Of a DNA stretch of 64,000 nt, positions 1 to 64,000 are shown one piece after another. Origin of the DNA: Gaiellaceae bacterium. GTDB lineage: Bacteria; Actinomycetota; Thermoleophilia; Gaiellales; Gaiellaceae. The stretch covers positions 11,363 through 75,362 of the forward strand of contig DATEHY010000050.1 of NCBI GenBank assembly GCA_035279325.1. Reading direction: 5' to 3'. Position numbers and translations under genes: made by a program. The number at the start of each line of letters is the position of its first letter. Positions within the stretch are counted from its first letter, which is position 1. A model generated the notes under the pieces. The model saw only the letters and a program-made list of their open reading frames with translations. It had not been told where the DNA came from and searched no databases.

Positions 1-832
<832 letters not shown>

Positions 833-841
833 CTAAGCCTG

Positions 842-847
842 TTTATA
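842..847 (-). promoter_or_regulatory. Candidate -10 box (TATAAA) of dnaK
   Basis: The reverse strand reads catatctgcTATAAAcaggcttagattttctcacccGAGGAGGcagagcacaatATG. This is the only AT-rich hexamer in the gap between the transposase stop and dnaK. There is no convincing -35. Confidence 0.3.
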
Positions 848-889
848 GCAGATATGACCGGCTCGGGGCCAGCCGTCTCGCGCCCCACC

Positions 890-906
890 GACCGGTACGA
901 CGTACC
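890..906. repeat. Left REP-like inverted repeat (GACCGGTACGACGTACC) with internal palindrome GGTAC-GAC-GTACC
   Basis: Read directly from the sequence. It is a 17/17 match to the reverse complement of 1530-1546. Confidence 0.8.
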
Positions 907-918
907 AGTACGAAACCA

Positions 919-1464
919 TCACGTGGCCTCTACGAAAGCGCGCAGCGCCGCTCGCGGGTCGATCCCACTCCTGCTGAAGGCGCGAACGACCTCACGTGGA
1001 TCGATGAACGAGGCGAGACTCGTCACACCGATTGTCCCGCCGTAACTGCTCCATGGCCAAGCGGCGGGGGAGCGGCACAGACCACCTCTCACCGGGTTGT
1101 TGGCAACGTACGCGAAGGCGACGGCGAGCTCGCCCTCGTCGTGCAGTCGCCGCGATCCATAGGGAGCGAACTGCACCCGTCCTCGAAGAGCATGTCGGCG
1201 GTTGTAGTGGCGCGCGTACGCAAGGTTCAAGCGGTGCATTGCCCGTGGTAACTCGCCGTCGGCGACGCGCACGATGAGGTGATAGTGCGTCCTCATAAGG
1301 CAATACGCGACGCAACTCCAGTCAGCGTCGCGCGTCACCCGGGCGAGATGCCGAAGGAACTCGAGGCGGTCGGCGTCGTCTCGGTACAGATCCGCTGCCG
1401 ACCACACGCAGTGGGTGTAGATATGGAAGAGGCCTGCTGCCGTGTCGCGTCGTTTCGCCGCCAC
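919..1464 (-). CDS. REP-associated tyrosine transposase (RAYT; IS200/IS605-type Y1 HUH transposase fold)
   Basis: The 181-aa ORF has an HUH motif in CLMRTHYHLIV and the C-terminal Tyr motif typical of RAYTs, FAYVANNPVRGGLCRSPAAWPWSSY. It uses a GTG start. There is no tnpB partner. Confidence 0.8.
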   Translation of the reverse strand: MAAKRRDTAAGLFHIYTHCVWSAADLYRDDADRLEFLRHLARVTRDADWSCVAYCLMRTHYHLIVRVADGELPRAMHRLNLAYARHYNRRHALRGRVQFAPYGSRRLHDEGELAVAFAYVANNPVRGGLCRSPAAWPWSSYGGTIGVTSLASFIDPREVVRAFSRSGIDPRAALRAFVEAT

Positions 1465-1529
1465 TACGCAACCAAGCGTGCCGACTGAGACGTATCGTGA
1501 CCGTCACAGCTCGGTCGCACTTGCGTGAC

Positions 1530-1546
1530 GGTACGTCGTACCGGTC
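1530..1546. repeat. Right REP-like inverted repeat (GGTACGTCGTACCGGTC)
   Basis: Exact reverse complement of 890-906. It abuts the stop codon (1547-1549) of the EamA gene. Confidence 0.8.
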
Positions 1547-2350
1547 TCAGCGGAAGGCGCCGATCAGCGCTCCGCCGGCGACGATGAGGGCGGCGCCGAG
1601 GAGAAGCCCCTTCCCGACGAGCTCCGAGTCGCGGAGGAACAGCGCCGAGAGCGCGACGCCGACGAGGGACTCGATCGCAACGAGAGGCGCCACGACCGTG
1701 ACCCGGCCGCGGTAGTACGCCTCGAAGAGCGAGACGTACGAGAGGCCGAAGAGCACGCCCGCGGGGAGGAACGGGAGCCAGCGGCGGCCGAAGCCCTGGC
1801 GCGCCCAGGCCGCGATCAGGACCGTGCCGCCGCAGAGCGCCGCCGCTGCGGCGATCGCCGGCGGCACTGCGTGCCGCCCGCCGACGGCAAGATGGCGCAC
1901 GAGGTTGTCCCGGATCGCGAAGAGGGTCGCGCCCGCGAACGCATAGACGAGACCGAGCCGGTTGAGGTGCGCGGGCCGCTCGCGCTCGCGGGCCAGCTCC
2001 ACCCCACCGGCCGCGACGAGCACCGCTCCGGCGATCAGAGGCGCGCGGGCGGGCTCCGAGAGGAAGACGAGCGCGATCGTCACCGAAACGAGCGGCGCGG
2101 TGCCGAAGACCATCGAGACGCGCGACGCTCCCGACTCCCGGATCGCGACCGTGACGAGGATCTGTGCAGCGCCGGGCGAGAGGAGCCCTGCCAGGACGAA
2201 CGGCCACGCCGCCGAGAGGTGCAGGCCGCGCGACGGCGCCTCGGCCGCGGTCGCGACGAGCGCCACGGCGAGCGCGGTGGCGGCGGTCGCGATCGTCCCG
2301 AGGGCGACATCGGGATCGCGGTCGAGGGCGATCCGCAACGCGACGCTCAT
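1547..2350 (-). CDS. EamA/DMT-family transporter
   Basis: A 267-aa polytopic membrane protein with the two-EamA-repeat look (GAAQILVTVAIRESGASRVSMV..., LFEAYYRGRVTVVAPLVAIESLVGVALSALFL). Confidence 0.7.
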   Translation of the reverse strand: MSVALRIALDRDPDVALGTIATAATALAVALVATAAEAPSRGLHLSAAWPFVLAGLLSPGAAQILVTVAIRESGASRVSMVFGTAPLVSVTIALVFLSEPARAPLIAGAVLVAAGGVELARERERPAHLNRLGLVYAFAGATLFAIRDNLVRHLAVGGRHAVPPAIAAAAALCGGTVLIAAWARQGFGRRWLPFLPAGVLFGLSYVSLFEAYYRGRVTVVAPLVAIESLVGVALSALFLRDSELVGKGLLLGAALIVAGGALIGAFR

Positions 2351-2394
2351 CGCCCCGAAGAGGAGCGCCGACGCGAGCGCCAGCCCGACGGCGG

Positions 2395-2997
2395 CTATGC
2401 GCCCTCCAGCGCGTGCTCCGGCGTCGGCCGACCGCGCGCGAAGAGCGGGATGAAGACGTGCGCGAGCGGGCCGATCGAGACCGCGTAGAGAACCGTGCCG
2501 ACCCCGACGGTGCCTCCGAGCAGCCAGCCCGTCACCAGCACGGTGACCTCGAGCCCCGTCCGCACCACCCGGATCGAGTGTCCCCGTGCCGCGAGCCCCG
2601 TCATGAGACCGTCACGCGGCCCCGGCCCGAGCCCGGCGCCGATGTAGGCGCCCGTCGCGACGCCGTTGAGGAAGACGCCGCAGACGAGGCACGCGACGCG
2701 CGCAGCCATCGCGTGCGGCGCATGGACGTGGCCGAGCACGACGTCCATCGTCGCGCCGACGAGCACGACGTTGCTGAGCGTCCCGATGCCCGGGCGCTGT
2801 CGCAGAGGGATCCAGAGCAGGAGCACCGCGACGCCGACGAGGATCGCCCACGTCCCGATCGCGAGCCCGAACGTCTTCGACAGCCCCTGGTGGAAGACGT
2901 CCCACGGGTCGAGCCCGAGCCCGGCGAGGACGAGCAGGGAGGAGCTGACTCCGTAGAGGAGCAGGCCGCCGTACAGCTGAGCGAGACGCAGGCTCAC
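2395..2997 (-). CDS. YczE/YitT-like membrane protein
   Basis: LGLDPWDVFHQGLSKTFGLAIGTW and GPGPRDGLMTGLA are typical of the YczE family. I prefer the GTG at 2997 over the track start at 3012, because a TACGTT -10 box sits exactly 6 nt upstream of 2997. Confidence 0.65.
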   Translation of the reverse strand: MSLRLAQLYGGLLLYGVSSSLLVLAGLGLDPWDVFHQGLSKTFGLAIGTWAILVGVAVLLLWIPLRQRPGIGTLSNVVLVGATMDVVLGHVHAPHAMAARVACLVCGVFLNGVATGAYIGAGLGPGPRDGLMTGLAARGHSIRVVRTGLEVTVLVTGWLLGGTVGVGTVLYAVSIGPLAHVFIPLFARGRPTPEHALEGA

Positions 2998-3003
2998 GTC
3001 TCG

Positions 3004-3013
3004 AACGTACACT
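3004..3013. promoter_or_regulatory. Overlapping divergent -10 boxes: TACGTT (minus strand, 3009-3004) and TACACT (plus strand, 3008-3013)
   Basis: Each hexamer matches TANNNT. Each is followed by exactly 6 nt and then a GTG start (2997 on the minus strand, 3020 on the plus strand). That geometry is expected for leaderless mRNAs. Confidence 0.45.
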
Positions 3014-3019
3014 CGCGCG

Positions 3020-4276
3020 GTGTCCGAGGAGATGACGCTCCCCGCCCGGCTCGCCGAGGACGCGGCGGAGCGCCTGCTTCGCTACGTCCGCTTCGACACG
3101 CAGTCCGACGAGGAGTCGGATTCCTACCCCAGCACCGAGAAGCAGCTCGTCCTGCTGCGGCTCCTGCGCGACGAGCTCGCCGAGATCGGCCTCGCCGATG
3201 CCGCGATGGACGAGCACGGATACGTGACCGCGACGGTGCCGGCGACGGTCGAGCACGACGTGCCGACGATCGCCCTCTTCGCCCACGTCGACACCGCGCG
3301 CGAGGTGACCGGTGCCGGCGTCTCGCCCCAGCGGCTGCGATACGAAGGCGGCGACATCCGTCTCGGCGACTCGGGCCAGACGATCCGCCCCGGGCAGTCG
3401 CCGGAGCTTGCAAATCACATCGGGCACGAGCTGATCACGACCGACGGGACGACGCTCCTCGGCGCCGACGACAAGGCCGGCGCGGCGGAGATCATGGCCG
3501 CGGTCGCCCATCTCGTCGCCCATCCCGAGATCCCCCACGGGGCGGTCAAGGTCGCGTTCAACCCGGACGAGGAGATCGGGCGCGGCGTCGTCTACTTCCC
3601 CGTCGAGAGCCTCGGAGCCGTGGCGGCATACACCGTGGACGGCGCGACCGCGGGCGAGCTGCAGACCGAGACCTTCTCGGGCGCGCAGGTGCGCATGCGC
3701 ATCCACGGCCGGTCGATCCATCCCGGCTGGGCGAAGGGCGAGCTCGTGAACGCGATCAAGCTCGCCGGCGAGATCCTCTCGCGGCTGCCGCAGGACTCCC
3801 TCTCGCCCGAGACGACCGAGGAGCGCGAGGGCTACGTCCATCCCGTCGTGATCGAGGGCGACTCGTCGGAGGCCGAGCTGCGCTTCATCGTCCGCGACTT
3901 CGACGACGACCGCCTCGCCGGGCACATCGCGTTCCTGCGCGAACTCGCAGAGGACCTGTGCGCCGCCGAGCCGCGCTGCACGATCGAGGTCGAGGACCGC
4001 ATCCAGTACCGCAATCCGCGCGCTGCGCTCGAGCGCCATCCGGCGATCGTCTCCAACCTCGAGGAGGCGATTCGCCGCGTCGGGCTCCAGCCGAAGGAGA
4101 CGGCGATCCGCGGCGGTACGGACGGCTCCGTCCTCACGGAGATGGGCCTCCCTTCGGCGAACGTCTTCACCGGCGGCCACGACGCGCACAGCGAGCGCGA
4201 ATGGATCTGCGTCGAGGACATGGGCCTCGCCGCAGCCACGCTCGTCGAGCTGGCGCGGGTCTGGGCCGAGCGATAG
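3020..4276 (+). CDS. pepT: Peptidase T (tripeptide aminopeptidase, M20B)
   Basis: The 418-aa ORF contains [38 protein letters not shown] and GGTDGS. Confidence 0.9.
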
Positions 4277-4280
4277 CGGG

Positions 4281-4286
4281 CACACT
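4281..4286 (+). promoter_or_regulatory. Possible -10-like box CACACT, 6 nt upstream of the moaA ATG
   Basis: The sequence reads CACACT-aggaga-ATG. The spacing matches the other leaderless candidates, but the first base is C and the spacer also resembles a Shine-Dalgarno. Confidence 0.25.
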
Positions 4287-4292
4287 AGGAGA

Positions 4293-5312
4293 ATGGAGCC
4301 GCTCCTCGACCGCCTCGGGCGTCCGCTCGAGACCCTCCGCATCTCGATCACCGACCGCTGCAACTTCCGCTGCGTCTACTGCATGCCGAAGGAGGTCTTC
4401 GGGCGCGACCACGCGTTTCTCGAGCGGCGCGAGCTGCTGAGCCTCGAGGAGCTGGCTCGCGTCGTCGGGATCTTCGCCGGCCTCGGCGTCCGCACCGTGC
4501 GCATCACCGGCGGGGAGCCGCTCGTCCGCCGCAACGTCGAGCACCTCGTCGAGCTGCTCGCCGCGATCCGGACGCCCGAGGGGGAGCGCCTCGAGCTCGC
4601 GCTGACGACCAACGGCTCGCTCCTCGCCCAGAAGGCGGACGCGCTCGCCGCCGCGGGCCTGAGCCGCGTCACGGTCAGCCTGGACTCGCTCGACGACGAG
4701 GCGTTCCGCGCCATGAACGACGTCGACTTCCCGGTGCAGAAGGTGCTCGAGGGGATCGACGCGGCGGCGGCGGCGGGCCTCCCGGTCAAGATCAACGCGG
4801 TCGTCAAGCGCGGCGCGAACGACGGCGGCGTGCCCGCGCTCGCGGAACACTTCCGCGGCAGTGGCCACGTCCTCCGCTTCATCGAGTACATGGACGTCGG
4901 CTCGACGAACGGCTGGCAGCTCGAGGACGTCGTGAGCGCCGAGGAGATCGTGCGCCGCATCTCGGGGCGCTGGCCGCTCGAGCCGGTGGCGGCCGACCGG
5001 CCCGACTCGACCGCGCGCCGCTGGCGGTACGCCGACGGCGCAGGCGAGGTCGGAGTGATCGCCTCCGTCACGCAGCCCTTCTGCGGAGGCTGCTCGCGCG
5101 CCCGCCTCTCGGCCGAGGGACGGCTCTACACGTGCCTCTTCGCGGCGCGCGGCCACGACCTGCGGGCGCCGCTGCGACTCGGCGCGACCGACGAGGAGCT
5201 GGTCGCGCGGCTCCGGGCGATCTGGACACGCCGGACCGACCGCTATTCCGAGCTCCGAACCGCGGAAACGGCGTCGTTGCCCAAGGTCGAGATGTCCTAC
5301 ATCGGCGGCTGA
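4293..5312 (+). CDS. moaA: GTP 3',8-cyclase MoaA (radical SAM, molybdenum cofactor biosynthesis)
   Basis: [10 protein letters not shown] radical-SAM cluster motif, a second cluster motif [20 protein letters not shown], and a C-terminal GG. Confidence 0.95.
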
Positions 5313-5348
5313 TCCACCCTCTGCCGGCCCTCCTGTAACCCCACGGAT

Positions 5349-5354
5349 TAAAGT
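5349..5354 (+). promoter_or_regulatory. Candidate -10 box TAAAGT, 6 nt upstream of the ATG at 5361 (leaderless geometry)
   Basis: The sequence reads ggatTAAAGTggtggcATG. Confidence 0.35.
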
Positions 5355-5360
5355 GGTGGC

Positions 5361-6116
5361 ATGGAGCGGGTCGTCGCTCTGGGAAGCAGGGTGCTCCCGC
5401 GCGGTTGGCGGGACTTTGGCCTCCAGCTGGTGATCTGGTTCGGCTTCTACTTCTCGTACCTCGCCGTCCGCCACCTGACCGACCGGGACCCCGCCAAGGC
5501 CGTCGTCAACGGCCTCAAGGTGATCTCGCTCGAGCAGCGTTTCTCGCACCACCTCTTCGAGCTGACGATCGAGCGAATCGCAGACTCGTCGTCCCTGCTG
5601 CTGACCGCTGCGGCCTGGACGTACTGGAACTCCGAGTTCACCGTGATCGGACTGACGCTGCTCTGGGTCTACCTCCGGAGGCACGAGCAGTTCACACGCT
5701 TCCGCAACACCATCCTGCTCGCGAACCTCATCGGGCTGATCGGCTTCGCGCTCGTCCCCACCGCGCCACCCTGGATGTTCCCCGGGCACGGGTTCGTCGA
5801 CGGCGTCAACCACCAGAGCGCGCTGCTGCAGTCACTCGGCAACCCGTACGCGGCGATGCCGAGCCTGCATTCCGCCGATGCGCTGATCGTCGGCTGGTTC
5901 CTCGTGTCGACATCGCGGACGAAGTGGGCGAAGGCGTTGTGGGCCCTCTGGCCCCTTTGGGTGTGGTTCTGCGTGATCGCCACCGCGAACCACTACGTCC
6001 TCGACGTGCTCGCCGGGATCGGAGTCGCGGTCGTGGCCCTGCTCGCGGTCTCGCACGCGCCGCGGCTGTTCGCCCGCCTACGGGCCGCCGGCCCGGCCAT
6101 CGCAAACCTGCTATAG
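5361..6116 (+). CDS. PAP2-superfamily membrane protein (PAP2_3 / inositol-phosphorylceramide-synthase-like)
   Basis: A 251-aa polytopic protein with PAP2 C2/C3-type motifs AMPSLHSADA and ANHYVLDVLAG. Confidence 0.7.
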   Translation: MERVVALGSRVLPRGWRDFGLQLVIWFGFYFSYLAVRHLTDRDPAKAVVNGLKVISLEQRFSHHLFELTIERIADSSSLLLTAAAWTYWNSEFTVIGLTLLWVYLRRHEQFTRFRNTILLANLIGLIGFALVPTAPPWMFPGHGFVDGVNHQSALLQSLGNPYAAMPSLHSADALIVGWFLVSTSRTKWAKALWALWPLWVWFCVIATANHYVLDVLAGIGVAVVALLAVSHAPRLFARLRAAGPAIANLL

Positions 6117-6117
6117 T
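6112..6117 (+). promoter_or_regulatory. Candidate internal -10 box TATAGT upstream of the pgsA1-like gene
   Basis: The sequence reads ctgcTATAGTcgacatagcaggattgcgATG. The box overlaps the PAP2 stop codon and is followed by an AGGA. Confidence 0.3.
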
Positions 6118-6135
6118 CGACATAGCAGGATTGCG

Positions 6136-6801
6136 ATGCTGGAGATGAATACCACCCCCAGGCTCCGCCGCGTCAAGCATGGCTACACGGACGGGGCGCG
6201 TTCGCTCGCCGGCCGCTCGGTCACCAGCCTTGCGCGCACCGGCATCACGCCGAACGTCCTCACGGCGACCGGCGTCTCGCTCTGTCTCGCAGCGGCGGTT
6301 CTCGTGCCGTTCGAGAACCGGGTCGACACGCTGCTCGTCTACTGGCTCGCCGCCGGCGTCTTCGTCGTCGGCTCGCTGCTCGACATCCTCGACGGTGCAC
6401 TCGCACGCGTAGGCGGCAAGGCCACCCCATTCGGCGCCTTCATCGACTCCACGACCGACCGTGTGGGCGAGGGCGCGATGCTCGCCGCGATCGCGCTCGT
6501 CTTTGCGCGGCACAACAAGGACTGGGCCGTGGTGGTCGCAGTCGCGGCCGTCGTCGGCTCGTTCCTCGTCTCGTACACCCGAGCCCGGGCCGAGGCGCTC
6601 GGACTCAAGGGCGACGTCGGCCTGGGCTCGCGCGCCGAGCGTGTGGTGGTCATCACCGCAGGTCTCGTCTTTGGCCCGTGGGGCGGCCTGCCGTGGGCGA
6701 TCGTCGCGCTCGCCGCGACGGCCTGGCTCACGGTCTTCCAGCGCATCCTGCACGTCCGCAAGCAACTTTCCGGAGGCACCAGTGGCAACGACCAACGGTA
6801 G
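6136..6801 (+). CDS. CDP-alcohol phosphatidyltransferase, PgsA1-like (phosphatidylinositol-phosphate synthase type)
   Basis: The signature D-G-x2-A-R-x8-G-x3-D-x3-D is present as [26 protein letters not shown]. It is 221 aa, about the size of mycobacterial PgsA1, and is adjacent to ino1. Confidence 0.8.
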
Positions 6802-7924
6802 GGCACGGCTCGACGACGGCAAGGTCCGCGTCGCGATCATCGGCGTCGGCAACTGCGCGAACTCGCTGCTCCAGGGCGTCGAGTACTACAAGGACGCGCC
6901 GGACGACCAGTTCGTCCCCGGCCTCATGCACGTCAACCTCGGCGGCTACCACGTCCGCGACGTCGAGTTCACCGCCGCGTTCGACGTCGTCAAGGGCAAG
7001 GTCGGCGAGGATCTCGCCGACGCGATCTGGGCTCACCCGAACGACACGATCGAGTTCGCCGACGTGCCGCAGACCGGCGTCAAGGTCTCGCGCGGCATGA
7101 CGCACGACGGGCTCGGCAAGTACCTGTCGCAGGTCGTCGAGAAGGCCCACGGCAAGACGGACGACGTGGTCGGGATCCTCAAGGAGACGAAGACCGACGT
7201 CGTGGTCAACTACCTCCCGGTCGGCTCCGAGGCGGCGACGAAGTGGTACGCCGAGCAGATCCTCGAAGCGGGCTGCGCGATGGTGAACTGCATGCCGGTC
7301 TTCATCGCACGCGAGGACTACTGGGGCAAGCGGTTCGAGGAGAAGGGCCTGCCAATCATCGGCGACGACATCAAGTCACAGGTCGGCGCGACGATCACCC
7401 ACCGCGTGCTCACGTCGCTCTTCCGCGAGCGCGGCGTCCACCTCGACAAGACGATGCAGCTCAACGTCGGCGGCAACTCCGACTTCCTCAACATGCTCGA
7501 GCGCGAGCGGCTCGAGTCGAAGAAGATCTCGAAGACGAACGCCGTCACCTCGATGCTCGACTACGACCTCGGCTCGGGGAACGTCCACGTCGGCCCGTCC
7601 GACTACGTGCCGTGGCTGACCGACCGCAAGTGGGCCTACATCCGGATGGAGGGCTCCTCGTTCGGCGACGTGCCGCTCAACGTAGAGCTGAAGCTCGAGG
7701 TCTGGGATTCGCCGAACTCGGCGGGAATCGTGATCGACGCCGTCCGGCTCTCGAAGCTCGCGCTGAACAACAACGTCGCGGGCGCGCTCGTCGGGCCGAG
7801 CTCGTACCTCATGAAGTCGCCACCGAAGCAGATCGTCGACGACGAGGCCTATGAGCTGACCGAGGAGTTCATTCGCGAGAACGCGCGCGTCGCGACGAAG
7901 CACGAGGCTCCGGCAGAGGTCTAG
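6782..7924 (+). CDS. ino1: myo-Inositol-1-phosphate synthase
   Basis: [41 protein letters not shown] and [22 protein letters not shown]. The GTG start at 6782 overlaps the upstream stop by 20 nt. The track ORF start at 6461 is an Arg/Ser-rich artefact. Confidence 0.92.
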
Positions 7925-7928
7925 AACC

Positions 7929-8765
7929 GTGGAGGCTGCGGGCGGTGCCGGCACGGGAGACGCCGGCACCGCTCGCGATCCTCGTCCGGCCGTGACCGCG
8001 GACCTCGACATCCGTCCCGCCACGTCGCTGTCGCTGGACGAGCGCGCGGCGCTCTTCACCGCGGCGTACGAGGGCTACGCCGTGCCGATGCAGATCGACG
8101 GGGCACGCCTCGAGTGGATGGAGGACAAGTTCGACTTCGACCTCGGCGCGTCCCGGATCGCGTACCGCGACGGCGAGCCGGTCGGACTCGCCAATCTCGC
8201 CGTCCGCCAACGGGAGGCCTGGATCGGCGGCGTCGGCGTGGTCACCGCCGCGCGGCGCGGCGGCATCGGCGAGGCACTGATGCGCGCCGTCCACGACGAG
8301 GCGCGGTCGCGCGGCGTCGAGCGCATCTGGCTCGAGGTGTTCGACACGAACGTCGGCGCTCGATCGCTCTACGAGAAGCTCGGCTACGTCACGCAGCAGG
8401 ACGTCGAGGTCTGGACGCTGCCCGCCGCCGAGGGCGACTCGCCCGGACGCGAGGTCAGCGCGGCAGAGGCGAAGGCGCAGCTGCCGCAGCGGCACGAGCC
8501 GTGGCAGCGCGCCGACGGCACCCTCGCCCGCTACGACGACGTGCGCGGGCTCGTCACCGACACGGGCGCGATGCTGTTCTGCGTCCGCTCGACCGCGCAG
8601 CTGCAGCAGTACGGTGGCGAGCCCGAGCCTCTGCTCCGCGCGCTTCGCACGTTCGGCGACGTCTCCATCCTCAATCTCCCGGCCGAGGATCCCGCCGCGG
8701 CGGTCTTGCGGGAGCTCGGCGGCTCGGTCGTCGTCCGGCAGCACGAGATGCTGCTCGACCTCTAG
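7929..8765 (+). CDS. GNAT-family N-acetyltransferase with an extra C-terminal domain
   Basis: Acetyl-CoA motif VGVVTAARRGGIGEALMRAV...LEVFDTNVGARSLYEKLGY. The start is uncertain; an alternative GTG lies at 7992. Confidence 0.75.
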   Translation: MEAAGGAGTGDAGTARDPRPAVTADLDIRPATSLSLDERAALFTAAYEGYAVPMQIDGARLEWMEDKFDFDLGASRIAYRDGEPVGLANLAVRQREAWIGGVGVVTAARRGGIGEALMRAVHDEARSRGVERIWLEVFDTNVGARSLYEKLGYVTQQDVEVWTLPAAEGDSPGREVSAAEAKAQLPQRHEPWQRADGTLARYDDVRGLVTDTGAMLFCVRSTAQLQQYGGEPEPLLRALRTFGDVSILNLPAEDPAAAVLRELGGSVVVRQHEMLLDL

Positions 8766-8794
8766 CCGAGGCTCGGGCACTAGACTCGATCGAC

Positions 8795-10522
8795 GTGCGG
8801 ATCGCGCTCGTCACGCCGTTTGCCTGGTCGCAACCGCACGACGTGAACGAGCACGTGGACGGGCTCGCGCACGAGTTGCGACGCCGCGGCCACGCGGTCA
8901 CGATCCTCGCGCCGTCGAACCGAGCGCGCGACCTCGCGGCGGGGCGGCGCGCGCTGCTCGGCTCCGTCGACGATCGCGAGCTGATCGCGATCGGCCCCGC
9001 GGTGCCGATCTCCCGGCGCAGCCGGATGGGCGTGCCGGTCGGAGTTCGCGCGAGCCTCTCCCTCGCTGTCGCGAAGGGCGGGTTCGACGTCGTCCACGGC
9101 TTCGAGCCCGGACTGCCGAGCCTTTCGTACCTCGCTCTGCGGGACTCGGCCGCGCTCACGGCGGCGACCTTCTTCTCGGACGAGCGGCTCGGGTATCCGC
9201 CCGGCCGCGCGCAGCGCGAGCGACTGCTCGCGCGTGTCGACGCGCTCCTCGCGACGAGCAAGAACGTCGCGGACGCCGCGGCGGTGCGTTTCCCCGGCCG
9301 CTACGAGCTGGTGCCGCACGGCATCGATCCGGAGCTCTTTGCACCCGGCGAGAAGCGAAAGCTCGTCGTGCTCGAGTGGCGTCAGACCGAGCGGCCGCTC
9401 TTACGCGCGCTCGTCCGCGAGCTTGCCGAGCAGCCGGAGTGGGAGCTCGTGCTGCTGCGCACGCGGGTTCCCGCCTCGCGTCCGGGTGTCTCGCACCGGC
9501 TCCGCGGGCGGATGCGCGTGCGCACCGCGCGTACGGGCGCCGCCCGCGCCGAGTTGTTCCGGGCCGCTTCGATCTTCGTCCCGGCCGCCGAAGGGCTCGC
9601 GCGCCTCGTCGCCGAGGCCCAGACGGCGGGAGTCGCGGTCGCGGCTCCGCCCGGTCGCGCCGAGCAGCCCGAGCTCGCCGCCGCGGAGACGGCGCGGATG
9701 ATCGAGGACGAGACCTTCCGCGCACGCCGGGCCGAGGAGAGCCTCGAGGCGGCGAAGTCCCAGACGGTCGAGGCGCTCGCCGACCGCGTGGAGGAGGTCT
9801 ACGACCGCGTCGCCTCCCGCCGGCGCAGCCGCAACACCGGCCCCAGCCCCGAGGAACGCGACTGGATCGTCGCCGACCTCCACCTTCACACGAGCTGGTC
9901 GCACGACTGCTCGATCGACGTCGACGAGCTGCTCGACCATGCCGAGGCGCAGGGGCTCGGCGCAATCGCGGTCACCGACCACAACGTGTTCGGCGGCGCC
10001 CTCGAGGCGGTCGAGCGCGCGCGCGGCCGCCGCCTCGTGGTCATCCCGGGCGAAGAGGTCAAGACGGCAGACCAGGGCGAGGTGATCGGGCTGTTCCTGC
10101 GGGAGGAGATCCCGCGCGGCATGTCCTTCGGCGAAACCATCGCGGCGATTCGTGCCCAGGGCGGCCTCGTCTACCTGCCGCACCCCTTCGATCGGATGCA
10201 CGCGATCCCGGAACCCGCGACGCTGCACCGCCACCTGGCCGAGGTCGACGTGCTCGAGGTCTACAACGCGCGGCTGCTCTTCGAGGCGTACAACGAGGAG
10301 GCGCTTCGCTTCGCGCGCAAGTACAACCTCACGCCCGGCGCCGGGTCCGACGCACACGTCCTCGCGGGTGTCGGCACCGGCGCCGTCCGGATGCGCCGCT
10401 TCAACGGGCCGGAGGAGTTCCTCGTCTCCCTCCACGACGCGGAGGTGCTGCGCCGCCCGAAGTCGCTCGTCTACCTGCAGGGGCTCAAGTGGGTGGCGCA
10501 GGCGAAGGAGCGTGTGCGCTAG
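8795..10522 (+). CDS. Fusion protein: PimA-like GT4 glycosyltransferase (about residues 1-340) plus PHP-family phosphoesterase (about residues 356-575)
   Basis: The N-terminal part aligns by eye with PimA: VRIALVTPF...HVDGLAHELRRRGHAVTILAP, FDVVHGFEPGLPSLSYLALR, VPHGIDPELF, and E-x7-E as EGLARLVAE. The C-terminal part carries PHP motifs DLHLHTSWSHDC, AVTDHN, IPGEEV, LPHPFD and GSDAH. It starts with GTG at 8795, in the frame of track ORF 8114..10522. Confidence 0.8.
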   Translation: MRIALVTPFAWSQPHDVNEHVDGLAHELRRRGHAVTILAPSNRARDLAAGRRALLGSVDDRELIAIGPAVPISRRSRMGVPVGVRASLSLAVAKGGFDVVHGFEPGLPSLSYLALRDSAALTAATFFSDERLGYPPGRAQRERLLARVDALLATSKNVADAAAVRFPGRYELVPHGIDPELFAPGEKRKLVVLEWRQTERPLLRALVRELAEQPEWELVLLRTRVPASRPGVSHRLRGRMRVRTARTGAARAELFRAASIFVPAAEGLARLVAEAQTAGVAVAAPPGRAEQPELAAAETARMIEDETFRARRAEESLEAAKSQTVEALADRVEEVYDRVASRRRSRNTGPSPEERDWIVADLHLHTSWSHDCSIDVDELLDHAEAQGLGAIAVTDHNVFGGALEAVERARGRRLVVIPGEEVKTADQGEVIGLFLREEIPRGMSFGETIAAIRAQGGLVYLPHPFDRMHAIPEPATLHRHLAEVDVLEVYNARLLFEAYNEEALRFARKYNLTPGAGSDAHVLAGVGTGAVRMRRFNGPEEFLVSLHDAEVLRRPKSLVYLQGLKWVAQAKERVR

Positions 10523-10734
10523 ACGCAGCCGGGGAGGGTCTGGACCGTCACCGTGTCGCCCCGCCCGAGGGGACGGAGGAGGATCTCGGGCCCGTGCTTC
10601 GGCTTCGCTGCTCGCGTGTGCATGCGTGAGGTACGAACGCGCCGCGGCGAGCGGTTCATCCCTTCGCACGGCGATGCGCCGGACCGCCCAAGGAACGGGT
10701 GCGCTGATCCCGAACCATCCATCCGGGGCAACAA

Positions 10735-11319
10735 GTGACCGTGGCCAACGACGAGATCTACGAGAAGTACCTGCAAAAAGCGATCACCGAGAGCAACGCC
10801 CTCGGCGACGAGCTTGCGCATGCCGCGGGCAGCGCCCGTGTGCCGGTGCTCGGCTCCGGCCACCCGCTCGCCGACGTCTTCCTGCTCAAGTACGCACCGC
10901 AGGCCTCGGAGCTGCAGGAGGGAGTCGCGTTCTACGGCCGCGCCGGCAATGCACTGCTGAAGTCGCTGCAACGACTACGTGTGGACCCCATGGCGATCTA
11001 CGGGACGAACTGTCTCAAGTTCGCGGGCGGCGACGAGGACGAGTCGCGGCCCTTCCTGCTGCGCGAGCTGCACATCGTCCAGCCGAAGCTCGTCGTCGCG
11101 ATGGGCGAGCCCTCCCTCGCCTTCCTGAACGCGGCCCGGTTCCCGCTCGCGCGCGAGCTCGACCTGCTCGAGGGCGAGCTCCAGGAGTACACGCCGACGA
11201 TCCAGGGGCTCGTCACGCCCGACATCGACGAGTCGCTCGACGAGCAGCCGGCGAAGACGGCGTTCTGGAACGCCTTCAAGGTGCTCGGCGAGTGGTGGAG
11301 CCAGACACCTCCGTACTGA
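10735..11319 (+). CDS. Uracil-DNA-glycosylase-superfamily protein (family 4/5-like fold) lacking both canonical catalytic motifs
   Basis: It aligns by eye to family-4 UDGs (FYGRAGNALLKSL, IYGTNCLKF, KLVVAMG). Motif A GE(A/Q)PG is replaced by KYAPQ, and the motif B HP(S/A) position reads TPD. Confidence 0.6.
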   Translation: MTVANDEIYEKYLQKAITESNALGDELAHAAGSARVPVLGSGHPLADVFLLKYAPQASELQEGVAFYGRAGNALLKSLQRLRVDPMAIYGTNCLKFAGGDEDESRPFLLRELHIVQPKLVVAMGEPSLAFLNAARFPLARELDLLEGELQEYTPTIQGLVTPDIDESLDEQPAKTAFWNAFKVLGEWWSQTPPY

Positions 11320-11357
11320 GGCGCGGAGCGGCCTTCGTCGTCCTCGCGGCCGCGGTC

Positions 11358-12014
11358 GTGACGTGGGACGCCGTCGCACCGCACCTGGACGCGGTCTCGG
11401 TCTGGCCGGCGGTCGCCGTGATTGCCGCGGGAGTGCTTCCGGCGACGCTCGCGCTCATCTTCCTCGCCCTGCCGCTCTGGTCACGGCACCGGACGGTCGT
11501 GGCAGCACTCGCCGTGTTCGTCGCAGCAGCGGTCGCGACGTGGGAGGCGGACGCGCATCTCGCCTCGAACTTCCTGAAGCTCGCGGCATACACGTGCGCC
11601 GGCTGGGCGTTCCTCTGGCTGTTCGAGGAGCTGAGCTGGGTGCTGCTCATTGCGCTGATCATCCCGTTCGTCGATGCGATCTCGGTTGCCGCCGGACCGA
11701 CGCACACCATCGTCAAGCACCACTTCCAGGTGTACTCGGCGGTCGCCGTCGCGTTCGTCGCCCCCGGCGGACGGGCGGCGGGCCTCGGCCCGCCCGACGT
11801 CCTCTTCTTCGCCCTCTTCCTCGCCGCCGCGGTGCGCTGGGGGCTCAGGCCCGGGTGGACGTGGCTCGCGATGACGGGGATGTATGCACTTACGCTCGTG
11901 ATCGCCAACGCGACGAACGTCGACGGCCTGCCGGCGCTGCCCTTTCTCTCGTTCGGCTTCCTGGCCGCGAACTGCGACCTACTCTGGCGGCGCCTGAGAC
12001 CCCGCGGCGCCTAG
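11358..12014 (+). CDS. Polytopic membrane protein of unknown function
   Basis: About 6 hydrophobic segments in the frame of track ORF 10152..12014. The first usable start after the UDG-like stop is the GTG at 11358; a CTG at 11316 is also possible. Confidence 0.55.
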   Translation: MTWDAVAPHLDAVSVWPAVAVIAAGVLPATLALIFLALPLWSRHRTVVAALAVFVAAAVATWEADAHLASNFLKLAAYTCAGWAFLWLFEELSWVLLIALIIPFVDAISVAAGPTHTIVKHHFQVYSAVAVAFVAPGGRAAGLGPPDVLFFALFLAAAVRWGLRPGWTWLAMTGMYALTLVIANATNVDGLPALPFLSFGFLAANCDLLWRRLRPRGA

Positions 12015-12239
12015 CTCTTCTCCGTCGTGCAAGGCCTCGCGGAGACCTCGCTCGCTGCCGGGCGTCGGATCGCCCTTGCTCCAAAACCGAACCGGATGAA
12101 AGATCGAAGTCAGCCAGCCGAACCCGAACGAGAACCGAACGTCGCGCGCCATTTCCTTGTCCTCTTCCTCCCACCCGACCTCGCGAGTTTCTTCGTCGAG
12201 CTTCGCGAGCGCTTCCTTCTCCTCGGGGGAATCGGCCAC
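11979..12239 (-). CDS. Small hypothetical protein (86 aa; acidic N-terminus, aromatic FSFGFGWLTSIFHPVRFW core)
   Basis: GTG start 10 nt downstream of the methyltransferase stop. By hand count GC3 is about 76 %, lower than the neighbours. The 3' end overlaps the convergent membrane-protein gene by 36 nt. Confidence 0.4.
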   Translation of the reverse strand: MADSPEEKEALAKLDEETREVGWEEEDKEMARDVRFSFGFGWLTSIFHPVRFWSKGDPTPGSERGLREALHDGEELGAAGSQAPPE

Positions 12240-12248
12240 CCCCCGAGC

Positions 12249-13619
12249 CTACGCCGTACGCTCGAGCAGCGCCACACACTCGACGTGCGGCGTGTGCGGG
12301 AACATGTCCACCGGCGTCACGTGCCGGAGCTCGTAGCCGTAGTCCTCGCGTAAAGCCTTTGCGTCGCCCGCGAGCGTCGTCGGGTTGCAGGAGACGTAGA
12401 CGAGCCGGGGCGCGCCGATACGGCCGAGCCGTCGCAGCGCCTTGCCCGCCAGGCCGGCGCGAGGCGGGTCGACGACGACGACGTCCGGCGGCCCGGAGCG
12501 CTCGAGCAGCTCCTCCACGACCTCGCCGACGTTGCCGGCGAAGAAGGCTGCGTTCGTGATCGCGTTGAGCTCCGCGTTCTCGAGCGCGCAGGCGACGGAC
12601 TCCTCCGAGACCTCGATCCCCCACACGGTCAGCGCGTCGCCGGCGAGCGAGAGCCCGATCGTGCCGATGCCGCAGTAGAGATCCCAGACGGTCTCGTCGC
12701 CGGTCAGCCCGGCCGCTTCTCGCACGAGCCCATAGAGCCGCTCGGCCATCGCCGTGTTCGTCTGGAGGAACGCGTTCGGGCGGACCCGGAAGCGAAGCCC
12801 GCAGAGCTCCTCCTCGATCCACTCCTCGCCCCAGAGCAGCCGCGTCGGGAGGTTCGTCACCTCGGCGGGCGTGTCGTTCACCGACCAGTGGACCGAACGA
12901 ACCTCCGGGAAGCGGCGCAGGACGTCGACGAGGTAGCCCGGCTCGAATCGCTCGCCCGGCGCGGTCACGAGCTGGACGAGCGCCTGGCCGGTGTTGCGGC
13001 CCTGGCGCACGACGAGATGGCGGAGATAGCCACTCCCGTCGGCCTGCGAGTACGCCTCGAGCCCCTCCTCGCGGGCCCAGGCGCGCACGGCGTCCCGGAT
13101 CCCGTTGCCAAGCTCGTCGGTGAGCCAGCACTTCTCGATCTCGAGCACCTCGTCCCAGCGGCCCGCCCGGTGGAAGCCGAGCGCTGCGCCCTCGGGCGTC
13201 GAGGTGAACGAGTACTCGAGCTTGTTGCGGTAGTGGAAGATCTCCGGCTCGCACGGGAGGATCTGCTCGAGCGGAGGCTCGGCGATGCCACCGAGCCGCT
13301 GCAGTGCGTCACTCACCTGGAGCTGCTTCTGCTCGAGCTGCGCCTCGTACGCGAGGTCCTGGAAACGGCAGCCGCCGCAGGCCGGGAAATGGGCACACGG
13401 CGCTTCCACCCGCTCGGGCCCCGGCCGCAGCACCTCGGTCGCGAGCGCCTCGGCATGGCTGCGCTTGACCTTGGTGACGCGCGCGCGGACGCGGTCGCCC
13501 GGGAGGCCGCGCCGCACGAAGACGACGAAGCCACCGAGCCGCGCGACGCCGTTCCCTCCGTACGCGAGCGAGTCGACGTCGAGCTCGAGCTCGTCGCCCC
13601 TGGCGACGGGCGCGGCCAC
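12249..13619 (-). CDS. TRAM-domain RNA (uracil-5-)-methyltransferase, RumA/RlmD/TrmA family
   Basis: TRAM region GGNGVARLGGFVVFVRRGLPGDRVRARV, Fe-S motif CAHFPACGGCRFQ, and SAM-MTase motifs DLYCGIGTIGL and VVVDPPRAG. The GTG at 13619 lies 2 nt after the yjbQ stop. Confidence 0.85.
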   Translation of the reverse strand: MAAPVARGDELELDVDSLAYGGNGVARLGGFVVFVRRGLPGDRVRARVTKVKRSHAEALATEVLRPGPERVEAPCAHFPACGGCRFQDLAYEAQLEQKQLQVSDALQRLGGIAEPPLEQILPCEPEIFHYRNKLEYSFTSTPEGAALGFHRAGRWDEVLEIEKCWLTDELGNGIRDAVRAWAREEGLEAYSQADGSGYLRHLVVRQGRNTGQALVQLVTAPGERFEPGYLVDVLRRFPEVRSVHWSVNDTPAEVTNLPTRLLWGEEWIEEELCGLRFRVRPNAFLQTNTAMAERLYGLVREAAGLTGDETVWDLYCGIGTIGLSLAGDALTVWGIEVSEESVACALENAELNAITNAAFFAGNVGEVVEELLERSGPPDVVVVDPPRAGLAGKALRRLGRIGAPRLVYVSCNPTTLAGDAKALREDYGYELRHVTPVDMFPHTPHVECVALLERTA

Positions 13620-13621
13620 CG

Positions 13622-14023
13622 CTAGCTCAGCGTCGCGACGTAGATCTTGCGCTCGCGCGGCCCGTCGAACTCGCAGAAGAAGACGCCCTGATACGTGCCC
13701 AGGGCGAGCCCTCCGTCGCGGAGCGGAATGAGCACCTGCGGGCTCGAGGCGAGCGAGGCGCGCGCGTGGGACGGGGCGTTCGGCCCGTCCTCGTCGTCGT
13801 GGCGCCACTCCCAGTCGTCCCCCACCACACGGTGAAACGCATTCTCGAGATCGGTCACGAGCTCGGGATCGATCCGCTCGTTGATCGCAACGCCCGCAGT
13901 CGTGTGCGGCACGTACACGAGCGCAGCCGAGGCGCCGTTCGTCCCGCCCAGCGCGTCTCGAACGAGATCGGTGATCTCGATCAGCTGCGTCTTCCGCTCG
14001 GTCTTGAGGGAGATCTCGCGCAC
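13622..14023 (-). CDS. yjbQ: YjbQ/UPF0047 family protein (secondary thiamine-phosphate synthase fold)
   Basis: The 133-aa ORF contains LVYVPHTTAGVAINE, PSHARASL and LGTYQGVFFCEFDGPR. Confidence 0.85.
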   Translation of the reverse strand: MREISLKTERKTQLIEITDLVRDALGGTNGASAALVYVPHTTAGVAINERIDPELVTDLENAFHRVVGDDWEWRHDDEDGPNAPSHARASLASSPQVLIPLRDGGLALGTYQGVFFCEFDGPRERKIYVATLS

Positions 14024-14028
14024 GGGTC

Positions 14029-14035
14029 TATCCTA
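14029..14035. promoter_or_regulatory. Overlapping divergent -10 boxes TATCCT (plus strand, 14029-14034) and TAGGAT (minus strand, 14035-14030)
   Basis: On the minus strand the sequence reads TAGGAT-agaccc-GTG, with the yjbQ start at 14023 (leaderless geometry). On the plus strand TATCCT is followed by 10 nt and then the ATG at 14045. Confidence 0.4.
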
Positions 14036-14044
14036 CGAACCCGC

Positions 14045-15538
14045 ATGGCGCTGCCGCTTCAGCAAGGGGAGATCGACGCGCTCAGCGCCGAGGCCGACCG
14101 CTTCATCGCGGAGCTGGACGAGGAGCACTATCTCCACTTCGCCGGACACAAGGAGACGTTCGACCTCTCTCCGATCTACGAGCGGCACGAGCGCCTGACG
14201 CAGCTCGACACGGCGCTCGCGCTCGGGGCCTCGGTCGACGGCGACCGCCGCAGACGTGAGCTGTGGCGATTCGCCTGCGAGGGCTATCTCGGCAGCTTCG
14301 TCCGCGAGGAGGCGGAGCGGGTCGCCGAGCTCGAGGCGACGCTGACGGCGACGGTCGGCGGCGAAGAGATCCCCTTCCGGATGCTCAGGCCGCGCCTGAT
14401 GAACGAGGAGGATCGCGCCGTCCGCGAGCGGATCGAGGCGGCGAGGAACGAACTCACCGAGGAACACCTGAACGCACTCGAGCTCCAGGCCGCGCGGGTG
14501 GTCCAGCGCGAGACGCAGCGGCTCGGCTCCCCCACCTACGCCGAGCTGTACCGGAGCTTCGGCTTCGGGCTCGACGACCTCGCCGAGCAGTGCCGCCGTT
14601 TGCTCGCGGACACGGAGAGGCTCTGGGAGGAGACCGGCGACCGGTTCTTCCGCTCGCGTGTCGGCATCGGCCTCGCCGACGTGGCCCGCTGGGACGTGGG
14701 ACGCGCATGGCGCGGCGTCGACTGGGACTCTGTTTTCCCGCCCGACCTGATGCTGCCCGCGCTCGAAGGGACGCTGGCGGAGCTCGGGATCGACCTGCGC
14801 GAGCAGCGGAACGTCGAGCTCGACCTCGAGGAGCGCGCCACCAAGGATCCGCGTGCGTTCTGCTCTCCGATCGAGGTCCCGGGGCGCGTCGTGCTCGTGA
14901 TGAAACCGCAGGGGGGGCCGAACGACTGGCGGGCGCTCTTCCACGAGGCCGGCCACACCGAGCACTTCGCCCACACCGACGCTTCGCTGGCGCCGGAGGA
15001 GCGGCGCCTGGGCGACAGCGCGGTCACAGAGGGTTGGGCGATGCTCCTCGAGTACCTGACGACCGACCCGGTGTGGCTCGAGCGCCGGCTCGACTTCCCC
15101 CGGCCGTACGAGTTCGCGGCGGAAGGAGCCGTGCAGCTTCTCTGGATCGTGCGGCGCTACTGCGCGAAGCTCCTCTACGAGCTCGAGTTCCACGCGGCGG
15201 AGGATCCGACGGCGCTGCAGCCGAGGTACGTGGAGCTGCTCGGCGACGCGACGACGGTCGAGCCCGCCCCGGCCGACTACCTCGGGGACATCGACGGCGG
15301 CTTCTATGCCTCGGCGTACCTGCGCGCCTGGGCGTTCGAAGCGCAGCTGCGCGCCCACCTTCGGGAGCGCTTCGGCAACGCGTGGTTCTCGCGCCGCGAG
15401 GCGGGCTCGTTGCTCCGCGAGCTGTGGTCGGAGGGCCAGAAGCCGACCGCCGAGGAGCTGCTCCGCGACGTGACCGGCGAGACCCTCGAGCTCGCGGCCG
15501 TCGGCGATCGCATCCGCGAGGCGCTCGCCACCGCCTGA
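14045..15538 (+). CDS. HExxH zinc metallopeptidase, M3/oligoendopeptidase-F-like
   Basis: LFHEAGHTEHF zinc motif followed by TEGWAMLLEY. It starts with ATG at 14045 in the frame of track ORF 13766..15538. Confidence 0.7.
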   Translation: MALPLQQGEIDALSAEADRFIAELDEEHYLHFAGHKETFDLSPIYERHERLTQLDTALALGASVDGDRRRRELWRFACEGYLGSFVREEAERVAELEATLTATVGGEEIPFRMLRPRLMNEEDRAVRERIEAARNELTEEHLNALELQAARVVQRETQRLGSPTYAELYRSFGFGLDDLAEQCRRLLADTERLWEETGDRFFRSRVGIGLADVARWDVGRAWRGVDWDSVFPPDLMLPALEGTLAELGIDLREQRNVELDLEERATKDPRAFCSPIEVPGRVVLVMKPQGGPNDWRALFHEAGHTEHFAHTDASLAPEERRLGDSAVTEGWAMLLEYLTTDPVWLERRLDFPRPYEFAAEGAVQLLWIVRRYCAKLLYELEFHAAEDPTALQPRYVELLGDATTVEPAPADYLGDIDGGFYASAYLRAWAFEAQLRAHLRERFGNAWFSRREAGSLLRELWSEGQKPTAEELLRDVTGETLELAAVGDRIREALATA

Positions 15539-15543
15539 ACGCA

Positions 15544-15567
15544 GTCGGGCGGCCGCAGCCGCCCGAC
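15544..15567. terminator. Bidirectional GC hairpin between convergent genes
   Basis: GTCGGGCGGC-cgca-GCCGCCCGAC forms a perfect 10-bp stem with a 4-nt loop. There is no U-tract. It lies between the peptidase stop (15538) and the hsp20 stop (15591). Confidence 0.55.
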
Positions 15568-15590
15568 GCGCGTCGCACGAGAGAAGACCC

Positions 15591-16064
15591 CTACTTCTCC
15601 TCGGCCTTGCCCTCGATCGTCTTGTGGCCGCCGACTCCGATCTCGATCTTGCGCGGCTTCGGCTGCTCCGGCTTCGGCACGTGCACCTCGAGCACGCCGT
15701 GCTCGTACTTCGCCGAGACGGCGTCCTCGTTCACGCCCTGCGGCACACCGATCGTGCGCGAGAAGGACCCGAAGCGCCGCTCGAACCGGAAGTACTTCCC
15801 GTCCTCCACCTGGTGCTCGCGAGCGCGCTCGCCGGTGATCGTCAGCGCGCCGTCCTCGAGCTCCACCGAGATCCGGTCCTCGGGAATCCCGGGGAGGTCG
15901 AACGCATAGACGACCTCGTCGTCGGTCTCCCAGACATCGGCAGTCGGAACCCAGCTCTGCGTTGCCTGGCCGTTGCCCTCGAGAAGGCCGTTCATGAACC
16001 GGCTCATCTCGTTCTGCACGGCCGCAAGCTCGCGGAAGGGCTCCCAGCGAACAAGCGTGGCCAT
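15591..16064 (-). CDS. Hsp20/alpha-crystallin small heat-shock protein
   Basis: The 157-aa ORF contains WVPTADVWETDDEVVYAFDLPG, RFERRFGSFSR and AKYEHGVLEVHVPK. An AAGGAGGAAA Shine-Dalgarno lies upstream. Confidence 0.93.
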   Translation of the reverse strand: MATLVRWEPFRELAAVQNEMSRFMNGLLEGNGQATQSWVPTADVWETDDEVVYAFDLPGIPEDRISVELEDGALTITGERAREHQVEDGKYFRFERRFGSFSRTIGVPQGVNEDAVSAKYEHGVLEVHVPKPEQPKPRKIEIGVGGHKTIEGKAEEK

Positions 16065-16104
16065 GTGTTTCCTCCTTGGTGCCGTGATACCTGTTGCTTA
16101 GAGC

Positions 16105-16133
16105 AGAATAAAACCTCAGTGTGTGGATGTCAA
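16105..16133 (-). promoter_or_regulatory. Near-consensus sigma-A type promoter of hsp20: TTGACA, 17 nt spacer, TATTCT
   Basis: The reverse strand reads gagacTTGACAtccacacactgaggtttTATTCTgctctaagc, followed by a leader of about 45 nt with a Shine-Dalgarno. Confidence 0.55.
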
Positions 16134-16147
16134 GTCTCTTCGGACCC

Positions 16148-16153
16148 TAAACT
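16148..16153 (+). promoter_or_regulatory. Candidate -10 box TAAACT, 6 nt upstream of the rhomboid ATG (leaderless geometry)
   Basis: The sequence reads gacccTAAACTccgccgATG. Confidence 0.35.
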
Positions 16154-16159
16154 CCGCCG

Positions 16160-16882
16160 ATGCTCCCGCTGCGCGACAGCGTCCCCGGCCGGACGATCCC
16201 CTTCGTCACGGTCGGACTGATCGTCGTGAACTTCCTCGTGTGGTTCTGGGAGCTGCGCAGCCCGGGCGTCGACGTGCACGTGTTCCGGGACGGCTTCTAC
16301 CCGTGCGCGCTGCACGGGCCGTGCCACCTGCCGCCCGGCTTCCACGCGCTGCCCTGGTACGAGGGCGTCTTCACGGGCATGTTCATGCACGCCGGCTGGG
16401 AGCACATCCTCGGCAACATGCTCTTCTTCTGGATCTTCGGCAACAACGTCGAAGACGCGCTCGGACACGTCGGGTTCCTCTTCTGGTACCTCGCCGCCGG
16501 CGTCGTCGCCATGGCCGTCCAGAGCTTCGTGACCCTGGAGTTCGCCAGCGCGCAAGGCGCGAGCATCCCGAATGTCGGCGCGAGCGGCGCGATCGCCGGA
16601 GTGCTCGGTGCCTACTTCGTCCTTCTCCCGCGCGCAAAGGTGCTGACGCTGATCTTCATCGGGATCATCTTCATCCGCGAGATCCCCGCCATCTGGTTCC
16701 TCGGCATCTGGATCGCGCTGCAGGCGTGGACGGGCGGCCTCTCGCTGCTGCACCCGCAGTCGGGCGGCGGCGTCGCGTTCTTCGCGCACATCGGCGGCTT
16801 CGCGTTCGGGCTCGCGACGGGCCTCGTTCTCCTCGTCACGCAGCGGAGCCGGCGGCAGCCGCGCGAATATCAGTTCCGGTAA
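16160..16882 (+). CDS. Rhomboid-family intramembrane serine protease
   Basis: HAGWEHILGNMLFFWIFG, the catalytic GASGAIAGVLGAY, and AHIGGFAFG. Confidence 0.9.
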   Translation: MLPLRDSVPGRTIPFVTVGLIVVNFLVWFWELRSPGVDVHVFRDGFYPCALHGPCHLPPGFHALPWYEGVFTGMFMHAGWEHILGNMLFFWIFGNNVEDALGHVGFLFWYLAAGVVAMAVQSFVTLEFASAQGASIPNVGASGAIAGVLGAYFVLLPRAKVLTLIFIGIIFIREIPAIWFLGIWIALQAWTGGLSLLHPQSGGGVAFFAHIGGFAFGLATGLVLLVTQRSRRQPREYQFR

Positions 16883-16896
16883 CGCTGAGGATTCAC

Positions 16897-16919
16897 ACGG
16901 AATGCCACGGGCATGCCGT
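16897..16919 (+). terminator. Hairpin downstream of the rhomboid gene (weak terminator candidate)
   Basis: ACGGAATGCC-acg-GGCATGCCGT forms a 10-bp stem with one mismatch. There is no clear U-tract. Confidence 0.3.
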
Positions 16920-16934
16920 CCGTTGAAAGACGAC

Positions 16935-17177
16935 ATGCGCACGCTTGAAGAGATCCACACCGAGATCGAGCTCCTGAGCGAAGAGCGGACGGAGCTCTGG
17001 CACAAGCTCTCCGATCGGCACGATCCAGAGGTGCGGGGCGAGATCCACGCGATCGACGCCCAGCTGGACGCCCTCTGGGACGAGCACCGTGCGGTTCGAG
17101 CCCGCCTGCGCTTCGGCGACCGCGAGAAGATCGTCGCCCGCGCGCGGGTCGAGGAACGGCTCGAGCGCGCGGCCTGA
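16935..17177 (+). CDS. DUF2630-family small protein
   Basis: MRTLEEIHTEIELLSEERTELWHKLSDRHDPEVRGEIHAIDAQLDALWDEHRAVRARLRFGD matches the DUF2630 pattern. I prefer the ATG at 16935 because the track start at 16902 lies inside the hairpin. Confidence 0.7.
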   Translation: MRTLEEIHTEIELLSEERTELWHKLSDRHDPEVRGEIHAIDAQLDALWDEHRAVRARLRFGDREKIVARARVEERLERAA

Positions 17178-17198
17178 GCTGCAGGCCCAATCCACCTT

Positions 17199-17204
17199 TA
17201 CACT
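17199..17204 (+). promoter_or_regulatory. Candidate -10 box TACACT, 10 nt upstream of tRNA-Ala(UGC)
   Basis: The sequence reads ccaccttTACACTggctccgctcGGGGCG. The same hexamer precedes the second tRNA-Ala. Confidence 0.4.
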
Positions 17205-17214
17205 GGCTCCGCTC

Positions 17215-17287
17215 GGGGCGTTAGCTCAGCTGGGAGAGCGCCGGCTTTGCAAGCCGGAGGTCACCGGTTCGATCCCGGTACGCTCCA
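17215..17287 (+). tRNA. tRNA-Ala, anticodon TGC
   Basis: GGGGCGTTAGCTCAGCTGGGAGAGCGCCGGCTTTGCAAGCCGGAGGTCACCGGTTCGATCCCGGTACGCTCCA folds by hand into a cloverleaf. It has the G3:U70 Ala identity pair and the anticodon loop TTTGCAA. The CCA end is not encoded. Confidence 0.95.
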
Positions 17288-18641
17288 TCGTCGTCGTCGC
17301 CCGTCCGCGGAAGGGCGGCCTCGCCTCCGGAAGCGAGAGCCAGACGTCCGCGCCCCCGCTCGCACGGTTGGCGGCCCCGGCGACTCCGTCGTGGGCGTGC
17401 GCGACGACCTCGACGATCGACAGCCCGAGCCCCGAGCCGCCACCGCTTCTCGCCTCGTCGGCACGACTGAAGCGGTCGAAAGCGCGAGCCTGGAACCCCG
17501 GCGGGAAGCCCGGGCCCGCGTCGCCGACGTGAAGCTCGACGAGCCCGTCCCGCTCGACCGCCTCGAGCTCGATCGTGCCGCTGCCGTGGGTCAGGGCGTT
17601 GTCGACGAGATTCACCAGAGCCTGGGCGACCCGCAGCGGGTCGGCGTCGACGCGGAGCTCGGTCTCCACGACCCGAAGCTCTCGCCCGAGCGAGTTCGCC
17701 CGGTTCTCGAACCGGCTCGCGGCATCGACCAGGAGGTCCTTCGCCGCGACGACCTCTCGGCGGATCGGCAGCGGCCCCTGGTCCGCGCGAGCGATGAGGA
17801 GCAGATCGTCGGCGAGCCGAGAGAGACGCTGAGCGTCGTCGGCGGCCGAGCGCAGGGCGCGTTCGAGCTCCTCGCGGGACCGCGGGCGGCGCAGCGCGAG
17901 GTCGAGCTCGGTACGGAGCAGTGCGAGCGGGGTCCTGAGCTCGTGGCTCGCGTCGGCGACGAAGCGCCGCTCGTGCTCGACTGCCGCCTGCAGGCGGTCG
18001 AGCATCTCGTTCAGGGTCTGCGCCAGCCGGGACACCTCGTCTCGCGCAGGCGGCACGGGCAGGCGGCTCGGCTCGCCCGCCTTCACGGCACCGGCTTGCC
18101 TCCGCAGGAGCTCGACCGGCCTCAGAGCCCGTGCCGTGAGCGCGTACCCGCCGAGCGACGCGGCGAGCAACGCGAGCGGCAGGAAGAGCAGGAGCTCGTG
18201 GCGCAGATGATCGAGCGACTCGTCCCGGGAATCCAGCGAGCGTGCGAGCACGGCGACGCCCTGTCCCGAGGGAAGAGCCGCGACGAGGACGCGCCACCTG
18301 CCGGTGTGGTACCGGATCGGTTCGTCCAGCCAGACCCGTCCACCGGCGAAGGCCTGCACGACGACCCGGTGCCCGACGAGCGGTGGCAGGTGCGGAGGTT
18401 GCGAACGGCGGAGCTCCCCGCGGGGCGAGAACGACTGCGCGAGGGTGGGGCCGCTGCCCGTGTCGGTGTCGACGTTGCCCGTGCGGATCTCGTCGACCTG
18501 CCCGAGGAGCGTCTGATCGACCGTTCCGAGCAGCTCGTTGGCGACGCGCTGGTAGACGAAGATCCCGATCGCCGCCAGCACGACCGCCATCGCCCCGGCG
18601 AAGCCCAGCGTGAGGCGGACGCGGATCGGAACCCTGCTCAC
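17226..18641 (-). CDS. Sensor histidine kinase (TM-HAMP-HisKA-HATPase)
   Basis: H-box FVADASHELRTPLALL, N-box VNLVDNALTHG, and G-boxes GDAGPGFP and GSGLGLSIV. The GTG start forms a GTGA overlap with the regulator's stop. The ORF only reaches a stop inside the antisense strand of tRNA-Ala. Confidence 0.88.
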   Translation of the reverse strand: MSRVPIRVRLTLGFAGAMAVVLAAIGIFVYQRVANELLGTVDQTLLGQVDEIRTGNVDTDTGSGPTLAQSFSPRGELRRSQPPHLPPLVGHRVVVQAFAGGRVWLDEPIRYHTGRWRVLVAALPSGQGVAVLARSLDSRDESLDHLRHELLLFLPLALLAASLGGYALTARALRPVELLRRQAGAVKAGEPSRLPVPPARDEVSRLAQTLNEMLDRLQAAVEHERRFVADASHELRTPLALLRTELDLALRRPRSREELERALRSAADDAQRLSRLADDLLLIARADQGPLPIRREVVAAKDLLVDAASRFENRANSLGRELRVVETELRVDADPLRVAQALVNLVDNALTHGSGTIELEAVERDGLVELHVGDAGPGFPPGFQARAFDRFSRADEARSGGGSGLGLSIVEVVAHAHDGVAGAANRASGGADVWLSLPEARPPFRGRATTTMERTGIEPVTSGLQSRRSPS

Positions 18642-19312
18642 GGCTCGGCGCAGAGTCGATAGCCGACGCCGCGGATCGTCTCGATCGAGTGGCGGCCGAA
18701 CGGGCGGTCGATCTTCTCCCGCAGGTAGCGGACGTAGACGTCGATGACGTTCGAGCGGCTTTCGAACGCCATGTCCCAGGCGCCGTCGAGGAGCTGCGTG
18801 CGGCTGAGCGTCACGCCGGGCCGTCGCATGAAGAGCTCGAGGAGAGCGAACTCCTTCGCCGAGAGGTCGAGCTCCCGCTCGCCGCGCCAGGCCCGATGCG
18901 CAGCCGGATCCAGCCGCAGATCGCCGATCTCGAGCACCGGCGGTCGCTCGGCGGGAGCGCGGCGAGTCAGGGCTCGGATCCGCGCGAGGAGCTCCTCGAA
19001 GGCGAAGGGCTTCGTGAGGTAGTCGTCCGCCCCGACGTCCAGCCCGCGCACCCGGTCGTCGACCGCATCGCGCGCCGTGAGCATGAGCACCGGGACCCAG
19101 ATGCCGTCGGCGCGCAGCCGGCGGCAGATCTCGAATCCGTCCGCTCCCGGCAGCATCACGTCGAGCACGATCACGTCGTAGGAGACGGCCTGGACCATCC
19201 ACAGCGCCTCCTCGCCCCGGTCGGCGAGGTCCGCCGCGTAGCCCTCCTCGTCGAGGCCGCGGCGGAGGAGCTCGCCGAGCTTCCGCTCGTCCTCGACCAC
19301 GAGAACGCGCAT
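18638..19312 (-). CDS. OmpR/PhoB-family response regulator
   Basis: MRVLVVEDE...VIVLDVMLPGADG...LTARD...DDYLTKPF, followed by a winged-helix C-terminal domain (IETIRGVGYRL). Confidence 0.93.
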   Translation of the reverse strand: MRVLVVEDERKLGELLRRGLDEEGYAADLADRGEEALWMVQAVSYDVIVLDVMLPGADGFEICRRLRADGIWVPVLMLTARDAVDDRVRGLDVGADDYLTKPFAFEELLARIRALTRRAPAERPPVLEIGDLRLDPAAHRAWRGERELDLSAKEFALLELFMRRPGVTLSRTQLLDGAWDMAFESRSNVIDVYVRYLREKIDRPFGRHSIETIRGVGYRLCAEP

Positions 19313-19315
19313 CGA

Positions 19316-21301
19316 TCAGCCTGTCGTCGGGTGCGTCGGCGTCGTGCCGCCCGGGGCGAGGAGGTCGAAGCCGTCCGGAGTGTTCAGGAGTCCCGGCGTG
19401 GTGCCCGGGTGCCCGGTCACGCCGTACTGCCAGACGAGGGCCTTGGTGGTCGGGTCGATCGCGACCATCCGGTCGTTGTAGTCGTCGTTGATCATGAAGA
19501 CGCCGGACGGGAGGCGCTCGGCGAGGGACGGATGGTCGAGCTCACCGGGCCCGCTCGCGGGCTGGTAGCGATACTCGATCCGCCCTCGCCGGTCGAACTC
19601 GACGATCGCACCGGGGCGTTCGTAGTCGGCGACGAGGTAGCGGTCCGGGCCGAGCTGCTGCGGGTCGGACGGATACCCGATGGCGAGGTGCGTGCTCCAG
19701 ATGGGCCGGCCCGACGGCGTGAGCTCGTCGATCCAGCTGCCGTTGATCTCGGAGACGAGCAGGTTCCCATCCTGCAGGGGCGTGTCGCCGTTCGGCGATC
19801 CGAGCGCGTTCGGCGGGTCGTGCTCGCAGCGGCCCGGAGTGCCGATCTGGTGGATGACGCGCTTCGTACGCGGGTCGATCACGAGGACGCGGCAGTTCAC
19901 GGCGTCCGCGACGCTCATCTCGCCGTTGTGGAGGAGATAGGTGTCGTCGGGCGTGTTGAGGTATCCCTTCGCGCTTCCCGGCTGGCGCGGGTGTCCGTAC
20001 TGGAAGACGATGCGTCCCGAGGGGAACGCGATCTCGACGATCGTGTCGTTGTCCTCCTGGTTGGAGACGATCGCCGTCCCGTGCCGGATGAAGAAGGCGT
20101 CGTCCGGGAAGTAGAAGCCGCCGTGCGGCGCCGCTCGACCGGGCCCCGGATAGCGCCAGATGACCTTGTCGCGATCGTCGAGCAGCAGCAGCCGGTCGCT
20201 CCCCCGGTCCGCGATGAGCAGCTTGTCGCCCGCGAACGGCGAGCCCGCGCCCGGATCCCCCGCGCGTCCGAAGCCCGGGTTCGGAACGACCATCTGGACG
20301 GCGCTGCTCGGCCGGCCGCCGTTCGACTCGCCTCCGACGATCCAGAGCCGTCCGTCGCTCACGGTGGAGCCGGCGTTCGCCGTCGCGACGCGCAGCGACC
20401 CGGCCCGCAGGAACGAGTTCCTCTGCGGCACGAACGCGTAGATCGCCTTGGTCGGCCCTCGTGCGGCCCGCCCGCCGGCGAGGTAGATCGTGCCGTCGAG
20501 CACGCCGGCCGCAGCGGCCGAGACCGGAACGGGCAACCGTCCGATGACGTGCGCCGTCCGCTTGGACGGGTCGACGACCTGGACGGCCCCGCTCGGCTTT
20601 CCGTTTGCCGTCTGGCCGCCGAAGACGTAGATCCGCGAGCCGAGCACGGCGAGAGCCGGATAGCGCACGGGAACCCGCAGCGCTGCCACCGGCCGGTACC
20701 GCCGCCCGTCGGTCGTCGCGACCACCTCGGCGTCCATCGCCGACCCGTCGTATCCGCCCACCACGTACGCGGTGTGGCCGATCGTCACGGCCGCCGCATC
20801 GGCACGAGCTCCGCCGAGCGCACCGCTCTCGGCCGTCCGGCCGCCGCTCTGGATCTGCGTCGATCCGGACGGGGCCGTCGTGCCGCCGCCGATCACGAGC
20901 AGCCGCGACCCGAGCGCCGCGCCGGCCGCGTCGTGCGTCGCCTTGAGAAGCGCGCCGTGCGGCGTGAGCGCGCCGTTTCTCGTGTCGAGAACGTCGACGA
21001 CGCTGCTGGATACGCCCCCGGACGTCAGGCCGCCGAGCACGACAAGCTCGTGCCGGGTTCCGACGCGCGGCAGGACGGACTCGCGGCTGAGCGGCGCGCG
21101 GAGCTGCCAGGGGAGCAGGCCGGCCTCCGCGGCAGGCGGCCGCTGAAGCGGAGCGGCTTTCGCCTTGCGCGCGGGCGGTTGCGAGTGACCGGCGTGGTTG
21201 CCCCGGGCCGCGGCGAGCGCGACTCCTCCGGCCGTCACGATCGCGAGCACGACGACCAGCGCCGCCCGGCGAGCGCGGATGCGTCTCCGCCTTTGCCTCA
21301 T
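19316..21301 (-). CDS. Membrane-anchored or secreted two-propeller protein: an N-terminal Kelch-repeat region and a C-terminal arylsulfotransferase/NHL-like beta-propeller
   Basis: Start MRQRRRRIRARRAALVVVLAIVTAGG (signal anchor). Kelch-like repeats (LVVLGG, LLVIGG, AYVVGGYDG, IYVFGG, IYLAGG, LWIVGG). The C-terminal part has repeated W/Y-rich blades (KVIWRY, RIVFQYG, RPIWST, KALVWQYG). The stop is 3 nt before the regulator's start. Confidence 0.65.
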   Translation of the reverse strand: MRQRRRRIRARRAALVVVLAIVTAGGVALAAARGNHAGHSQPPARKAKAAPLQRPPAAEAGLLPWQLRAPLSRESVLPRVGTRHELVVLGGLTSGGVSSSVVDVLDTRNGALTPHGALLKATHDAAGAALGSRLLVIGGGTTAPSGSTQIQSGGRTAESGALGGARADAAAVTIGHTAYVVGGYDGSAMDAEVVATTDGRRYRPVAALRVPVRYPALAVLGSRIYVFGGQTANGKPSGAVQVVDPSKRTAHVIGRLPVPVSAAAAGVLDGTIYLAGGRAARGPTKAIYAFVPQRNSFLRAGSLRVATANAGSTVSDGRLWIVGGESNGGRPSSAVQMVVPNPGFGRAGDPGAGSPFAGDKLLIADRGSDRLLLLDDRDKVIWRYPGPGRAAPHGGFYFPDDAFFIRHGTAIVSNQEDNDTIVEIAFPSGRIVFQYGHPRQPGSAKGYLNTPDDTYLLHNGEMSVADAVNCRVLVIDPRTKRVIHQIGTPGRCEHDPPNALGSPNGDTPLQDGNLLVSEINGSWIDELTPSGRPIWSTHLAIGYPSDPQQLGPDRYLVADYERPGAIVEFDRRGRIEYRYQPASGPGELDHPSLAERLPSGVFMINDDYNDRMVAIDPTTKALVWQYGVTGHPGTTPGLLNTPDGFDLLAPGGTTPTHPTTG

Positions 21302-21446
21302 GCGGGGAGAAGGTTGCCGGTCCGGCACGCCGGTAGTCCAGCAGGCGTCCGTGAGAACCGTCTGAAGACGGCGCCGTCCGATCCTCGGGCGGCTCCCAGC
21401 CGCCTCACATGGACCTCTCATCGCGGGCGGGCACCCTGCGCCCGAA

Positions 21447-21701
21447 ATGGGCAACTCCCGCATTCAGCCGGCGCGCGCACGGGCCCGGACCGCCAAGAGG
21501 GCGATCGGATTGCTGACGGCCGTCGTCTTCGGCGTGGCCTTCGTCGGCGCGAAGACGCATGCCCCGGGACATACGAAGGGGAAGGCGAAGTCTCTCGGCG
21601 CTCCCTCCTCCTTCGAGCGCGCTGTGCGCCGCAGCGCGGCGCAGGGCGGGCAGATCGCGCCGGCGGTGCAGCCTCCCCCGGTCGCAAGCTCGACGTCGTG
21701 A
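21447..21701 (+). CDS. Small membrane-anchored protein (84 aa)
   Basis: One TM segment, AIGLLTAVVFGVAFVGA. Its stop overlaps the ApbE GTG start as GTGA, which suggests translational coupling. Confidence 0.45.
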   Translation: MGNSRIQPARARARTAKRAIGLLTAVVFGVAFVGAKTHAPGHTKGKAKSLGAPSSFERAVRRSAAQGGQIAPAVQPPPVASSTS

Positions 21702-22447
21702 GCGGCGCGGACGTGCGGCGGTTCCGGGCCATGGGCTGCGACGTCACGATCACCGGCGGCTCGCAGGCGGCGGTCGCCGGCGCGCTCGAGCGCTGGGAGG
21801 AGACCTTCAGCCTCTACCGGCCGCACTCGGAGCTCTGCCGCGTCAATGCGTCGCCGGCGCGGGTGCTGCGGATCTCGAGGCTCTTCGCGGACGCACTGGA
21901 GACCGCACTCGACGTCGCGTCCGACACGGACGGCCTCGTCGACCCGACGCTCTGCGGCCGCTGGACGGAGGTCGCCGTCGCGGGACGGCTGCTCTCCCGC
22001 TCGCCGGGGCTCGCTCTCGACCTGAACGGCGTGGTCAAGGCGCTGGCCGTCGACGACGCCGTCGCGGAGCTCGACGGCCCGGGCTTCGTATGCGTCGGCG
22101 GCGATCTCGCTGTGCGTGGCCCCGTCGACGTCGCGCTTCCTGCCGGCGGAGCCGTTCGCGTCGTCGCCGGCGGCCTGGCGACGAGCGGCACGGCCTCACG
22201 CGGCGCGCATCTCGTCGACGCGAGCACGAGCGTTCCGAGCGACTCTCCCTGGGAGCAGGTGACTGCATCCGGCGCGACCTGCCTCGACGCAGACGTCGCC
22301 GCGAAGGCCGGCTTCCTCCTCGGAATGGACGGGCCCGAATGGCTCGACGCGCGCGGCATCGCGGGTCGCTTCGTCGCGGTCGACGGCGAGACCGTCGAGA
22401 ACGAGACGTGGGCGGCTGCCACCCGGAGCGTTCACGCATGCACCTGA
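21698..22447 (+). CDS. apbE: ApbE-family FAD:protein FMN transferase (short form)
   Basis: FRAMGCDVTI, SELCRVN, DGLVDPT, DLNGVVKALAVD, VGGDLAV and LATSGTASRGAHLVD. It is the last 249 codons of the spurious 1252-aa track ORF 18689..22447. Confidence 0.7.
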   Translation: MSGADVRRFRAMGCDVTITGGSQAAVAGALERWEETFSLYRPHSELCRVNASPARVLRISRLFADALETALDVASDTDGLVDPTLCGRWTEVAVAGRLLSRSPGLALDLNGVVKALAVDDAVAELDGPGFVCVGGDLAVRGPVDVALPAGGAVRVVAGGLATSGTASRGAHLVDASTSVPSDSPWEQVTASGATCLDADVAAKAGFLLGMDGPEWLDARGIAGRFVAVDGETVENETWAAATRSVHACT

Positions 22448-23403
22448 GCTCGAGCCCCGCGATCTGGTACGCCGCACGTGCCTCCGGCGTCGCGGCCTAC
22501 GTCGTGCTCAGCCTCGTCGTCTCGCTCGGCCTGGCACTCGGAGGCAAGGCGCAGAATCGGCGCTGGCCGCGTTTCTCCGTGGAGGAGATCCACCGGTTCG
22601 GCGGGCTCCTCGTCGGCTCCCTCATCGGCGTCCACGTGCTCGCGATCGCGGTCGACTCGTTCCTGCCCTTCTCCGTCGTCCAGCTGGTCGTTCCGTTCAC
22701 CTCGAGCTACCGGCCGCTCTGGACGGGCCTCGGCGTCGCCGCCGCCGAGCTCCTGCTCGCCCTCGCGATCACGAACCACTACCGGCGGCGGCTGCCGCAT
22801 CGCTTCTGGCGAACCGCGCACTACCTCAACTTCGCCGTCTGGGCATTCGCGTCGCTGCACGGGCTCATGGCCGGAACCGACCGCGGCGCGGCCTGGCTCG
22901 CGATCCTCTACGGCGTCTCGGTGGCGACCGTTCTCATGCTGCTCCTCTGGCGCTTCGGCCGGCACGCGTTCCGCTCCGCCCGCATCGCGACCGCCGGCGC
23001 GGTGACGGTCGTCGCGCTGCCCCTGCTCATCGTCGGCCCGTTGCGCCACTCCTCGCCGGCCTGGAACGCTGCGAACGTCGACGAGAGCCTCACCGGCAAC
23101 GTCACTCGCAGCGGAACCCGGCTGAAGCAGATCGTCTCCTTCGTCGGCCAGGCCGGCGGCCCCCAGAAGCTCCTCGTACGCGCCGACCTCCTCGTGGCGC
23201 CCCAACGGCTCGAGAGGACCTCCCTCCAGCTCGAATACCTTCCGAGCGGCGACGTCTGCCACGGGCAGGTGACCAGCGTGGGCGGCACGAGCTTCTCCGG
23301 GACGTGTCGGCTCCCGGGCGGCGGTCTGCGGAAGATCGATGCGAGCTGGACGCCGAACGAGGCCGGAACCAGCGTCGACGGCGAGATCCGTCTGAGCGGG
23401 TAG
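22438..23403 (+). CDS. Ferric-reductase-like (bis-haem, 4-His) transmembrane protein with a C-terminal domain of about 120 aa outside the membrane
   Basis: Six TM segments with paired His residues (EEIHRFGG/GVHVLAI and TAHYLNF/SLHGLMAG). The ATG overlaps the apbE stop (ATGCACCTGA). Confidence 0.65.
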   Translation: MHLSSSPAIWYAARASGVAAYVVLSLVVSLGLALGGKAQNRRWPRFSVEEIHRFGGLLVGSLIGVHVLAIAVDSFLPFSVVQLVVPFTSSYRPLWTGLGVAAAELLLALAITNHYRRRLPHRFWRTAHYLNFAVWAFASLHGLMAGTDRGAAWLAILYGVSVATVLMLLLWRFGRHAFRSARIATAGAVTVVALPLLIVGPLRHSSPAWNAANVDESLTGNVTRSGTRLKQIVSFVGQAGGPQKLLVRADLLVAPQRLERTSLQLEYLPSGDVCHGQVTSVGGTSFSGTCRLPGGGLRKIDASWTPNEAGTSVDGEIRLSG

Positions 23404-23422
23404 CCCGGCGGTCGGACGGCGC

Positions 23423-24601
23423 ATGGCGGCGAGAAGCTCGCGGTTCCGGCTGCGGAGGTGGCTACCGATCGTCCTCCTCGTCTGCCTGCTGCCGGCCGTC
23501 GTGTCCTGGACGAGGATGGCCCTGCTCCCTTCGAGCCTGCCCCTCGGCGTGCGCACCGTCGAATGGCTGCGGCTGCACCACTTCAACTGGCTCGTCGACG
23601 ACGCCGAGCACGTCTACTACAGCTGGCAGGCGCCGAAGAAGGGCGGCCCGCAGCTGAAGGCACTACCGGCCGTCGGTCTCGCGGGCAGGGACCGACTCCG
23701 GTCACGCGCCGGCCACGCGAAGCCCTGGCCCGCGCCGATCACGCCCGTCTTCGCCCACCCGTTGCGCGGCGAAGGTGTGTGGAAGCCGACCGGCCCCGCG
23801 ATCGACGGCAAGGCGCCCGTCCTCGTGACGACCTTCCGGACCGAGCGCGACTACCCGCGGATCGTCGCCTACGTCGCCTGGTTCGACCACACGCGCACCG
23901 CGGTCGCGTACTACCCCGGCCGGTACGAGCCTCCGCACGCAAGCCTGCGCGGCCCGGAGGAGATTCCGCACGACCAGCGCTGGCGGCTGCTGGCGACGTT
24001 CAACAGCGGCTTCATCTACCAGGATGGCCTCAACGGCGACGCCCTCAACGGCCATGTGAACGAGCCCCTGCGGCGAGGGCTCGCCACGCTCGTCGCCTAC
24101 AGGAACGGCCGGGTCGACGTCGCGGACTGGACCGGCGGGCCGGCTCCAGGTCCCGCGATCGCCTGGGCACGGCAGAGCCTGCCCCTGATCATCGATCGGG
24201 GACGGCTCAGCCCGAAGCTCGACGACAGCTCTGCGTGGGGGTTCACGCTCGGCAATGCCGTCCGCGTGTGGCGCACCGGAGTCGGAATCGATCGGCGCGG
24301 CAACCTCGTCTACGCCGCCGCCGACTACCAGACGGTCACGACGCTTGCCCGGATCCTCCAGCGCGCCGGCGCGGTGCGCGCGATGGAGCTCGACATCAAT
24401 CCCGAGTGGCCGACCCTGATCACGTACCGGCACCACGGCGATCTGATTCCTACGAGGGTCGTCCCGAACTTCCAACAGCCGGCGACCCGTTACCTCGTCC
24501 CCGACGACCGCGACTTCTTCGCGGTCTACAGACGCCTGCGCGGCGCGGTAGATGTTCCGCTCGGAGGGCGGCCGGCGCTCGGCTCGCAGGCGGGACGTTG
24601 A
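23423..24601 (+). CDS. Phosphodiester glycosidase family protein (DUF2233/NAGPA-like), N-terminally anchored
   Basis: N-terminal TM WLPIVLLVCLLPAVV. LATFNSGF, RTGVGIDRRGNLVYAAAD, AVRAMELD and DFFAVY resemble this family. Confidence 0.65.
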   Translation: MAARSSRFRLRRWLPIVLLVCLLPAVVSWTRMALLPSSLPLGVRTVEWLRLHHFNWLVDDAEHVYYSWQAPKKGGPQLKALPAVGLAGRDRLRSRAGHAKPWPAPITPVFAHPLRGEGVWKPTGPAIDGKAPVLVTTFRTERDYPRIVAYVAWFDHTRTAVAYYPGRYEPPHASLRGPEEIPHDQRWRLLATFNSGFIYQDGLNGDALNGHVNEPLRRGLATLVAYRNGRVDVADWTGGPAPGPAIAWARQSLPLIIDRGRLSPKLDDSSAWGFTLGNAVRVWRTGVGIDRRGNLVYAAADYQTVTTLARILQRAGAVRAMELDINPEWPTLITYRHHGDLIPTRVVPNFQQPATRYLVPDDRDFFAVYRRLRGAVDVPLGGRPALGSQAGR

Positions 24602-24603
24602 TT

Positions 24604-24796
24604 TCATCCGGAAGAGGTTCTCCGGGTCGTACTTCGCCTTGAGCGCGGCGAGACGGTCGGTCTCTTCGTAGCCGGCTCGGGCGAGCGCCTCCTTCTCCTC
24701 GCCGAGCCCCGGGAAGTTGAGGGAGACGGCGCCCAACGAGTGCTGCTCCAGTGCGGCCCAGAGGGTCCTCGCCCCCGACGAAGTCCGGCCGAGCAT
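24604..24796 (-). pseudogene. Remnant of the C-terminal BBE domain of an FAD-linked oxidase
   Basis: The first 64 aa of track ORF 23702..24796 read ...GAVSLNFPGLGEEKEALARAGYEETDRLAALKAKYDPENLFRMK. That is the typical C-terminus of BBE/FAD-oxidases. No FAD-binding N-terminal part exists upstream, where the lactonase gene ends at 24896. Confidence 0.45.
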
Positions 24797-24895
24797 ACGC
24801 CGAACGGGTGGCCGCGGTCCAGCGGCGAGGTGGGCGCGGACGCGATGGCGGCGATCGTTCCGCCGCCGCCATCGCTGTATCCGGCCGCCGGGGCG

Positions 24896-26086
24896 TCAGT
24901 CGACGACGATGCCCGAAGGTGTTGCTCCCGCGGGACCGGCCGCCCGAGTCAGAGGCGTGAGCGTGCCGCCGTCGACGGTGAAGCCCGTGACCGCGTTCGT
25001 GCCCGACTCGACGACCCAGAGCGTCGAGCCGTCGGGTGAGAGACGCGCGTCCTCGGCGCCGGCGCCGATCTGGCCGGGGCCGGTGCTCCGGAGGAAGGTG
25101 AGCGAACCTCCGCTTCCGATCGAGTAGCTCGAGATCGACGCCGAGGCGGTGTTGACGACGAAGAGGAAGCGTCCGTCGCGGCTGATCTCGATCCAACAGG
25201 AGGCGCCGCCGTCGTTCGCGACCGGGGGGCCGACCGCCGTGAGCGCGCCGTCGGTGGCGTCCGCGAAGCTCGAGGCGAGGCCCGGGAAGGCGGCCCCTCC
25301 GGCGGCCGTGTGCGCATCGGAGACGAAGAGCTGGTTCGGGTCGATCGGATCGAACTCGCTGCCGAGTTGACCGAAGCCCTGGGCCGGCGTAAAGGCCTGG
25401 GCGTCGTACGGCGACCCCGGTGCGGCGGTCAGCCGCCCATCGCCGCCGACGGTGAAGCTGTCGATCTGCGAGGTGGCGACGCGCGTGCCCGCAGCCCGCG
25501 ATCCGTCCTCGTTGAAGAGGATCTGTCCCGGCTGGGAGCCGTTCGGCAGCACATAGGTCGAGTTCGGGATCGCCCTCAGATGCCCGCCGGGATCGAGGCG
25601 GAAGCCCGTGTAGTTCGTGTCGCCGGGGGCCGCGCCGGGACCCGCGTTCGCGACGTACACGAGATCGCCGTGGACGGCGATGCCGACCGGGTCGACGCCG
25701 CCGGAGGCGACCGGGGACCCTTGGGCGGCCTGCAGCGAGCCGTCGGCCTTGATCCGCAGGACGGAAATCTGGTTGCTGCCGGCGTCGACGGCCAAGAGGT
25801 AGCGGCCGTCCGCGCTCAGCTGGAGCGAGCCCTGCGACGCGTCCGGATGTCCGGCGCCCGAGCCACCGATCGCGAAGGGGGACCCTGCCATCGCCGTGAG
25901 GCTGCCGTCGCTGTGACGATCGAAGCCGGCCACGGTGTTGCCGGGAGCCGTGTTGTCGTCGACGTACACGTGGCCGACCACGGCGGCTGCCCGAGGCCCG
26001 CCGGTCGACGCGCCGGCCGCGCTCGTCACAGTGACGGCGACTGCCGAGGCGACGACGAGCAGAGCAATGAACCGAAGTCTCTTCAC
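24896..26086 (-). CDS. Secreted lactonase-family 7-bladed beta-propeller protein
   Basis: GTG at 26086 with a GGGAGG Shine-Dalgarno. Signal peptide VKRLRFIALLVVASAVAVTVTSAAGA. Repeated blades (LSADGRYLLAVDAGSNQISV, ISRDGRFLFVVNTASASISSY, LSPDGSTLWVVESGTNAV). The upstream 840 codons of track ORF 24896..28606 are antisense to the ABC genes. Confidence 0.65.
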   Translation of the reverse strand: MKRLRFIALLVVASAVAVTVTSAAGASTGGPRAAAVVGHVYVDDNTAPGNTVAGFDRHSDGSLTAMAGSPFAIGGSGAGHPDASQGSLQLSADGRYLLAVDAGSNQISVLRIKADGSLQAAQGSPVASGGVDPVGIAVHGDLVYVANAGPGAAPGDTNYTGFRLDPGGHLRAIPNSTYVLPNGSQPGQILFNEDGSRAAGTRVATSQIDSFTVGGDGRLTAAPGSPYDAQAFTPAQGFGQLGSEFDPIDPNQLFVSDAHTAAGGAAFPGLASSFADATDGALTAVGPPVANDGGASCWIEISRDGRFLFVVNTASASISSYSIGSGGSLTFLRSTGPGQIGAGAEDARLSPDGSTLWVVESGTNAVTGFTVDGGTLTPLTRAAGPAGATPSGIVVD

Positions 26087-26269
26087 GCTTGAACCTCCCA
26101 GGGAGTCGCGCAGAGCCGTTCTCCGCGCACGCCTCCGACCGTTGCAGCCGTCTCTCTCGCAGGACTTACGGGCAGGTGAACGCCCGCTTAAATACGACGG
26201 AGTGCTCGATCCCGGTTGCCACCAGCCGGTTTCGACGCCACACTTCAGCCTGTGACCGACGGGCTCGAC

Positions 26270-26812
26270 ATGCGCGGCCGCTACGAGCAGGCGCTCGCTG
26301 AGGTCGAGGAGATGAAGCGAAGGCTGCGCGAGCACGCGCAGCACGTCGCCGCGCGCGAGAAGGAGCTCGAGGCGCTGCGCCTCGAAGTCGCCGGCCGGCA
26401 GGGACGGCGGCGGGCTCCTGCGTCTGCGGCTCCGGCCGCTCCGGTCGGCCCCGACCGCTCCGAGGAACTCGCCCGCAAGATCGCCGAAGCCGAGCAGCGG
26501 GAGCGGGAGGCCGTGCAGGAGCTGGCGCTCGCCAAGGCCGAGCGCGACCGGCTCGACGAGCGGGAGCAGTCGATCCGGAAGGTGGAGCGAGAGCTCGCCG
26601 GGCTGCGCATGCAGCTCCAGGAGGAGCGCAAGCGGCTCGGCGGCGCGCCCAGCGAGCCGGAGCCCGTCCGGGAGGCCGAGCCCGATGGCGATCCCCCGCC
26701 TCCCACTCCGTTGCCGCAGCCGCCCGTCCAGCCGGATCTCGACCCCGCCGCAACCGCGAAGCGCCGGCGCAGCAGCATGCTCGCCGACCCGCAGCTCAGG
26801 AAACGCAGCTAA
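26270..26812 (+). CDS. Coiled-coil protein with a Pro-rich tail (hypothetical)
   Basis: MRGRYEQALAEVEEMKRRLREHAQHVAAREKELEALRLE...AKAERDRLDEREQSIRKVERELAGLRMQLQEERKRL. It has high GC3. An alternative TTG start lies at 26216. Confidence 0.45.
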   Translation: MRGRYEQALAEVEEMKRRLREHAQHVAAREKELEALRLEVAGRQGRRRAPASAAPAAPVGPDRSEELARKIAEAEQREREAVQELALAKAERDRLDEREQSIRKVERELAGLRMQLQEERKRLGGAPSEPEPVREAEPDGDPPPPTPLPQPPVQPDLDPAATAKRRRSSMLADPQLRKRS

Positions 26813-26893
26813 AGCGGCGCCGACGGCGCTGGTATCGTCGAGGGCCTGCTCGCGTGCCATGGCCGGGGAGCCTGGTGCGCCGGGCGTTTCGCC

Positions 26894-28681
26894 ATGTCCA
26901 CGTATGTGAACCCCGTCGACCCATCCGACCTCGGCCTGCTGCCGACCTTCCGACGCCTGCTCGGGCTCTGGCGCGAGCAGTGGCGGCTGGGGATCTTCGG
27001 GCTGACGTGCTCGCTCGTCTACACGCTGATCTCGGTCACGATTCCCATCCTGATCCAGCGCGCGATCGACAACTCGATCGACACGAGTCACCTGCGCCCG
27101 GGACAGCACCCCCAACCGCTCTGGCCGTACCTCGCGATCGTCGCCGCGCTCGCACTCGCCCGCGGCATCGTCGCCTTCAACCGGCGGTTCGCCACCGCTC
27201 GGATCGGCGTCCGGATCGAGGCCCGGATGCGCGAGCTCCTCTACCGGGCCTATCTTCGCTACCCGCGCGCGTTCTACGACCGGCACGCGACCGGACAGGT
27301 CCTCTCGCGCGCGACGAACGACCTCTACCCGATCCGCTACTTCATCGGGTGGGGGCTCGTGCAGGGGATGCAGAGCGTGATGATGATCATCGCCGTCGGC
27401 ATCGTCCTCGCCCTCGTCGACCCGTGGCTGACGCTGTACGCGGCCGTGGCCCTGCCGCCGATCGGGCTGCTCGCCTACCGCTTCGGACATCGCGTCTCGC
27501 CCATCTCCCGCCAGGTCCAGGCGCGCAAGGGAGACGTGACCGAGGCGGCCGACGAGGCAGTCGTCGGAATCGAGATGGTGCAGGCGTTCGGCCGCGAGGA
27601 CGACGTGCGCAATCGCTTCGGCGACAGGGCCGAGGGCGTCCGCTCCGCCGCTCTCCGCCAGGCCGGCGTCGAGGCGCAGCACGTGCCCGGCCTCTACTAC
27701 CTGCCCGCCCTCTCGGTCGCCGCGGTCGTCTTCTTTGGCGGCAGGGCGGTGATCGACGGGAACATCACGATCGGCCAGTTCGTGCTCTTCGAGACGCTGC
27801 TGCTCCAGCTCGTCTGGCCGCTCGAGGCGATCGGCTGGATCCTCGACCTCGCGCAGCGGGCGCTCGCCTCCGCGGGACGCAGCTTCGGCTGGCTCGACGG
27901 GATCGAGCCCCTGCCCGAGCCCAAGACTCCGCGCCACCTCCCGTCCGGCCCGCTCGGCGTCCGTTTCGAGAACGTGAGCTTCGCGTACGGCGGCGAGGTG
28001 GACGTGCTGTGCGGGCTCGATCTCGTCGTCGAGCCCGGCGAGATCGTGGCCGTCTGCGGCTCGACCGGTTCCGGCAAGACCTCGCTCCTCAACCTGCTGC
28101 CCCGCTTCTACGACCCGACCGGCGGCCAGGTCCGGATCGGAGGAGTCGACACGCGCGAGATCCCGATCGCCGAGCTCCGAGCCGACGTCGCCCTCGTCAC
28201 GCAGCGGCCCGTGCTCTTCTCGGTCCCCCTGCGCGAGAACCTCACCGCGGGCCGCGAGGAGGCCGACTGGGACGAGGTGCTCGCAGCTTGCGAGGCGGCC
28301 GGCGTCGACGCCTTCGCGCCGAACCTCCCCGAGGGCTACGACACATTGATCGGCGAGCGCGGCGTCAACCTCTCCGGCGGACAGCGGCAGCGAGTCGCGC
28401 TCGCGCGTGCGCTCGTCGCCGGCGCGCGCGTCGTCGTCCTCGACGATCCGCTGTCCGCGGTGGACACGCTCACCGAGCGGCGCCTCGTCAAGCGTCTGCG
28501 GCCCGCGCTCGCCGGCCGCACCGTGCTCGTCGCGACACAGCGCCTCTCCACCGTCGAGATCGCCGACCGGGCGGTCGTCCTGCGCGACGGACGGATCGTC
28601 GAGCACGGGACGCCCGCCGACCTGCTGCGGGCGGGCGGCGAGTTCGCGACGCTGTTCGGAGACGAGGTGGTGGCGGCGTGA
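26894..28681 (+). CDS. ABC exporter, fused permease and ATPase (half-transporter 1)
   Basis: Six TM segments, Walker A GSTGSGKTS, signature LSGGQRQR, and Walker B VVVLDDPLS. Confidence 0.92.
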   Translation: MSTYVNPVDPSDLGLLPTFRRLLGLWREQWRLGIFGLTCSLVYTLISVTIPILIQRAIDNSIDTSHLRPGQHPQPLWPYLAIVAALALARGIVAFNRRFATARIGVRIEARMRELLYRAYLRYPRAFYDRHATGQVLSRATNDLYPIRYFIGWGLVQGMQSVMMIIAVGIVLALVDPWLTLYAAVALPPIGLLAYRFGHRVSPISRQVQARKGDVTEAADEAVVGIEMVQAFGREDDVRNRFGDRAEGVRSAALRQAGVEAQHVPGLYYLPALSVAAVVFFGGRAVIDGNITIGQFVLFETLLLQLVWPLEAIGWILDLAQRALASAGRSFGWLDGIEPLPEPKTPRHLPSGPLGVRFENVSFAYGGEVDVLCGLDLVVEPGEIVAVCGSTGSGKTSLLNLLPRFYDPTGGQVRIGGVDTREIPIAELRADVALVTQRPVLFSVPLRENLTAGREEADWDEVLAACEAAGVDAFAPNLPEGYDTLIGERGVNLSGGQRQRVALARALVAGARVVVLDDPLSAVDTLTERRLVKRLRPALAGRTVLVATQRLSTVEIADRAVVLRDGRIVEHGTPADLLRAGGEFATLFGDEVVAA

Positions 28682-30444
28682 GGCGCCTCTGGAAGTACAT
28701 GGAGGGGCGCAAGCGGTTCGCGGCGTTGATGGTTCTCGTCGGCGCGGGCAACGCGGCGGCGCAGACCGGAGGGTGGCTGATCGTCCGGTACGCGATCGAC
28801 CACGGAATCGCCGTCTACAAGGGAACCGGGACGCAGAAGGTGCTCGTCGGGAACGAGCGCCAGCTGACGATCGCGGTCGGCGTCTACCTCGGGGTCGCCG
28901 CAGCGGGCTGGCTCCTGCAGGCGCGCCTGATCCGCGGTCTCGCGACCATCGGGCAGGCCGTCGTGATCGGCCTGCGCCGCGACCTCTTCGACCATCTCAC
29001 CGGCCTCTCGCTCCGCTACTTCTCCCAGCAGAAGGCGGGCTGGATCATCGCGCGCCTGACGAGCGACGTCGACGCGGTCTCGGACGTGCTCTCGCAGGGC
29101 ATGCCGACCCTGATCTCGAACGTGATCCTCCTGCCGGCCGCCGTCGCCGCCCTGCTCATCGACGACTGGCGGTTGGGGCTCATCTCGTTCGGCGTCCTGC
29201 CGCCGGCCCTCGTCCTCTCGCGCTGGTTCCAGCGCGTCTCGCACGCGGCGAACGTCGAGCAGCGCAACCGGATCGCGGCGGTGACGGCCCAGATCGCCGA
29301 GTCGGTCGCCGGGATGGCGGTCGTGCAGGCCTTCAACCGCGAGCGCCGCTTCCAGACCGAGTTCGACGCGCTGAACGACGCCAATCGCGCCCAGGCGACG
29401 TACGTCCAGAAGATCTTCTCGACCTTCTTCCCGTCCATCGAGTTCCTCGGCGTGCTCGCGATGGGAGCGGTCGTCTACTTCGGCTCGCACCTGTACCGGC
29501 AGGACACGCTCACTATCGGGACGCTGATCACGGCGATCTACCTCCTGCAGCTCGTCTTCCAGCCGTTGCAGGAGCTTTCGGACGTGTACGGGCAGCTTCA
29601 GTCGGCCAGCGCGGCGATGGTCAAGATCGCGAGCATCCTCGACGAGGAGTCGGAGATCCACGACCGCCCCGGCGCGACGCCGCTGCCGCGCCTCGAAGGC
29701 GACCTCGAGCTCGACTCGCTCGTCTTCGCCTACGGCAAGGACCCCGTGCTGCACGGGGTCTCGTTCCACATCGAGCCGGGCGGATGCTTCGCGCTCGTCG
29801 GCGAGTCGGGTCACGGGAAGTCGACCCTCGCACGGCTGATCGGCCGCCACTACGACCCCGACACAGGGGCCGTTCGCGTCGACGGGCACGACCTGCGAGA
29901 CGTCCAGCTTCGGTCGTACCGGCGCCAGCTCGGTGTCGTGCTCCAGGATCCGTTCCTCTTCAGCGGCACGATCGCGACGAACATCCGCTTCGCGAAGCCC
30001 GACGCGACCGACGAGGAGGTCGCTGCCGCAGCGGCCGCGGTCGGGGTGGACCGGGTGGCCGCGCGACTCTCGGGCGGCCTCGATCACGAGGTGCGCGAGG
30101 GCGGCGCGGGACTGTCGGCGGGCGAGCGTCAGCTCATCTCGATCGCGCGGGCACTGCTCGCCGATCCGCGCATCCTCGTACTCGACGAGGCGACCTCGAA
30201 CATCGACCGTCCGACCGAGGTGCTCATCGAGCGTGCGCTCGACCGGCTGCTGCACGGCCGCACCTCGATCATCATCGCCCACCGGCTGTCGACCGTCCGG
30301 CGCGCCGACGAGATCCTCGTCGTCGAGAACGGCCAGGTCATCCAGCGCGGCACCGAGCAGGAGCTGCTGAGGGCCGATGGCCCGTTCCGCCGCCTCGCCC
30401 ACACGCTCGAAGGCGGGGAGCCGGACCTCGCGGTCGCGGGCTAG
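28678..30444 (+). CDS. ABC exporter, fused permease and ATPase (half-transporter 2)
   Basis: The GTG start forms a GTGA overlap with the upstream stop. Walker A GESGHGKST, signature LSAGERQL, and Walker B ILVLDEATS. Confidence 0.92.
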   Translation: MRRLWKYMEGRKRFAALMVLVGAGNAAAQTGGWLIVRYAIDHGIAVYKGTGTQKVLVGNERQLTIAVGVYLGVAAAGWLLQARLIRGLATIGQAVVIGLRRDLFDHLTGLSLRYFSQQKAGWIIARLTSDVDAVSDVLSQGMPTLISNVILLPAAVAALLIDDWRLGLISFGVLPPALVLSRWFQRVSHAANVEQRNRIAAVTAQIAESVAGMAVVQAFNRERRFQTEFDALNDANRAQATYVQKIFSTFFPSIEFLGVLAMGAVVYFGSHLYRQDTLTIGTLITAIYLLQLVFQPLQELSDVYGQLQSASAAMVKIASILDEESEIHDRPGATPLPRLEGDLELDSLVFAYGKDPVLHGVSFHIEPGGCFALVGESGHGKSTLARLIGRHYDPDTGAVRVDGHDLRDVQLRSYRRQLGVVLQDPFLFSGTIATNIRFAKPDATDEEVAAAAAAVGVDRVAARLSGGLDHEVREGGAGLSAGERQLISIARALLADPRILVLDEATSNIDRPTEVLIERALDRLLHGRTSIIIAHRLSTVRRADEILVVENGQVIQRGTEQELLRADGPFRRLAHTLEGGEPDLAVAG

Positions 30445-33107
30445 TCGGCGTCCATCGGCTGCTCGACGTGCTGCTCGAGCACGCGGAGCGCGACCTCGAC
30501 GACGTTCGGATCGAACTGGGTGCCGGCGGCCTCGGTGAGCCGGCGCACGGCTTCGCGATGGCTGAGCGCCCGGCGGTAGGGCCGGTCGGTGGTCATCGCG
30601 TGATACGCGTCGCAGACGAAGATGATCCGCGACTCGAGCGGGATGTCCTCGCCCGCGACGCCGTCCGGGTAGCCGCGACCGTCCCACCGCTCGTGGCAGT
30701 GACGGACGATCGGCCGCACGACCTGGAGCCGGTCGATCGGCGCGATGATGCGCTCGCCGAGCTCAGGATGCGTCTCGACGAGCTTGCGCTCCGCCGCGGT
30801 CAGCCGTCCGGGCTTCGAGAGCACGTCGCTCGGGATGCCGATCTTGCCGATGTCGTGCAGCAGCGCGCCGAGCTCGAGGCACTTCAACGCGCGCTCGTCG
30901 AGGCCCATCTCGCGGCCGACGCGGAGAGAGAGGTCGGTGATCCAGCGTGCGTGCGTGGACGTGTACTCGTCGTTCGCCTCGAGCGCGTTGGCGAGCGCCT
31001 CGACCGTCGAGACGAACGTCCGCTCGAGCCCTTCGTAGCTCGAGGCGTTCGCGATCGCGAGCTTTGCCTGCTGCGCGAGGCCTCCGAGCAGCGCGAGCTC
31101 GCGCTCCCCGAAGTCGTCCGACTCGACGAGCGCGACGAGGCACGCGGCGCGGCCGTCGATGTCGAACGGCGCCACCGCGTACCGGCCGCCGGGGACGGGC
31201 GCCTCCCGGCCGATGCGGGGCTCGTACTCCTCCGGCTCGGCGATGTACGGATCCCTGGTCACGTCCAGGGCGGCGAGCGGCAAGGGCCGCGCGGCCAGCT
31301 CGGCGGCGGTCTCGGGTGAGTGCCCGTGCTCGGCCTCGAGACGAAGCCCGTCGCCTGCCCCGAGGTAGAAGGAGGTGTTGCGGCTGCCGAGGATCTCCGC
31401 GGAGAGCTCCGTCACCCTGCGCGCGATGTCGTCGATCTCGACGAGGGTCGCCAGCTCACGGCCGAACTCCAGCAGCGACGTCGCGCTCTCGGCCTCGCGC
31501 CGCGCCGCCTCGTACAGGCTCGCGTTCTCGACGGCGACCGCGGCATGGCCCGCGAGCACCTCGAGCAGACGCACGTCGTCCTCGTCGAACTGATCGAGCC
31601 CGAGCTTCGAGACGACGATCACGCCGACGACGCGCGAGCCGTACCGGAGCGGGACGGCCAGGAGCGACTCCTCGATCGCGTCGGTCCCCTCGATCTGCTG
31701 TCCGAACTCGCAGTTCGCCGCGTCGCCGACGACGATCGACTCGCCGAGCTCCGCGCAGCGGCCCGTGACTCCCTCGCCGACCCGCTTCCGCAGGATGTCG
31801 AGCGAGAGCGAGTCCATGCCCGACGTGAGGTCGCCGAGGAATGCGACGGGGATGAGCTCGTCGCTGTCGACGACGAAGACGCGGCAGTTGTGGTAGTCGA
31901 CGAGCGACCGGAGCTCGGCCGCGATCGCGTCGCCGATCTCCCGGACGTCGTTGAGGCGATTCAGCCGCCCGGTCAGGCTCTGCAACATCTTGAGATGCGC
32001 GATCGAGCGGACGTCGCGCTCCACTCCCGGCGCATCCGGCCGCCGCGTCCCCTCCTCCTGGTAGAGGACGACCTGGTTCTTGCCCTGCGCCTTCGCCGTC
32101 ATCATCGCCGCCTCGGCGCACGCGGCGAGCTCGCGCGGGTTCATCGCGTGCTCGGGGCCGAGAGCGAGACCCACCGAGACGGTCATCCGGCCGATTCCGG
32201 GGAAGTCGACCTCGGCGAGGCGGGTCTGAACGCGGTCGGCCACGCGCACGGCGTCCTCGCCGCCGCAGCCGTCCATCACGACCGCGAACTCCTCGCCGCC
32301 GAGCCTGCAGATGACGTCCTCCGGCCGGACGATCGCGCGCAGAGCCTCGGCGAGGAAGCGAAGCAGCTCGTCGCCGACGGCGTGGCCGTGGACGTCGTTG
32401 ACATGCTTGAAGTCGTCGATGTCGAGCATGAGCACGGCGAGAGGCATGTGCGTGCGGCTCGACTCCTGGAGCGACTGCAGGAGGCGCTCGTAGAAGACGC
32501 TGTGGTTGAAGAGGCCGGTGAGCGAGTCGGTGCGCGCCTGGTGCTCGAGGCGGGCCCGGCTCTCGGCGTTGTCCAGCGCGAGCGCGGCCGCGTCGCCGAA
32601 GCGCTTCGCGATCTCGAAGTCCATCTCCGCAAAGGCGACCCCCTCGCCTTCGCGGTAGATGTTGAGCGCTCCCTTGAGCTGGCCGCGCGCGATGAGCGGG
32701 ATGCAGATGAGGGCCTCGGGCTCGTTCGGCGTGCCGGGCACAGTCTGCACGCGCGGGTCGAGGTGGGCCTCGTTGCAGAGGACGGCTTCGCGATGCCGTG
32801 TCGCCCAGCCGGTGATCCCCTCGGCGAAGCTGATCGTCGTGCTCATGATCTCGTCGGCGTAGACGTCGCGGACGAGCACCGGCTTCAGGATCCGCTTCGT
32901 CTCGTCGGCCTCGTAGATCGTGAGCGTGTCGAGCGGGATGAGATCGCCGACGGCGTCCGCGATGCGCACGAGGAGGGCGTCGAGGCTCTGCTCGGCGAGC
33001 ACCTCGTGGAAGACGTCCGCGAGGCGCCGGTACGACTCGACGAGGGTCGGATCGCCGGCCGCGGCATCGGCGTCCAGCAGCCGAAGATGATTCGGCCGGG
33101 CTACCAC
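30441..33107 (-). CDS. Multidomain c-di-GMP protein: GAF-GGDEF-GAF-GAF-HD-GYP
   Basis: The GGDEF domain carries RLGGEEFAV. The HD-GYP domain carries LLHDIGKIGIP and HCHERWDGRGYPDG. It is 888 aa and starts with GTG. Confidence 0.88.
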   Translation of the reverse strand: MVARPNHLRLLDADAAAGDPTLVESYRRLADVFHEVLAEQSLDALLVRIADAVGDLIPLDTLTIYEADETKRILKPVLVRDVYADEIMSTTISFAEGITGWATRHREAVLCNEAHLDPRVQTVPGTPNEPEALICIPLIARGQLKGALNIYREGEGVAFAEMDFEIAKRFGDAAALALDNAESRARLEHQARTDSLTGLFNHSVFYERLLQSLQESSRTHMPLAVLMLDIDDFKHVNDVHGHAVGDELLRFLAEALRAIVRPEDVICRLGGEEFAVVMDGCGGEDAVRVADRVQTRLAEVDFPGIGRMTVSVGLALGPEHAMNPRELAACAEAAMMTAKAQGKNQVVLYQEEGTRRPDAPGVERDVRSIAHLKMLQSLTGRLNRLNDVREIGDAIAAELRSLVDYHNCRVFVVDSDELIPVAFLGDLTSGMDSLSLDILRKRVGEGVTGRCAELGESIVVGDAANCEFGQQIEGTDAIEESLLAVPLRYGSRVVGVIVVSKLGLDQFDEDDVRLLEVLAGHAAVAVENASLYEAARREAESATSLLEFGRELATLVEIDDIARRVTELSAEILGSRNTSFYLGAGDGLRLEAEHGHSPETAAELAARPLPLAALDVTRDPYIAEPEEYEPRIGREAPVPGGRYAVAPFDIDGRAACLVALVESDDFGERELALLGGLAQQAKLAIANASSYEGLERTFVSTVEALANALEANDEYTSTHARWITDLSLRVGREMGLDERALKCLELGALLHDIGKIGIPSDVLSKPGRLTAAERKLVETHPELGERIIAPIDRLQVVRPIVRHCHERWDGRGYPDGVAGEDIPLESRIIFVCDAYHAMTTDRPYRRALSHREAVRRLTEAAGTQFDPNVVEVALRVLEQHVEQPMDAD

Positions 33108-33173
33108 CGATCCCCCGATCGATCGCAGTTCAGATACACGGTTGTGTGCTCCTGGGAGAGGACCGCAGCGCTA

Positions 33174-33252
33174 CGGACGAAGCATCGGTGCGGGATCCCC
33201 GCGACGAATCCCTCGTGCGGGGGAACCCACACCATCCCGATGCTTCGGTCCG
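33174..33252. other. 79-nt near-perfect hairpin (long imperfect palindrome) in the divergent intergenic region
   Basis: The outer stem pairs CGGACGAAGCATCGG with CCGATGCTTCGGTCCG (15 bp, one bulge). The middle stem pairs GGTGCGGG with CCCACACC. The inner stem pairs CCCCGCGACGA with TCGTGCGGGG around the loop ATCCC. All pairings were made by hand. Confidence 0.6.
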
Positions 33253-33275
33253 GAGCGGACGGGAAGGCTCAGCCG

Positions 33276-33893
33276 ATGCCGGATTCCGCCGCCGAGCTCG
33301 TTCCAGCGCGGCCGACTCTCCCGAAGCTCCGGGCGGCCGCGGCGGACTGCCGCGCCTGCCCGCTCTGGGAGCAGGCGACGCAGACGGTGTTCGGCGCCGG
33401 CCGCCGCAGCTCGGCGGCGATGTTCGTCGGCGAGCAGCCCGGCGATCGGGAGGATCGAGAAGGCGCGCCGTTCGTCGGCCCGGCGGGTCGTGTGCTCGAC
33501 GAGGCGCTCGAGCTGGCCGGCATCGACCGGAGCGCCGCCTACGTGACGAACGCGGTCAAGCACTTCAAATGGGAGGAGCGCGGCAAGCGGCGCATCCACG
33601 CGAAGCCGAGCTGGAGCGAGCTGACGGCGTGTCGCCCGTGGCTCGAAGCGGAGCTCGCCGTCGTCCGCCCGGCCGTGCTCGTCTGCCTGGGCGCCACGGC
33701 GGCGCAGTCGCTGCTCGGCCGTGACTTCCGGGTCACGAAGCAGCGAGGCGAGTGGATCGAATCCGACCTCGCCGAGCGAGTCACGGCAACGATCCACCCG
33801 AGCGCAATCCTGCGCCAGAGAGACGAGGAATCACGCCGCACTGAGATGGAACGGTTCGTCCAGGACCTGAAGCTGGTCGCAACCGCGCTGTGA
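33276..33893 (+). CDS. udgX: UdgX-type family-4 uracil-DNA glycosylase (KRRIH covalent-crosslinking subtype)
   Basis: The 205-aa ORF has Fe-S Cys residues (CRACPLW...ACRPW...VCLG), motif A GEQPG, the UdgX-specific insertion GKRRIH and motif B HPSAIL. It is collinear by eye with M. smegmatis UdgX. A GGGAAGG Shine-Dalgarno lies upstream. Confidence 0.8.
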   Translation: MPDSAAELVPARPTLPKLRAAAADCRACPLWEQATQTVFGAGRRSSAAMFVGEQPGDREDREGAPFVGPAGRVLDEALELAGIDRSAAYVTNAVKHFKWEERGKRRIHAKPSWSELTACRPWLEAELAVVRPAVLVCLGATAAQSLLGRDFRVTKQRGEWIESDLAERVTATIHPSAILRQRDEESRRTEMERFVQDLKLVATAL

Positions 33894-33904
33894 CACAGAC
33901 CGGA

Positions 33905-33934
33905 GGCTAAGCCCCGGCGCAGCCGGGCTTAGCC
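33905..33934. terminator. Bidirectional GC hairpin between convergent genes
   Basis: GGCTAAGCCCCGGC-gca-GCCGGGCTTAGCC forms a 13-bp stem with one bulged C. It lies between the udgX stop (33893) and the acidic-protein stop (33990). Confidence 0.55.
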
Positions 33935-33989
33935 GCAGCCCCCGCTCCCGGGCGCGCGCGCCGCCAGGCGCCCGCCCCGGCGGGCTACG

Positions 33990-34427
33990 TCAGTCGCCCC
34001 AGTCGAAGTCGCGTGCTCCGCCGTTGCCCCAGAACGCGGACTCTTCGATCGCGGGGACGGCTGCCTCGCGCGTCTCGGCAGTGACTTCCTCGAGCGGCTC
34101 TTCGCCCGGCCAGACGCCGACGTGCTCGAGGCTCTCGTCGCTGAAATCCGGATCGACGCCGTCCATCGTGTCCTCGATTCGCGCCTGTTCCTCGCTCTTG
34201 AAGAGGGGATGATTCTCGAACGGATCGCCGTCGCCCTTGTAGTGGTCGATTGGCATGGTGTCTCCGAGTCGAGCGTTCTGCTTCTTCAGGTCGAGGTGCT
34301 CCTGGATCACCTGCGCGAAAATAGACGGTGTCTCTACCGGCATAAAGCTGTCCTCCCGTTGGTCGTGCTCGTCGTCCGGGCGCATGATAACCGGGATCGC
34401 CGCGGTTTTCCGCTTCGAGAGTGTCAA
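33990..34427 (-). CDS. Acidic hypothetical protein (up to 145 aa)
   Basis: The frame has a coding-like codon pattern. Its TTG start overlaps the diguanylate cyclase stop (TTGA). Alternative ATG starts are M15 and M29. I recognise no family. Confidence 0.5.
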   Translation of the reverse strand: MTLSKRKTAAIPVIMRPDDEHDQREDSFMPVETPSIFAQVIQEHLDLKKQNARLGDTMPIDHYKGDGDPFENHPLFKSEEQARIEDTMDGVDPDFSDESLEHVGVWPGEEPLEEVTAETREAAVPAIEESAFWGNGGARDFDWGD

Positions 34428-36124
34428 AACGCGGCCCGTACCGATCGCACGACGCGATCTTTCCCGGCCCGCTTGGCCCGGTAGAGCGCCCCGTCGGCCG
34501 CGACGACGAGGTCGTCGCCGTTCGATTCCCCGGCGTACTCGGCAACGCCGAAGCTCGCGGTGACGCTGAGCCCCGGGGCGCCGGGGATGCTCCGGTCGGC
34601 GAGGGTGAGGCGGATCCGCTCGGCGAGCTGCACCGCGCCCTCCTCGCCCGCGCCGGGCAGGAGGAGCAGGAACTCCTCGCCGCCCCAGCGGCCCGCGACG
34701 TCCGACTCGCGCAGCGTCCGGCGGAGCACGTCGGCAAACGTCCGCAGGACCTCGTCGCCGACCGCGTGACCGTACTCGTCATTCACGTCCTTGAACCCGT
34801 CGAGGTCGGCCAGGACGACTGCGAGCGGGGTCTGCAGCCGCTGGGCGCGCGCCGTCTCCGCATGCAGGGCGTCCGCGGCCGCGCGCCGGTTCGCGAGCCC
34901 CGTGAGGCCGTCGACGAGCGCTTGTCGCTCGACCATTCCGTGCAGGCGGGCGTTCTCGAGCGCGACCACCGCGTGCGCGGCGAGTGATGCCGCGTTCATC
35001 CGCTGCTCCTTGGTGAAGGAGTCGCCGACGATCTCGAGGGTCCCGAAGCGCTCGCCCGCCGCCGTGAGCGGGAGCGTCAACCGGAGGCCGCCGCCGTCGG
35101 CGTCGCCGCTGACGACGGTGGAGCCGTCGGCCGACACGATACGGCTGCCGCGCGCCCCGGTCGCCTCCATCGCGGTTGCCGCGACGATGCGGAGCAGCTG
35201 CTCGGCGTCGTGTGTGGCGGCGAGGGCCGCGCTGAAGCGGGCGAGCGACTCGCGCACCCGGCCTCGCTCGGCCGCCAGCTCGGCGAGCCGCGACTCGAGT
35301 TGAGCCGCCATGTCGTTGAGTGCCAGGCCGAGCGCGGCGAACTCGTCGCGGCCGCGCACTTCCACCCGCTCGTCGAGATTGCCGCGAGCGAGCGCTCTCG
35401 CGGCCGTGGCGAAACGGCGCAGGTTGCGCACGATCGACCGGCCCTGGAGGTACGCGACGATGCCGACGAGCGCGAGAGAGGCGATGAGACCAAAGAGCAG
35501 CCGGTTGCGGGTCCGTGCGTCGGCGGCATCGATCACGGCTTTGGGGGTGAGGACGGCGAGCCGCACGACCGACGCTCCCGGCATGGTCGGCGCGGCGAAG
35601 GCGCGGTAGCGGGTCCCGGCGACATCCACGGTCGAGCTCTGCCCGGCCTTGACGGCGACGCGCCCGTGCACCGTCGGCGACGACGCCACGATGTGCGTTC
35701 CGTCGAGCAGGACGAGCACGTCGCTCGAGTCGAAGGCGGCGCCCTCCCGCAGACGCCGGACGAGGCCGCCGTCGAGCGGAACCGCCGCCACCACCTCGCC
35801 GAGCCGCCGATCGCCTGCGAAGACGTCGACCGCGAGACGGGCTGCGAGGGACGGGGTCGCGCCGACACGCAAGCCGTCCTTGCCCACGACGTAGAGCGAC
35901 GGCCGTCGCGCGAGAATCTGCCGGAGCCGCCGTCGGTCACGACGCGCGAGCGCGCGCTGCAGCGATCCCGACCGGGCGAGGCGCTCGGCCCGCGCCTGCG
36001 CGCGGTCAGTCCGTTCCTGGTAGAGCGTCAGCGCCGCTCTGAGGCCCTCGTCCTGACGGAGGGTGACCTGCCTCGCCGCGCCGGCACTGGCAACGGTCGT
36101 GAACCCCCAGTATGTTGCCGCCAT
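34424..36124 (-). CDS. Membrane sensor diguanylate cyclase (sensor region-HAMP-GAF-GGDEF)
   Basis: RWGGEEFLLLLPG, GLTGLANRR, and a HAMP-like segment IVRNLRRFATAARALARGNLDERV. The true start may be the CTG at 36181 (see findings). Confidence 0.85.
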   Translation of the reverse strand: MAATYWGFTTVASAGAARQVTLRQDEGLRAALTLYQERTDRAQARAERLARSGSLQRALARRDRRRLRQILARRPSLYVVGKDGLRVGATPSLAARLAVDVFAGDRRLGEVVAAVPLDGGLVRRLREGAAFDSSDVLVLLDGTHIVASSPTVHGRVAVKAGQSSTVDVAGTRYRAFAAPTMPGASVVRLAVLTPKAVIDAADARTRNRLLFGLIASLALVGIVAYLQGRSIVRNLRRFATAARALARGNLDERVEVRGRDEFAALGLALNDMAAQLESRLAELAAERGRVRESLARFSAALAATHDAEQLLRIVAATAMEATGARGSRIVSADGSTVVSGDADGGGLRLTLPLTAAGERFGTLEIVGDSFTKEQRMNAASLAAHAVVALENARLHGMVERQALVDGLTGLANRRAAADALHAETARAQRLQTPLAVVLADLDGFKDVNDEYGHAVGDEVLRTFADVLRRTLRESDVAGRWGGEEFLLLLPGAGEEGAVQLAERIRLTLADRSIPGAPGLSVTASFGVAEYAGESNGDDLVVAADGALYRAKRAGKDRVVRSVRAAF

Positions 36125-36262
36125 GGGGACGAGCGACAGCAGGACGAAGTACGCGACGAGCTTGAGCTTGAAGCTGCTCAGCTAGACCCCCCTGATGTCA
36201 AGCGAAACCACCTCCCTGCCGATAGAGCCTCCAGGGATGTTGTCGGCGGGAGGGGGAAAAAC

Positions 36263-37144
36263 ATGAGCCGGAAGGAGCGGGTCGTCGCAGCACTTCTTCT
36301 CGCGATTGCGGTCGCGGGCGGTGCGCTGATCCCGAGGCTTCTCGCCTCGCCGCTGAACCCGCTCGGAATCGCGCTCGGGCCGGGACCGGGCCGCAGCGTC
36401 GTCCAGGCGCCCGCGATCTCGAGCCCGCCGGCGCATCACACCCCTGTCACGCACCCGACGTCGTCCGCCGCCGGCCCGAGCGTGGTTTCGCTCACGCCGG
36501 TCGGCTCGACGACGAAGCCGACGCCGCACACCGCACCGGTGCATCACGCGCCGGCGCCTCGCTCGCCTGTGCCGAGTCCGGCACCGGCACCGAGCCCCAC
36601 TCCCTCGCCCACGCCTCCGACCCCGCCGGCGCCGGCCCCCCCGCCGACGCCTGTGGTCACGCACATCACCGCGGGTCTCAGGCACGGCACCGGACCCGGG
36701 CACAAGAACGTCGTGCCGGGACCGGCGAAGACGCCGCCCGGCCACGACAAGATTCCGCCGGGACAGGCGAAGAAGATCCAGGCCGGAAACGACGGCCCGG
36801 AGGCGCCCGCGGCAGCGGCCACGCCCGGCGGCGAGCCGGCCGTCGCGCACGGCCGGCGCAAGGGGTCACCCGATTTGGAAGGATCCAGCCATGGCCGGCC
36901 GGTTTCGCAAGCTTCGCCCGACGCCGTGGGCGCTCGCCATCGGGGCGTGGGACATCTGGCGCCGCCTGCCAAAGCAGCAGCGCAAGCAGCTCATCAGGCT
37001 GGCCCGCAAGCACGGCCCCAAGGTGGCGGCCCGGGCAGTGTCGGCAGCCCGCAACCGGCGCCGGTAGCGCAACCCGCGAGTGGTAACGGCAACGGGCAGG
37101 GCCACGGGAACGGGCAAGGCAACGGCAAGGGCAACGGCCACTAG
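36263..37144 (+). CDS. Anchored Pro/Thr/Ala-rich protein; the 3' end is uncertain
   Basis: The ATG has a GGGAGGGGG Shine-Dalgarno. Signal anchor MSRKERVVAALLLAIAVAGGALIP, then PxP-rich low-complexity sequence. GC3 is high up to about 36868 and drops to about 59 % across 36890-37066. Confidence 0.55.
   Translation: MSRKERVVAALLLAIAVAGGALIPRLLASPLNPLGIALGPGPGRSVVQAPAISSPPAHHTPVTHPTSSAAGPSVVSLTPVGSTTKPTPHTAPVHHAPAPRSPVPSPAPAPSPTPSPTPPTPPAPAPPPTPVVTHITAGLRHGTGPGHKNVVPGPAKTPPGHDKIPPGQAKKIQAGNDGPEAPAAAATPGGEPAVAHGRRKGSPDLEGSSHGRPVSQASPDAVGARHRGVGHLAPPAKAAAQAAHQAGPQARPQGGGPGSVGSPQPAPVAQPASGNGNGQGHGNGQGNGKGNGH
36891..37067 (+). CDS. 58-aa basic small ORF embedded in another frame of the Pro-rich ORF
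   Basis: MAGRFRKLRPTPWALAIGAWDIWRRLPKQQRKQLIRLARKHGPKVAARAVSAARNRRR. A GGAAGGA Shine-Dalgarno lies 7 nt upstream. GC3 is 53/58 by hand count. At under 60 aa it is too short for the ORF track. Confidence 0.5.
   Translation: MAGRFRKLRPTPWALAIGAWDIWRRLPKQQRKQLIRLARKHGPKVAARAVSAARNRRR
37082..37141 (+). repeat. Hexanucleotide-type (GGN-AAC/CAS) x10 low-complexity repeat encoding (Gly-X)10
   Basis: ggtaacggcaacgggcagggccacgggaacgggcaaggcaacggcaagggcaacggccac encodes GNGNGQGHGNGQGNGKGNGH. Confidence 0.7.
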
Positions 37145-37153
37145 CCGTCCGCG

Positions 37154-39994
37154 CTAGAGACCGAGCGCCGCGCGGACGATCCGGTCCTGCTCGCGCTGGT
37201 GCGCGGTCGGGTAGCCCTCGCTCGGGCTGGCCCGCCACGGCCGGCCGATGTAGCGCAACGGCACGCTCTCTGGCTTCGTCTCCTCGAGCCGGTGCCGCAG
37301 GGCACGCCAGGCACCCATGTTCTGCGGCTCCTCCTGCGCCCAGACGAGCTCGCGGAGCTTCGGGTAGCCCGCGATCAGCGCCTTCACGCGCTCGGCCGGG
37401 AACGGATAGAGCTGCTCGAGCCGCGCGACCGCGACGCCGGAAGCGTTGCCGCGCTCCTCGTGCCCGGCGATGTCGTAATAGACCTTCCCCTGGCAGAGCA
37501 CGAGTCGCTCGACGCGCTCGCGGTCGGGATCCGGGTCGTCGATCACCGGCCGGAACTCGCCGTTCGCGAGATCCGCGAGCGTCGAGCCTGCCTGCTTCAG
37601 ACGGAGCAGACCCTTCGGCGTCAAGACGACGAGCGGCCGCGCCGTCGCGTCGAGCGCCTGCCGCCGCAGCAGATGGAAGTACTGCCCCGACGTCGTGCAG
37701 TTCGCGATGCGCAGGTTCTCCTGCGCCGCGAGCTGGAGGAAGCGCTCGAGGCGCGCGCTGGAGTGCTCCGGCCCGTTTCCCTCGTAGCCGTGCGGCAGCA
37801 GGAGCGTCAGGCGCGTCGACTCCCGCCACTTCGAGAGCCCGGCGGCGATGAACTGGTCGATGATGATCTGCGCGCCGTTGACGAAGTCGCCGAACTGCGC
37901 CTCCCAGAGGACGAGCACCTCCGGCGCCGCGGCGGCATAGCCGTACTCGAAGCCGACGCAGGCGTACTCCGAGAGCGGCGAGTTGTAGATCTCGAAGGCG
38001 GCACCCGCGTCGTCGAGGTGCTGGAGCGGCGTGAACGTCGCGCCCGTCGCGACGTCGTGGAGGACGTCGTGCCGGTGGGAGAACGTGCCGCGCTCGGTGT
38101 CCTGGCCGGTCAGCCTAATCGGGATCCCCTCGACGAGGAGCGACGCGAAGGCGAGCGCCTCGGCCTGGCCCCAGTCGATCCCGCCTTCCTCGAGCGTCTC
38201 ACGGCGCCGCTCGAGCTGGCGCATGAGCTTCGGGTGCGGCGTGAAGCCCCCGGGGACTCGGAGGAGCTGCTCGTTGAGGGCGCGCAGACGGTCGGCCGCC
38301 ACAGCCGTGACGACCTCGTCGCCCGTCGCCGCCGGGACGTGCGTGTCGGCGGGCGGTGGCGGCTCGGCCCGGCCGAACGTCTCCTTCAACGCCTCGTGCG
38401 CCGCCTTCAGCTCCGCCAGGACGCCCGCCTCGAGCTCGTCCGCCTGCTCCTGCGTGAGGTCGCCGTCCGCGACGAGCCGCTGCGCGAACTGCTCGCGCGC
38501 GGTCGGATGCTCCGCGATCGCGCCGGCGAACAGCGGCTGCGTGTAGGCGGCTTCGTCCTGCTCGTTGTGGCCGTGACGCCGGTAGCCGACGAGATCGACG
38601 ACGACGTCGTGGCCGAAGCGGCGACGATAGGCGAGCGCGAGCCGGATGGACGCGAGCGCCGCCTCGGGATCGTCCGCGTTCACGTGGACGATCGGGATGT
38701 CGAAGCCCTTCGCCAGGTCGCTCGAGTAGCGCGTCGAGCGGCCGCTCTCGGGGTCGGTGGTGAAGCCGACCTGGTTGTTCGCGATCAGGTGCAGCGTGCC
38801 TCCGGTCGAGTAGCCCGGGAGCGCCTGGAAGTTGAGCGTCTCGGCCACGCTTCCCTGGCCGGCGAAGGACGCGTCGCCGTGGATGAGGACCGGCAGGGCG
38901 ACGCTCGGGTCGTGGTAGCCCTGGCGCGTGGAGCGGTCGGTCTGCTCCGCCCGCGCGCGGCCTTCGACGACCGGGTCGACGGCCTCGAGGTGGCTCGGGT
39001 TGGAGACGAGCGTGACCGTGATGTCGCCCGTCGGAGTCGAGCGGGTTCCCTGCGCGCCGAGGTGGTACTTCACGTCGCCGCTGCCGCCCTCGTCGCTCGA
39101 GACCACCGCCTCGATCGTCCGCTCACCCTCGAACTCGCGCAGGATCGTCTCGTACGGCCGCCCGACGACGTGGGCGAGGACGTTCAGCCGGCCGCGGTGC
39201 GCCATGCCCACCACGACCTCGTGGGCTCCGCCCGCCGCCGCGAGCTCGATCGCCTCGTCGAGCATCGGGATCATCACGTCGAGACCTTCGACGGAGAACT
39301 GCTTCTGCCCGAGGAAGGCGCGGCGCAGGTAGCGCTCCATCCCGTCGACCTGGCTGAGCCGCGTCAGCAGCCGGACGCGCTCGTCACGCGAGAGCGGGCG
39401 GCGGTAGCGGCCCGACTCGATCGCCTGCCGCAGCCAGACCCGCTCCTCGTGGTCGGAGATGTGCTCGATCTCGTAGGCGATCGTGCCCGTGTACGTCTCG
39501 CGCAGCCGCGGCAGCGCGTCGGCGAGCGTCTCACCCTCGACGTGGAGCCGGAGCAGCGAGGCGGGGATGCGCGCCTGCAGCTCGGGCGTGAGCTTCGGGA
39601 TCAGGCGCTCGGGCTCGAGCGCCGGGTCGCCGGGCGGCTCGGAGCCGAGCGGGTCGAGGTGCGCCGCGAGGTGGCCGTGCATCCGGAACGCCTTGACGAG
39701 CGCCATCGCCGCGGCGATGCCGCCGAGGAGCTCTTCGTCGACGGACGCAGCTGCCGGAGCAGGAGGTGGAGGAGGAGCAGGCGCCACGGGGGTTGCCTCC
39801 GCGTGCCCGTCGCGGTCGGCGGCGACGCGCTCGAGGAGCCGTGCCAAGCCCGGCTGTCGCAGCAGGACCGCCTCGGGCTCGCTCTCGAACAGGTCGCGCC
39901 ACTCCTCCGGCACGGCACCGGGGTTGTCGAGGTACTGCTCGAGGAGCAGGGCGGCGTAGCCGGTGTTCAGCCCGTCAACGTCGGGACGTCCCAT
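37154..39994 (-). CDS. sucA: 2-oxoglutarate dehydrogenase E1 component
   Basis: The 946-aa ORF contains LNTGYAALLLEQYLDNP, MAHRGRLNVLAHV, ThDP-motif GDASFAGQG...NNQVGFTT, and GHNEQDEAAYTQP. Confidence 0.93.
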   Translation of the reverse strand: MGRPDVDGLNTGYAALLLEQYLDNPGAVPEEWRDLFESEPEAVLLRQPGLARLLERVAADRDGHAEATPVAPAPPPPPAPAAASVDEELLGGIAAAMALVKAFRMHGHLAAHLDPLGSEPPGDPALEPERLIPKLTPELQARIPASLLRLHVEGETLADALPRLRETYTGTIAYEIEHISDHEERVWLRQAIESGRYRRPLSRDERVRLLTRLSQVDGMERYLRRAFLGQKQFSVEGLDVMIPMLDEAIELAAAGGAHEVVVGMAHRGRLNVLAHVVGRPYETILREFEGERTIEAVVSSDEGGSGDVKYHLGAQGTRSTPTGDITVTLVSNPSHLEAVDPVVEGRARAEQTDRSTRQGYHDPSVALPVLIHGDASFAGQGSVAETLNFQALPGYSTGGTLHLIANNQVGFTTDPESGRSTRYSSDLAKGFDIPIVHVNADDPEAALASIRLALAYRRRFGHDVVVDLVGYRRHGHNEQDEAAYTQPLFAGAIAEHPTAREQFAQRLVADGDLTQEQADELEAGVLAELKAAHEALKETFGRAEPPPPADTHVPAATGDEVVTAVAADRLRALNEQLLRVPGGFTPHPKLMRQLERRRETLEEGGIDWGQAEALAFASLLVEGIPIRLTGQDTERGTFSHRHDVLHDVATGATFTPLQHLDDAGAAFEIYNSPLSEYACVGFEYGYAAAAPEVLVLWEAQFGDFVNGAQIIIDQFIAAGLSKWRESTRLTLLLPHGYEGNGPEHSSARLERFLQLAAQENLRIANCTTSGQYFHLLRRQALDATARPLVVLTPKGLLRLKQAGSTLADLANGEFRPVIDDPDPDRERVERLVLCQGKVYYDIAGHEERGNASGVAVARLEQLYPFPAERVKALIAGYPKLRELVWAQEEPQNMGAWRALRHRLEETKPESVPLRYIGRPWRASPSEGYPTAHQREQDRIVRAALGL

Positions 39995-40025
39995 GACCTC
40001 TACCGTTGTAGCAGCGGCGGCGGGA

Positions 40026-40301
40026 CTACCAGAGCTTGTGGCCGAGCACGACGGCGACCGTGAATCCGAAGAACAGGCACGCGCCGCAGATGAGGACGGC
40101 CGCGAGCTGGAGGCGACCCTTCTCGCGGCCCATGCCCGACGCGACGAGCGCGACGGCGAGCGACGGGATGATCAGCCGCAGGGGACGCCACGCGATCCCG
40201 ACGAGGCTGACGAAGATCGCGATGGACGAGAGGAAGCCGGCGACGGTCTCCGACGTCCGCCGGCCGGAGCCCTCGTGCAGGATGTCGCTCTCGGCGCTCA
40301 A
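40026..40301 (-). CDS. Small membrane protein (91 aa, 2-3 TM segments)
   Basis: VAGFLSSIAIFVSLVGIAW...LAAVLICGACLFFGFTVAVVLG. The TTG start overlaps the upstream stop as TTGA. Confidence 0.4.
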   Translation of the reverse strand: MSAESDILHEGSGRRTSETVAGFLSSIAIFVSLVGIAWRPLRLIIPSLAVALVASGMGREKGRLQLAAVLICGACLFFGFTVAVVLGHKLW

Positions 40302-40585
40302 CGGTCGGCGATCCTATCGGCGCGCGCGGCCGCCGCGCGCGCCGTGCGCGCATAGACGCGGGCGGGCCCACCGTGCGGGCGCGGTGGGCGGCGGCGCCGG
40401 CGCCGACGGACGTGGTCGTAGCCGAGTGGTGGTGGATCGGGCATCACGCGATCCCCTGCGGGCCCCCCGCGCCCCCGGGGCTCCGCCTTGATCGCATACC
40501 AGACCACGTAGCAGAGGTAGGCGATGGGGATCTTGAGGATCACCATGAGGAAGACGAGCTCCCACAGCGTGTCCGGCGCCTTCAC
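40298..40585 (-). CDS. Small membrane protein with an Arg-rich tail (about 95 aa)
   Basis: [36 protein letters not shown], then an Arg/Pro-rich tail. I prefer the GTG at 40585, because the track start at 40738 would overlap the sigma-factor gene. Confidence 0.35.
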
Positions 40586-40664
40586 CTTCTTGAGTCTACC
40601 CAGGAGAGCGGTCCGAAACTCGAGGCGCGTTAACGATCCGCAGGGCCCGGAAATAGCGAATGGC

Positions 40665-41705
40665 ATGAGCCACGACCAACTCCGCGCGTTGATGGAGCAC
40701 GCCGACGAGGCCGGGTGCATCAACCTCTCGGCCTTCACGCAGCTGCTGACCGAGCTCGACCTCGACGACGAGGAGGTTGCGGCGCTCTACGAGCGGATCG
40801 ACGAGCACGGAATCGAGCTCACCGACGACTGCAGCCTGCCCGACGTGACCGAGACGCATTTCTCGAACGAGACCGTCGCCGCGATGACGACGGACTCGCT
40901 GCAGCTCTTCCTCAACGAGGCCGGCCGCTACCCGCTGCTCACCGCGGCCGAGGAGGTGGAGCTCGCCAAGCTGATCGAACGCGGCGACGTGCGGGCCAAG
41001 GACAGGATGATCAACTCGAATCTCCGCCTCGTCGTCTCGATCGCGAAGAAGTACCAGGGCCACGGGCTCTCGCTGCTCGACCTGATCCAGGAGGGCATCA
41101 TCGGACTGATCCGCGCCGTGGAGAAGTTCGACTGGCGGCGCGGCTACAAGTTCTCGACGTATGCGACGTGGTGGATCCGCCAGGCCGTGCAGCGCGGCGT
41201 CGCGAACAAGTCGCGCACGATCCGGATCCCGGTCCACATCGTCGAGCGCGAGCAGAAGATCGCGCGCGCCGAGCGCGAGCTGACGCTGAAGCTCGAGCGC
41301 CCGCCGACCGACGAGGAAGTGGCGAAGACGGCGAAGCTCTCGCTCAAGCACGTGCGCGAGGTGCGGGCGGCCGCCCGCGCCGTGGCGAGCCTCGACCGGC
41401 CGCTCGGCGACGAGGGCGAGACGGCCTTCGGTGACATCGTCGCCACCGACAAGGCGGACGTCGAGGAGGAGGTCGTCGTGGGCCTCAGCGAGCACCTGCT
41501 CCGCGCCGCGGTGTCGCGGCTGCCGGACCGCGAGCAGCAGGTGATCAAGCTGCGCTACGGGCTGGACGGCGACGAAGAACCGAAGTCCCTCGAGATGATC
41601 GGCCGCGAGATGGGCCTGACGCGCGAGCGCGTGCGCCAGATCGAGACGCAGGCACTGGAACGGCTCGCGCGCGAGCGCGAGATCGCCGCTCTCGCTCCGG
41701 CCTGA
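40665..41705 (+). CDS. RNA polymerase sigma-70 family factor, group 1/2 (SigA/RpoD-like)
   Basis: Region 1.2 [23 protein letters not shown], region 2 [38 protein letters not shown]...[13 protein letters not shown], region 3, and region 4.2 [14 protein letters not shown]. It starts with ATG at 40665. Confidence 0.9.
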
Positions 41706-41724
41706 CGGCCTTTACGGCCGTTTT
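41705..41724 (+). terminator. Small intrinsic terminator after the sigma-factor gene
   Basis: ACGGCC-tttac-GGCCGT is followed by TTTT. Confidence 0.4.
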
Positions 41725-41807
41725 ACGCACGCCGTACCGCGGGCTGATCGCGGCCCACGATCCTCCACTCAAGGGCAACAACCCAACGCTCCCGGAGGGA
41801 AGACACC

Positions 41808-43142
41808 ATGCGCGTCACCACACTCCTCGCAATCGGTCTCGTCGCTCTCATCGTCGCCGCCGGCGCCAACGCCGGGCCCAAGCGCGGCGTCGAGTACCTG
41901 TTCCTCGGTCAGGTCTCGGCGACACCCGCGAACGGCCAGTTGTCGGTCACCGTGCAGCGGGGCAACCACGCCGCGCTGCGCGCGATGCTCGGCCAGTCCG
42001 TCTCACAGACCTTCTCGTACGGCAATCACACCGAGTTCCTCAAGTGGTCGCACGGCGTCCCCGCTGTCGTGCAGGCCGGCGCGGTCGCCGTCGGCGACTA
42101 CGTCTGGATCCACGTCCGCGACAGCGCCGGCGCCTCGCTCGCCGACATCGAGCAGAAGGACGCGACCGTGGTGGGCGATCACGGCTCGCGGATCAACCCG
42201 CCGAACAAGCCGCTCTTCCTCTTCCGCGGCACCCTCACCGCCACCGGCGGCAACAGCGTCACGCTCGCCGTGCGTGGAGGCAACCGGAATGCAACGCGGC
42301 TCTTGATCGGCCAGTCGCGCAGCCAGACCTTCACCGTCGGCGACGGCACCATCTTCCTGCTCTGGCAGGGCAAGGTGCCCACGGTGATCTCGCTCGCCCA
42401 GCTCAAGCTCGGCGACGACGTCACCATCCGCATCCGCGCGAACAAGCGCAGCACCCTTGCCCAGGTCGAGTCCACCCCCGCCGTCCACGTCGGCGACCGC
42501 GAGCCGTTCGTGCACAAGATCCTGTACCTCTTCCTCGGTCAGGTGTCCGCGGCGCCGGCGAACGGCCAGCTCTCGGTCACCGTGCAGCGGGGCAACCAAG
42601 CCGCGCTGCGCGCGATGCTCGGGCAGTCCGTCTCACAGACCTTCTCGTACGGCAGCAACACCGAGTTCCTCAAGTGGTCGCACGGCGTCCCCAGCATCGT
42701 CCACGCGGGTGACGTCGCGACCGGCGACTACGTCTGGATCCACGTCCGCGACACCGTCGGCGCCTCGCTCGCCGACATCGAGCAGACGGACGCCGGGCTC
42801 ATCGGCGACCACGGCTCCCTGATCAACCCCCCGAGCAAGCCGCTCTTCCTCTTCCGCGGAACCCTCACCGCCACCGGTAGCAACAGCGTCACGCTCACCG
42901 TCGACGGCGGCAACCGCAGAGCGACCCGCCTCCTGATCGGCCAGCCCCGCAGCGAGACCTTCACCGTCGGCGACGGCACGATCTTCCTGCTCTGGCAGGG
43001 GAAGGTCCCGACCGTGATCTCCCTGGCCCGGCTCAAGCTCGGCGACAACGTCACCGTCCGCATCCGCGCCGACAAGCGCAGCACCCTCGCCCAGGTCGAA
43101 TCCACCCCGGCCGTCCACGTCGGCGACCGCGAACCGGCCTAG
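41808..43142 (+). CDS. Secreted protein built from four DUF5666-like beta domains
   Basis: Signal peptide MRVTTLLAIGLVALIVAAGANA and a GGAGGG Shine-Dalgarno. The domain pattern LF..G.(V/L).AT..N.(V/L).V.RGN..A.R.L.GQS.SQTF...T.FL.W.......L..GD.V.I..R occurs four times. Confidence 0.7.
   Translation: MRVTTLLAIGLVALIVAAGANAGPKRGVEYLFLGQVSATPANGQLSVTVQRGNHAALRAMLGQSVSQTFSYGNHTEFLKWSHGVPAVVQAGAVAVGDYVWIHVRDSAGASLADIEQKDATVVGDHGSRINPPNKPLFLFRGTLTATGGNSVTLAVRGGNRNATRLLIGQSRSQTFTVGDGTIFLLWQGKVPTVISLAQLKLGDDVTIRIRANKRSTLAQVESTPAVHVGDREPFVHKILYLFLGQVSAAPANGQLSVTVQRGNQAALRAMLGQSVSQTFSYGSNTEFLKWSHGVPSIVHAGDVATGDYVWIHVRDTVGASLADIEQTDAGLIGDHGSLINPPSKPLFLFRGTLTATGSNSVTLTVDGGNRRATRLLIGQPRSETFTVGDGTIFLLWQGKVPTVISLARLKLGDNVTVRIRADKRSTLAQVESTPAVHVGDREPA
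41895..43136 (+). repeat. In-frame tandem duplication of a 630-bp (210-codon) two-domain unit
   Basis: ttcctcggtcagg occurs at 41901 and at 42531, exactly 630 nt apart. Copy 1 spans 41895-42506 plus an 18-nt linker. Copy 2 spans 42525-43136. About 87 % of amino acids are identical by hand alignment. Confidence 0.9.
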
Positions 43143-43160
43143 CTCGCAGCTCGATCCACA

Positions 43161-43189
43161 GGTGGGGCCGCTACGACAGCGGCCCCACC
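43161..43189. terminator. Bidirectional GC hairpin between convergent genes
   Basis: GGTGGGGCCGCT-acgac-AGCGGCCCCACC forms a perfect 12-bp stem. It overlaps the last codons of hxlR. Confidence 0.5.
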
Positions 43190-43501
43190 GGCGTCTCCGC
43201 ACTCGCGGCGAAGGCGTTGAGCGCCTCGACCACGTAGCGGATCCGCCGCCCGGCCTCCGTCAAGCGGTACTCGACGCGCGGCGGGCGCGTGTCGAAGACC
43301 CGCCGCTCGAGGACGCCTGCCTCCTCGAGCTCGTTCAGGCGCGCGGCGAGCGTGCGCGGCGGGATCCCTTCGAGCGTCTGCTTGAACTCGTTGAAGCGGA
43401 CGGCGCCGGCCTCGGCCGCCGCCCACAGGATCGCGAGCGCCCAGCGCCGCCCGAGGAGGTCTGCCGCGCGGGCGACCTCCTCGGGCAGGGGCCGGCAGGA
43501 C

Positions 43502-43512
<11 letters not shown>
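43171..43512 (-). CDS. HxlR-family winged-helix transcriptional regulator
   Basis: LLGRRWALAILW...RFNEFKQTLEGIPPRTLAARLNELEEAGVLERRV...PPRVEYRLTEAG. Confidence 0.88.
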
Positions 43513-45793
<2,281 letters not shown>

Positions 45794-45829
45794 GGCAGAC
45801 TCACACTCCAAGCTGTAGTAGGTATCCGA

Positions 45830-45835
45830 ATTGTA
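45830..45835 (-). promoter_or_regulatory. Candidate -10 box TACAAT upstream of lon
   Basis: The reverse strand reads agcTACAATtcggatacctactacagcTTGgagtgtgagtctgccTTG. The box sits in the AT-richer gap just after the SnoaL stop. Confidence 0.35.
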
Positions 45836-45836
45836 G

Positions 45837-46262
45837 CTACTCAGCTTCGAGCCCCGCAGCCTCGAGCGCCGCCTCGAGATGCGGGTGCTCCTCGACGCGG
45901 ACCACCCGGCCGTCACGCATGTAGACGACGGCGGCCCAGCGTCCGAGGAGATACGAGCGCCGGCTCTGCAGCGGACGCTCGTCGGATGGGTCGAGCTCGA
46001 TGCGCGAGAACCGCATGCTGACGACCGCGCGGTCGGCGAGCCCGATCGCCCGGTCGACGACGACGTGGTAGTTCTCGGCCGCGCGCTCGGCGACGATCTC
46101 GAGCACGCGGTCGCGGCTGAGCACGATCGTCTCCGTCTCGCCGCTCGGGACCCACTCTACGTCCGGGTCGAGCATCGCCTCCATCGCCTCGAAGTCGCCG
46201 TCGACGAAGGCGTGGTAGCCGCGCAGCAGGAGCTCCGCGCTCTCGTGACTCTCGTGGCTCAT
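45837..46262 (-). CDS. SnoaL/NTF2-like fold protein
   Basis: The 141-aa ORF contains LLLRGYHAFVDGDFEAMEAMLDPDVEWV..., typical of the SnoaL-like/ketosteroid-isomerase-like family. Confidence 0.65.
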   Translation of the reverse strand: MSHESHESAELLLRGYHAFVDGDFEAMEAMLDPDVEWVPSGETETIVLSRDRVLEIVAERAAENYHVVVDRAIGLADRAVVSMRFSRIELDPSDERPLQSRRSYLLGRWAAVVYMRDGRVVRVEEHPHLEAALEAAGLEAE

Positions 46263-46268
46263 GCCCCG

Positions 46269-46286
46269 AGTGTAGGCGGCTACACT
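46269..46286. promoter_or_regulatory. Two divergent TACACT -10 boxes forming the palindrome AGTGTA-ggcggc-TACACT
   Basis: The minus-strand box (46274-46269) is followed by 6 nt and then the SnoaL ATG (leaderless geometry). The plus-strand box (46281-46286) lies 12 nt upstream of tRNA-Ala(GGC). Confidence 0.45.
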
Positions 46287-46298
46287 GACCCGTCCCAG

Positions 46299-46371
46299 GG
46301 GCCCATAGCTCAGCTGGGAGAGCGTCGCGCTGGCAGCGCGAAGGTCGCCGGTTCGAGCCCGGCTGGGTCCA
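46299..46371 (+). tRNA. tRNA-Ala, anticodon GGC
   Basis: GGGCCCATAGCTCAGCTGGGAGAGCGTCGCGCTGGCAGCGCGAAGGTCGCCGGTTCGAGCCCGGCTGGGTCCA. It has the G3:U70 pair and the anticodon loop CTGGCAG. The CCA end is not encoded. Confidence 0.93.
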
Positions 46372-46377
46372 TGCGCG

Positions 46378-46851
46378 GTGGGTGCTGAACCGGAAGAGTG
46401 GCGGACGCCCTCGCGGCAGCTGCTGACGCTGCGTCGGCTGGAGGTCGGGATCCCAGCGCTCCTGCTCGTGCTCGTCGCGGCCGTCGGCGGCGTCGTGGCC
46501 GGATCATCGATCGCATTCGGCTTCGCCGCAGCGTTGCTCGTCGCCGGCGCGGGCGCGTGGTACGTCGTCGCCCGGCGCTACCGCTCGTGGGGGTACGCCG
46601 AGCGAGAGGAAGACCTGCTCGTGCGGCGCGGCGTGATGTTCGCCCGCCTGTCGGTGATCCCGTACGGGCGGATGCAGTTCATCGACGTGACTGCCGGACC
46701 GCTGGAGCGTGCCTTCGGCCTGGCGACGGTGCGCCTGCACACGGCGGCGGCGGCCACAGACGCGCGCATCCCCGGGCTCGCGCGCGACGAGGCGGGCCGC
46801 TTGCGCGACCGCCTGGCCGAGCTCGGCGAGGCCCAGGCTGCGGGCCTGTGA
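46378..46851 (+). CDS. Membrane PH-domain protein (bPH_2, YdbS-like)
   Basis: Two TM segments followed by YAEREEDLLVRRGVMFARLSVIPYGRMQFIDVTAGPLERAFGLATVRLHTA. Confidence 0.7.
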   Translation: MGAEPEEWRTPSRQLLTLRRLEVGIPALLLVLVAAVGGVVAGSSIAFGFAAALLVAGAGAWYVVARRYRSWGYAEREEDLLVRRGVMFARLSVIPYGRMQFIDVTAGPLERAFGLATVRLHTAAAATDARIPGLARDEAGRLRDRLAELGEAQAAGL

Positions 46852-48167
46852 GCGCCGCACCGCCCGAAGGCTGGCAGCGCCTGCATCCGCTGTCGCCCGT
46901 GGTGCGAGGCGGCCGGGCGACGATCGCGGTCGCCTTCCTCCTCTTCCCCATCGCGTTCGGCATCGATTCGCTGAGCAACGCGACGCCGCAGCTCGTGGTC
47001 ACCGGCGTCCTCGTGCTCGCCGGCGTCGTCTCCTGGCTCGTCACGCGCTGGCGGATCGAGGACGACGACCTGCGGATCGAGACCGGGCTGCTGCGGCGCC
47101 AGTCGCTGCGGTTCCCGCTCGCCCAGGTGCAGGCGATCGACGTCGTCCGGCCGGGGCTCGCACGGCTGTTTCGCGTCGCCGAGCTGAGGCTCCGGATGGC
47201 CGGATCGAGCGGCACGAGCGCACGGCTCGCCTACGTCGCCGAGCACGAGGTCGAGCCGCTCCGCGACCAGCTGCTCTCCCTCGCGCGGGGCGCGCGCCGG
47301 GAAGGCGGCTCACCCGACTCCGAATACGAGGCGTCTGCGTCGACCGAGGAGCGCATCCTGGCGATCGTGGCCACCGGTCCGCTCGTCGCCTCGATCGTTC
47401 TCGAGTACTGGTGGCTCATCGTGGGCCTCGCCGGGCTCGGGGCGGGCTTCGCCGTGTCTCCTGGCACGGGGGCGCGGGTCGTGGGCGGCGGCGGCTTCGT
47501 GTGGGCCGTCAGCATGCTCACGTTCCTGTGGCGCCGCTTCAACCAGCAGTACCGGCTGACCGTCGCCGAGGGGCCCGACGGACTGCACGTCCGGGGTGGG
47601 CTCGTCGCCCTGACGGCTGAGGTGATCCGGCCCGGCAGGGTGCAGGCGGTGCGGCTCGTCCAACCGTTCCTCTGGCGGCCGCTCGGCTGGTGCCGGCTGG
47701 AGGTCGACGTCGCCGGGCGGCAGCGCTCGAAGGGAGAGGGCGCAGCGCAGCGCGGTCAGCTGCGGGCGCTGTTGCCGGTCGGGACGCGGGCGCTCGCCTT
47801 CGAGCTCGTCGACCGGCTCGTGCCGGACCGGCCGAGGGAGCTGTCCCCGCCGCCGCGCCGTGCCTTCTGGAAGAGCCCGTTGCGCTTTCGGGCGCTCGGC
47901 TGGGGCCGCACCGACACGTGCGTCGCGGCGACGAGCGGCCGGCTCCGGCGCGTCAGCTCCTGGGTGCCGCTCGAGAAGGTGCAGAGCCTCCGCCATGTCC
48001 AGGGGCCGTTGCAGCGGCGACTGCAGCTCGCGAGCGTCCACCTTGACACCGCCGGCCGAGCCGTCCATGCCACGCTCCGCGATCGCGACTCCGCCGAAGC
48101 CGCCGGCGCGCTCGCCGAGCTCACCGAGCTAGCGCGCGCCGCGCGGCGGAGCGCGGCGACCGCCTAG
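46848..48167 (+). CDS. Membrane protein with three bPH_2 PH domains (YdbT-like)
   Basis: The GTG start forms a GTGA overlap with the upstream stop. Repeated modules L(R/H)(I/V)..GL......(P/V)l..VQ(A/S)(I/V)......(R/L). occur three times. Confidence 0.7.
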   Translation: MSAAPPEGWQRLHPLSPVVRGGRATIAVAFLLFPIAFGIDSLSNATPQLVVTGVLVLAGVVSWLVTRWRIEDDDLRIETGLLRRQSLRFPLAQVQAIDVVRPGLARLFRVAELRLRMAGSSGTSARLAYVAEHEVEPLRDQLLSLARGARREGGSPDSEYEASASTEERILAIVATGPLVASIVLEYWWLIVGLAGLGAGFAVSPGTGARVVGGGGFVWAVSMLTFLWRRFNQQYRLTVAEGPDGLHVRGGLVALTAEVIRPGRVQAVRLVQPFLWRPLGWCRLEVDVAGRQRSKGEGAAQRGQLRALLPVGTRALAFELVDRLVPDRPRELSPPPRRAFWKSPLRFRALGWGRTDTCVAATSGRLRRVSSWVPLEKVQSLRHVQGPLQRRLQLASVHLDTAGRAVHATLRDRDSAEAAGALAELTELARAARRSAATA

Positions 48168-48222
48168 TTACCCCCTGGTAAACCGCATTGGCGGGCACGG
48201 CCGAGGTCCGGGACAATGGAGC

Positions 48223-48966
48223 ATGTTCGAGATCGGCGGGAGCCTGCGCGAGGCTCGCCTGAAGCGAGAGCTCACGCCTGCCGACGTCCAGAAGGCGATC
48301 CGCATCCGCGACCGCTACCTTCAGGCGCTCGAGGAAGAGCGGTGGGAGGTTCTCCCGGGCGACGCCTACGTCAAGGGCTTCCTGCGGACGTATGCCGACT
48401 ACCTCGGCCTCGACGGCAACCTCTACGTGGAGGAGTACAACAGCCGCTTCGCGCATCCGGAGGAGCCGCTGCTCGTTCCGGAGCGATTCGCGCGGACGAG
48501 CACCCCGTTCGCGGGCGTCGGATTCCTGCGGCCGCTCGTCGCCGTGGGGGTCATCGCCGCGATCGTGGCGGGACTCGCAGCCTGGCAGCTGAGCACGTCG
48601 GGGTCGAAGCACGGGACGGCGCCGACCGACTCGACCCCGACGACCCCCGCGCACCATCACACGAAGCCGAAGAAGACGCACAAGAAGCACACATCCATCC
48701 CGCTGCCGACACGGGCCATGGTGGTCGCGTCCCGCGGCAGCTCGTGGCTCTGGGTTCGCTCCGGCAGCGCAACCGGTCCGACCGTCTACGAGGGCACCCT
48801 GCTCCAGGGGAAGACGCTGCCCGTGAACCTCGCGAAGGGGCCCGTCTGGATACGGATCGGCGACCCGACGAGCATCGACGTCCGCCTAGGCGGCAAGCTC
48901 CTGCACGGCCTGCCGACCCAGGTCGGCAACGTGATCCTCGGCCGTCGCGGACTGAGTCCGGCCTAG
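48223..48966 (+). CDS. rodZ: RodZ-like cytoskeleton protein (HTH-TM-DUF4115)
   Basis: The N-terminal HTH region reads LREARLKRELTPADVQKAIRIRDRYLQALEEERWEVLPGDAYVKGFLRTYADYLGLD. A TM segment follows. The C-terminal part has WLWVRSGS...VYEGTLLQGKTL. Confidence 0.7.
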   Translation: MFEIGGSLREARLKRELTPADVQKAIRIRDRYLQALEEERWEVLPGDAYVKGFLRTYADYLGLDGNLYVEEYNSRFAHPEEPLLVPERFARTSTPFAGVGFLRPLVAVGVIAAIVAGLAAWQLSTSGSKHGTAPTDSTPTTPAHHHTKPKKTHKKHTSIPLPTRAMVVASRGSSWLWVRSGSATGPTVYEGTLLQGKTLPVNLAKGPVWIRIGDPTSIDVRLGGKLLHGLPTQVGNVILGRRGLSPA

Positions 48967-49370
48967 ATTGCCGCGGCGTCGACGTCCACCGCGGGCACGT
49001 CGCTCCACAGCTCTTCGAGCCGGTAGTACCGGCGCGCCTCGGGCGTGAAGACGTGCAGGACGACGTCGAGGTAGTCCCCGACGATCCAGGCGCCCTCGCG
49101 GGGACCGTCGACACTCTGCGGCAGCAGGCCCTCGTCCTGCTTCAGCCTCGTGTGCACCTCGTCCCAGATCGCGGCGGTCTGGCGCGGGTTGCGGCCGGTG
49201 GCGATCACGAAGTAGTCCGTGAAGGAGCACTCGGGCCGCATGTCGAGGATGACGACGTCCTCGGCCAGCTTCTCGCGGGCGAGAGCGGCGATGCGGCGGG
49301 CCTGTTCGAGAGGGGTCAGAGTCTGCTCAGTGTCCTCGGATCGCTTGCTCGCAGTGTATCCCCGGCTCAC
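48963..49370 (-). CDS. rsfS: Ribosome silencing factor RsfS
   Basis: EDVVILDMRPECSFTDYFVIATGRNPRQTAAI...DYLDVVLHVFTPEARRYYRLEELW. The GTG start overlaps the nadD stop (GTGA). Confidence 0.9.
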   Translation of the reverse strand: MSRGYTASKRSEDTEQTLTPLEQARRIAALAREKLAEDVVILDMRPECSFTDYFVIATGRNPRQTAAIWDEVHTRLKQDEGLLPQSVDGPREGAWIVGDYLDVVLHVFTPEARRYYRLEELWSDVPAVDVDAAAI

Positions 49371-49921
49371 GGACGATAAAGCCCGCGTTCCTCGACCAGG
49401 CGCGCGACGGCGGGCGGGACGAGACCGTCGAGGCTCTCGCCGGCGGCGGCGCGGGCCCGGACGTCGGTCGAGGCGGCCGGATTCGGTTCGATCTCGAAGA
49501 AGAGAACGCGCTCCGGCCGTGCGAGCCGGTCGAGGACGGCCTCGAGCTCCGCTCGAGGGAATCCCGGTCGTGTGGCGACGGCGATCCGCGTTCGCTCGAG
49601 CACCTCGGCGGGCTCGCTCCAGGAGAGAAAGCCGCCGAACTGGTCGGCGCCGACGACGAACACCGGATCGACGAAGGACTCGGCGCGCAGCAGCTCCACC
49701 GTGCGGGGGTGAGGGTCGAGCCGCACGTCGTCGCCGGGAAACGCTGCGCGGGCGAGCGCGAGGCGATCCTCGGCGGAGGCGTGCACCGGGCGATGCGCGG
49801 GATGCGCGCCGACGAGGACGACAAGCCGCTCGGCGTCGAAGCGCGCCCTCGCAGCGTCGGCGACCGCGACGTGCCCGAGGTGCGGCGGGTCGAACGCCCC
49901 GCCGTACAGGATCACTCCCAC
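49367..49921 (-). CDS. nadD: Nicotinate-nucleotide adenylyltransferase
   Basis: MGVILYGGAFDPPHLGHVAV, plus the genomic context obg-nadD-rsfS. Confidence 0.9.
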   Translation of the reverse strand: MGVILYGGAFDPPHLGHVAVADAARARFDAERLVVLVGAHPAHRPVHASAEDRLALARAAFPGDDVRLDPHPRTVELLRAESFVDPVFVVGADQFGGFLSWSEPAEVLERTRIAVATRPGFPRAELEAVLDRLARPERVLFFEIEPNPAASTDVRARAAAGESLDGLVPPAVARLVEERGLYRP

Positions 49922-51102
49922 TCGAGCAGCTCCTCCCCCACCTCGACCTCGTCCCCTGCCCGCGCGCCGGCGCCGCGCAGGATGGCTTCGAGCTCCTCCT
50001 CCGCGGGCGGTCTGCCCGTGACGCGGAAGCCGCGCTCGGTGCGGTAGACGCGGAACGCCCGCCGCGCCGGCTGCGGCCGGTAGACGAGGAAGTCGACCAG
50101 CTCGTCGGCCGCCTCCGCCTCCTCCGCCTCGGCTTCGGGCGGCACGAGCTCGAACAGCGACCCGCGGAGCTCGTCGAGGCCCGCGCCCGTCGCGGCCGAG
50201 ACGCGAAGCACCCGCAGGATCCGCTCGTCCTCGACGCCGAAGGCGGGCGGCGCGCTCCCGAGGTCGGTCTTGTTCAGGACGACGAGCTGCGGCCGTACGT
50301 CCACGCCCGCTCCGTAGGCGGCGAGCTCGGCGTCGATCGTGCGCCAGCGCTCGTCGGCGTCGTCCTCGGACGAGTCGATGACGTGCACGAGCATGCGCGC
50401 CCGCTCGAGGTGGGCCAGGAACTCGTGCCCGAGCCCAACGCCCTCGCTCGCGCCCTCGATCAGCCCGGGAACGTCCGCAACGACGAGCTGCCGCCCGTCC
50501 GAGGCCTCCACCGTCCCCAGCACCGGAGACAGCGTCGTGAACGGATACTCGGCCACCTTCGGGCGCGCGTTCGAGAGCCGGGTGAGGAGCGAGGACTTGC
50601 CGGCGTTCGGGAGCCCGACGAGCGCGGCATCCGCCAGCAGCTTCAGGCGGAGCTCGAGCTCGCGCTCTTCCCCCGGCATGCCGACCTCGGCGAACCGCGG
50701 CGTCTGCCGGCTGGGCCCGGCGAAGTGCTTGTTGCCGCGCCCGCCCGCACCGCCCTTCGCCACCACGACGCGGGCACCGGGTCGCGCGAGGTCGGCGACG
50801 AGCTCGTCGCCCTCGAAGACCTGCGTACCGACCGGGACCGCAAGCTCCCCGTCCTCGCCGCGCGCGCCATTCGAGAGGCGGCCGCCGCCGACGCCTCCAC
50901 GGCCGGCCCGGAGCTTCTGGTTCGGCCGGAAGCCCGACAGGTCGCGCCGTCGGGGATCGGCGAAGAGCACGACGTCGCCGCCGTCGCCGCCGTCGCCGCC
51001 GTCGGGCCCGCCGCGCGGGACGTACTTCTCACGCCTGAAGTGGATCGAGCCGTCGCCGCCGCGGCCGGCCACGGCCGTCAGGCGCGCCCGGTCGTGGAAC
51101 AC
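49912..51102 (-). CDS. obg: GTPase Obg/CgtA
   Basis: The Gly-rich Obg fold is AGRGGDGSIHFRREKYVPRGGPDGGDGGDGGDV. The G domain carries GLPNAGKSSLL, DVPGLIEGAS and NKTD. Confidence 0.95.
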   Translation of the reverse strand: MFHDRARLTAVAGRGGDGSIHFRREKYVPRGGPDGGDGGDGGDVVLFADPRRRDLSGFRPNQKLRAGRGGVGGGRLSNGARGEDGELAVPVGTQVFEGDELVADLARPGARVVVAKGGAGGRGNKHFAGPSRQTPRFAEVGMPGEERELELRLKLLADAALVGLPNAGKSSLLTRLSNARPKVAEYPFTTLSPVLGTVEASDGRQLVVADVPGLIEGASEGVGLGHEFLAHLERARMLVHVIDSSEDDADERWRTIDAELAAYGAGVDVRPQLVVLNKTDLGSAPPAFGVEDERILRVLRVSAATGAGLDELRGSLFELVPPEAEAEEAEAADELVDFLVYRPQPARRAFRVYRTERGFRVTGRPPAEEELEAILRGAGARAGDEVEVGEELLEWE

Positions 51103-51108
51103 GGCGCT

Positions 51109-51357
51109 CTAGTCGACGACCGAGATGAAGCGGCGGTCGCCGCTCGTGCGGAAGGCGACCTTGCCGTCCTTCGTGGCGAAGATCGTGTCGTCCTTGCCGA
51201 TCCCGGCTCCCGGCCCGGGGCGGAAGCGCGTGCCGCGCTGCCGGACGAGGATCATCCCCGCCGAGACGTCCTGGCCGGCGAAGAGCTTCACGCCGAGCAT
51301 CTTGGGGTTGGAGTCGCGGCCGTTCCGCGACGAGCCGAGTCCCTTCTTGTGTGCCAT
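51109..51357 (-). CDS. rpmA: 50S ribosomal protein L27
   Basis: [29 protein letters not shown]...[13 protein letters not shown]. Confidence 0.97.
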
Positions 51358-51884
51358 TACTTCTTCTCCTCGAGTGCCGATTCGAGCGCCGCGAGCGCGC
51401 CCTTGCGGGCCTTGCCGGAGCGTTCCTGCGCGAGCGCGCGCTCGATCTCTTCGCGGTTCCAGCCGGCCGCTGCCTCGGTGATCTGCGGGATCGTCATCCC
51501 TGCGACCTCGGGCCCCGCGGCAGTCGTCTCCGTCGGCTTCTCCCCGGACTTGGGCTTCGCCGCGGCCTTGGCGGCGCGCCTGGCGGCCCCGATCGACTCG
51601 ATCTCGATCCGGGTCAGCTTGCTGCGATGCCCGGTGTGCTTCTTGTAGCCCGTGCGGCGCTTGTACTTGCCGATCCGAATCTTCTCGCCGAGCTCGTGGC
51701 CGACGACGCGTGCCGTCACCGTCGCGGACGGCGAGAGGTCCGGCGCGCCGTTGCCGCCGACGAGCAGCACCCTCGGCTCGACGGTCGCGCCCTCGTCCAC
51801 GCGGAGGCGGTCGACGAGCAGCCGCTCGCCCTCCCGGACGCGGTACTGCTTACCGCCGAGACTGATGATCGCGTAGGAGCTCAT
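51357..51884 (-). CDS. rplU: 50S ribosomal protein L21 with a 77-aa C-terminal extension
   Basis: [27 protein letters not shown]...[27 protein letters not shown] is a canonical L21 of 98 aa. It is followed by an Ala/Lys-rich linker and [46 protein letters not shown]. The ATG at 51884 lies in the frame of track ORF 51357..52712. Confidence 0.9.
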
Positions 51885-51894
51885 GGCGTGGAAA

Positions 51895-51926
51895 CGCGGG
51901 CCTGGAGCCCGCGAGTCGGCAGTGTA
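51895..51926 (-). promoter_or_regulatory. rplU upstream element: TACACT -10 box (51926-51921), then a hairpin with a short U-run (51913-51891) in the leader
   Basis: The reverse strand reads TAG-c-TACACT-gccgact-CGCGGGC-tccag-GCCCGCG-TTTCC-acgcc-ATG. Confidence 0.4.
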
Positions 51927-51927
51927 G

Positions 51928-54618
51928 CTAACGCTTCGTGTCCAGCTCGTCGACCCATTCGGACATCGGGACGTACTCGAAGTCGCCGTTCGCGGACTGC
52001 TCCACTTCGGCCGGAGCCGCATCGGACGCTGCCTCGGCGCCGTTCGTTGCGGCGGCGGGCTTCTTCTTCCGGTTGCGTCCGCCTCGGGAGCCCCGCCGTG
52101 TCTTCTTCTTCGGCTTCGGCGCGTCCTCGGCCTCGGCCGTCGTGGGCTCCTCGGCGGCCTCCGGCTGCGGCTCGGCCTCGGCCGGCGCTTCCTCGACCGG
52201 CTCGACCGTGCCTTCCCGGCCGAGATCCTCGCCGGGGACGTGGATCGTGACGGCGCGCGGCGGCTCGGGCGACAGCTCGGACGCCCCGCCGGCTTCGAGC
52301 TCGGCCTCGGCCGCTTCCGGCGTGGTCGTCTTCTTCTTGCGGTTGCGTCCGCCGCGCGAGCCGCGGCGCGTCTTCTTCTTCGGCTTCGGAGCCTCTTCGA
52401 CCTCCAGCGACTCCTCGACCTCAGGCAGCGACTCCTCGGCCTCGGGCTCGGCGACGACCACCGGCTCGGCTTCGGCCTCGACCGTCGGGGCCGTCGCCGC
52501 GCCCTTTCGCGCGGGCGGCTTGCGGGTCGGCTTCTCGGCCTCGCCCTCCGCCGTGAGCGGCTCGGGCACGTCCTTCGTCTTGCGGGTGAGGACGGCGTAC
52601 GCGCGGCCGTCGAGCACGCGCTCGACGCGCACCTTGAGGCGCTTGCCGACGAGCGAGGCGGCGTCGGCGACGACGACGTCGAGGCCGTCGAGCTTGCCGA
52701 CCGCAGCGGCACCGTCGTAGCGGTCGACCTCCACGATCTGCAGCATGACCTCGGCGTCCTCGCCCACCGGAGCGGTGGGTGCGAGGTCGGCGAGCTTGCC
52801 CTCGCTCAGCACGACGAAGTGGTCGAGGTGCGTCTCGGGCTTGCCCTCCAGGAAGAACCGCTTCTTCGTCACGGCTTCGAGCTCGACGAGCCGCCGGGCG
52901 CCGGGACCGACGAGCGCGCTCGCGATCGTGTCGGCGAGCTCGACCCTGAAGGCCTGCGCCCGCGAGCCCGCCGCGAGCGCGCGCAGCCGCCGCTCGACGT
53001 CGAGCGCCGCGGACGCCTCGGAGTAGACGATCCCGTCACCTCCGCAGGTCGGGCACTTGCGCGTCATCACCTCGCGCGGGCCGTCGGTCACGTTCTGGCG
53101 CGTCATCTCCACCAGCCCGAGCGGCGAGATCTCGACGACGTACGTCTTCGTCCGGTCGCGCTCGAGCTCGGTGCGCAGCGCCTCCTCGACGGTGGCCCGG
53201 TTCTTCGGATTGGCCATGTCGATGAAGTCGATGACGATGATCCCGCCGATGTCGCGCAGCCGCAGCTGGCGGACGACCTCCTTCACCGCCTCGAGGTTGT
53301 TCTTCGTGATCGTGTCCTCGAGCCGGCCGCCCGAGTTCTTCCCGCGGCCGCCGACGAAGCGGCCGGTGTTGACGTCGATGACCGTGAACGCCTCGGCGTA
53401 GTCGAAGATGAGGTAGCCGCCGGAGGGCAGGTCGACACGGCGGCTGATGGTCGACTTGATCTCCTGCTCGACGCCGAACGCCTCGAGCAGCGGGGTCTTC
53501 TCCTTGTAGCGGACGACCCGCTCGACCATGTGCGGCGACGTCTTCTTGAGGTAGCCGACGACGCGCCGGTGCGTGCGCTCGTCGTCGACGTACGCCTTCT
53601 CGAAGTCGCCGGTGAAGAGGTCGCGGACGACGCGCAGCGGCAGCTCGGCCTCCTGGTAGACGAGTTCCGGCGCCTTCGCGGTCTTCGCCTTCGCCTGGAT
53701 CGAGCGCCAGAGGCGCTGCAGGAAGACGAGGTCGCGTTCGATGTCCTCCTCGGACGCGCCTTCGGCGGCGGTGCGGACGATGACGCCGCCCTCCTTCACG
53801 TCGAGGCGCTTGAGGATGTCCTTGAGGCGGGTGCGCTCCTCGTCCTCGAGCCGGCGCGAGACGCCGAGGCCCTCTCCCTGCGGGACGAGGACGACGAAGC
53901 GACCGGGCAGCGAGATCTGCGTCGTGAGCCGCGCGCCCTTCGTCTTCATCGGATCCTTGACGGCCTGGACGAGGATCGTCTGGCCGCGCGAGATCAGATC
54001 CTGGATCTTGCGGCCGTGCCCCCGTTCGAGCTCGGGGCTGACGATCTCGTCGACGTAGAGGAAGCCGTTCTTCTCGAGGCCGATCTCGACGAACGCGGCC
54101 TCCATCCCGGGCAGGACGTTGTCGACGCGGCCGAGGTAGATGTTGCCGGCGATCGAGCGGCGCTCGGGCCGCTCGAGATAGACCTCGGCGACGCGCTCGT
54201 CCTCGAGGATCGCGACGCGGCGCTCGCCGACGTCGACCGAGACGAGCAGCTCGCGCTTCGCGGCGGGAAGCGGCGCCCGGCGCTGCGGCTCGCGGCGCCT
54301 GCGTGACGACTGGTCGCGGCGGCGCTCCTGCCGCTGGGAGAGCTCGCGGCGTTGCGGCTGCTTGGCCGGCTCGGCCTTCTCCTTGCGCGCCGCGTCCTTG
54401 CGTTCCGGCGCGCTCGCGGCGGAGGAGGCGCCGGGCTTCTTGCGTCCCTTGCCACCGCGGCTGCCGCGCCGGCGCTTCGGCTTCGAGGGATCGGTCGGTT
54501 CGGGACCGGCCGCGGAAGCGGCCGGGTCGGTCAGCTGTGGCTCGGGCTTGGCCTCGAGCTCGTCAGGGGTACGTTGGTCGTCGGAAGACTTGTTCTTCCG
54601 GAAGCGGAACCAGGGCAA
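51928..54618 (-). CDS. rne: Ribonuclease E/G family endoribonuclease with Arg/Lys-rich N- and C-terminal extensions
   Basis: S1 domain and catalytic core (IAGNIYLGRVDNVLPGMEAAFVEIG, GGIIVIDFIDM, CPTCGGDG). The TTG start at 54618 is preceded by a GAAGGAG Shine-Dalgarno 7 nt upstream. Confidence 0.92.
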   Translation of the reverse strand: MPWFRFRKNKSSDDQRTPDELEAKPEPQLTDPAASAAGPEPTDPSKPKRRRGSRGGKGRKKPGASSAASAPERKDAARKEKAEPAKQPQRRELSQRQERRRDQSSRRRREPQRRAPLPAAKRELLVSVDVGERRVAILEDERVAEVYLERPERRSIAGNIYLGRVDNVLPGMEAAFVEIGLEKNGFLYVDEIVSPELERGHGRKIQDLISRGQTILVQAVKDPMKTKGARLTTQISLPGRFVVLVPQGEGLGVSRRLEDEERTRLKDILKRLDVKEGGVIVRTAAEGASEEDIERDLVFLQRLWRSIQAKAKTAKAPELVYQEAELPLRVVRDLFTGDFEKAYVDDERTHRRVVGYLKKTSPHMVERVVRYKEKTPLLEAFGVEQEIKSTISRRVDLPSGGYLIFDYAEAFTVIDVNTGRFVGGRGKNSGGRLEDTITKNNLEAVKEVVRQLRLRDIGGIIVIDFIDMANPKNRATVEEALRTELERDRTKTYVVEISPLGLVEMTRQNVTDGPREVMTRKCPTCGGDGIVYSEASAALDVERRLRALAAGSRAQAFRVELADTIASALVGPGARRLVELEAVTKKRFFLEGKPETHLDHFVVLSEGKLADLAPTAPVGEDAEVMLQIVEVDRYDGAAAVGKLDGLDVVVADAASLVGKRLKVRVERVLDGRAYAVLTRKTKDVPEPLTAEGEAEKPTRKPPARKGAATAPTVEAEAEPVVVAEPEAEESLPEVEESLEVEEAPKPKKKTRRGSRGGRNRKKKTTTPEAAEAELEAGGASELSPEPPRAVTIHVPGEDLGREGTVEPVEEAPAEAEPQPEAAEEPTTAEAEDAPKPKKKTRRGSRGGRNRKKKPAAATNGAEAASDAAPAEVEQSANGDFEYVPMSEWVDELDTKR
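52060..52392 (-). repeat. Two copies of a 63-nt module encoding APKPKKKTRRGSRGGRNRKKK in the RNase E C-terminal tail
   Basis: The copies lie at 52060-52122 and 52330-52392, with identical peptides and nearly identical DNA. A related KPKRRRGSRGGKGRKKPG lies in the N-terminal extension. Confidence 0.8.
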
Positions 54619-54638
54619 GTAAAAGCTCCTTCGTGGAA

Positions 54639-54678
54639 GCGCGCGCCGGCGACCCGGATCGTCCGGGTGCGCGCGCGC
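54639..54678. promoter_or_regulatory. GC-rich hairpin immediately upstream of the rne Shine-Dalgarno
   Basis: The core is ACCCGGA-tcg-TCCGGGT, extended by flanking (GC)n runs that pair with two bulges. It fills most of the 69-nt gap between rne and the divergent small ORF. Confidence 0.4.
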
Positions 54679-54687
54679 TCGTTGTCA

Positions 54688-54990
54688 ATGAAAAGGCTCG
54701 GCATGGCCTATGTCGCCAGGGTAGCAACCGCTCCCGCCGGGTCCGTCCGAGCCCGGACCTACGATCCGGCCATTCACGACCGGGAGGTGAAAGCGGTAGT
54801 GGCGATGCGTGAGGCCGAAGAGCTCCTGCTGATCGAAGAGGCGGATGCATGGTTCGAGTACCTCGAGGCGACCCGGAGCCAGTCGGAGAGCCGCTACCAC
54901 GAGATCGAGCCCTGGGCGTGGGCCCGTCTGTCGCAGCGCCTGCGGGCGATCAGGGCGCGGCGGGCGAGGCTGCGGCCCGCGGCCGCGTAG
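54688..54990 (+). CDS. Small helical hypothetical protein (63-100 aa; start uncertain)
   Basis: REAEELLLIEEADAWFEYLEATRSQSESRYHEIEPWAWARLSQRLRAIRARRARL. By hand count GC3 is about 92 % in the distal 59 codons but only about 73 % in the first 41. A GTG at 54799 or an ATG at 54805 may be the real start. Confidence 0.5.
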   Translation: MKRLGMAYVARVATAPAGSVRARTYDPAIHDREVKAVVAMREAEELLLIEEADAWFEYLEATRSQSESRYHEIEPWAWARLSQRLRAIRARRARLRPAAA

Positions 54991-55768
54991 CCGGGAGCGC
55001 GAACCGTTTGCGGGCCGCCTCGCCTACGGCCCTCGTGCCGGCGTAGGCCAGCGTTCCCTTCACGGCCCAGCCCGCGAAGGGGACGAGATCGAGCAGCTCG
55101 CGTGCCAGGGCACGCAGCCCGAACGCGGCGCCGAGCGTCGCCGCCAGCTCGGGCAGCAGCTCGCGACCGGAGCCGGCACCGTGGGCCTGCGCGAGGCGGG
55201 ATACGAGCCGGAGCTCGTTGAGCGCGAGCACCGGCAGATCGGCGCCTGGGATCCAGATCGCGGCGGCGAGCGCGCCGTTCTTCCGCGAGAAGGACGACAC
55301 GAGCTGTCCGCACACCGCCTCACGCAGCAGCGGAACGCGAGCCGCGAGCGGCGCGCCGCCCTCGCCCAGGCGTGCGGCGATCGCGTGCGCGATCTCCTCG
55401 AGCGGGAAGCTCTCGCCGGCGTGCAACCGGACGACGTCGGTCGCGAGGACGTACGGAACCTGCGTTCCGCTCCGCGCCGGGCCGGGGGCGACCGCGATCG
55501 CGGGCACATGCGCCCGCCACGCCCGCCGCAACACCGCCTCGTCCTCCTCGTCGGCGTCGCAGGCGAGGACGTGCACGTACACGTCGGCACCCTCGGGACC
55601 GCCGAGGCGCACGGCTCCCGGCTCCGCCCGGCCGCGCAGGAATTGCTGGCGCAGCACCGGCGCGAGCTCGGCCGCCCCGCCGACGGCGAGCACGTGCTCG
55701 CCCTCGCCCGAGGACTCGATCTCCTTGAGCAGCTTCCGGATCGCCCCGGCCGAGACCGGCAGCGGCAT
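54950..55768 (-). CDS. Hypothetical protein with a DUF697-like C-terminal region, last gene of the mre/rodA operon
   Basis: LNELRLVSRLAQAHG...GLRALARELLDLVPFAGWAVKGTLAYAGTRAVGEAA resembles DUF697. The start overlaps the rodA stop by 1 nt. Confidence 0.45.
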   Translation of the reverse strand: MPLPVSAGAIRKLLKEIESSGEGEHVLAVGGAAELAPVLRQQFLRGRAEPGAVRLGGPEGADVYVHVLACDADEEDEAVLRRAWRAHVPAIAVAPGPARSGTQVPYVLATDVVRLHAGESFPLEEIAHAIAARLGEGGAPLAARVPLLREAVCGQLVSSFSRKNGALAAAIWIPGADLPVLALNELRLVSRLAQAHGAGSGRELLPELAATLGAAFGLRALARELLDLVPFAGWAVKGTLAYAGTRAVGEAARKRFALPATRPRAAASPAAP

Positions 55769-56961
55769 CAGCGTCGGCGCGAGTAGCGCGAGACGCGGCC
55801 GCGCGCGTGGATCGCGAGCAGGACGCCCATCGCGGCGAGGTTAGCGATCAGCGACGAGCCGCCGACGCTGACGAACGGCAAGGGGATGCCCGTGATCGGC
55901 GCGATTCCCATCGTCATGCCCACGTTGACGAAGATCTGGAAGAGGAGGGCGACGACGATCCCGCCGGCGACGACGGCCGAGAAGAGGTCGCGTGCGACGG
56001 TGATCACGCGCAGGCCGCGCCAGAGCACGAGGAGGTAGAGCCCGAGCAGAAGCGCCGCCCCGACGAACCCGCGCTGCTCGGCGAAGCCGGCCATCGCGAA
56101 GTCGGTCTGGCTCTCGGGCAGGAAGCCGAGCTTGACCTGGCTCGAGCCGTTCGGGCCGCGCCCCCAGATCTGCCCCGAGCCGACGGCCGTGATCGAGTTG
56201 TCGAGGTTGTAGCCCGCCGCGGCCGGGCACTTCGCCGGGTGCGTGAAGCAGGTCAGACGCTGCTGCTGATAGCTCTTGAGCACGTTGACGCCCGCCGCTG
56301 GACCGGCCCACAGGACGCCGACGACGACGAGCACGACGACGGCCCCGAGCGCCGAGAGGTGCCGCCACGGGATCCCCGCGACGAACAGCATCCCGCCGAG
56401 GGCCGCGAGGTAGACGAGGGCCGTGCCGAGGTCGGGCTGGGCGAAGACGAGCAGCACGGGGACGAGGCCGAACCCGACGACGCGCAGCGTGGTTCTCCAG
56501 GAGCCCGCCGCACTCTGCCGCTCGGCGAGCAGCCCCGCGAGCGCGAGCACGAACAGGAGCTTTCCGAACTCCGACGGCTGGAAGGTGAAGAAGCCGAGGC
56601 TGATCCAGCGGGTCGATCCGCGTGCCGCGTGCCCGACGAGCAGCACGAAGGCGATCACGACCGCGGTGCCGACGAAGATCCCACGCCAGTAGCGGCGGTA
56701 GAGATCCGGATCGACGAGCGCCGCGCCGACGAGCACCACGCCGCCGACGCAGGCGTACAGGATCTGGCGGTTGAGGTAGTAGGTCGGATCGTTCGGGAGC
56801 GCGAACTTCGTGATCCCGGCGACGGCCCAGAGCCCGACGACGACGAGCGCCGCGACGGCGGCGAGCAGGATCCAGTCGAGCGAGCGGACGACCGCGAGCG
56901 GGTGTGGAGCGTCGCGCTCGGCGCGAACTCCTGACCGTTGTGAGCCTGCGTATTCGAGCAT
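55768..56961 (-). CDS. rodA: SEDS-family peptidoglycan glycosyltransferase RodA
   Basis: FtsW/RodA/SpoVE pattern (FQPSEFGKLLFVLALAG, FAEQRGFVGA, TGIPLPFVSVGGSS), directly after mrdA. Confidence 0.9.
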   Translation of the reverse strand: MLEYAGSQRSGVRAERDAPHPLAVVRSLDWILLAAVAALVVVGLWAVAGITKFALPNDPTYYLNRQILYACVGGVVLVGAALVDPDLYRRYWRGIFVGTAVVIAFVLLVGHAARGSTRWISLGFFTFQPSEFGKLLFVLALAGLLAERQSAAGSWRTTLRVVGFGLVPVLLVFAQPDLGTALVYLAALGGMLFVAGIPWRHLSALGAVVVLVVVGVLWAGPAAGVNVLKSYQQQRLTCFTHPAKCPAAAGYNLDNSITAVGSGQIWGRGPNGSSQVKLGFLPESQTDFAMAGFAEQRGFVGAALLLGLYLLVLWRGLRVITVARDLFSAVVAGGIVVALLFQIFVNVGMTMGIAPITGIPLPFVSVGGSSLIANLAAMGVLLAIHARGRVSRYSRRR

Positions 56962-58973
56962 CAGTCGGAATGGATGGGGAACCCGGTCGGAGGAACCCGG
57001 ACCTTGAAGTAGCTCGAGAAGACCCGCTCGGCCGTCGGCGCAGCGGCCGAGCCGCCCTCTCCGCCGTTCTCGATCACGGCGCAGACGACGAGCTTCGCAT
57101 CATCCGCCGGACCATAGCCGCACCACCAGGACTGATCCTTCTCACCCGTATAGCCCGGGACGCTCACGTCCTTCTGCGCCGTTCCCGTCTTGCCCGCGAT
57201 CCGGACGGGGAAGTTGCCGAAGACGCCGTACGAGGTGCCGAACGAGTCCTGCGTCCCCTCGAGGAGACCCTGCTTGACGACGTCGAGGTTCGCGGGATCG
57301 AGACCCGGGACCGGCCGTGGCGCCGGCGCGGCGGCGGTCGGCACGATCGTCCCGTTCGGGTTCTCGACGTCCTTGAGGATGTGCGGCGTGACGAGCTTCC
57401 CGCCGTTCGCGATCGCCGCATAGAACCGCGCCATCTGAAGCGGCGTCACGAGCAGGAAGCCCTGGCCGATCGCGAGGTTCAGCGAGTCGCCGGGGTTCCA
57501 GATTCGGTCGACCCGCCAGTTCGGATCGTTGGCCTTCGTCCACGTGCGTTGCTTCCAGCCGATCGTCGGCACGAGACCGGACGACTGCGGCCCGAGATCG
57601 CTGCCGCTCGTCTTCCCGAACCCGAAGGCTCGCGCCCACTTCTGCATGGGTTGGCCGCGCTTGGCCGGCAGGTTGTAGAACTTGTTCCCGACGCGGTAGA
57701 AGTACGTGTCGCACGACTGGGCGATCGCCGTCGGCAGGTCCATCCCCTGGTCGACGAACGGGTCCCAGTTGTGCCAGACGCGATGCGAATTGTCCTGCGG
57801 AGAGACGTACGTGCCCGTGCAGGGGTAGAACTTGTACGGGCTGATCAGGTGCTCCTGAAGTGCCGCGATCGCCGTGAGCGGCTTGAAGGTCGAGCCCGGC
57901 GGATACGTGCCGTCGACCGCGCGATCGACTGCGGGATGGTTCATCTCGAAGGCCGACTTCCCGATCAGTCCCTGCGCCGCGAGCTTCCGGTTCGTGACGC
58001 GGCCGCTGTAGACGGACGGGTCGAACGTCGGAGCCGAGGCGAGCGCGAGGATCGCCCCGTTCCGCGGGTTGAGCGCGACGACCGCGCCGCCGTCCGCCGC
58101 CCACTGGCCCTGGTTGCGGGCGAGCTGGATGCCGTACTGGAGCGCGTTCTGCGAGGCGATCTGCAGGCGCGCGTTGATCGTGAGCCTCACGGTCTCGCCG
58201 ATCTGCGGCGCGGTCGTGAGGAGGCGCGGGCTGCGGGGACGGCCGAGCGAGTCGACCTTGACGCGTGCCTCGCCGGGAACGCCGCGCAGGAATCTGTTGA
58301 ACGCCGCCTCGATCCCGGTCAGGCCGATCACCTGTCCGGCCGAGTGCGTGTTCTGGCCGTCGTAGCCGAGCAGTTGCGCCGCGACCGATCCGTGCGGATA
58401 ACGGCGGATGTAGCTCCGAGCCAGGGTCACCCCTGGGAAGGTGCCGGCCCGTTCCTCGAGGTAGGTCTGCATCGGCCTCGTCGCCTGCGTGCGGACGACG
58501 ACCGGGTCGAGCATGTCGTTGGCGACCCTGCGCTCGACGACCAGCTTGCTCAGCCGACGCACCGAGACGCGGGCGACCTGCGCGAGCTTGCGGATCTCGG
58601 CGACTCGTTGCCGATAGTCCTTCGGCAGGCTCGACGGATAGAGCTCGACCGAGGTGACGGGCTGATTCGTGACGAGCACCCTCCCCGTGCTGTCGAGAAT
58701 CGGCCCGCGCGGCGCCTGGACGCTCACCGTGCGGACGTGGTTCGCCTGCGCCTGGGCGGCGTAGTGCGTTCCCGCGAGGACCTGCAAGGCCCACAGCCGC
58801 ATCAGGAGGGCCGCGAAGCCGATCACGACGAGCGCTCCCAGCAGCGCGACGCGCCGCGCGAGCTTCGGCGTCAGCCGGTACGGCTCGACGGAGATCGTCT
58901 CGCCGTCGGGTTCCTCCTCGCGCGCTCGTCTCGACCGCAGCCACGCAGGCGGACGGGTCGTGGTGCTAGCCAA
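56961..58973 (-). CDS. mrdA: Penicillin-binding protein 2 (elongasome transpeptidase)
   Basis: N-terminal TM segment, SxxK as GSTFKPL, and KTG as AGKTGTAQ. The start is uncertain: a TTG at 58973 overlaps the mreD stop, and an alternative ATG lies at 59000. Confidence 0.9.
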   Translation of the reverse strand: MASTTTRPPAWLRSRRAREEEPDGETISVEPYRLTPKLARRVALLGALVVIGFAALLMRLWALQVLAGTHYAAQAQANHVRTVSVQAPRGPILDSTGRVLVTNQPVTSVELYPSSLPKDYRQRVAEIRKLAQVARVSVRRLSKLVVERRVANDMLDPVVVRTQATRPMQTYLEERAGTFPGVTLARSYIRRYPHGSVAAQLLGYDGQNTHSAGQVIGLTGIEAAFNRFLRGVPGEARVKVDSLGRPRSPRLLTTAPQIGETVRLTINARLQIASQNALQYGIQLARNQGQWAADGGAVVALNPRNGAILALASAPTFDPSVYSGRVTNRKLAAQGLIGKSAFEMNHPAVDRAVDGTYPPGSTFKPLTAIAALQEHLISPYKFYPCTGTYVSPQDNSHRVWHNWDPFVDQGMDLPTAIAQSCDTYFYRVGNKFYNLPAKRGQPMQKWARAFGFGKTSGSDLGPQSSGLVPTIGWKQRTWTKANDPNWRVDRIWNPGDSLNLAIGQGFLLVTPLQMARFYAAIANGGKLVTPHILKDVENPNGTIVPTAAAPAPRPVPGLDPANLDVVKQGLLEGTQDSFGTSYGVFGNFPVRIAGKTGTAQKDVSVPGYTGEKDQSWWCGYGPADDAKLVVCAVIENGGEGGSAAAPTAERVFSSYFKVRVPPTGFPIHSD

Positions 58974-59490
58974 GGAGCTGCACCTCCGCCGACAGCTCAT
59001 CCCGCCGCGCCGGACGCAGCAGGCGCCGCACGAGCGCATAGAGCGGCCCCGTGAGGATCAGGTTGAGCACGATCGCGGGAAGGAGGCTCCGGACGACCGC
59101 TCCGGCCGGCGCGCTCTCGGCGAGCACGAAGTGCACGACGAGCAGCCCGAACTGGTAGAGGACGGTCACGACGGCGACCGAGAGGTACGGCGCGTGCGCG
59201 CGGTCGCGGCCCGTCGTCTCCCCGTACCGCCCGATCCAGTAGCCCGCGAGGGTGAGGACGAGCGACGTGAGACCGAGCGTGCCGAGCGACGCGGTGTCGA
59301 CGAGGAGCCCCGCGAAGAAGCCTCCCACCGCGCCCGCGACGCTGCCGCGCAGGAGGGCGAAGACGACGAGCGAGACGAGTAGGACGTCCGGGACGGCGCC
59401 GAAGACGTGCAGCTGGGAGAAGATCGAGACTTGCACGATCGCCGCCACGAAGAGCAAGGCGGCGGCCTTGGCGCCGTCGGCGAAGGTCAT
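58966..59490 (-). CDS. mreD: Rod shape-determining protein MreD
   Basis: A 174-aa polytopic membrane protein lying between mreC and mrdA. Confidence 0.8.
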   Translation of the reverse strand: MTFADGAKAAALLFVAAIVQVSIFSQLHVFGAVPDVLLVSLVVFALLRGSVAGAVGGFFAGLLVDTASLGTLGLTSLVLTLAGYWIGRYGETTGRDRAHAPYLSVAVVTVLYQFGLLVVHFVLAESAPAGAVVRSLLPAIVLNLILTGPLYALVRRLLRPARRDELSAEVQLLG

Positions 59491-60422
59491 CGACGCGACT
59501 TCTTCGGGACGAGCACCCCGACCGCGTTCAGTGAGCTGATGTTGGCGAAGGGCTGAACCTGGACCTGGAGGTACGGCTCGGTGTCCTCGGCGCTCACATT
59601 GGCAACTCGCCCGATCGGAATCCCGTACGGATAGAGATCCGGGAACTGCGCGTTGCTCGTCCCCGCGGTGACGAGCACATCTTGCTTCTTCACCCTGAGC
59701 TGCTTTTGCACGTAGTCGAGGATGAGACTCCCACCCGTCCCCATGTGGATCGTCCCGTGCACCCGAGTCTTGAGATCGAACGCGGCCACGTAGGTCGACG
59801 GGTCGGTGAGAAGCCTCACGACCGCCGTGTGCGGGGAGACGTTGGAGACGATCCCGACGAGCCCATAGCCGCTCACGACGGGCGAGTCCTCACGCACTCC
59901 TGACGTCGAGCCCGCGGCGATCGTGAGCGAATGGGCGAAGACGCCGCTCGGGTACGAGATGACCGCCGTGTTGACCGCCCGGTAGCCGCTCGGGTACGTG
60001 CGGCCTTGCTCGAAATCGAGCAGCTTCTTGTACTGCGCCGCCTGCACCGCAAGCGCCCGGTTCGCGATCGCTTCCGCGCGGACCTTCGCGTACTGCCGCT
60101 TGAGCCGCGCATTCTCCGACTTCAAGCCGGAGAGGCTGTCGAGGTAGTCGTACGCGTCGCGAAACGGCTGCGCGACCCGGGTCGCGGCGATCTGGAAGGG
60201 GCGCAACGCGGTCGAGCCGGCGCCCTGGAGGCCGTGCAGCGCTCCCGAGGTCGGCGAGCGGAACGCGATCGTGACGAGCGTCAACGCCAGCAGGACCAGG
60301 ACGACGACGACCGCCCTGCGGATGAGCGCGCTGCGAGCCTTCGAAGGGTACGGGGTCGGCTTCGAGCGCTGGACCGACGAGGCGAGCACCGCCGCGCGCG
60401 CGCTGCGACTGGGTGGAGCCAC
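59487..60422 (-). CDS. mreC: Rod shape-determining protein MreC
   Basis: TM segment, then coiled coil (LKSENARLKRQYAKVRAEA), then beta domains (GYGLVGIVSNVSPHTAVVRLLTD, YPYGIPIGRV). Confidence 0.88.
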   Translation of the reverse strand: MAPPSRSARAAVLASSVQRSKPTPYPSKARSALIRRAVVVVLVLLALTLVTIAFRSPTSGALHGLQGAGSTALRPFQIAATRVAQPFRDAYDYLDSLSGLKSENARLKRQYAKVRAEAIANRALAVQAAQYKKLLDFEQGRTYPSGYRAVNTAVISYPSGVFAHSLTIAAGSTSGVREDSPVVSGYGLVGIVSNVSPHTAVVRLLTDPSTYVAAFDLKTRVHGTIHMGTGGSLILDYVQKQLRVKKQDVLVTAGTSNAQFPDLYPYGIPIGRVANVSAEDTEPYLQVQVQPFANISSLNAVGVLVPKKSRR

Positions 60423-60477
60423 CGAGACAGGTTACCGCGGTATCCGGTTCGCGGGCGCACCGCGGGCCACCGAGCCG

Positions 60478-61965
<1,488 letters not shown>

Positions 61966-61969
<4 letters not shown>

Positions 61970-62817
61970 GGCAACGAATCGACGAAGTCCCGGATCGCCG
62001 CGAGGCAGGCATCCGGCCGTTCTCCGATGAGGAGGTGACCGCAGCCGGCGATCGTCCGTAGCGGCGCACGCAGGCGCCGGGCGTACTCCATGCCGTCCTC
62101 GGGCCGAACCCAGTTGTCGCTCGCCCCCCAAAGGCACAGGCAAGGGCACGTCACGCGGTCGAGCTCGCCCCGCGGATCCGAGACGAGCAGTGCTCGACCC
62201 GCCTGGCGCACGTCCGTGTGATGCGCAGGACCGACGAGAAACGCCTCGGCCTGCTCGGGATCGAGCCCGTCGGGATCGGCCACGCCCCACCAACCGAACG
62301 CCGCGCGCCGACCGAGCCGCGAGCGTGCCCAGGCTCCGCGGTGCGGAGCGATCAGGCGCCCGGGCCTGGCAACACCGAGCAGCGCGAGCGTCACCTCCGC
62401 GGCACGCGAGGCGGAGCCGATGCCCGCAGCCGCCGCGAGGACGATCCCGCGGACCACGTCGGGACGGCGCACCGCGGCCCGGAGCGAGACGACCCCACCG
62501 AGCGAGTGGCCGATCCATACGGCGCGGCGGATCTCCTCGGCTTCGGCGATCGCCACGACGGCGTCGGCCAGCGAGTCGAGGTCGCGGGCCTCGGGCAGCG
62601 GGGCGGAGTGGCCGTGTCCCGGAAGGTCGGGGACGACGACGCGATGGCTCGCCGCGAGCGGCGGGGCGAGGGCACGCCAGTTCTCGATCGTCCCGCCGAG
62701 CCCGTGGACGAGCACGAGTGGCGGACCGGCGCCTCCGACCGCGTAGCGAAGCGGCGTTTCGCGCCACTCGAGCCGCCGCTCCCCGAATCCCGCCAACCGG
62801 TGTTTGCCGTCTGTCAC
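61966..62817 (-). CDS. Alpha/beta-fold hydrolase
   Basis: LVLVHGLGG, nucleophile elbow GHSLGG, and a C-terminal CGHLL. I prefer the GTG at 62817, because the 24 extra codons up to the track TTG start at 62889 have only about 62 % GC3. Confidence 0.8.
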
Positions 62818-62833
62818 CAGTGAGGCATATTCT
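62804..62833 (+). promoter_or_regulatory. Candidate promoter TTGCCG, 18 nt spacer, TATTCT. It overlaps a divergent GAATAT box for the hydrolase.
   Basis: Read directly from the sequence. TATTCT is the same hexamer as the hsp20 -10 box. A minus-strand GAATAT (62832-62827) lies 9 nt upstream of the hydrolase GTG. Confidence 0.35.
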
Positions 62834-62905
62834 TCGTGCCAATGGATGCTTCTGTAGGGCGGGCAGAGTGATGTCCGCGAAGACCACAAGCGAGGGTGCG
62901 ACCTA

Positions 62906-62938
62906 ACCCGCCAGCGCGATGCGCGCGGCGGGTTTTTT
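62906..62938 (+). terminator. Canonical intrinsic terminator: 12-bp GC stem, 3-nt loop, T6 tract
   Basis: ACCCGCC(a)GCGCG-atg-CGCGCGGCGGGT is followed by TTTTTT. This is the only T6 run I noticed in the window. On the minus strand only TT follows the stem. Confidence 0.7.
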
Positions 62939-62962
62939 CGTTCCGGGAAAAGGAGTCGACCG

Positions 62963-63133
62963 ATGGCGAATCACCTCACGCCCGAAGAACTGTCGAAGGA
63001 GCTCAAGATCGACAGGCAGGAGGTGATCCGGGTGTGCGTCGAAGAAGGCGTGCCGATCTATCAAGGGAAGATCGACAAGTACCTCTTCCAGGCACAGCTG
63101 CAGGCACTCTCCGCGCAGCAGCCCGCAGCGTAG
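62963..63133 (+). CDS. 56-aa helix-turn-helix protein (excisionase/MerR-like HTH_17 pattern)
   Basis: MANHLTPEELSKELKIDRQEVIRVCVEEGVPIYQGKIDKYLFQAQLQALSAQQPAA. An AAAGGAG Shine-Dalgarno lies 8 nt upstream. It is too short for the ORF track, and the 173-aa track ORF 62896..63417 in another frame is rejected. Confidence 0.6.
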   Translation: MANHLTPEELSKELKIDRQEVIRVCVEEGVPIYQGKIDKYLFQAQLQALSAQQPAA

Positions 63134-63142
63134 GCCGTAGCG

Positions 63143-64000
63143 TCAGGCGGAGCGCTTCGCCGGCGTCCTGCGAGACCGGGAGCCGCCCTTCGAGGCGGCT
63201 TTCCCGTCCTTGGATCCCTCGGCCGACCGCCGGCTCTGCGCGTCGGCGACGCTTTGGCGCAGCGCTTCCATCAGGTCGATCACCGGCGCCTCGGCGACCG
63301 GCTCCGGCGCGACGATCTCCCGGCCCGCGAGCTTCGCCTCGAGCATCTGCGCGAGGTCGCGGCGGTAGTCGTTCTCGAAGTCCTCGGGCGTCCAGTCGCC
63401 GGCGAGGCTCGAGATGACCTGCTCCGCGAGCTTGAGCTCCGCTTCCTGCACGTCGGTCTCGGCCACGGCCTCCTCGATCTCGTCCCGCGCCCGGACGTCC
63501 TCGGCGAAGAAGAGCGTCTCGAGCAGCAGCGCGCCGGCATGCGCGCGAATCAGGCAGAGGTTCTCCTTGCCCCAGAGCACGAACTTGCCGACCGCGGCCA
63601 TGCCCGACTCCTCCATCGCGCGCAGGAGCAGAACGTACGGCTTGCGCTGCGCATCCGCTCCCGCCGGCGCGAGGTAGTACGTGCGATCGAAGTAGACGGG
63701 ATCGACATCCTCGAGCCGGACGAAGCGCAGGATCGCAATCGACTGCGAGCGCGTCAGCGCGACGGCCTCGAGATCCGACTCCTCGACGAGGACGTATTGG
63801 CCCTTCGCGAACTCCCAGCCCTTGACGAGCTCGTCGGGCTCGACGTCACGCTCGTGCACCGGGCACCACCGCTTCTGCTTGATCGGCGACCCGCACTCGC
63901 GATGGAGGGTGCGAAACGAGACATCCTGCCGCTGGGTCGCGAGCGCGAGCCCGACGGGGATGTTGACGAGGCCGAAGCTGATTGATCCGTTCCAGATGGT
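63143..64000 (-). CDS. ku: Ku protein (bacterial non-homologous end joining). The first few codons lie beyond the right edge.
   Basis: My translation from the window edge gives TIWNGSISFGLVNIPVGLALATQRQDVSFRTLHRECGSPIKQKRWCPVHERDVEPDELVKGWEF...YFDRTYYLAP, with a basic C-terminal tail. The track ORF starts artificially at an internal GTG. Confidence 0.92.
   Translation of the reverse strand, partial: TIWNGSISFGLVNIPVGLALATQRQDVSFRTLHRECGSPIKQKRWCPVHERDVEPDELVKGWEFAKGQYVLVEESDLEAVALTRSQSIAILRFVRLEDVDPVYFDRTYYLAPAGADAQRKPYVLLLRAMEESGMAAVGKFVLWGKENLCLIRAHAGALLLETLFFAEDVRARDEIEEAVAETDVQEAELKLAEQVISSLAGDWTPEDFENDYRRDLAQMLEAKLAGREIVAPEPVAEAPVIDLMEALRQSVADAQSRRSAEGSKDGKAASKGGSRSRRTPAKRSA

Follow-up and report, generated by a model that had tools for sequence, protein, structure and literature searches.

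The DNA analysed here, a 64,000-nucleotide stretch from a Gaiellaceae bacterium of soil (the window), carries on its plus strand a phosphatidylinositol (PI) synthesis cluster of five genes, running from a PAP2_3 membrane protein through to a 575-aa open reading frame (ORF) (Table 1). The preliminary description of five tightly spaced, same-strand genes was borne out on re-examination in its coordinates, its spacing and the extent of the 575-aa ORF. The Pfam matches for PAP2_3, CDP-OH_P_transf, Inos-1-P_synth and Acetyltransf_1 all lie over the gathering score.

Table 1. Features of the PI cluster and its downstream neighbour, in window coordinates
Feature	Position	Strand	Evidence
PAP2_3 membrane protein, AUR1/IPC-synthase-like	5361..6116	+	Pfam PAP2_3, 135 bits
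CDP-alcohol phosphatidyltransferase, PIP/AIP-synthase clade (PgsA1-like)	6136..6801	+	Pfam CDP-OH_P_transf, 61 bits
ino1, myo-inositol-phosphate synthase	6782..7924	+	TIGR03450, 542 bits; Pfam Inos-1-P_synth, 129 bits
GNAT acetyltransferase	7929..8765	+	Pfam Acetyltransf_1, 69 bits
575-aa fusion ORF	8795..10522	+	GTG start at 8795; 29-nt gap after GNAT
PimA-derived GT-B domain, aa 1-340	8795..9814	+	PimA top in sequence, profile and fold
Arg-rich interdomain linker, aa 341-356	9815..9862	+	low pLDDT, low conservation
PHP + PHP_C metal-dependent phosphoesterase domain, aa 357-575, with stop codon	9863..10522	+	Pfam
Divergent UDG-superfamily protein, downstream neighbour	10735..11319	+	Pfam UDG, 36.6 bits

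The translated CDP-alcohol phosphatidyltransferase contains the full D-x2-DG-x2-AR-x8-G-x3-D-x3-D signature motif, and among PDB entries it matches PgsA1 of M. tuberculosis best (6h53, E 2e-23); in NCBIfam it scores 142 bits as AIP synthase and 129 bits as PIPSynth, both under their cutoffs. The GTG start of ino1 at 6782 falls inside this PI-phosphate (PIP) synthase (PIPS) gene, giving a 20-nt overlap, and the GNAT gene begins 4 nt after ino1. The GNAT gene is present in only 21 of the 80 related loci, the interval between ino1 and the fusion differing in gene content from genome to genome; it is a variable passenger and not a conserved cluster member.

The PAP2_3 protein had been put forward as a competing candidate for the PIP phosphatase, a role for which we have rejected it. 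Its only PDB matches are to yeast AUR1, across the PSLHS...HYxxD motifs, and NCBIfam gives a weak match to phosphoinositol-dihydroceramide synthase; no KX6RP motif was seen in its sequence. By this resemblance it looks like an AUR1/IPC-synthase-type phosphotransferase, not a monoesterase. The gene lies upstream of the fusion in 53 of the 56 loci whose upstream flank reaches 6 kb or more, but is missing from the cluster in three lineages (L090, L092 and L094) that keep PIPS, ino1 and the fusion. It is probably an AUR1-like phosphoinositol transferase, an accessory cluster member that would act downstream of PI formation.

The two halves of the fusion protein

The single ORF is genuine. Its GC3 is 0.91 for the GT half and 0.94 for the PHP half, a search for the same full-length fusion found it in 570 or more species-level genomes of the Gaiellaceae/Thermoleophilia, and the finished genome of Conexibacter woesei also encodes it, so that the assembly or frameshift artefact first allowed for is excluded. 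The fusion is ancient inside the class Thermoleophilia; since all examples fall in this one class, they represent few independent evolutionary events. The AF2 model shows the linker without secondary structure and at lower pLDDT (65-76), and no other stretch of the protein is less conserved. The GT4-plus-PHP architecture proposed earlier was recovered by the HMM scan for Glyco_transf_4 (aa 17-180, 61 bits), PHP (aa 361-427, 44 bits) and PHP_C (aa 499-548, 44.5 bits), all over the gathering score, but not for Glycos_transf_1, the C-terminal GT half, which gave no Pfam match in the fusion at E<=0.01. The same Pfam scan gave no match to the PgpA family.

The resemblance of the first ~340 residues to PimA, originally noticed by eye, proved to be specific. 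Among solved structures, PimA gives the best sequence match (E 4e-12, aa 1-304); it is also the top Foldseek match (E 1.6e-15) and matches the fusion family profile over the full length (E 4e-55), whereas the next GT4 reaches only 9e-21 against the profile, on the C-terminal half alone, and other GT4 enzymes get no better than about 1e-20, mostly on that half. From published PimA work, Gly16, His118, Arg196 and Lys202 are catalytic or donor-binding residues, and reports on PimA and ManT describe His118 and the Lys/Glu equivalents as essential. In the window protein these four positions are changed to D, F, W and P, respectively, and in all 80 Gaiellaceae they are D/E, F/L/V, W/L and P/A. Glu274 is not conserved, and in the window clade about 30 residues are deleted from the C-terminal Rossmann (donor-binding) domain, with the beta5-alpha-beta6 segment missing. 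On the acceptor side, R201 is retained and the changes at the other PimA residues are conservative (Y9 to F, Q18 to N); the E282 equivalent is also kept. Since the canonical GT4 of a related genome (L082) has every motif, this residue test discriminates. Judged by its residues, the PimA-derived half has lost its sugar-donor site and carries an eroded sugar-nucleotide site, and it is not credible as a working PimA in this lineage. The domain is nevertheless under purifying selection, because its dN/dS is 0.13.

These residue states bear directly on whether the protein could be bifunctional, with an active GT4 that glycosylates PI as PimA does, or inositol phosphate as MshA does, and a PHP domain that dephosphorylates before or after it, comparable to MshA plus MshA2. 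The top structural neighbours are indeed PimA and MshA, E282 and R201 are preserved in a constrained domain, the deep clade P0148 keeps the G16, H118, K202(R) and E282 equivalents together with strong Glycos_transf_1 matches, and PIM has been reported in Solirubrobacter. However, MshA aligns to the C-terminal half only and an NCBIfam MshA match was not found, the C. woesei fusion is without either Glu of EX7E, and the four non-conservative replacements and the donor-domain deletion, set against the intact canonical GT4, make an active transferase highly doubtful. The earlier picture, in which the PHP domain makes PI and the fused PimA then mannosylates it, is unsupported for Gaiellaceae because the donor/catalytic residues are replaced and the Rossmann segment is deleted.

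The PHP half is intact and strongly constrained. The HxH, TDHN, GEE, HPFD and GSDAH motifs listed in the preliminary description are all present, with H363, H365, D371, H396, E421, H463, D466, H469, D519 and H521 invariant in 80 of 80 Gaiellaceae and the motif residues conserved in distant orthologues across the wider family (35-50% identity); the dN/dS of the domain is 0.067. Because the PHP residues are invariant while the PimA donor/catalytic residues are replaced and the Rossmann segment is lost, the fusion is best read, at the level of sequence, as an active PHP phosphatase joined to a PimA-derived, probably non-catalytic recognition module.

Gene linkage and the candidate substrate

In the pathway that we propose, Ino1 would provide inositol phosphate, the PgsA1-like enzyme would combine it with CDP-diacylglycerol into PIP, and the PHP domain would then take off the inositol-ring phosphate to yield PI. 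The N-terminal half descends from PimA, a peripheral-membrane enzyme recognising the PI head group. With its sugar-nucleotide-holding residues lost, it most likely transfers no sugar any more; its role is probably to dock the phosphatase, be it to the membrane, to the head group of the inositol phospholipid or to the synthase. We infer PIP as the substrate, and regard the assignment as tentative, with a chance just short of even. Within the cluster, no gene other than that of the PHP-bearing protein is of phosphatase type. C. woesei has PI as its main polar lipid, so Thermoleophilia must have a PIP phosphatase with a housekeeping role, and a PimA-like domain without mannose transfer is consistent with the accumulation of PI and not of PIM.

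Both PIPS and ino1 lie upstream of the fusion in 53-54 of the 56 loci with sufficient upstream sequence, and the same arrangement occurs in five deep lineages (35-50% identity). The PIPS-ino1-fusion core persists with differing other neighbours in L081, L083, L085, C. woesei (L088), L090, L092 and L094, and the neighbourhood is thus conserved in relatives, rearranged lineages included. Elsewhere, rearranged loci place the fusion beside the lipid-glycosylation genes GT87 and PMT_2 (L074/L077) or beside a canonical GT4 and LPG_synthase_TM (L082). There is also a natural split form, in which a stand-alone PHP gene without the PimA-like domain lies 7 nt after ino1.

Such direct ino1 linkage, the split form in particular, would also suit a PHP enzyme that hydrolyses a soluble inositol phosphate (Ins-3-P from Ino1, or another derivative) as a substitute for IMPase. 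PHP and IMPase enzymes are known alternatives at one phosphomonoesterase step, histidinol-phosphate phosphatase being of PHP or IMPase type depending on the organism; this precedent also speaks for the PIP phosphatase reading. On the other hand, the PIP-synthase route uses inositol phosphate directly, and its hydrolysis would compete with the adjacent synthase, while the fused domain, derived from a peripheral membrane enzyme that recognises PI, suggests the lipid head group as the target. With PI dominant in C. woesei and a cluster otherwise devoid of a PIP phosphatase, we consider the soluble substrate distinctly unlikely.

The neighbourhood evidence must be discounted, as much of the synteny around the fusion is inherited chromosome order: a UDG-like gene, a presenilin-like membrane protein, a TRAM methyltransferase and YjbQ are also conserved alongside, and gene order here is partly historical because long-range synteny extends to unrelated genes. 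Unrelated or opposite-strand genes often lie between ino1 and the fusion (median distance about 1 kb), whereas the UDG-like gene follows the fusion in 78 of 80 loci (median distance 38 nt), with a stop/start overlap in C. woesei, and stays with it in L082, where PIPS and ino1 are not nearby. These observations would be expected if the PHP domain were a phosphoesterase acting on nucleotides or nucleic acids, like TrpH/RNase AM or pAp phosphatase, perhaps with the UDG-like protein as partner, and the inositol genes were neighbours by inherited order. The nearest characterised PHP relatives are likewise nucleotide/RNA phosphoesterases (RNase AM, pAp phosphatase, BAD_1165), with no lipid phosphatases among them; the top sequence and fold relatives include BAD_1165, RNase AM, Cv1693, TM0559 and the PolC PHP domain, and nucleoside-bisphosphate phosphatase and RNase RNM families appear among the NCBIfam matches.

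We nevertheless find this nucleotide role unlikely. The equivalog scores are far under their cutoffs (27.9 versus 400 and 27.5 versus 375), the PHP matches concern mainly the N-terminal 70-80 residues common to all PHP proteins, and the matches to TrpH-type enzymes, whose chains are ~70 residues longer, are confined to the two ends of the domain. The UDG-like protein, a distant relative of family-4 UDG/UdgX, has KYAPQ in place of GEAPG; since family-4 motif A and the Fe-S cysteines are absent, a base-excision-repair pair is doubtful. In L090/L091, the UDG-like neighbour is lost and PIPS-ino1-fusion is kept, and a specific PimA-homologue partner under purifying selection would be left unexplained. 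The same relatives also provide a chemical precedent for a PIP phosphatase, as they cleave a ring-bound phosphomonoester (compare the 3',5'-nucleoside bisphosphate phosphatase family). The original argument from the fusion to PIP dephosphorylation is partly supported: it keeps its PimA-specific partner and its PIPS/ino1 linkage, but loses the active PimA and, with partly inherited synteny, some of its neighbourhood support.

The phosphatase step itself had been called unassigned. For Actinomycetota this agrees with a July 2026 preprint, in which the actinobacterial PIP phosphatase is 'as-yet unidentified' and EphE, a predicted PimA-binding hydrolase, is put forward for mycobacteria (bioRxiv 10.64898/2026.07.15.738315); in Bacteroides, however, the step is filled by BT_1525 of the PgpA family (Heaver et al. 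2022, PMC9246714). The fusion offers a testable candidate for the PIP phosphatase of Actinomycetota.

Comparison with known systems

BT_1525 of Bacteroides thetaiotaomicron performs the reaction proposed for the fusion, PIP to PI, and the Bacteroides inositol-lipid cluster is mirrored here by a relative of phosphoinositol-dihydroceramide synthase (named by NCBIfam), PIPS and MIPS, with the PHP protein in the place of BT_1525. The two belong to unrelated families, PgpA and PHP, and the function of BT_1525 comes from a PIP-accumulating mutant (PMC9246714), that of the fusion from inference. EphE-PimA is likewise a hydrolase coupled to PimA, in a predicted complex there and covalently here; EphE, however, is an alpha/beta-hydrolase and not a PHP protein, mycobacterial PimA is active and separate, and both EphE and the fusion are candidates (bioRxiv 10.64898/2026.07.15.738315).

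The TrpH/YciV-type PHP enzymes (RNase AM, Cv1693, BAD_1165) and TM0559, the closest solved relatives, share the PHP fold and metal-binding motifs with the fusion, and the phosphate ester that they hydrolyse is on a ring hydroxyl. Unlike the TrpH/YciV type, the fusion has a compact PHP+PHP_C form that scores far under the family cutoffs, and it is joined to a PimA-like domain in a context of lipid synthesis, not RNA turnover.

PimA itself (GDP-mannose:phosphatidylinositol alpha-mannosyltransferase, GT4; M. smegmatis 2GEJ/4N9W) shares with the fusion the GT-B fold, matched over both domains, a place among inositol-lipid genes alongside a PgsA1-type synthase, and an acceptor side in which Tyr9 is Phe, Gln18 is Asn and Arg201 is Arg. 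It differs from the fusion at the replaced Gly16, His118, Arg196 and Lys202, the non-conserved Glu274 and the ~30 deleted donor-domain residues; the fusion bears a C-terminal PHP phosphoesterase and is probably no transferase.

Among the synthase-phosphatase fusions of GT4/GT20 sugar-phosphate pathways, sucrose-phosphate synthase (SPS) with its SPP-like domain also combines a GT-B module with a phosphatase module, so that a phosphorylated intermediate is handled in successive steps, and SPS 6KIH is among the fold matches of the fusion. In SPS-type fusions, the transferase is active and the phosphatase-like domain, of HAD type, is often inactive, whereas in the PHP fusion the phosphatase half is conserved and the transferase half looks inactive.

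Gene cluster and integrity of the fusion

The preliminary description of five closely spaced genes on the plus strand, ending in a 575-aa ORF, is accurate by coordinates, and the family assignments of all cluster genes were confirmed with Pfam and NCBIfam.

Genes of the inositol-lipid cluster in the window, with the preceding moaA, and their spacing
Gene	Position	Strand	Remark
moaA	4293-5312	+	first of six listed genes
PAP2_3	5361-6116	+	48-nt gap after moaA
CDP-alcohol phosphatidyltransferase	6136-6801	+	19-nt gap after PAP2_3
ino1	GTG 6782 to 7924	+	overlaps phosphatidyltransferase gene by 20 nt
GNAT	7929-8765	+	4-nt gap after ino1
575-aa ORF (fusion)	GTG 8795 to 10522	+	29-nt gap after GNAT

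In the 575-aa fusion, Pfam recovered Glyco_transf_4 (aa 17-180), PHP (aa 361-427) and PHP_C (aa 499-548); the C-terminal donor domain Glycos_transf_1 (PF00534) was not found, there being no match in the window protein at E ≤ 0.01. In the confident AlphaFold2 model (pLDDT 87.3, pTM 0.83), residues 1-340 form a GT-B module and residues 357-575 a PHP barrel, with a linker at 341-356 between them. The structure was predicted from one family alignment (A1), because a second one of 150 sequences (A2), with many fragments among them, proved too ragged.

The possibility that the single ORF is an assembly or frameshift artefact, raised in the preliminary description itself, can be excluded because GC3 is uniform over the GT/PHP junction (the window has a G+C content of ~70%), at least 570 species-representative genomes carry the full-length fusion, down to 64% identity, and the cultured species Conexibacter woesei (order Solirubrobacterales; locus L088, CP001854.1 816416-838338) has it in its finished genome. 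Of these 570 or more genomes, one is a MAG with the label Acidobacteriota; the labels of all others read Gaiellaceae, Thermoleophilia or Actinomycetota. The window fusion itself matches, at 100% identity, an NCBI MAG protein assigned to Gaiellaceae. The same full-length architecture also occurs in thousands of metagenome proteins, and more distant full-length fusions share 35-50% identity; others come from MAGs labelled Solirubrobacteraceae and Thermoleophilia, and the named examples all belong to the class Thermoleophilia. A stand-alone PHP protein (P0249) was also found, on an 843-bp contig without gene context.

The PimA-like and PHP halves

The resemblance of the first ~340 residues to mycobacterial PimA, at first seen by eye, was reproduced by phmmer, family-profile and Foldseek comparisons, all of which place PimA closest. 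PimA was the sole GT4 structure in the PDB found for the fusion by phmmer (E 4e-12), and the family profile matched it over its full length, both domains included (E 4e-55), with the next GT4 enzymes at 9e-21 or worse and mostly in the C-terminal half; for MshA only that half was matched, with an E of 8.5e-18. Foldseek ranked PimA first (E 1.6e-15, TM 0.68), followed by MshA, ManT and BshA, and no MshA model was present among the NCBIfam matches of the fusion. A generic GT4 was therefore rejected, since the family profile favours PimA by 35 orders of magnitude.

In PimA, Gly16, Arg196 and Lys202 bind the pyrophosphate of GDP-mannose (PMC9883506), Glu282 contacts the ribose and Glu274 the mannose, and His118 is essential (literature on PimA). 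The equivalents of the three pyrophosphate-binding residues are D/E, W/L and P/A/V, respectively, in all 80 Gaiellaceae sequences, the close relatives of the window fusion, and the PimA residues are mostly absent from the wider fusion family and from C. woesei. The His118 equivalent is Phe in the window protein, and the five commonest residues at this position (F, L, V, S and A), among which His does not figure, account for 74 of the 80 Gaiellaceae sequences; His is present in 16 of 25 members of the wider family. Of the two Glu residues of the EX7E motif, Glu282 has a Glu counterpart in 80/80 Gaiellaceae; at the Glu274 position the HMMER alignment gives E/D in 53/80 and MAFFT a gap, and the C. 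woesei fusion lacks both Glu residues. The whole set of PimA donor and catalytic residues is kept in none of 25 diverse family members. In the window clade, moreover, the beta5-alpha-beta6 stretch of ~30 residues that follows the EX7E helix is missing, compared with PimA and with the distant members that match PF00534.

A deep clade of homologues (P0148) keeps more of the GT motifs, and its GT half may still be active. The canonical GT4 beside the fusion in the related locus L082 has every GT motif, and thus the motif test discriminates. That gene and an LPG_synthase_TM (flippase-like) gene lie head to head with the fusion (L082:8472-9689 and 7312-8376, both on the minus strand), and in that lineage the canonical GT4 may be the active lipid glycosyltransferase. 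The Rosetta-stone argument of the preliminary description survives in altered form: a PHP phosphatase is indeed linked to a PimA-derived domain, but this domain is probably not a working PimA. A truly bifunctional protein, glycosyltransferase and phosphatase in one, as originally suggested, could appeal to the invariant Glu282 equivalent and to the P0148 clade; given the replaced donor site, it is the least probable of the readings weighed here.

The PimA-like domain is not in decay, as judged from a dN/dS of 0.13, from motifs strongly conserved among Gaiellaceae (PHDVN, SRRS, HGFEP and RLGYPP) and from acceptor-side PimA positions that are retained or conservatively replaced (Tyr9 to Phe, Gln18 to Asn, Arg201 to Arg). 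We infer that the PimA-derived module still recognises something, be it the membrane, an inositol-lipid head group or a partner protein, and uses no sugar nucleotide. No second PimA gene was found nearby, either in the window or in the related loci L001-L087.

The full set of PHP metal-binding motifs noted in the last ~220 residues proved constant: H363, H365, D371, H396, E421, H463, D466, H469, D519 and H521 show no substitution in any of the 80 Gaiellaceae sequences, the motif residues are also kept in distant orthologues, and all invariant columns of a 26-sequence family alignment fall within the PHP half. Its profile scores exceed the curated thresholds (PF02811, PHP, 44.1 bits versus 26.4; PF13263, PHP_C, 44.5 versus 21.3), and its dN/dS is 0.067. 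Foldseek matched the barrel to TM0559 (2ANU, TM 0.70), RNase AM (7UG9 and 9ETK) and PsfC, and the closest relatives of solved structure are BAD_1165, RNase AM (TrpH/YciV), Cv1693 and TM0559, a protein of unknown function. The NCBIfam models NF041577 (27.9 bits, cutoff 400) and NF047791 (27.5 bits, cutoff 375) match only ~70 N-terminal residues of the PHP half, placing it, by score, far below the equivalog level of TrpH/RNase AM or 3',5'-nucleoside bisphosphate phosphatases. Since the motif residues are invariant, dN/dS is low and these scores lie so far beneath the cutoffs, the PHP half is an active-looking phosphoesterase of a distinct PHP subfamily. Separately, locus L094 encodes a second, divergent PHP/PHP_C paralogue (L094:16327-17016, minus strand; 24% identity) beside YjbQ and without the PHPFD motif, so the PHP plus PHP_C architecture has more than one lineage in such genomes.

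Conserved neighbourhood and neighbouring proteins

Conservation of the fusion and its surroundings in relatives, on which the preliminary description depended, holds on both counts: beyond the 570 or more genomes with the fusion, the 56 related loci that extend 6 kb or more upstream carry, on the same strand and upstream of the fusion, ino1 (54/56), the PgsA1-like phosphatidyltransferase gene (PIPS, 53/56) and PAP2_3 (53/56). The PIPS-ino1-fusion core recurs in deep lineages in which the other neighbours differ (L081, L083/84, L085, L088 of C. woesei, L090/91, L092/93 and L094), with L082 as the one lineage in which the fusion lies apart from PIPS and ino1. The interval between ino1 and the fusion is a variable slot. 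GNAT occupies it in 21/80 loci and unrelated genes elsewhere, for which reason GNAT was rejected as a pathway member, for example an MshD-like one. In L074 (5381-6628) and L077 (6486-7961) the slot holds GT-C membrane glycosyltransferases, GT87 (PimE/PIG-M-like) or PMT_2. The GT87/PIG-M-like and PMT_2 types extend inositol lipids using polyprenyl-phosphate sugars; their occupation of this slot is a hint that some Gaiellaceae may make PIM-like glycolipids.

The PIPS protein has the CDP-alcohol phosphotransferase motif and, among PDB structures, is matched best by M. tuberculosis PgsA1 (E 2e-23); in NCBIfam it scores 142 and 129 bits, short of the equivalog cutoffs (180 and 170). By sequence, it probably belongs with the PIP/AIP synthases. 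Synthesis of di-myo-inositol phosphate (DIP) was rejected, since the PIP/AIP synthases give this protein its highest scores and the IPCT/DIPPS model only 55 bits; no DIP genes are reported in the G. occulta genome (G. occulta genome paper).

PAP2_3 had been put forward as a competing phosphatase candidate. Its sole PDB match is yeast AUR1, over PSLHS...HYxxD, the NCBIfam model for phosphoinositol-dihydroceramide synthase gives a weak match, and no KX6RP motif was seen in its sequence. Such a motif pattern in the PAP2 superfamily fits phosphotransferases (IPC or sphingomyelin synthases), not monoesterases, and the protein resembles AUR1/inositol-phosphoceramide synthase more than a lipid phosphatase in these motifs. 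PAP2_3 is also missing from the cluster in three of the deep lineages (L090, L092 and L094). With AUR1-like H/H/D motifs, no KX6RP and this absence, it is a weak competitor and was rejected as the phosphatase for PI-phosphate (PIP). The AUR1-like character raises the question of the acceptor of a phosphoinositol transferase in Thermoleophilia, ceramide or another alcohol. Directly upstream of PAP2_3, clusters of the Solirubrobacterales type encode a 525-557-aa protein without a Pfam family (L088 5479-7152, L081 5592-7169, L083 5175-6848), which may be a further cluster member.

On the 3' side, a UDG-like gene (window 10735-11319, plus strand) follows the fusion in 78/80 loci at a median distance of 38 nt, ino1 lying a median of ~1 kb upstream, and in C. 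woesei the two genes overlap stop to start. Its product belongs to the UDG superfamily, distant from family-4 UDG/UdgX (E 9e-7), with KYAPQ in place of motif A GEAPG and without the Fe-S cysteines. Synteny with the fusion also extends to a presenilin-like membrane protein, a TRAM methyltransferase and YjbQ, and therefore part of the gene order is historical. This bears on the alternative that the PHP half is a nucleotide or nucleic-acid phosphoesterase whose place beside inositol genes is likewise historical: its characterised relatives cleave phosphate esters on ribose rings, and L082 keeps fusion and UDG-like gene without PIPS and ino1; L090, conversely, keeps PIPS-ino1-fusion without the UDG-like gene, and the core linkage recurs in deep lineages. 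We regard this alternative as unlikely.

The presenilin-like protein (218 aa, multi-pass, 11358-12014, plus strand) lies just 3' of the UDG-like gene and has no Pfam match. It is conserved in the distant loci L085, L092 and L094, with invariant motifs VD..SV..GPT, LGxxD..F and PALP, and a four-sequence profile matches presenilin-2 and presenilin-1 (E 6e-4) in the GLGD...PALP region; it looks like a compact bacterial homologue of presenilin/SPP-type intramembrane aspartyl proteases. A promoter and terminator scan gave nothing informative.

A natural split form exists on L087, where a 226-aa stand-alone PHP gene lies between ino1, which ends 7 nt before it, and the UDG-like gene. Such a form would suit a soluble inositol-phosphate phosphatase; with the PHP half joined to a PimA-derived module, that function for the fusion is improbable, somewhat more so than a nucleotide-directed one.

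Candidate role in inositol-lipid synthesis

Actinomycetota make phosphatidylinositol (PI) via PI-phosphate, and in mycobacteria PI anchors PIMs, LM and LAM. The main polar lipid of C. woesei is PI, and both PI and PIM have been reported from Solirubrobacter; a literature search on Gaiella lipids returned nothing informative. In a July 2026 preprint the mycobacterial PIP phosphatase is still 'as-yet unidentified', and EphE, an alpha/beta-hydrolase predicted to bind PimA, is proposed for this role (bioRxiv 10.64898/2026.07.15.738315). MshA2 is likewise given in the literature only as 'a phosphatase', and our literature search for PHP-type lipid or inositol phosphatases found no paper that connects PHP proteins with phosphates of inositol or of lipids.

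Apart from the PHP-bearing fusion, the cluster has no phosphatase-type gene. The most likely function of the fusion, to which we give a little under an even chance, is PIP dephosphorylation, with the PimA-derived half serving as a recognition domain that catalyses nothing itself: the PHP half would hydrolyse PIP to PI, and the PimA-derived pseudo-glycosyltransferase would bring it to its substrate. The broader proposition, that in Thermoleophilia at large the step from PIP to PI is carried out by a PHP-family phosphatase, delivered by a PimA-derived pseudo-glycosyltransferase repurposed for head-group or membrane recognition, is slightly more tentative. The Pfam and NCBIfam matches of the fusion are to GT4 and PHP families only, with no PgpA homology; a PIP phosphatase activity, if confirmed, would thus belong to a protein non-homologous to the PgpA type.

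If true, the assignment would bring lipid head-group phosphatases into the PHP superfamily, a family with no known earlier link to lipid metabolism, and physical coupling of PIP dephosphorylation to PimA would be a general principle in Actinomycetota; the mycobacterial enzyme would not thereby be identified, but the idea of a phosphatase attached to PimA would be supported. Confirmation would also document the conversion of a glycosyltransferase into a targeting domain without catalytic activity. Since the fusion gene is also present in the finished genome of C. woesei, a cultivable organism, the candidate is a concrete one that can be tested cheaply there, and an old open step becomes directly testable through it.

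Taken together, a confirmed activity would make this the third, unrelated enzyme family for the conversion of PIP into PI, after the PgpA-type BT_1525 of Bacteroides thetaiotaomicron (PMC9246714) and the proposed EphE. Because the transferase is PIP/AIP-synthase-like and PAP2_3 fits an IPC-synthase-type phosphotransferase, the window cluster parallels the inositol-lipid cluster of Bacteroides; the PIP phosphatase there is BT_1525, whereas the candidate here is the PHP fusion.
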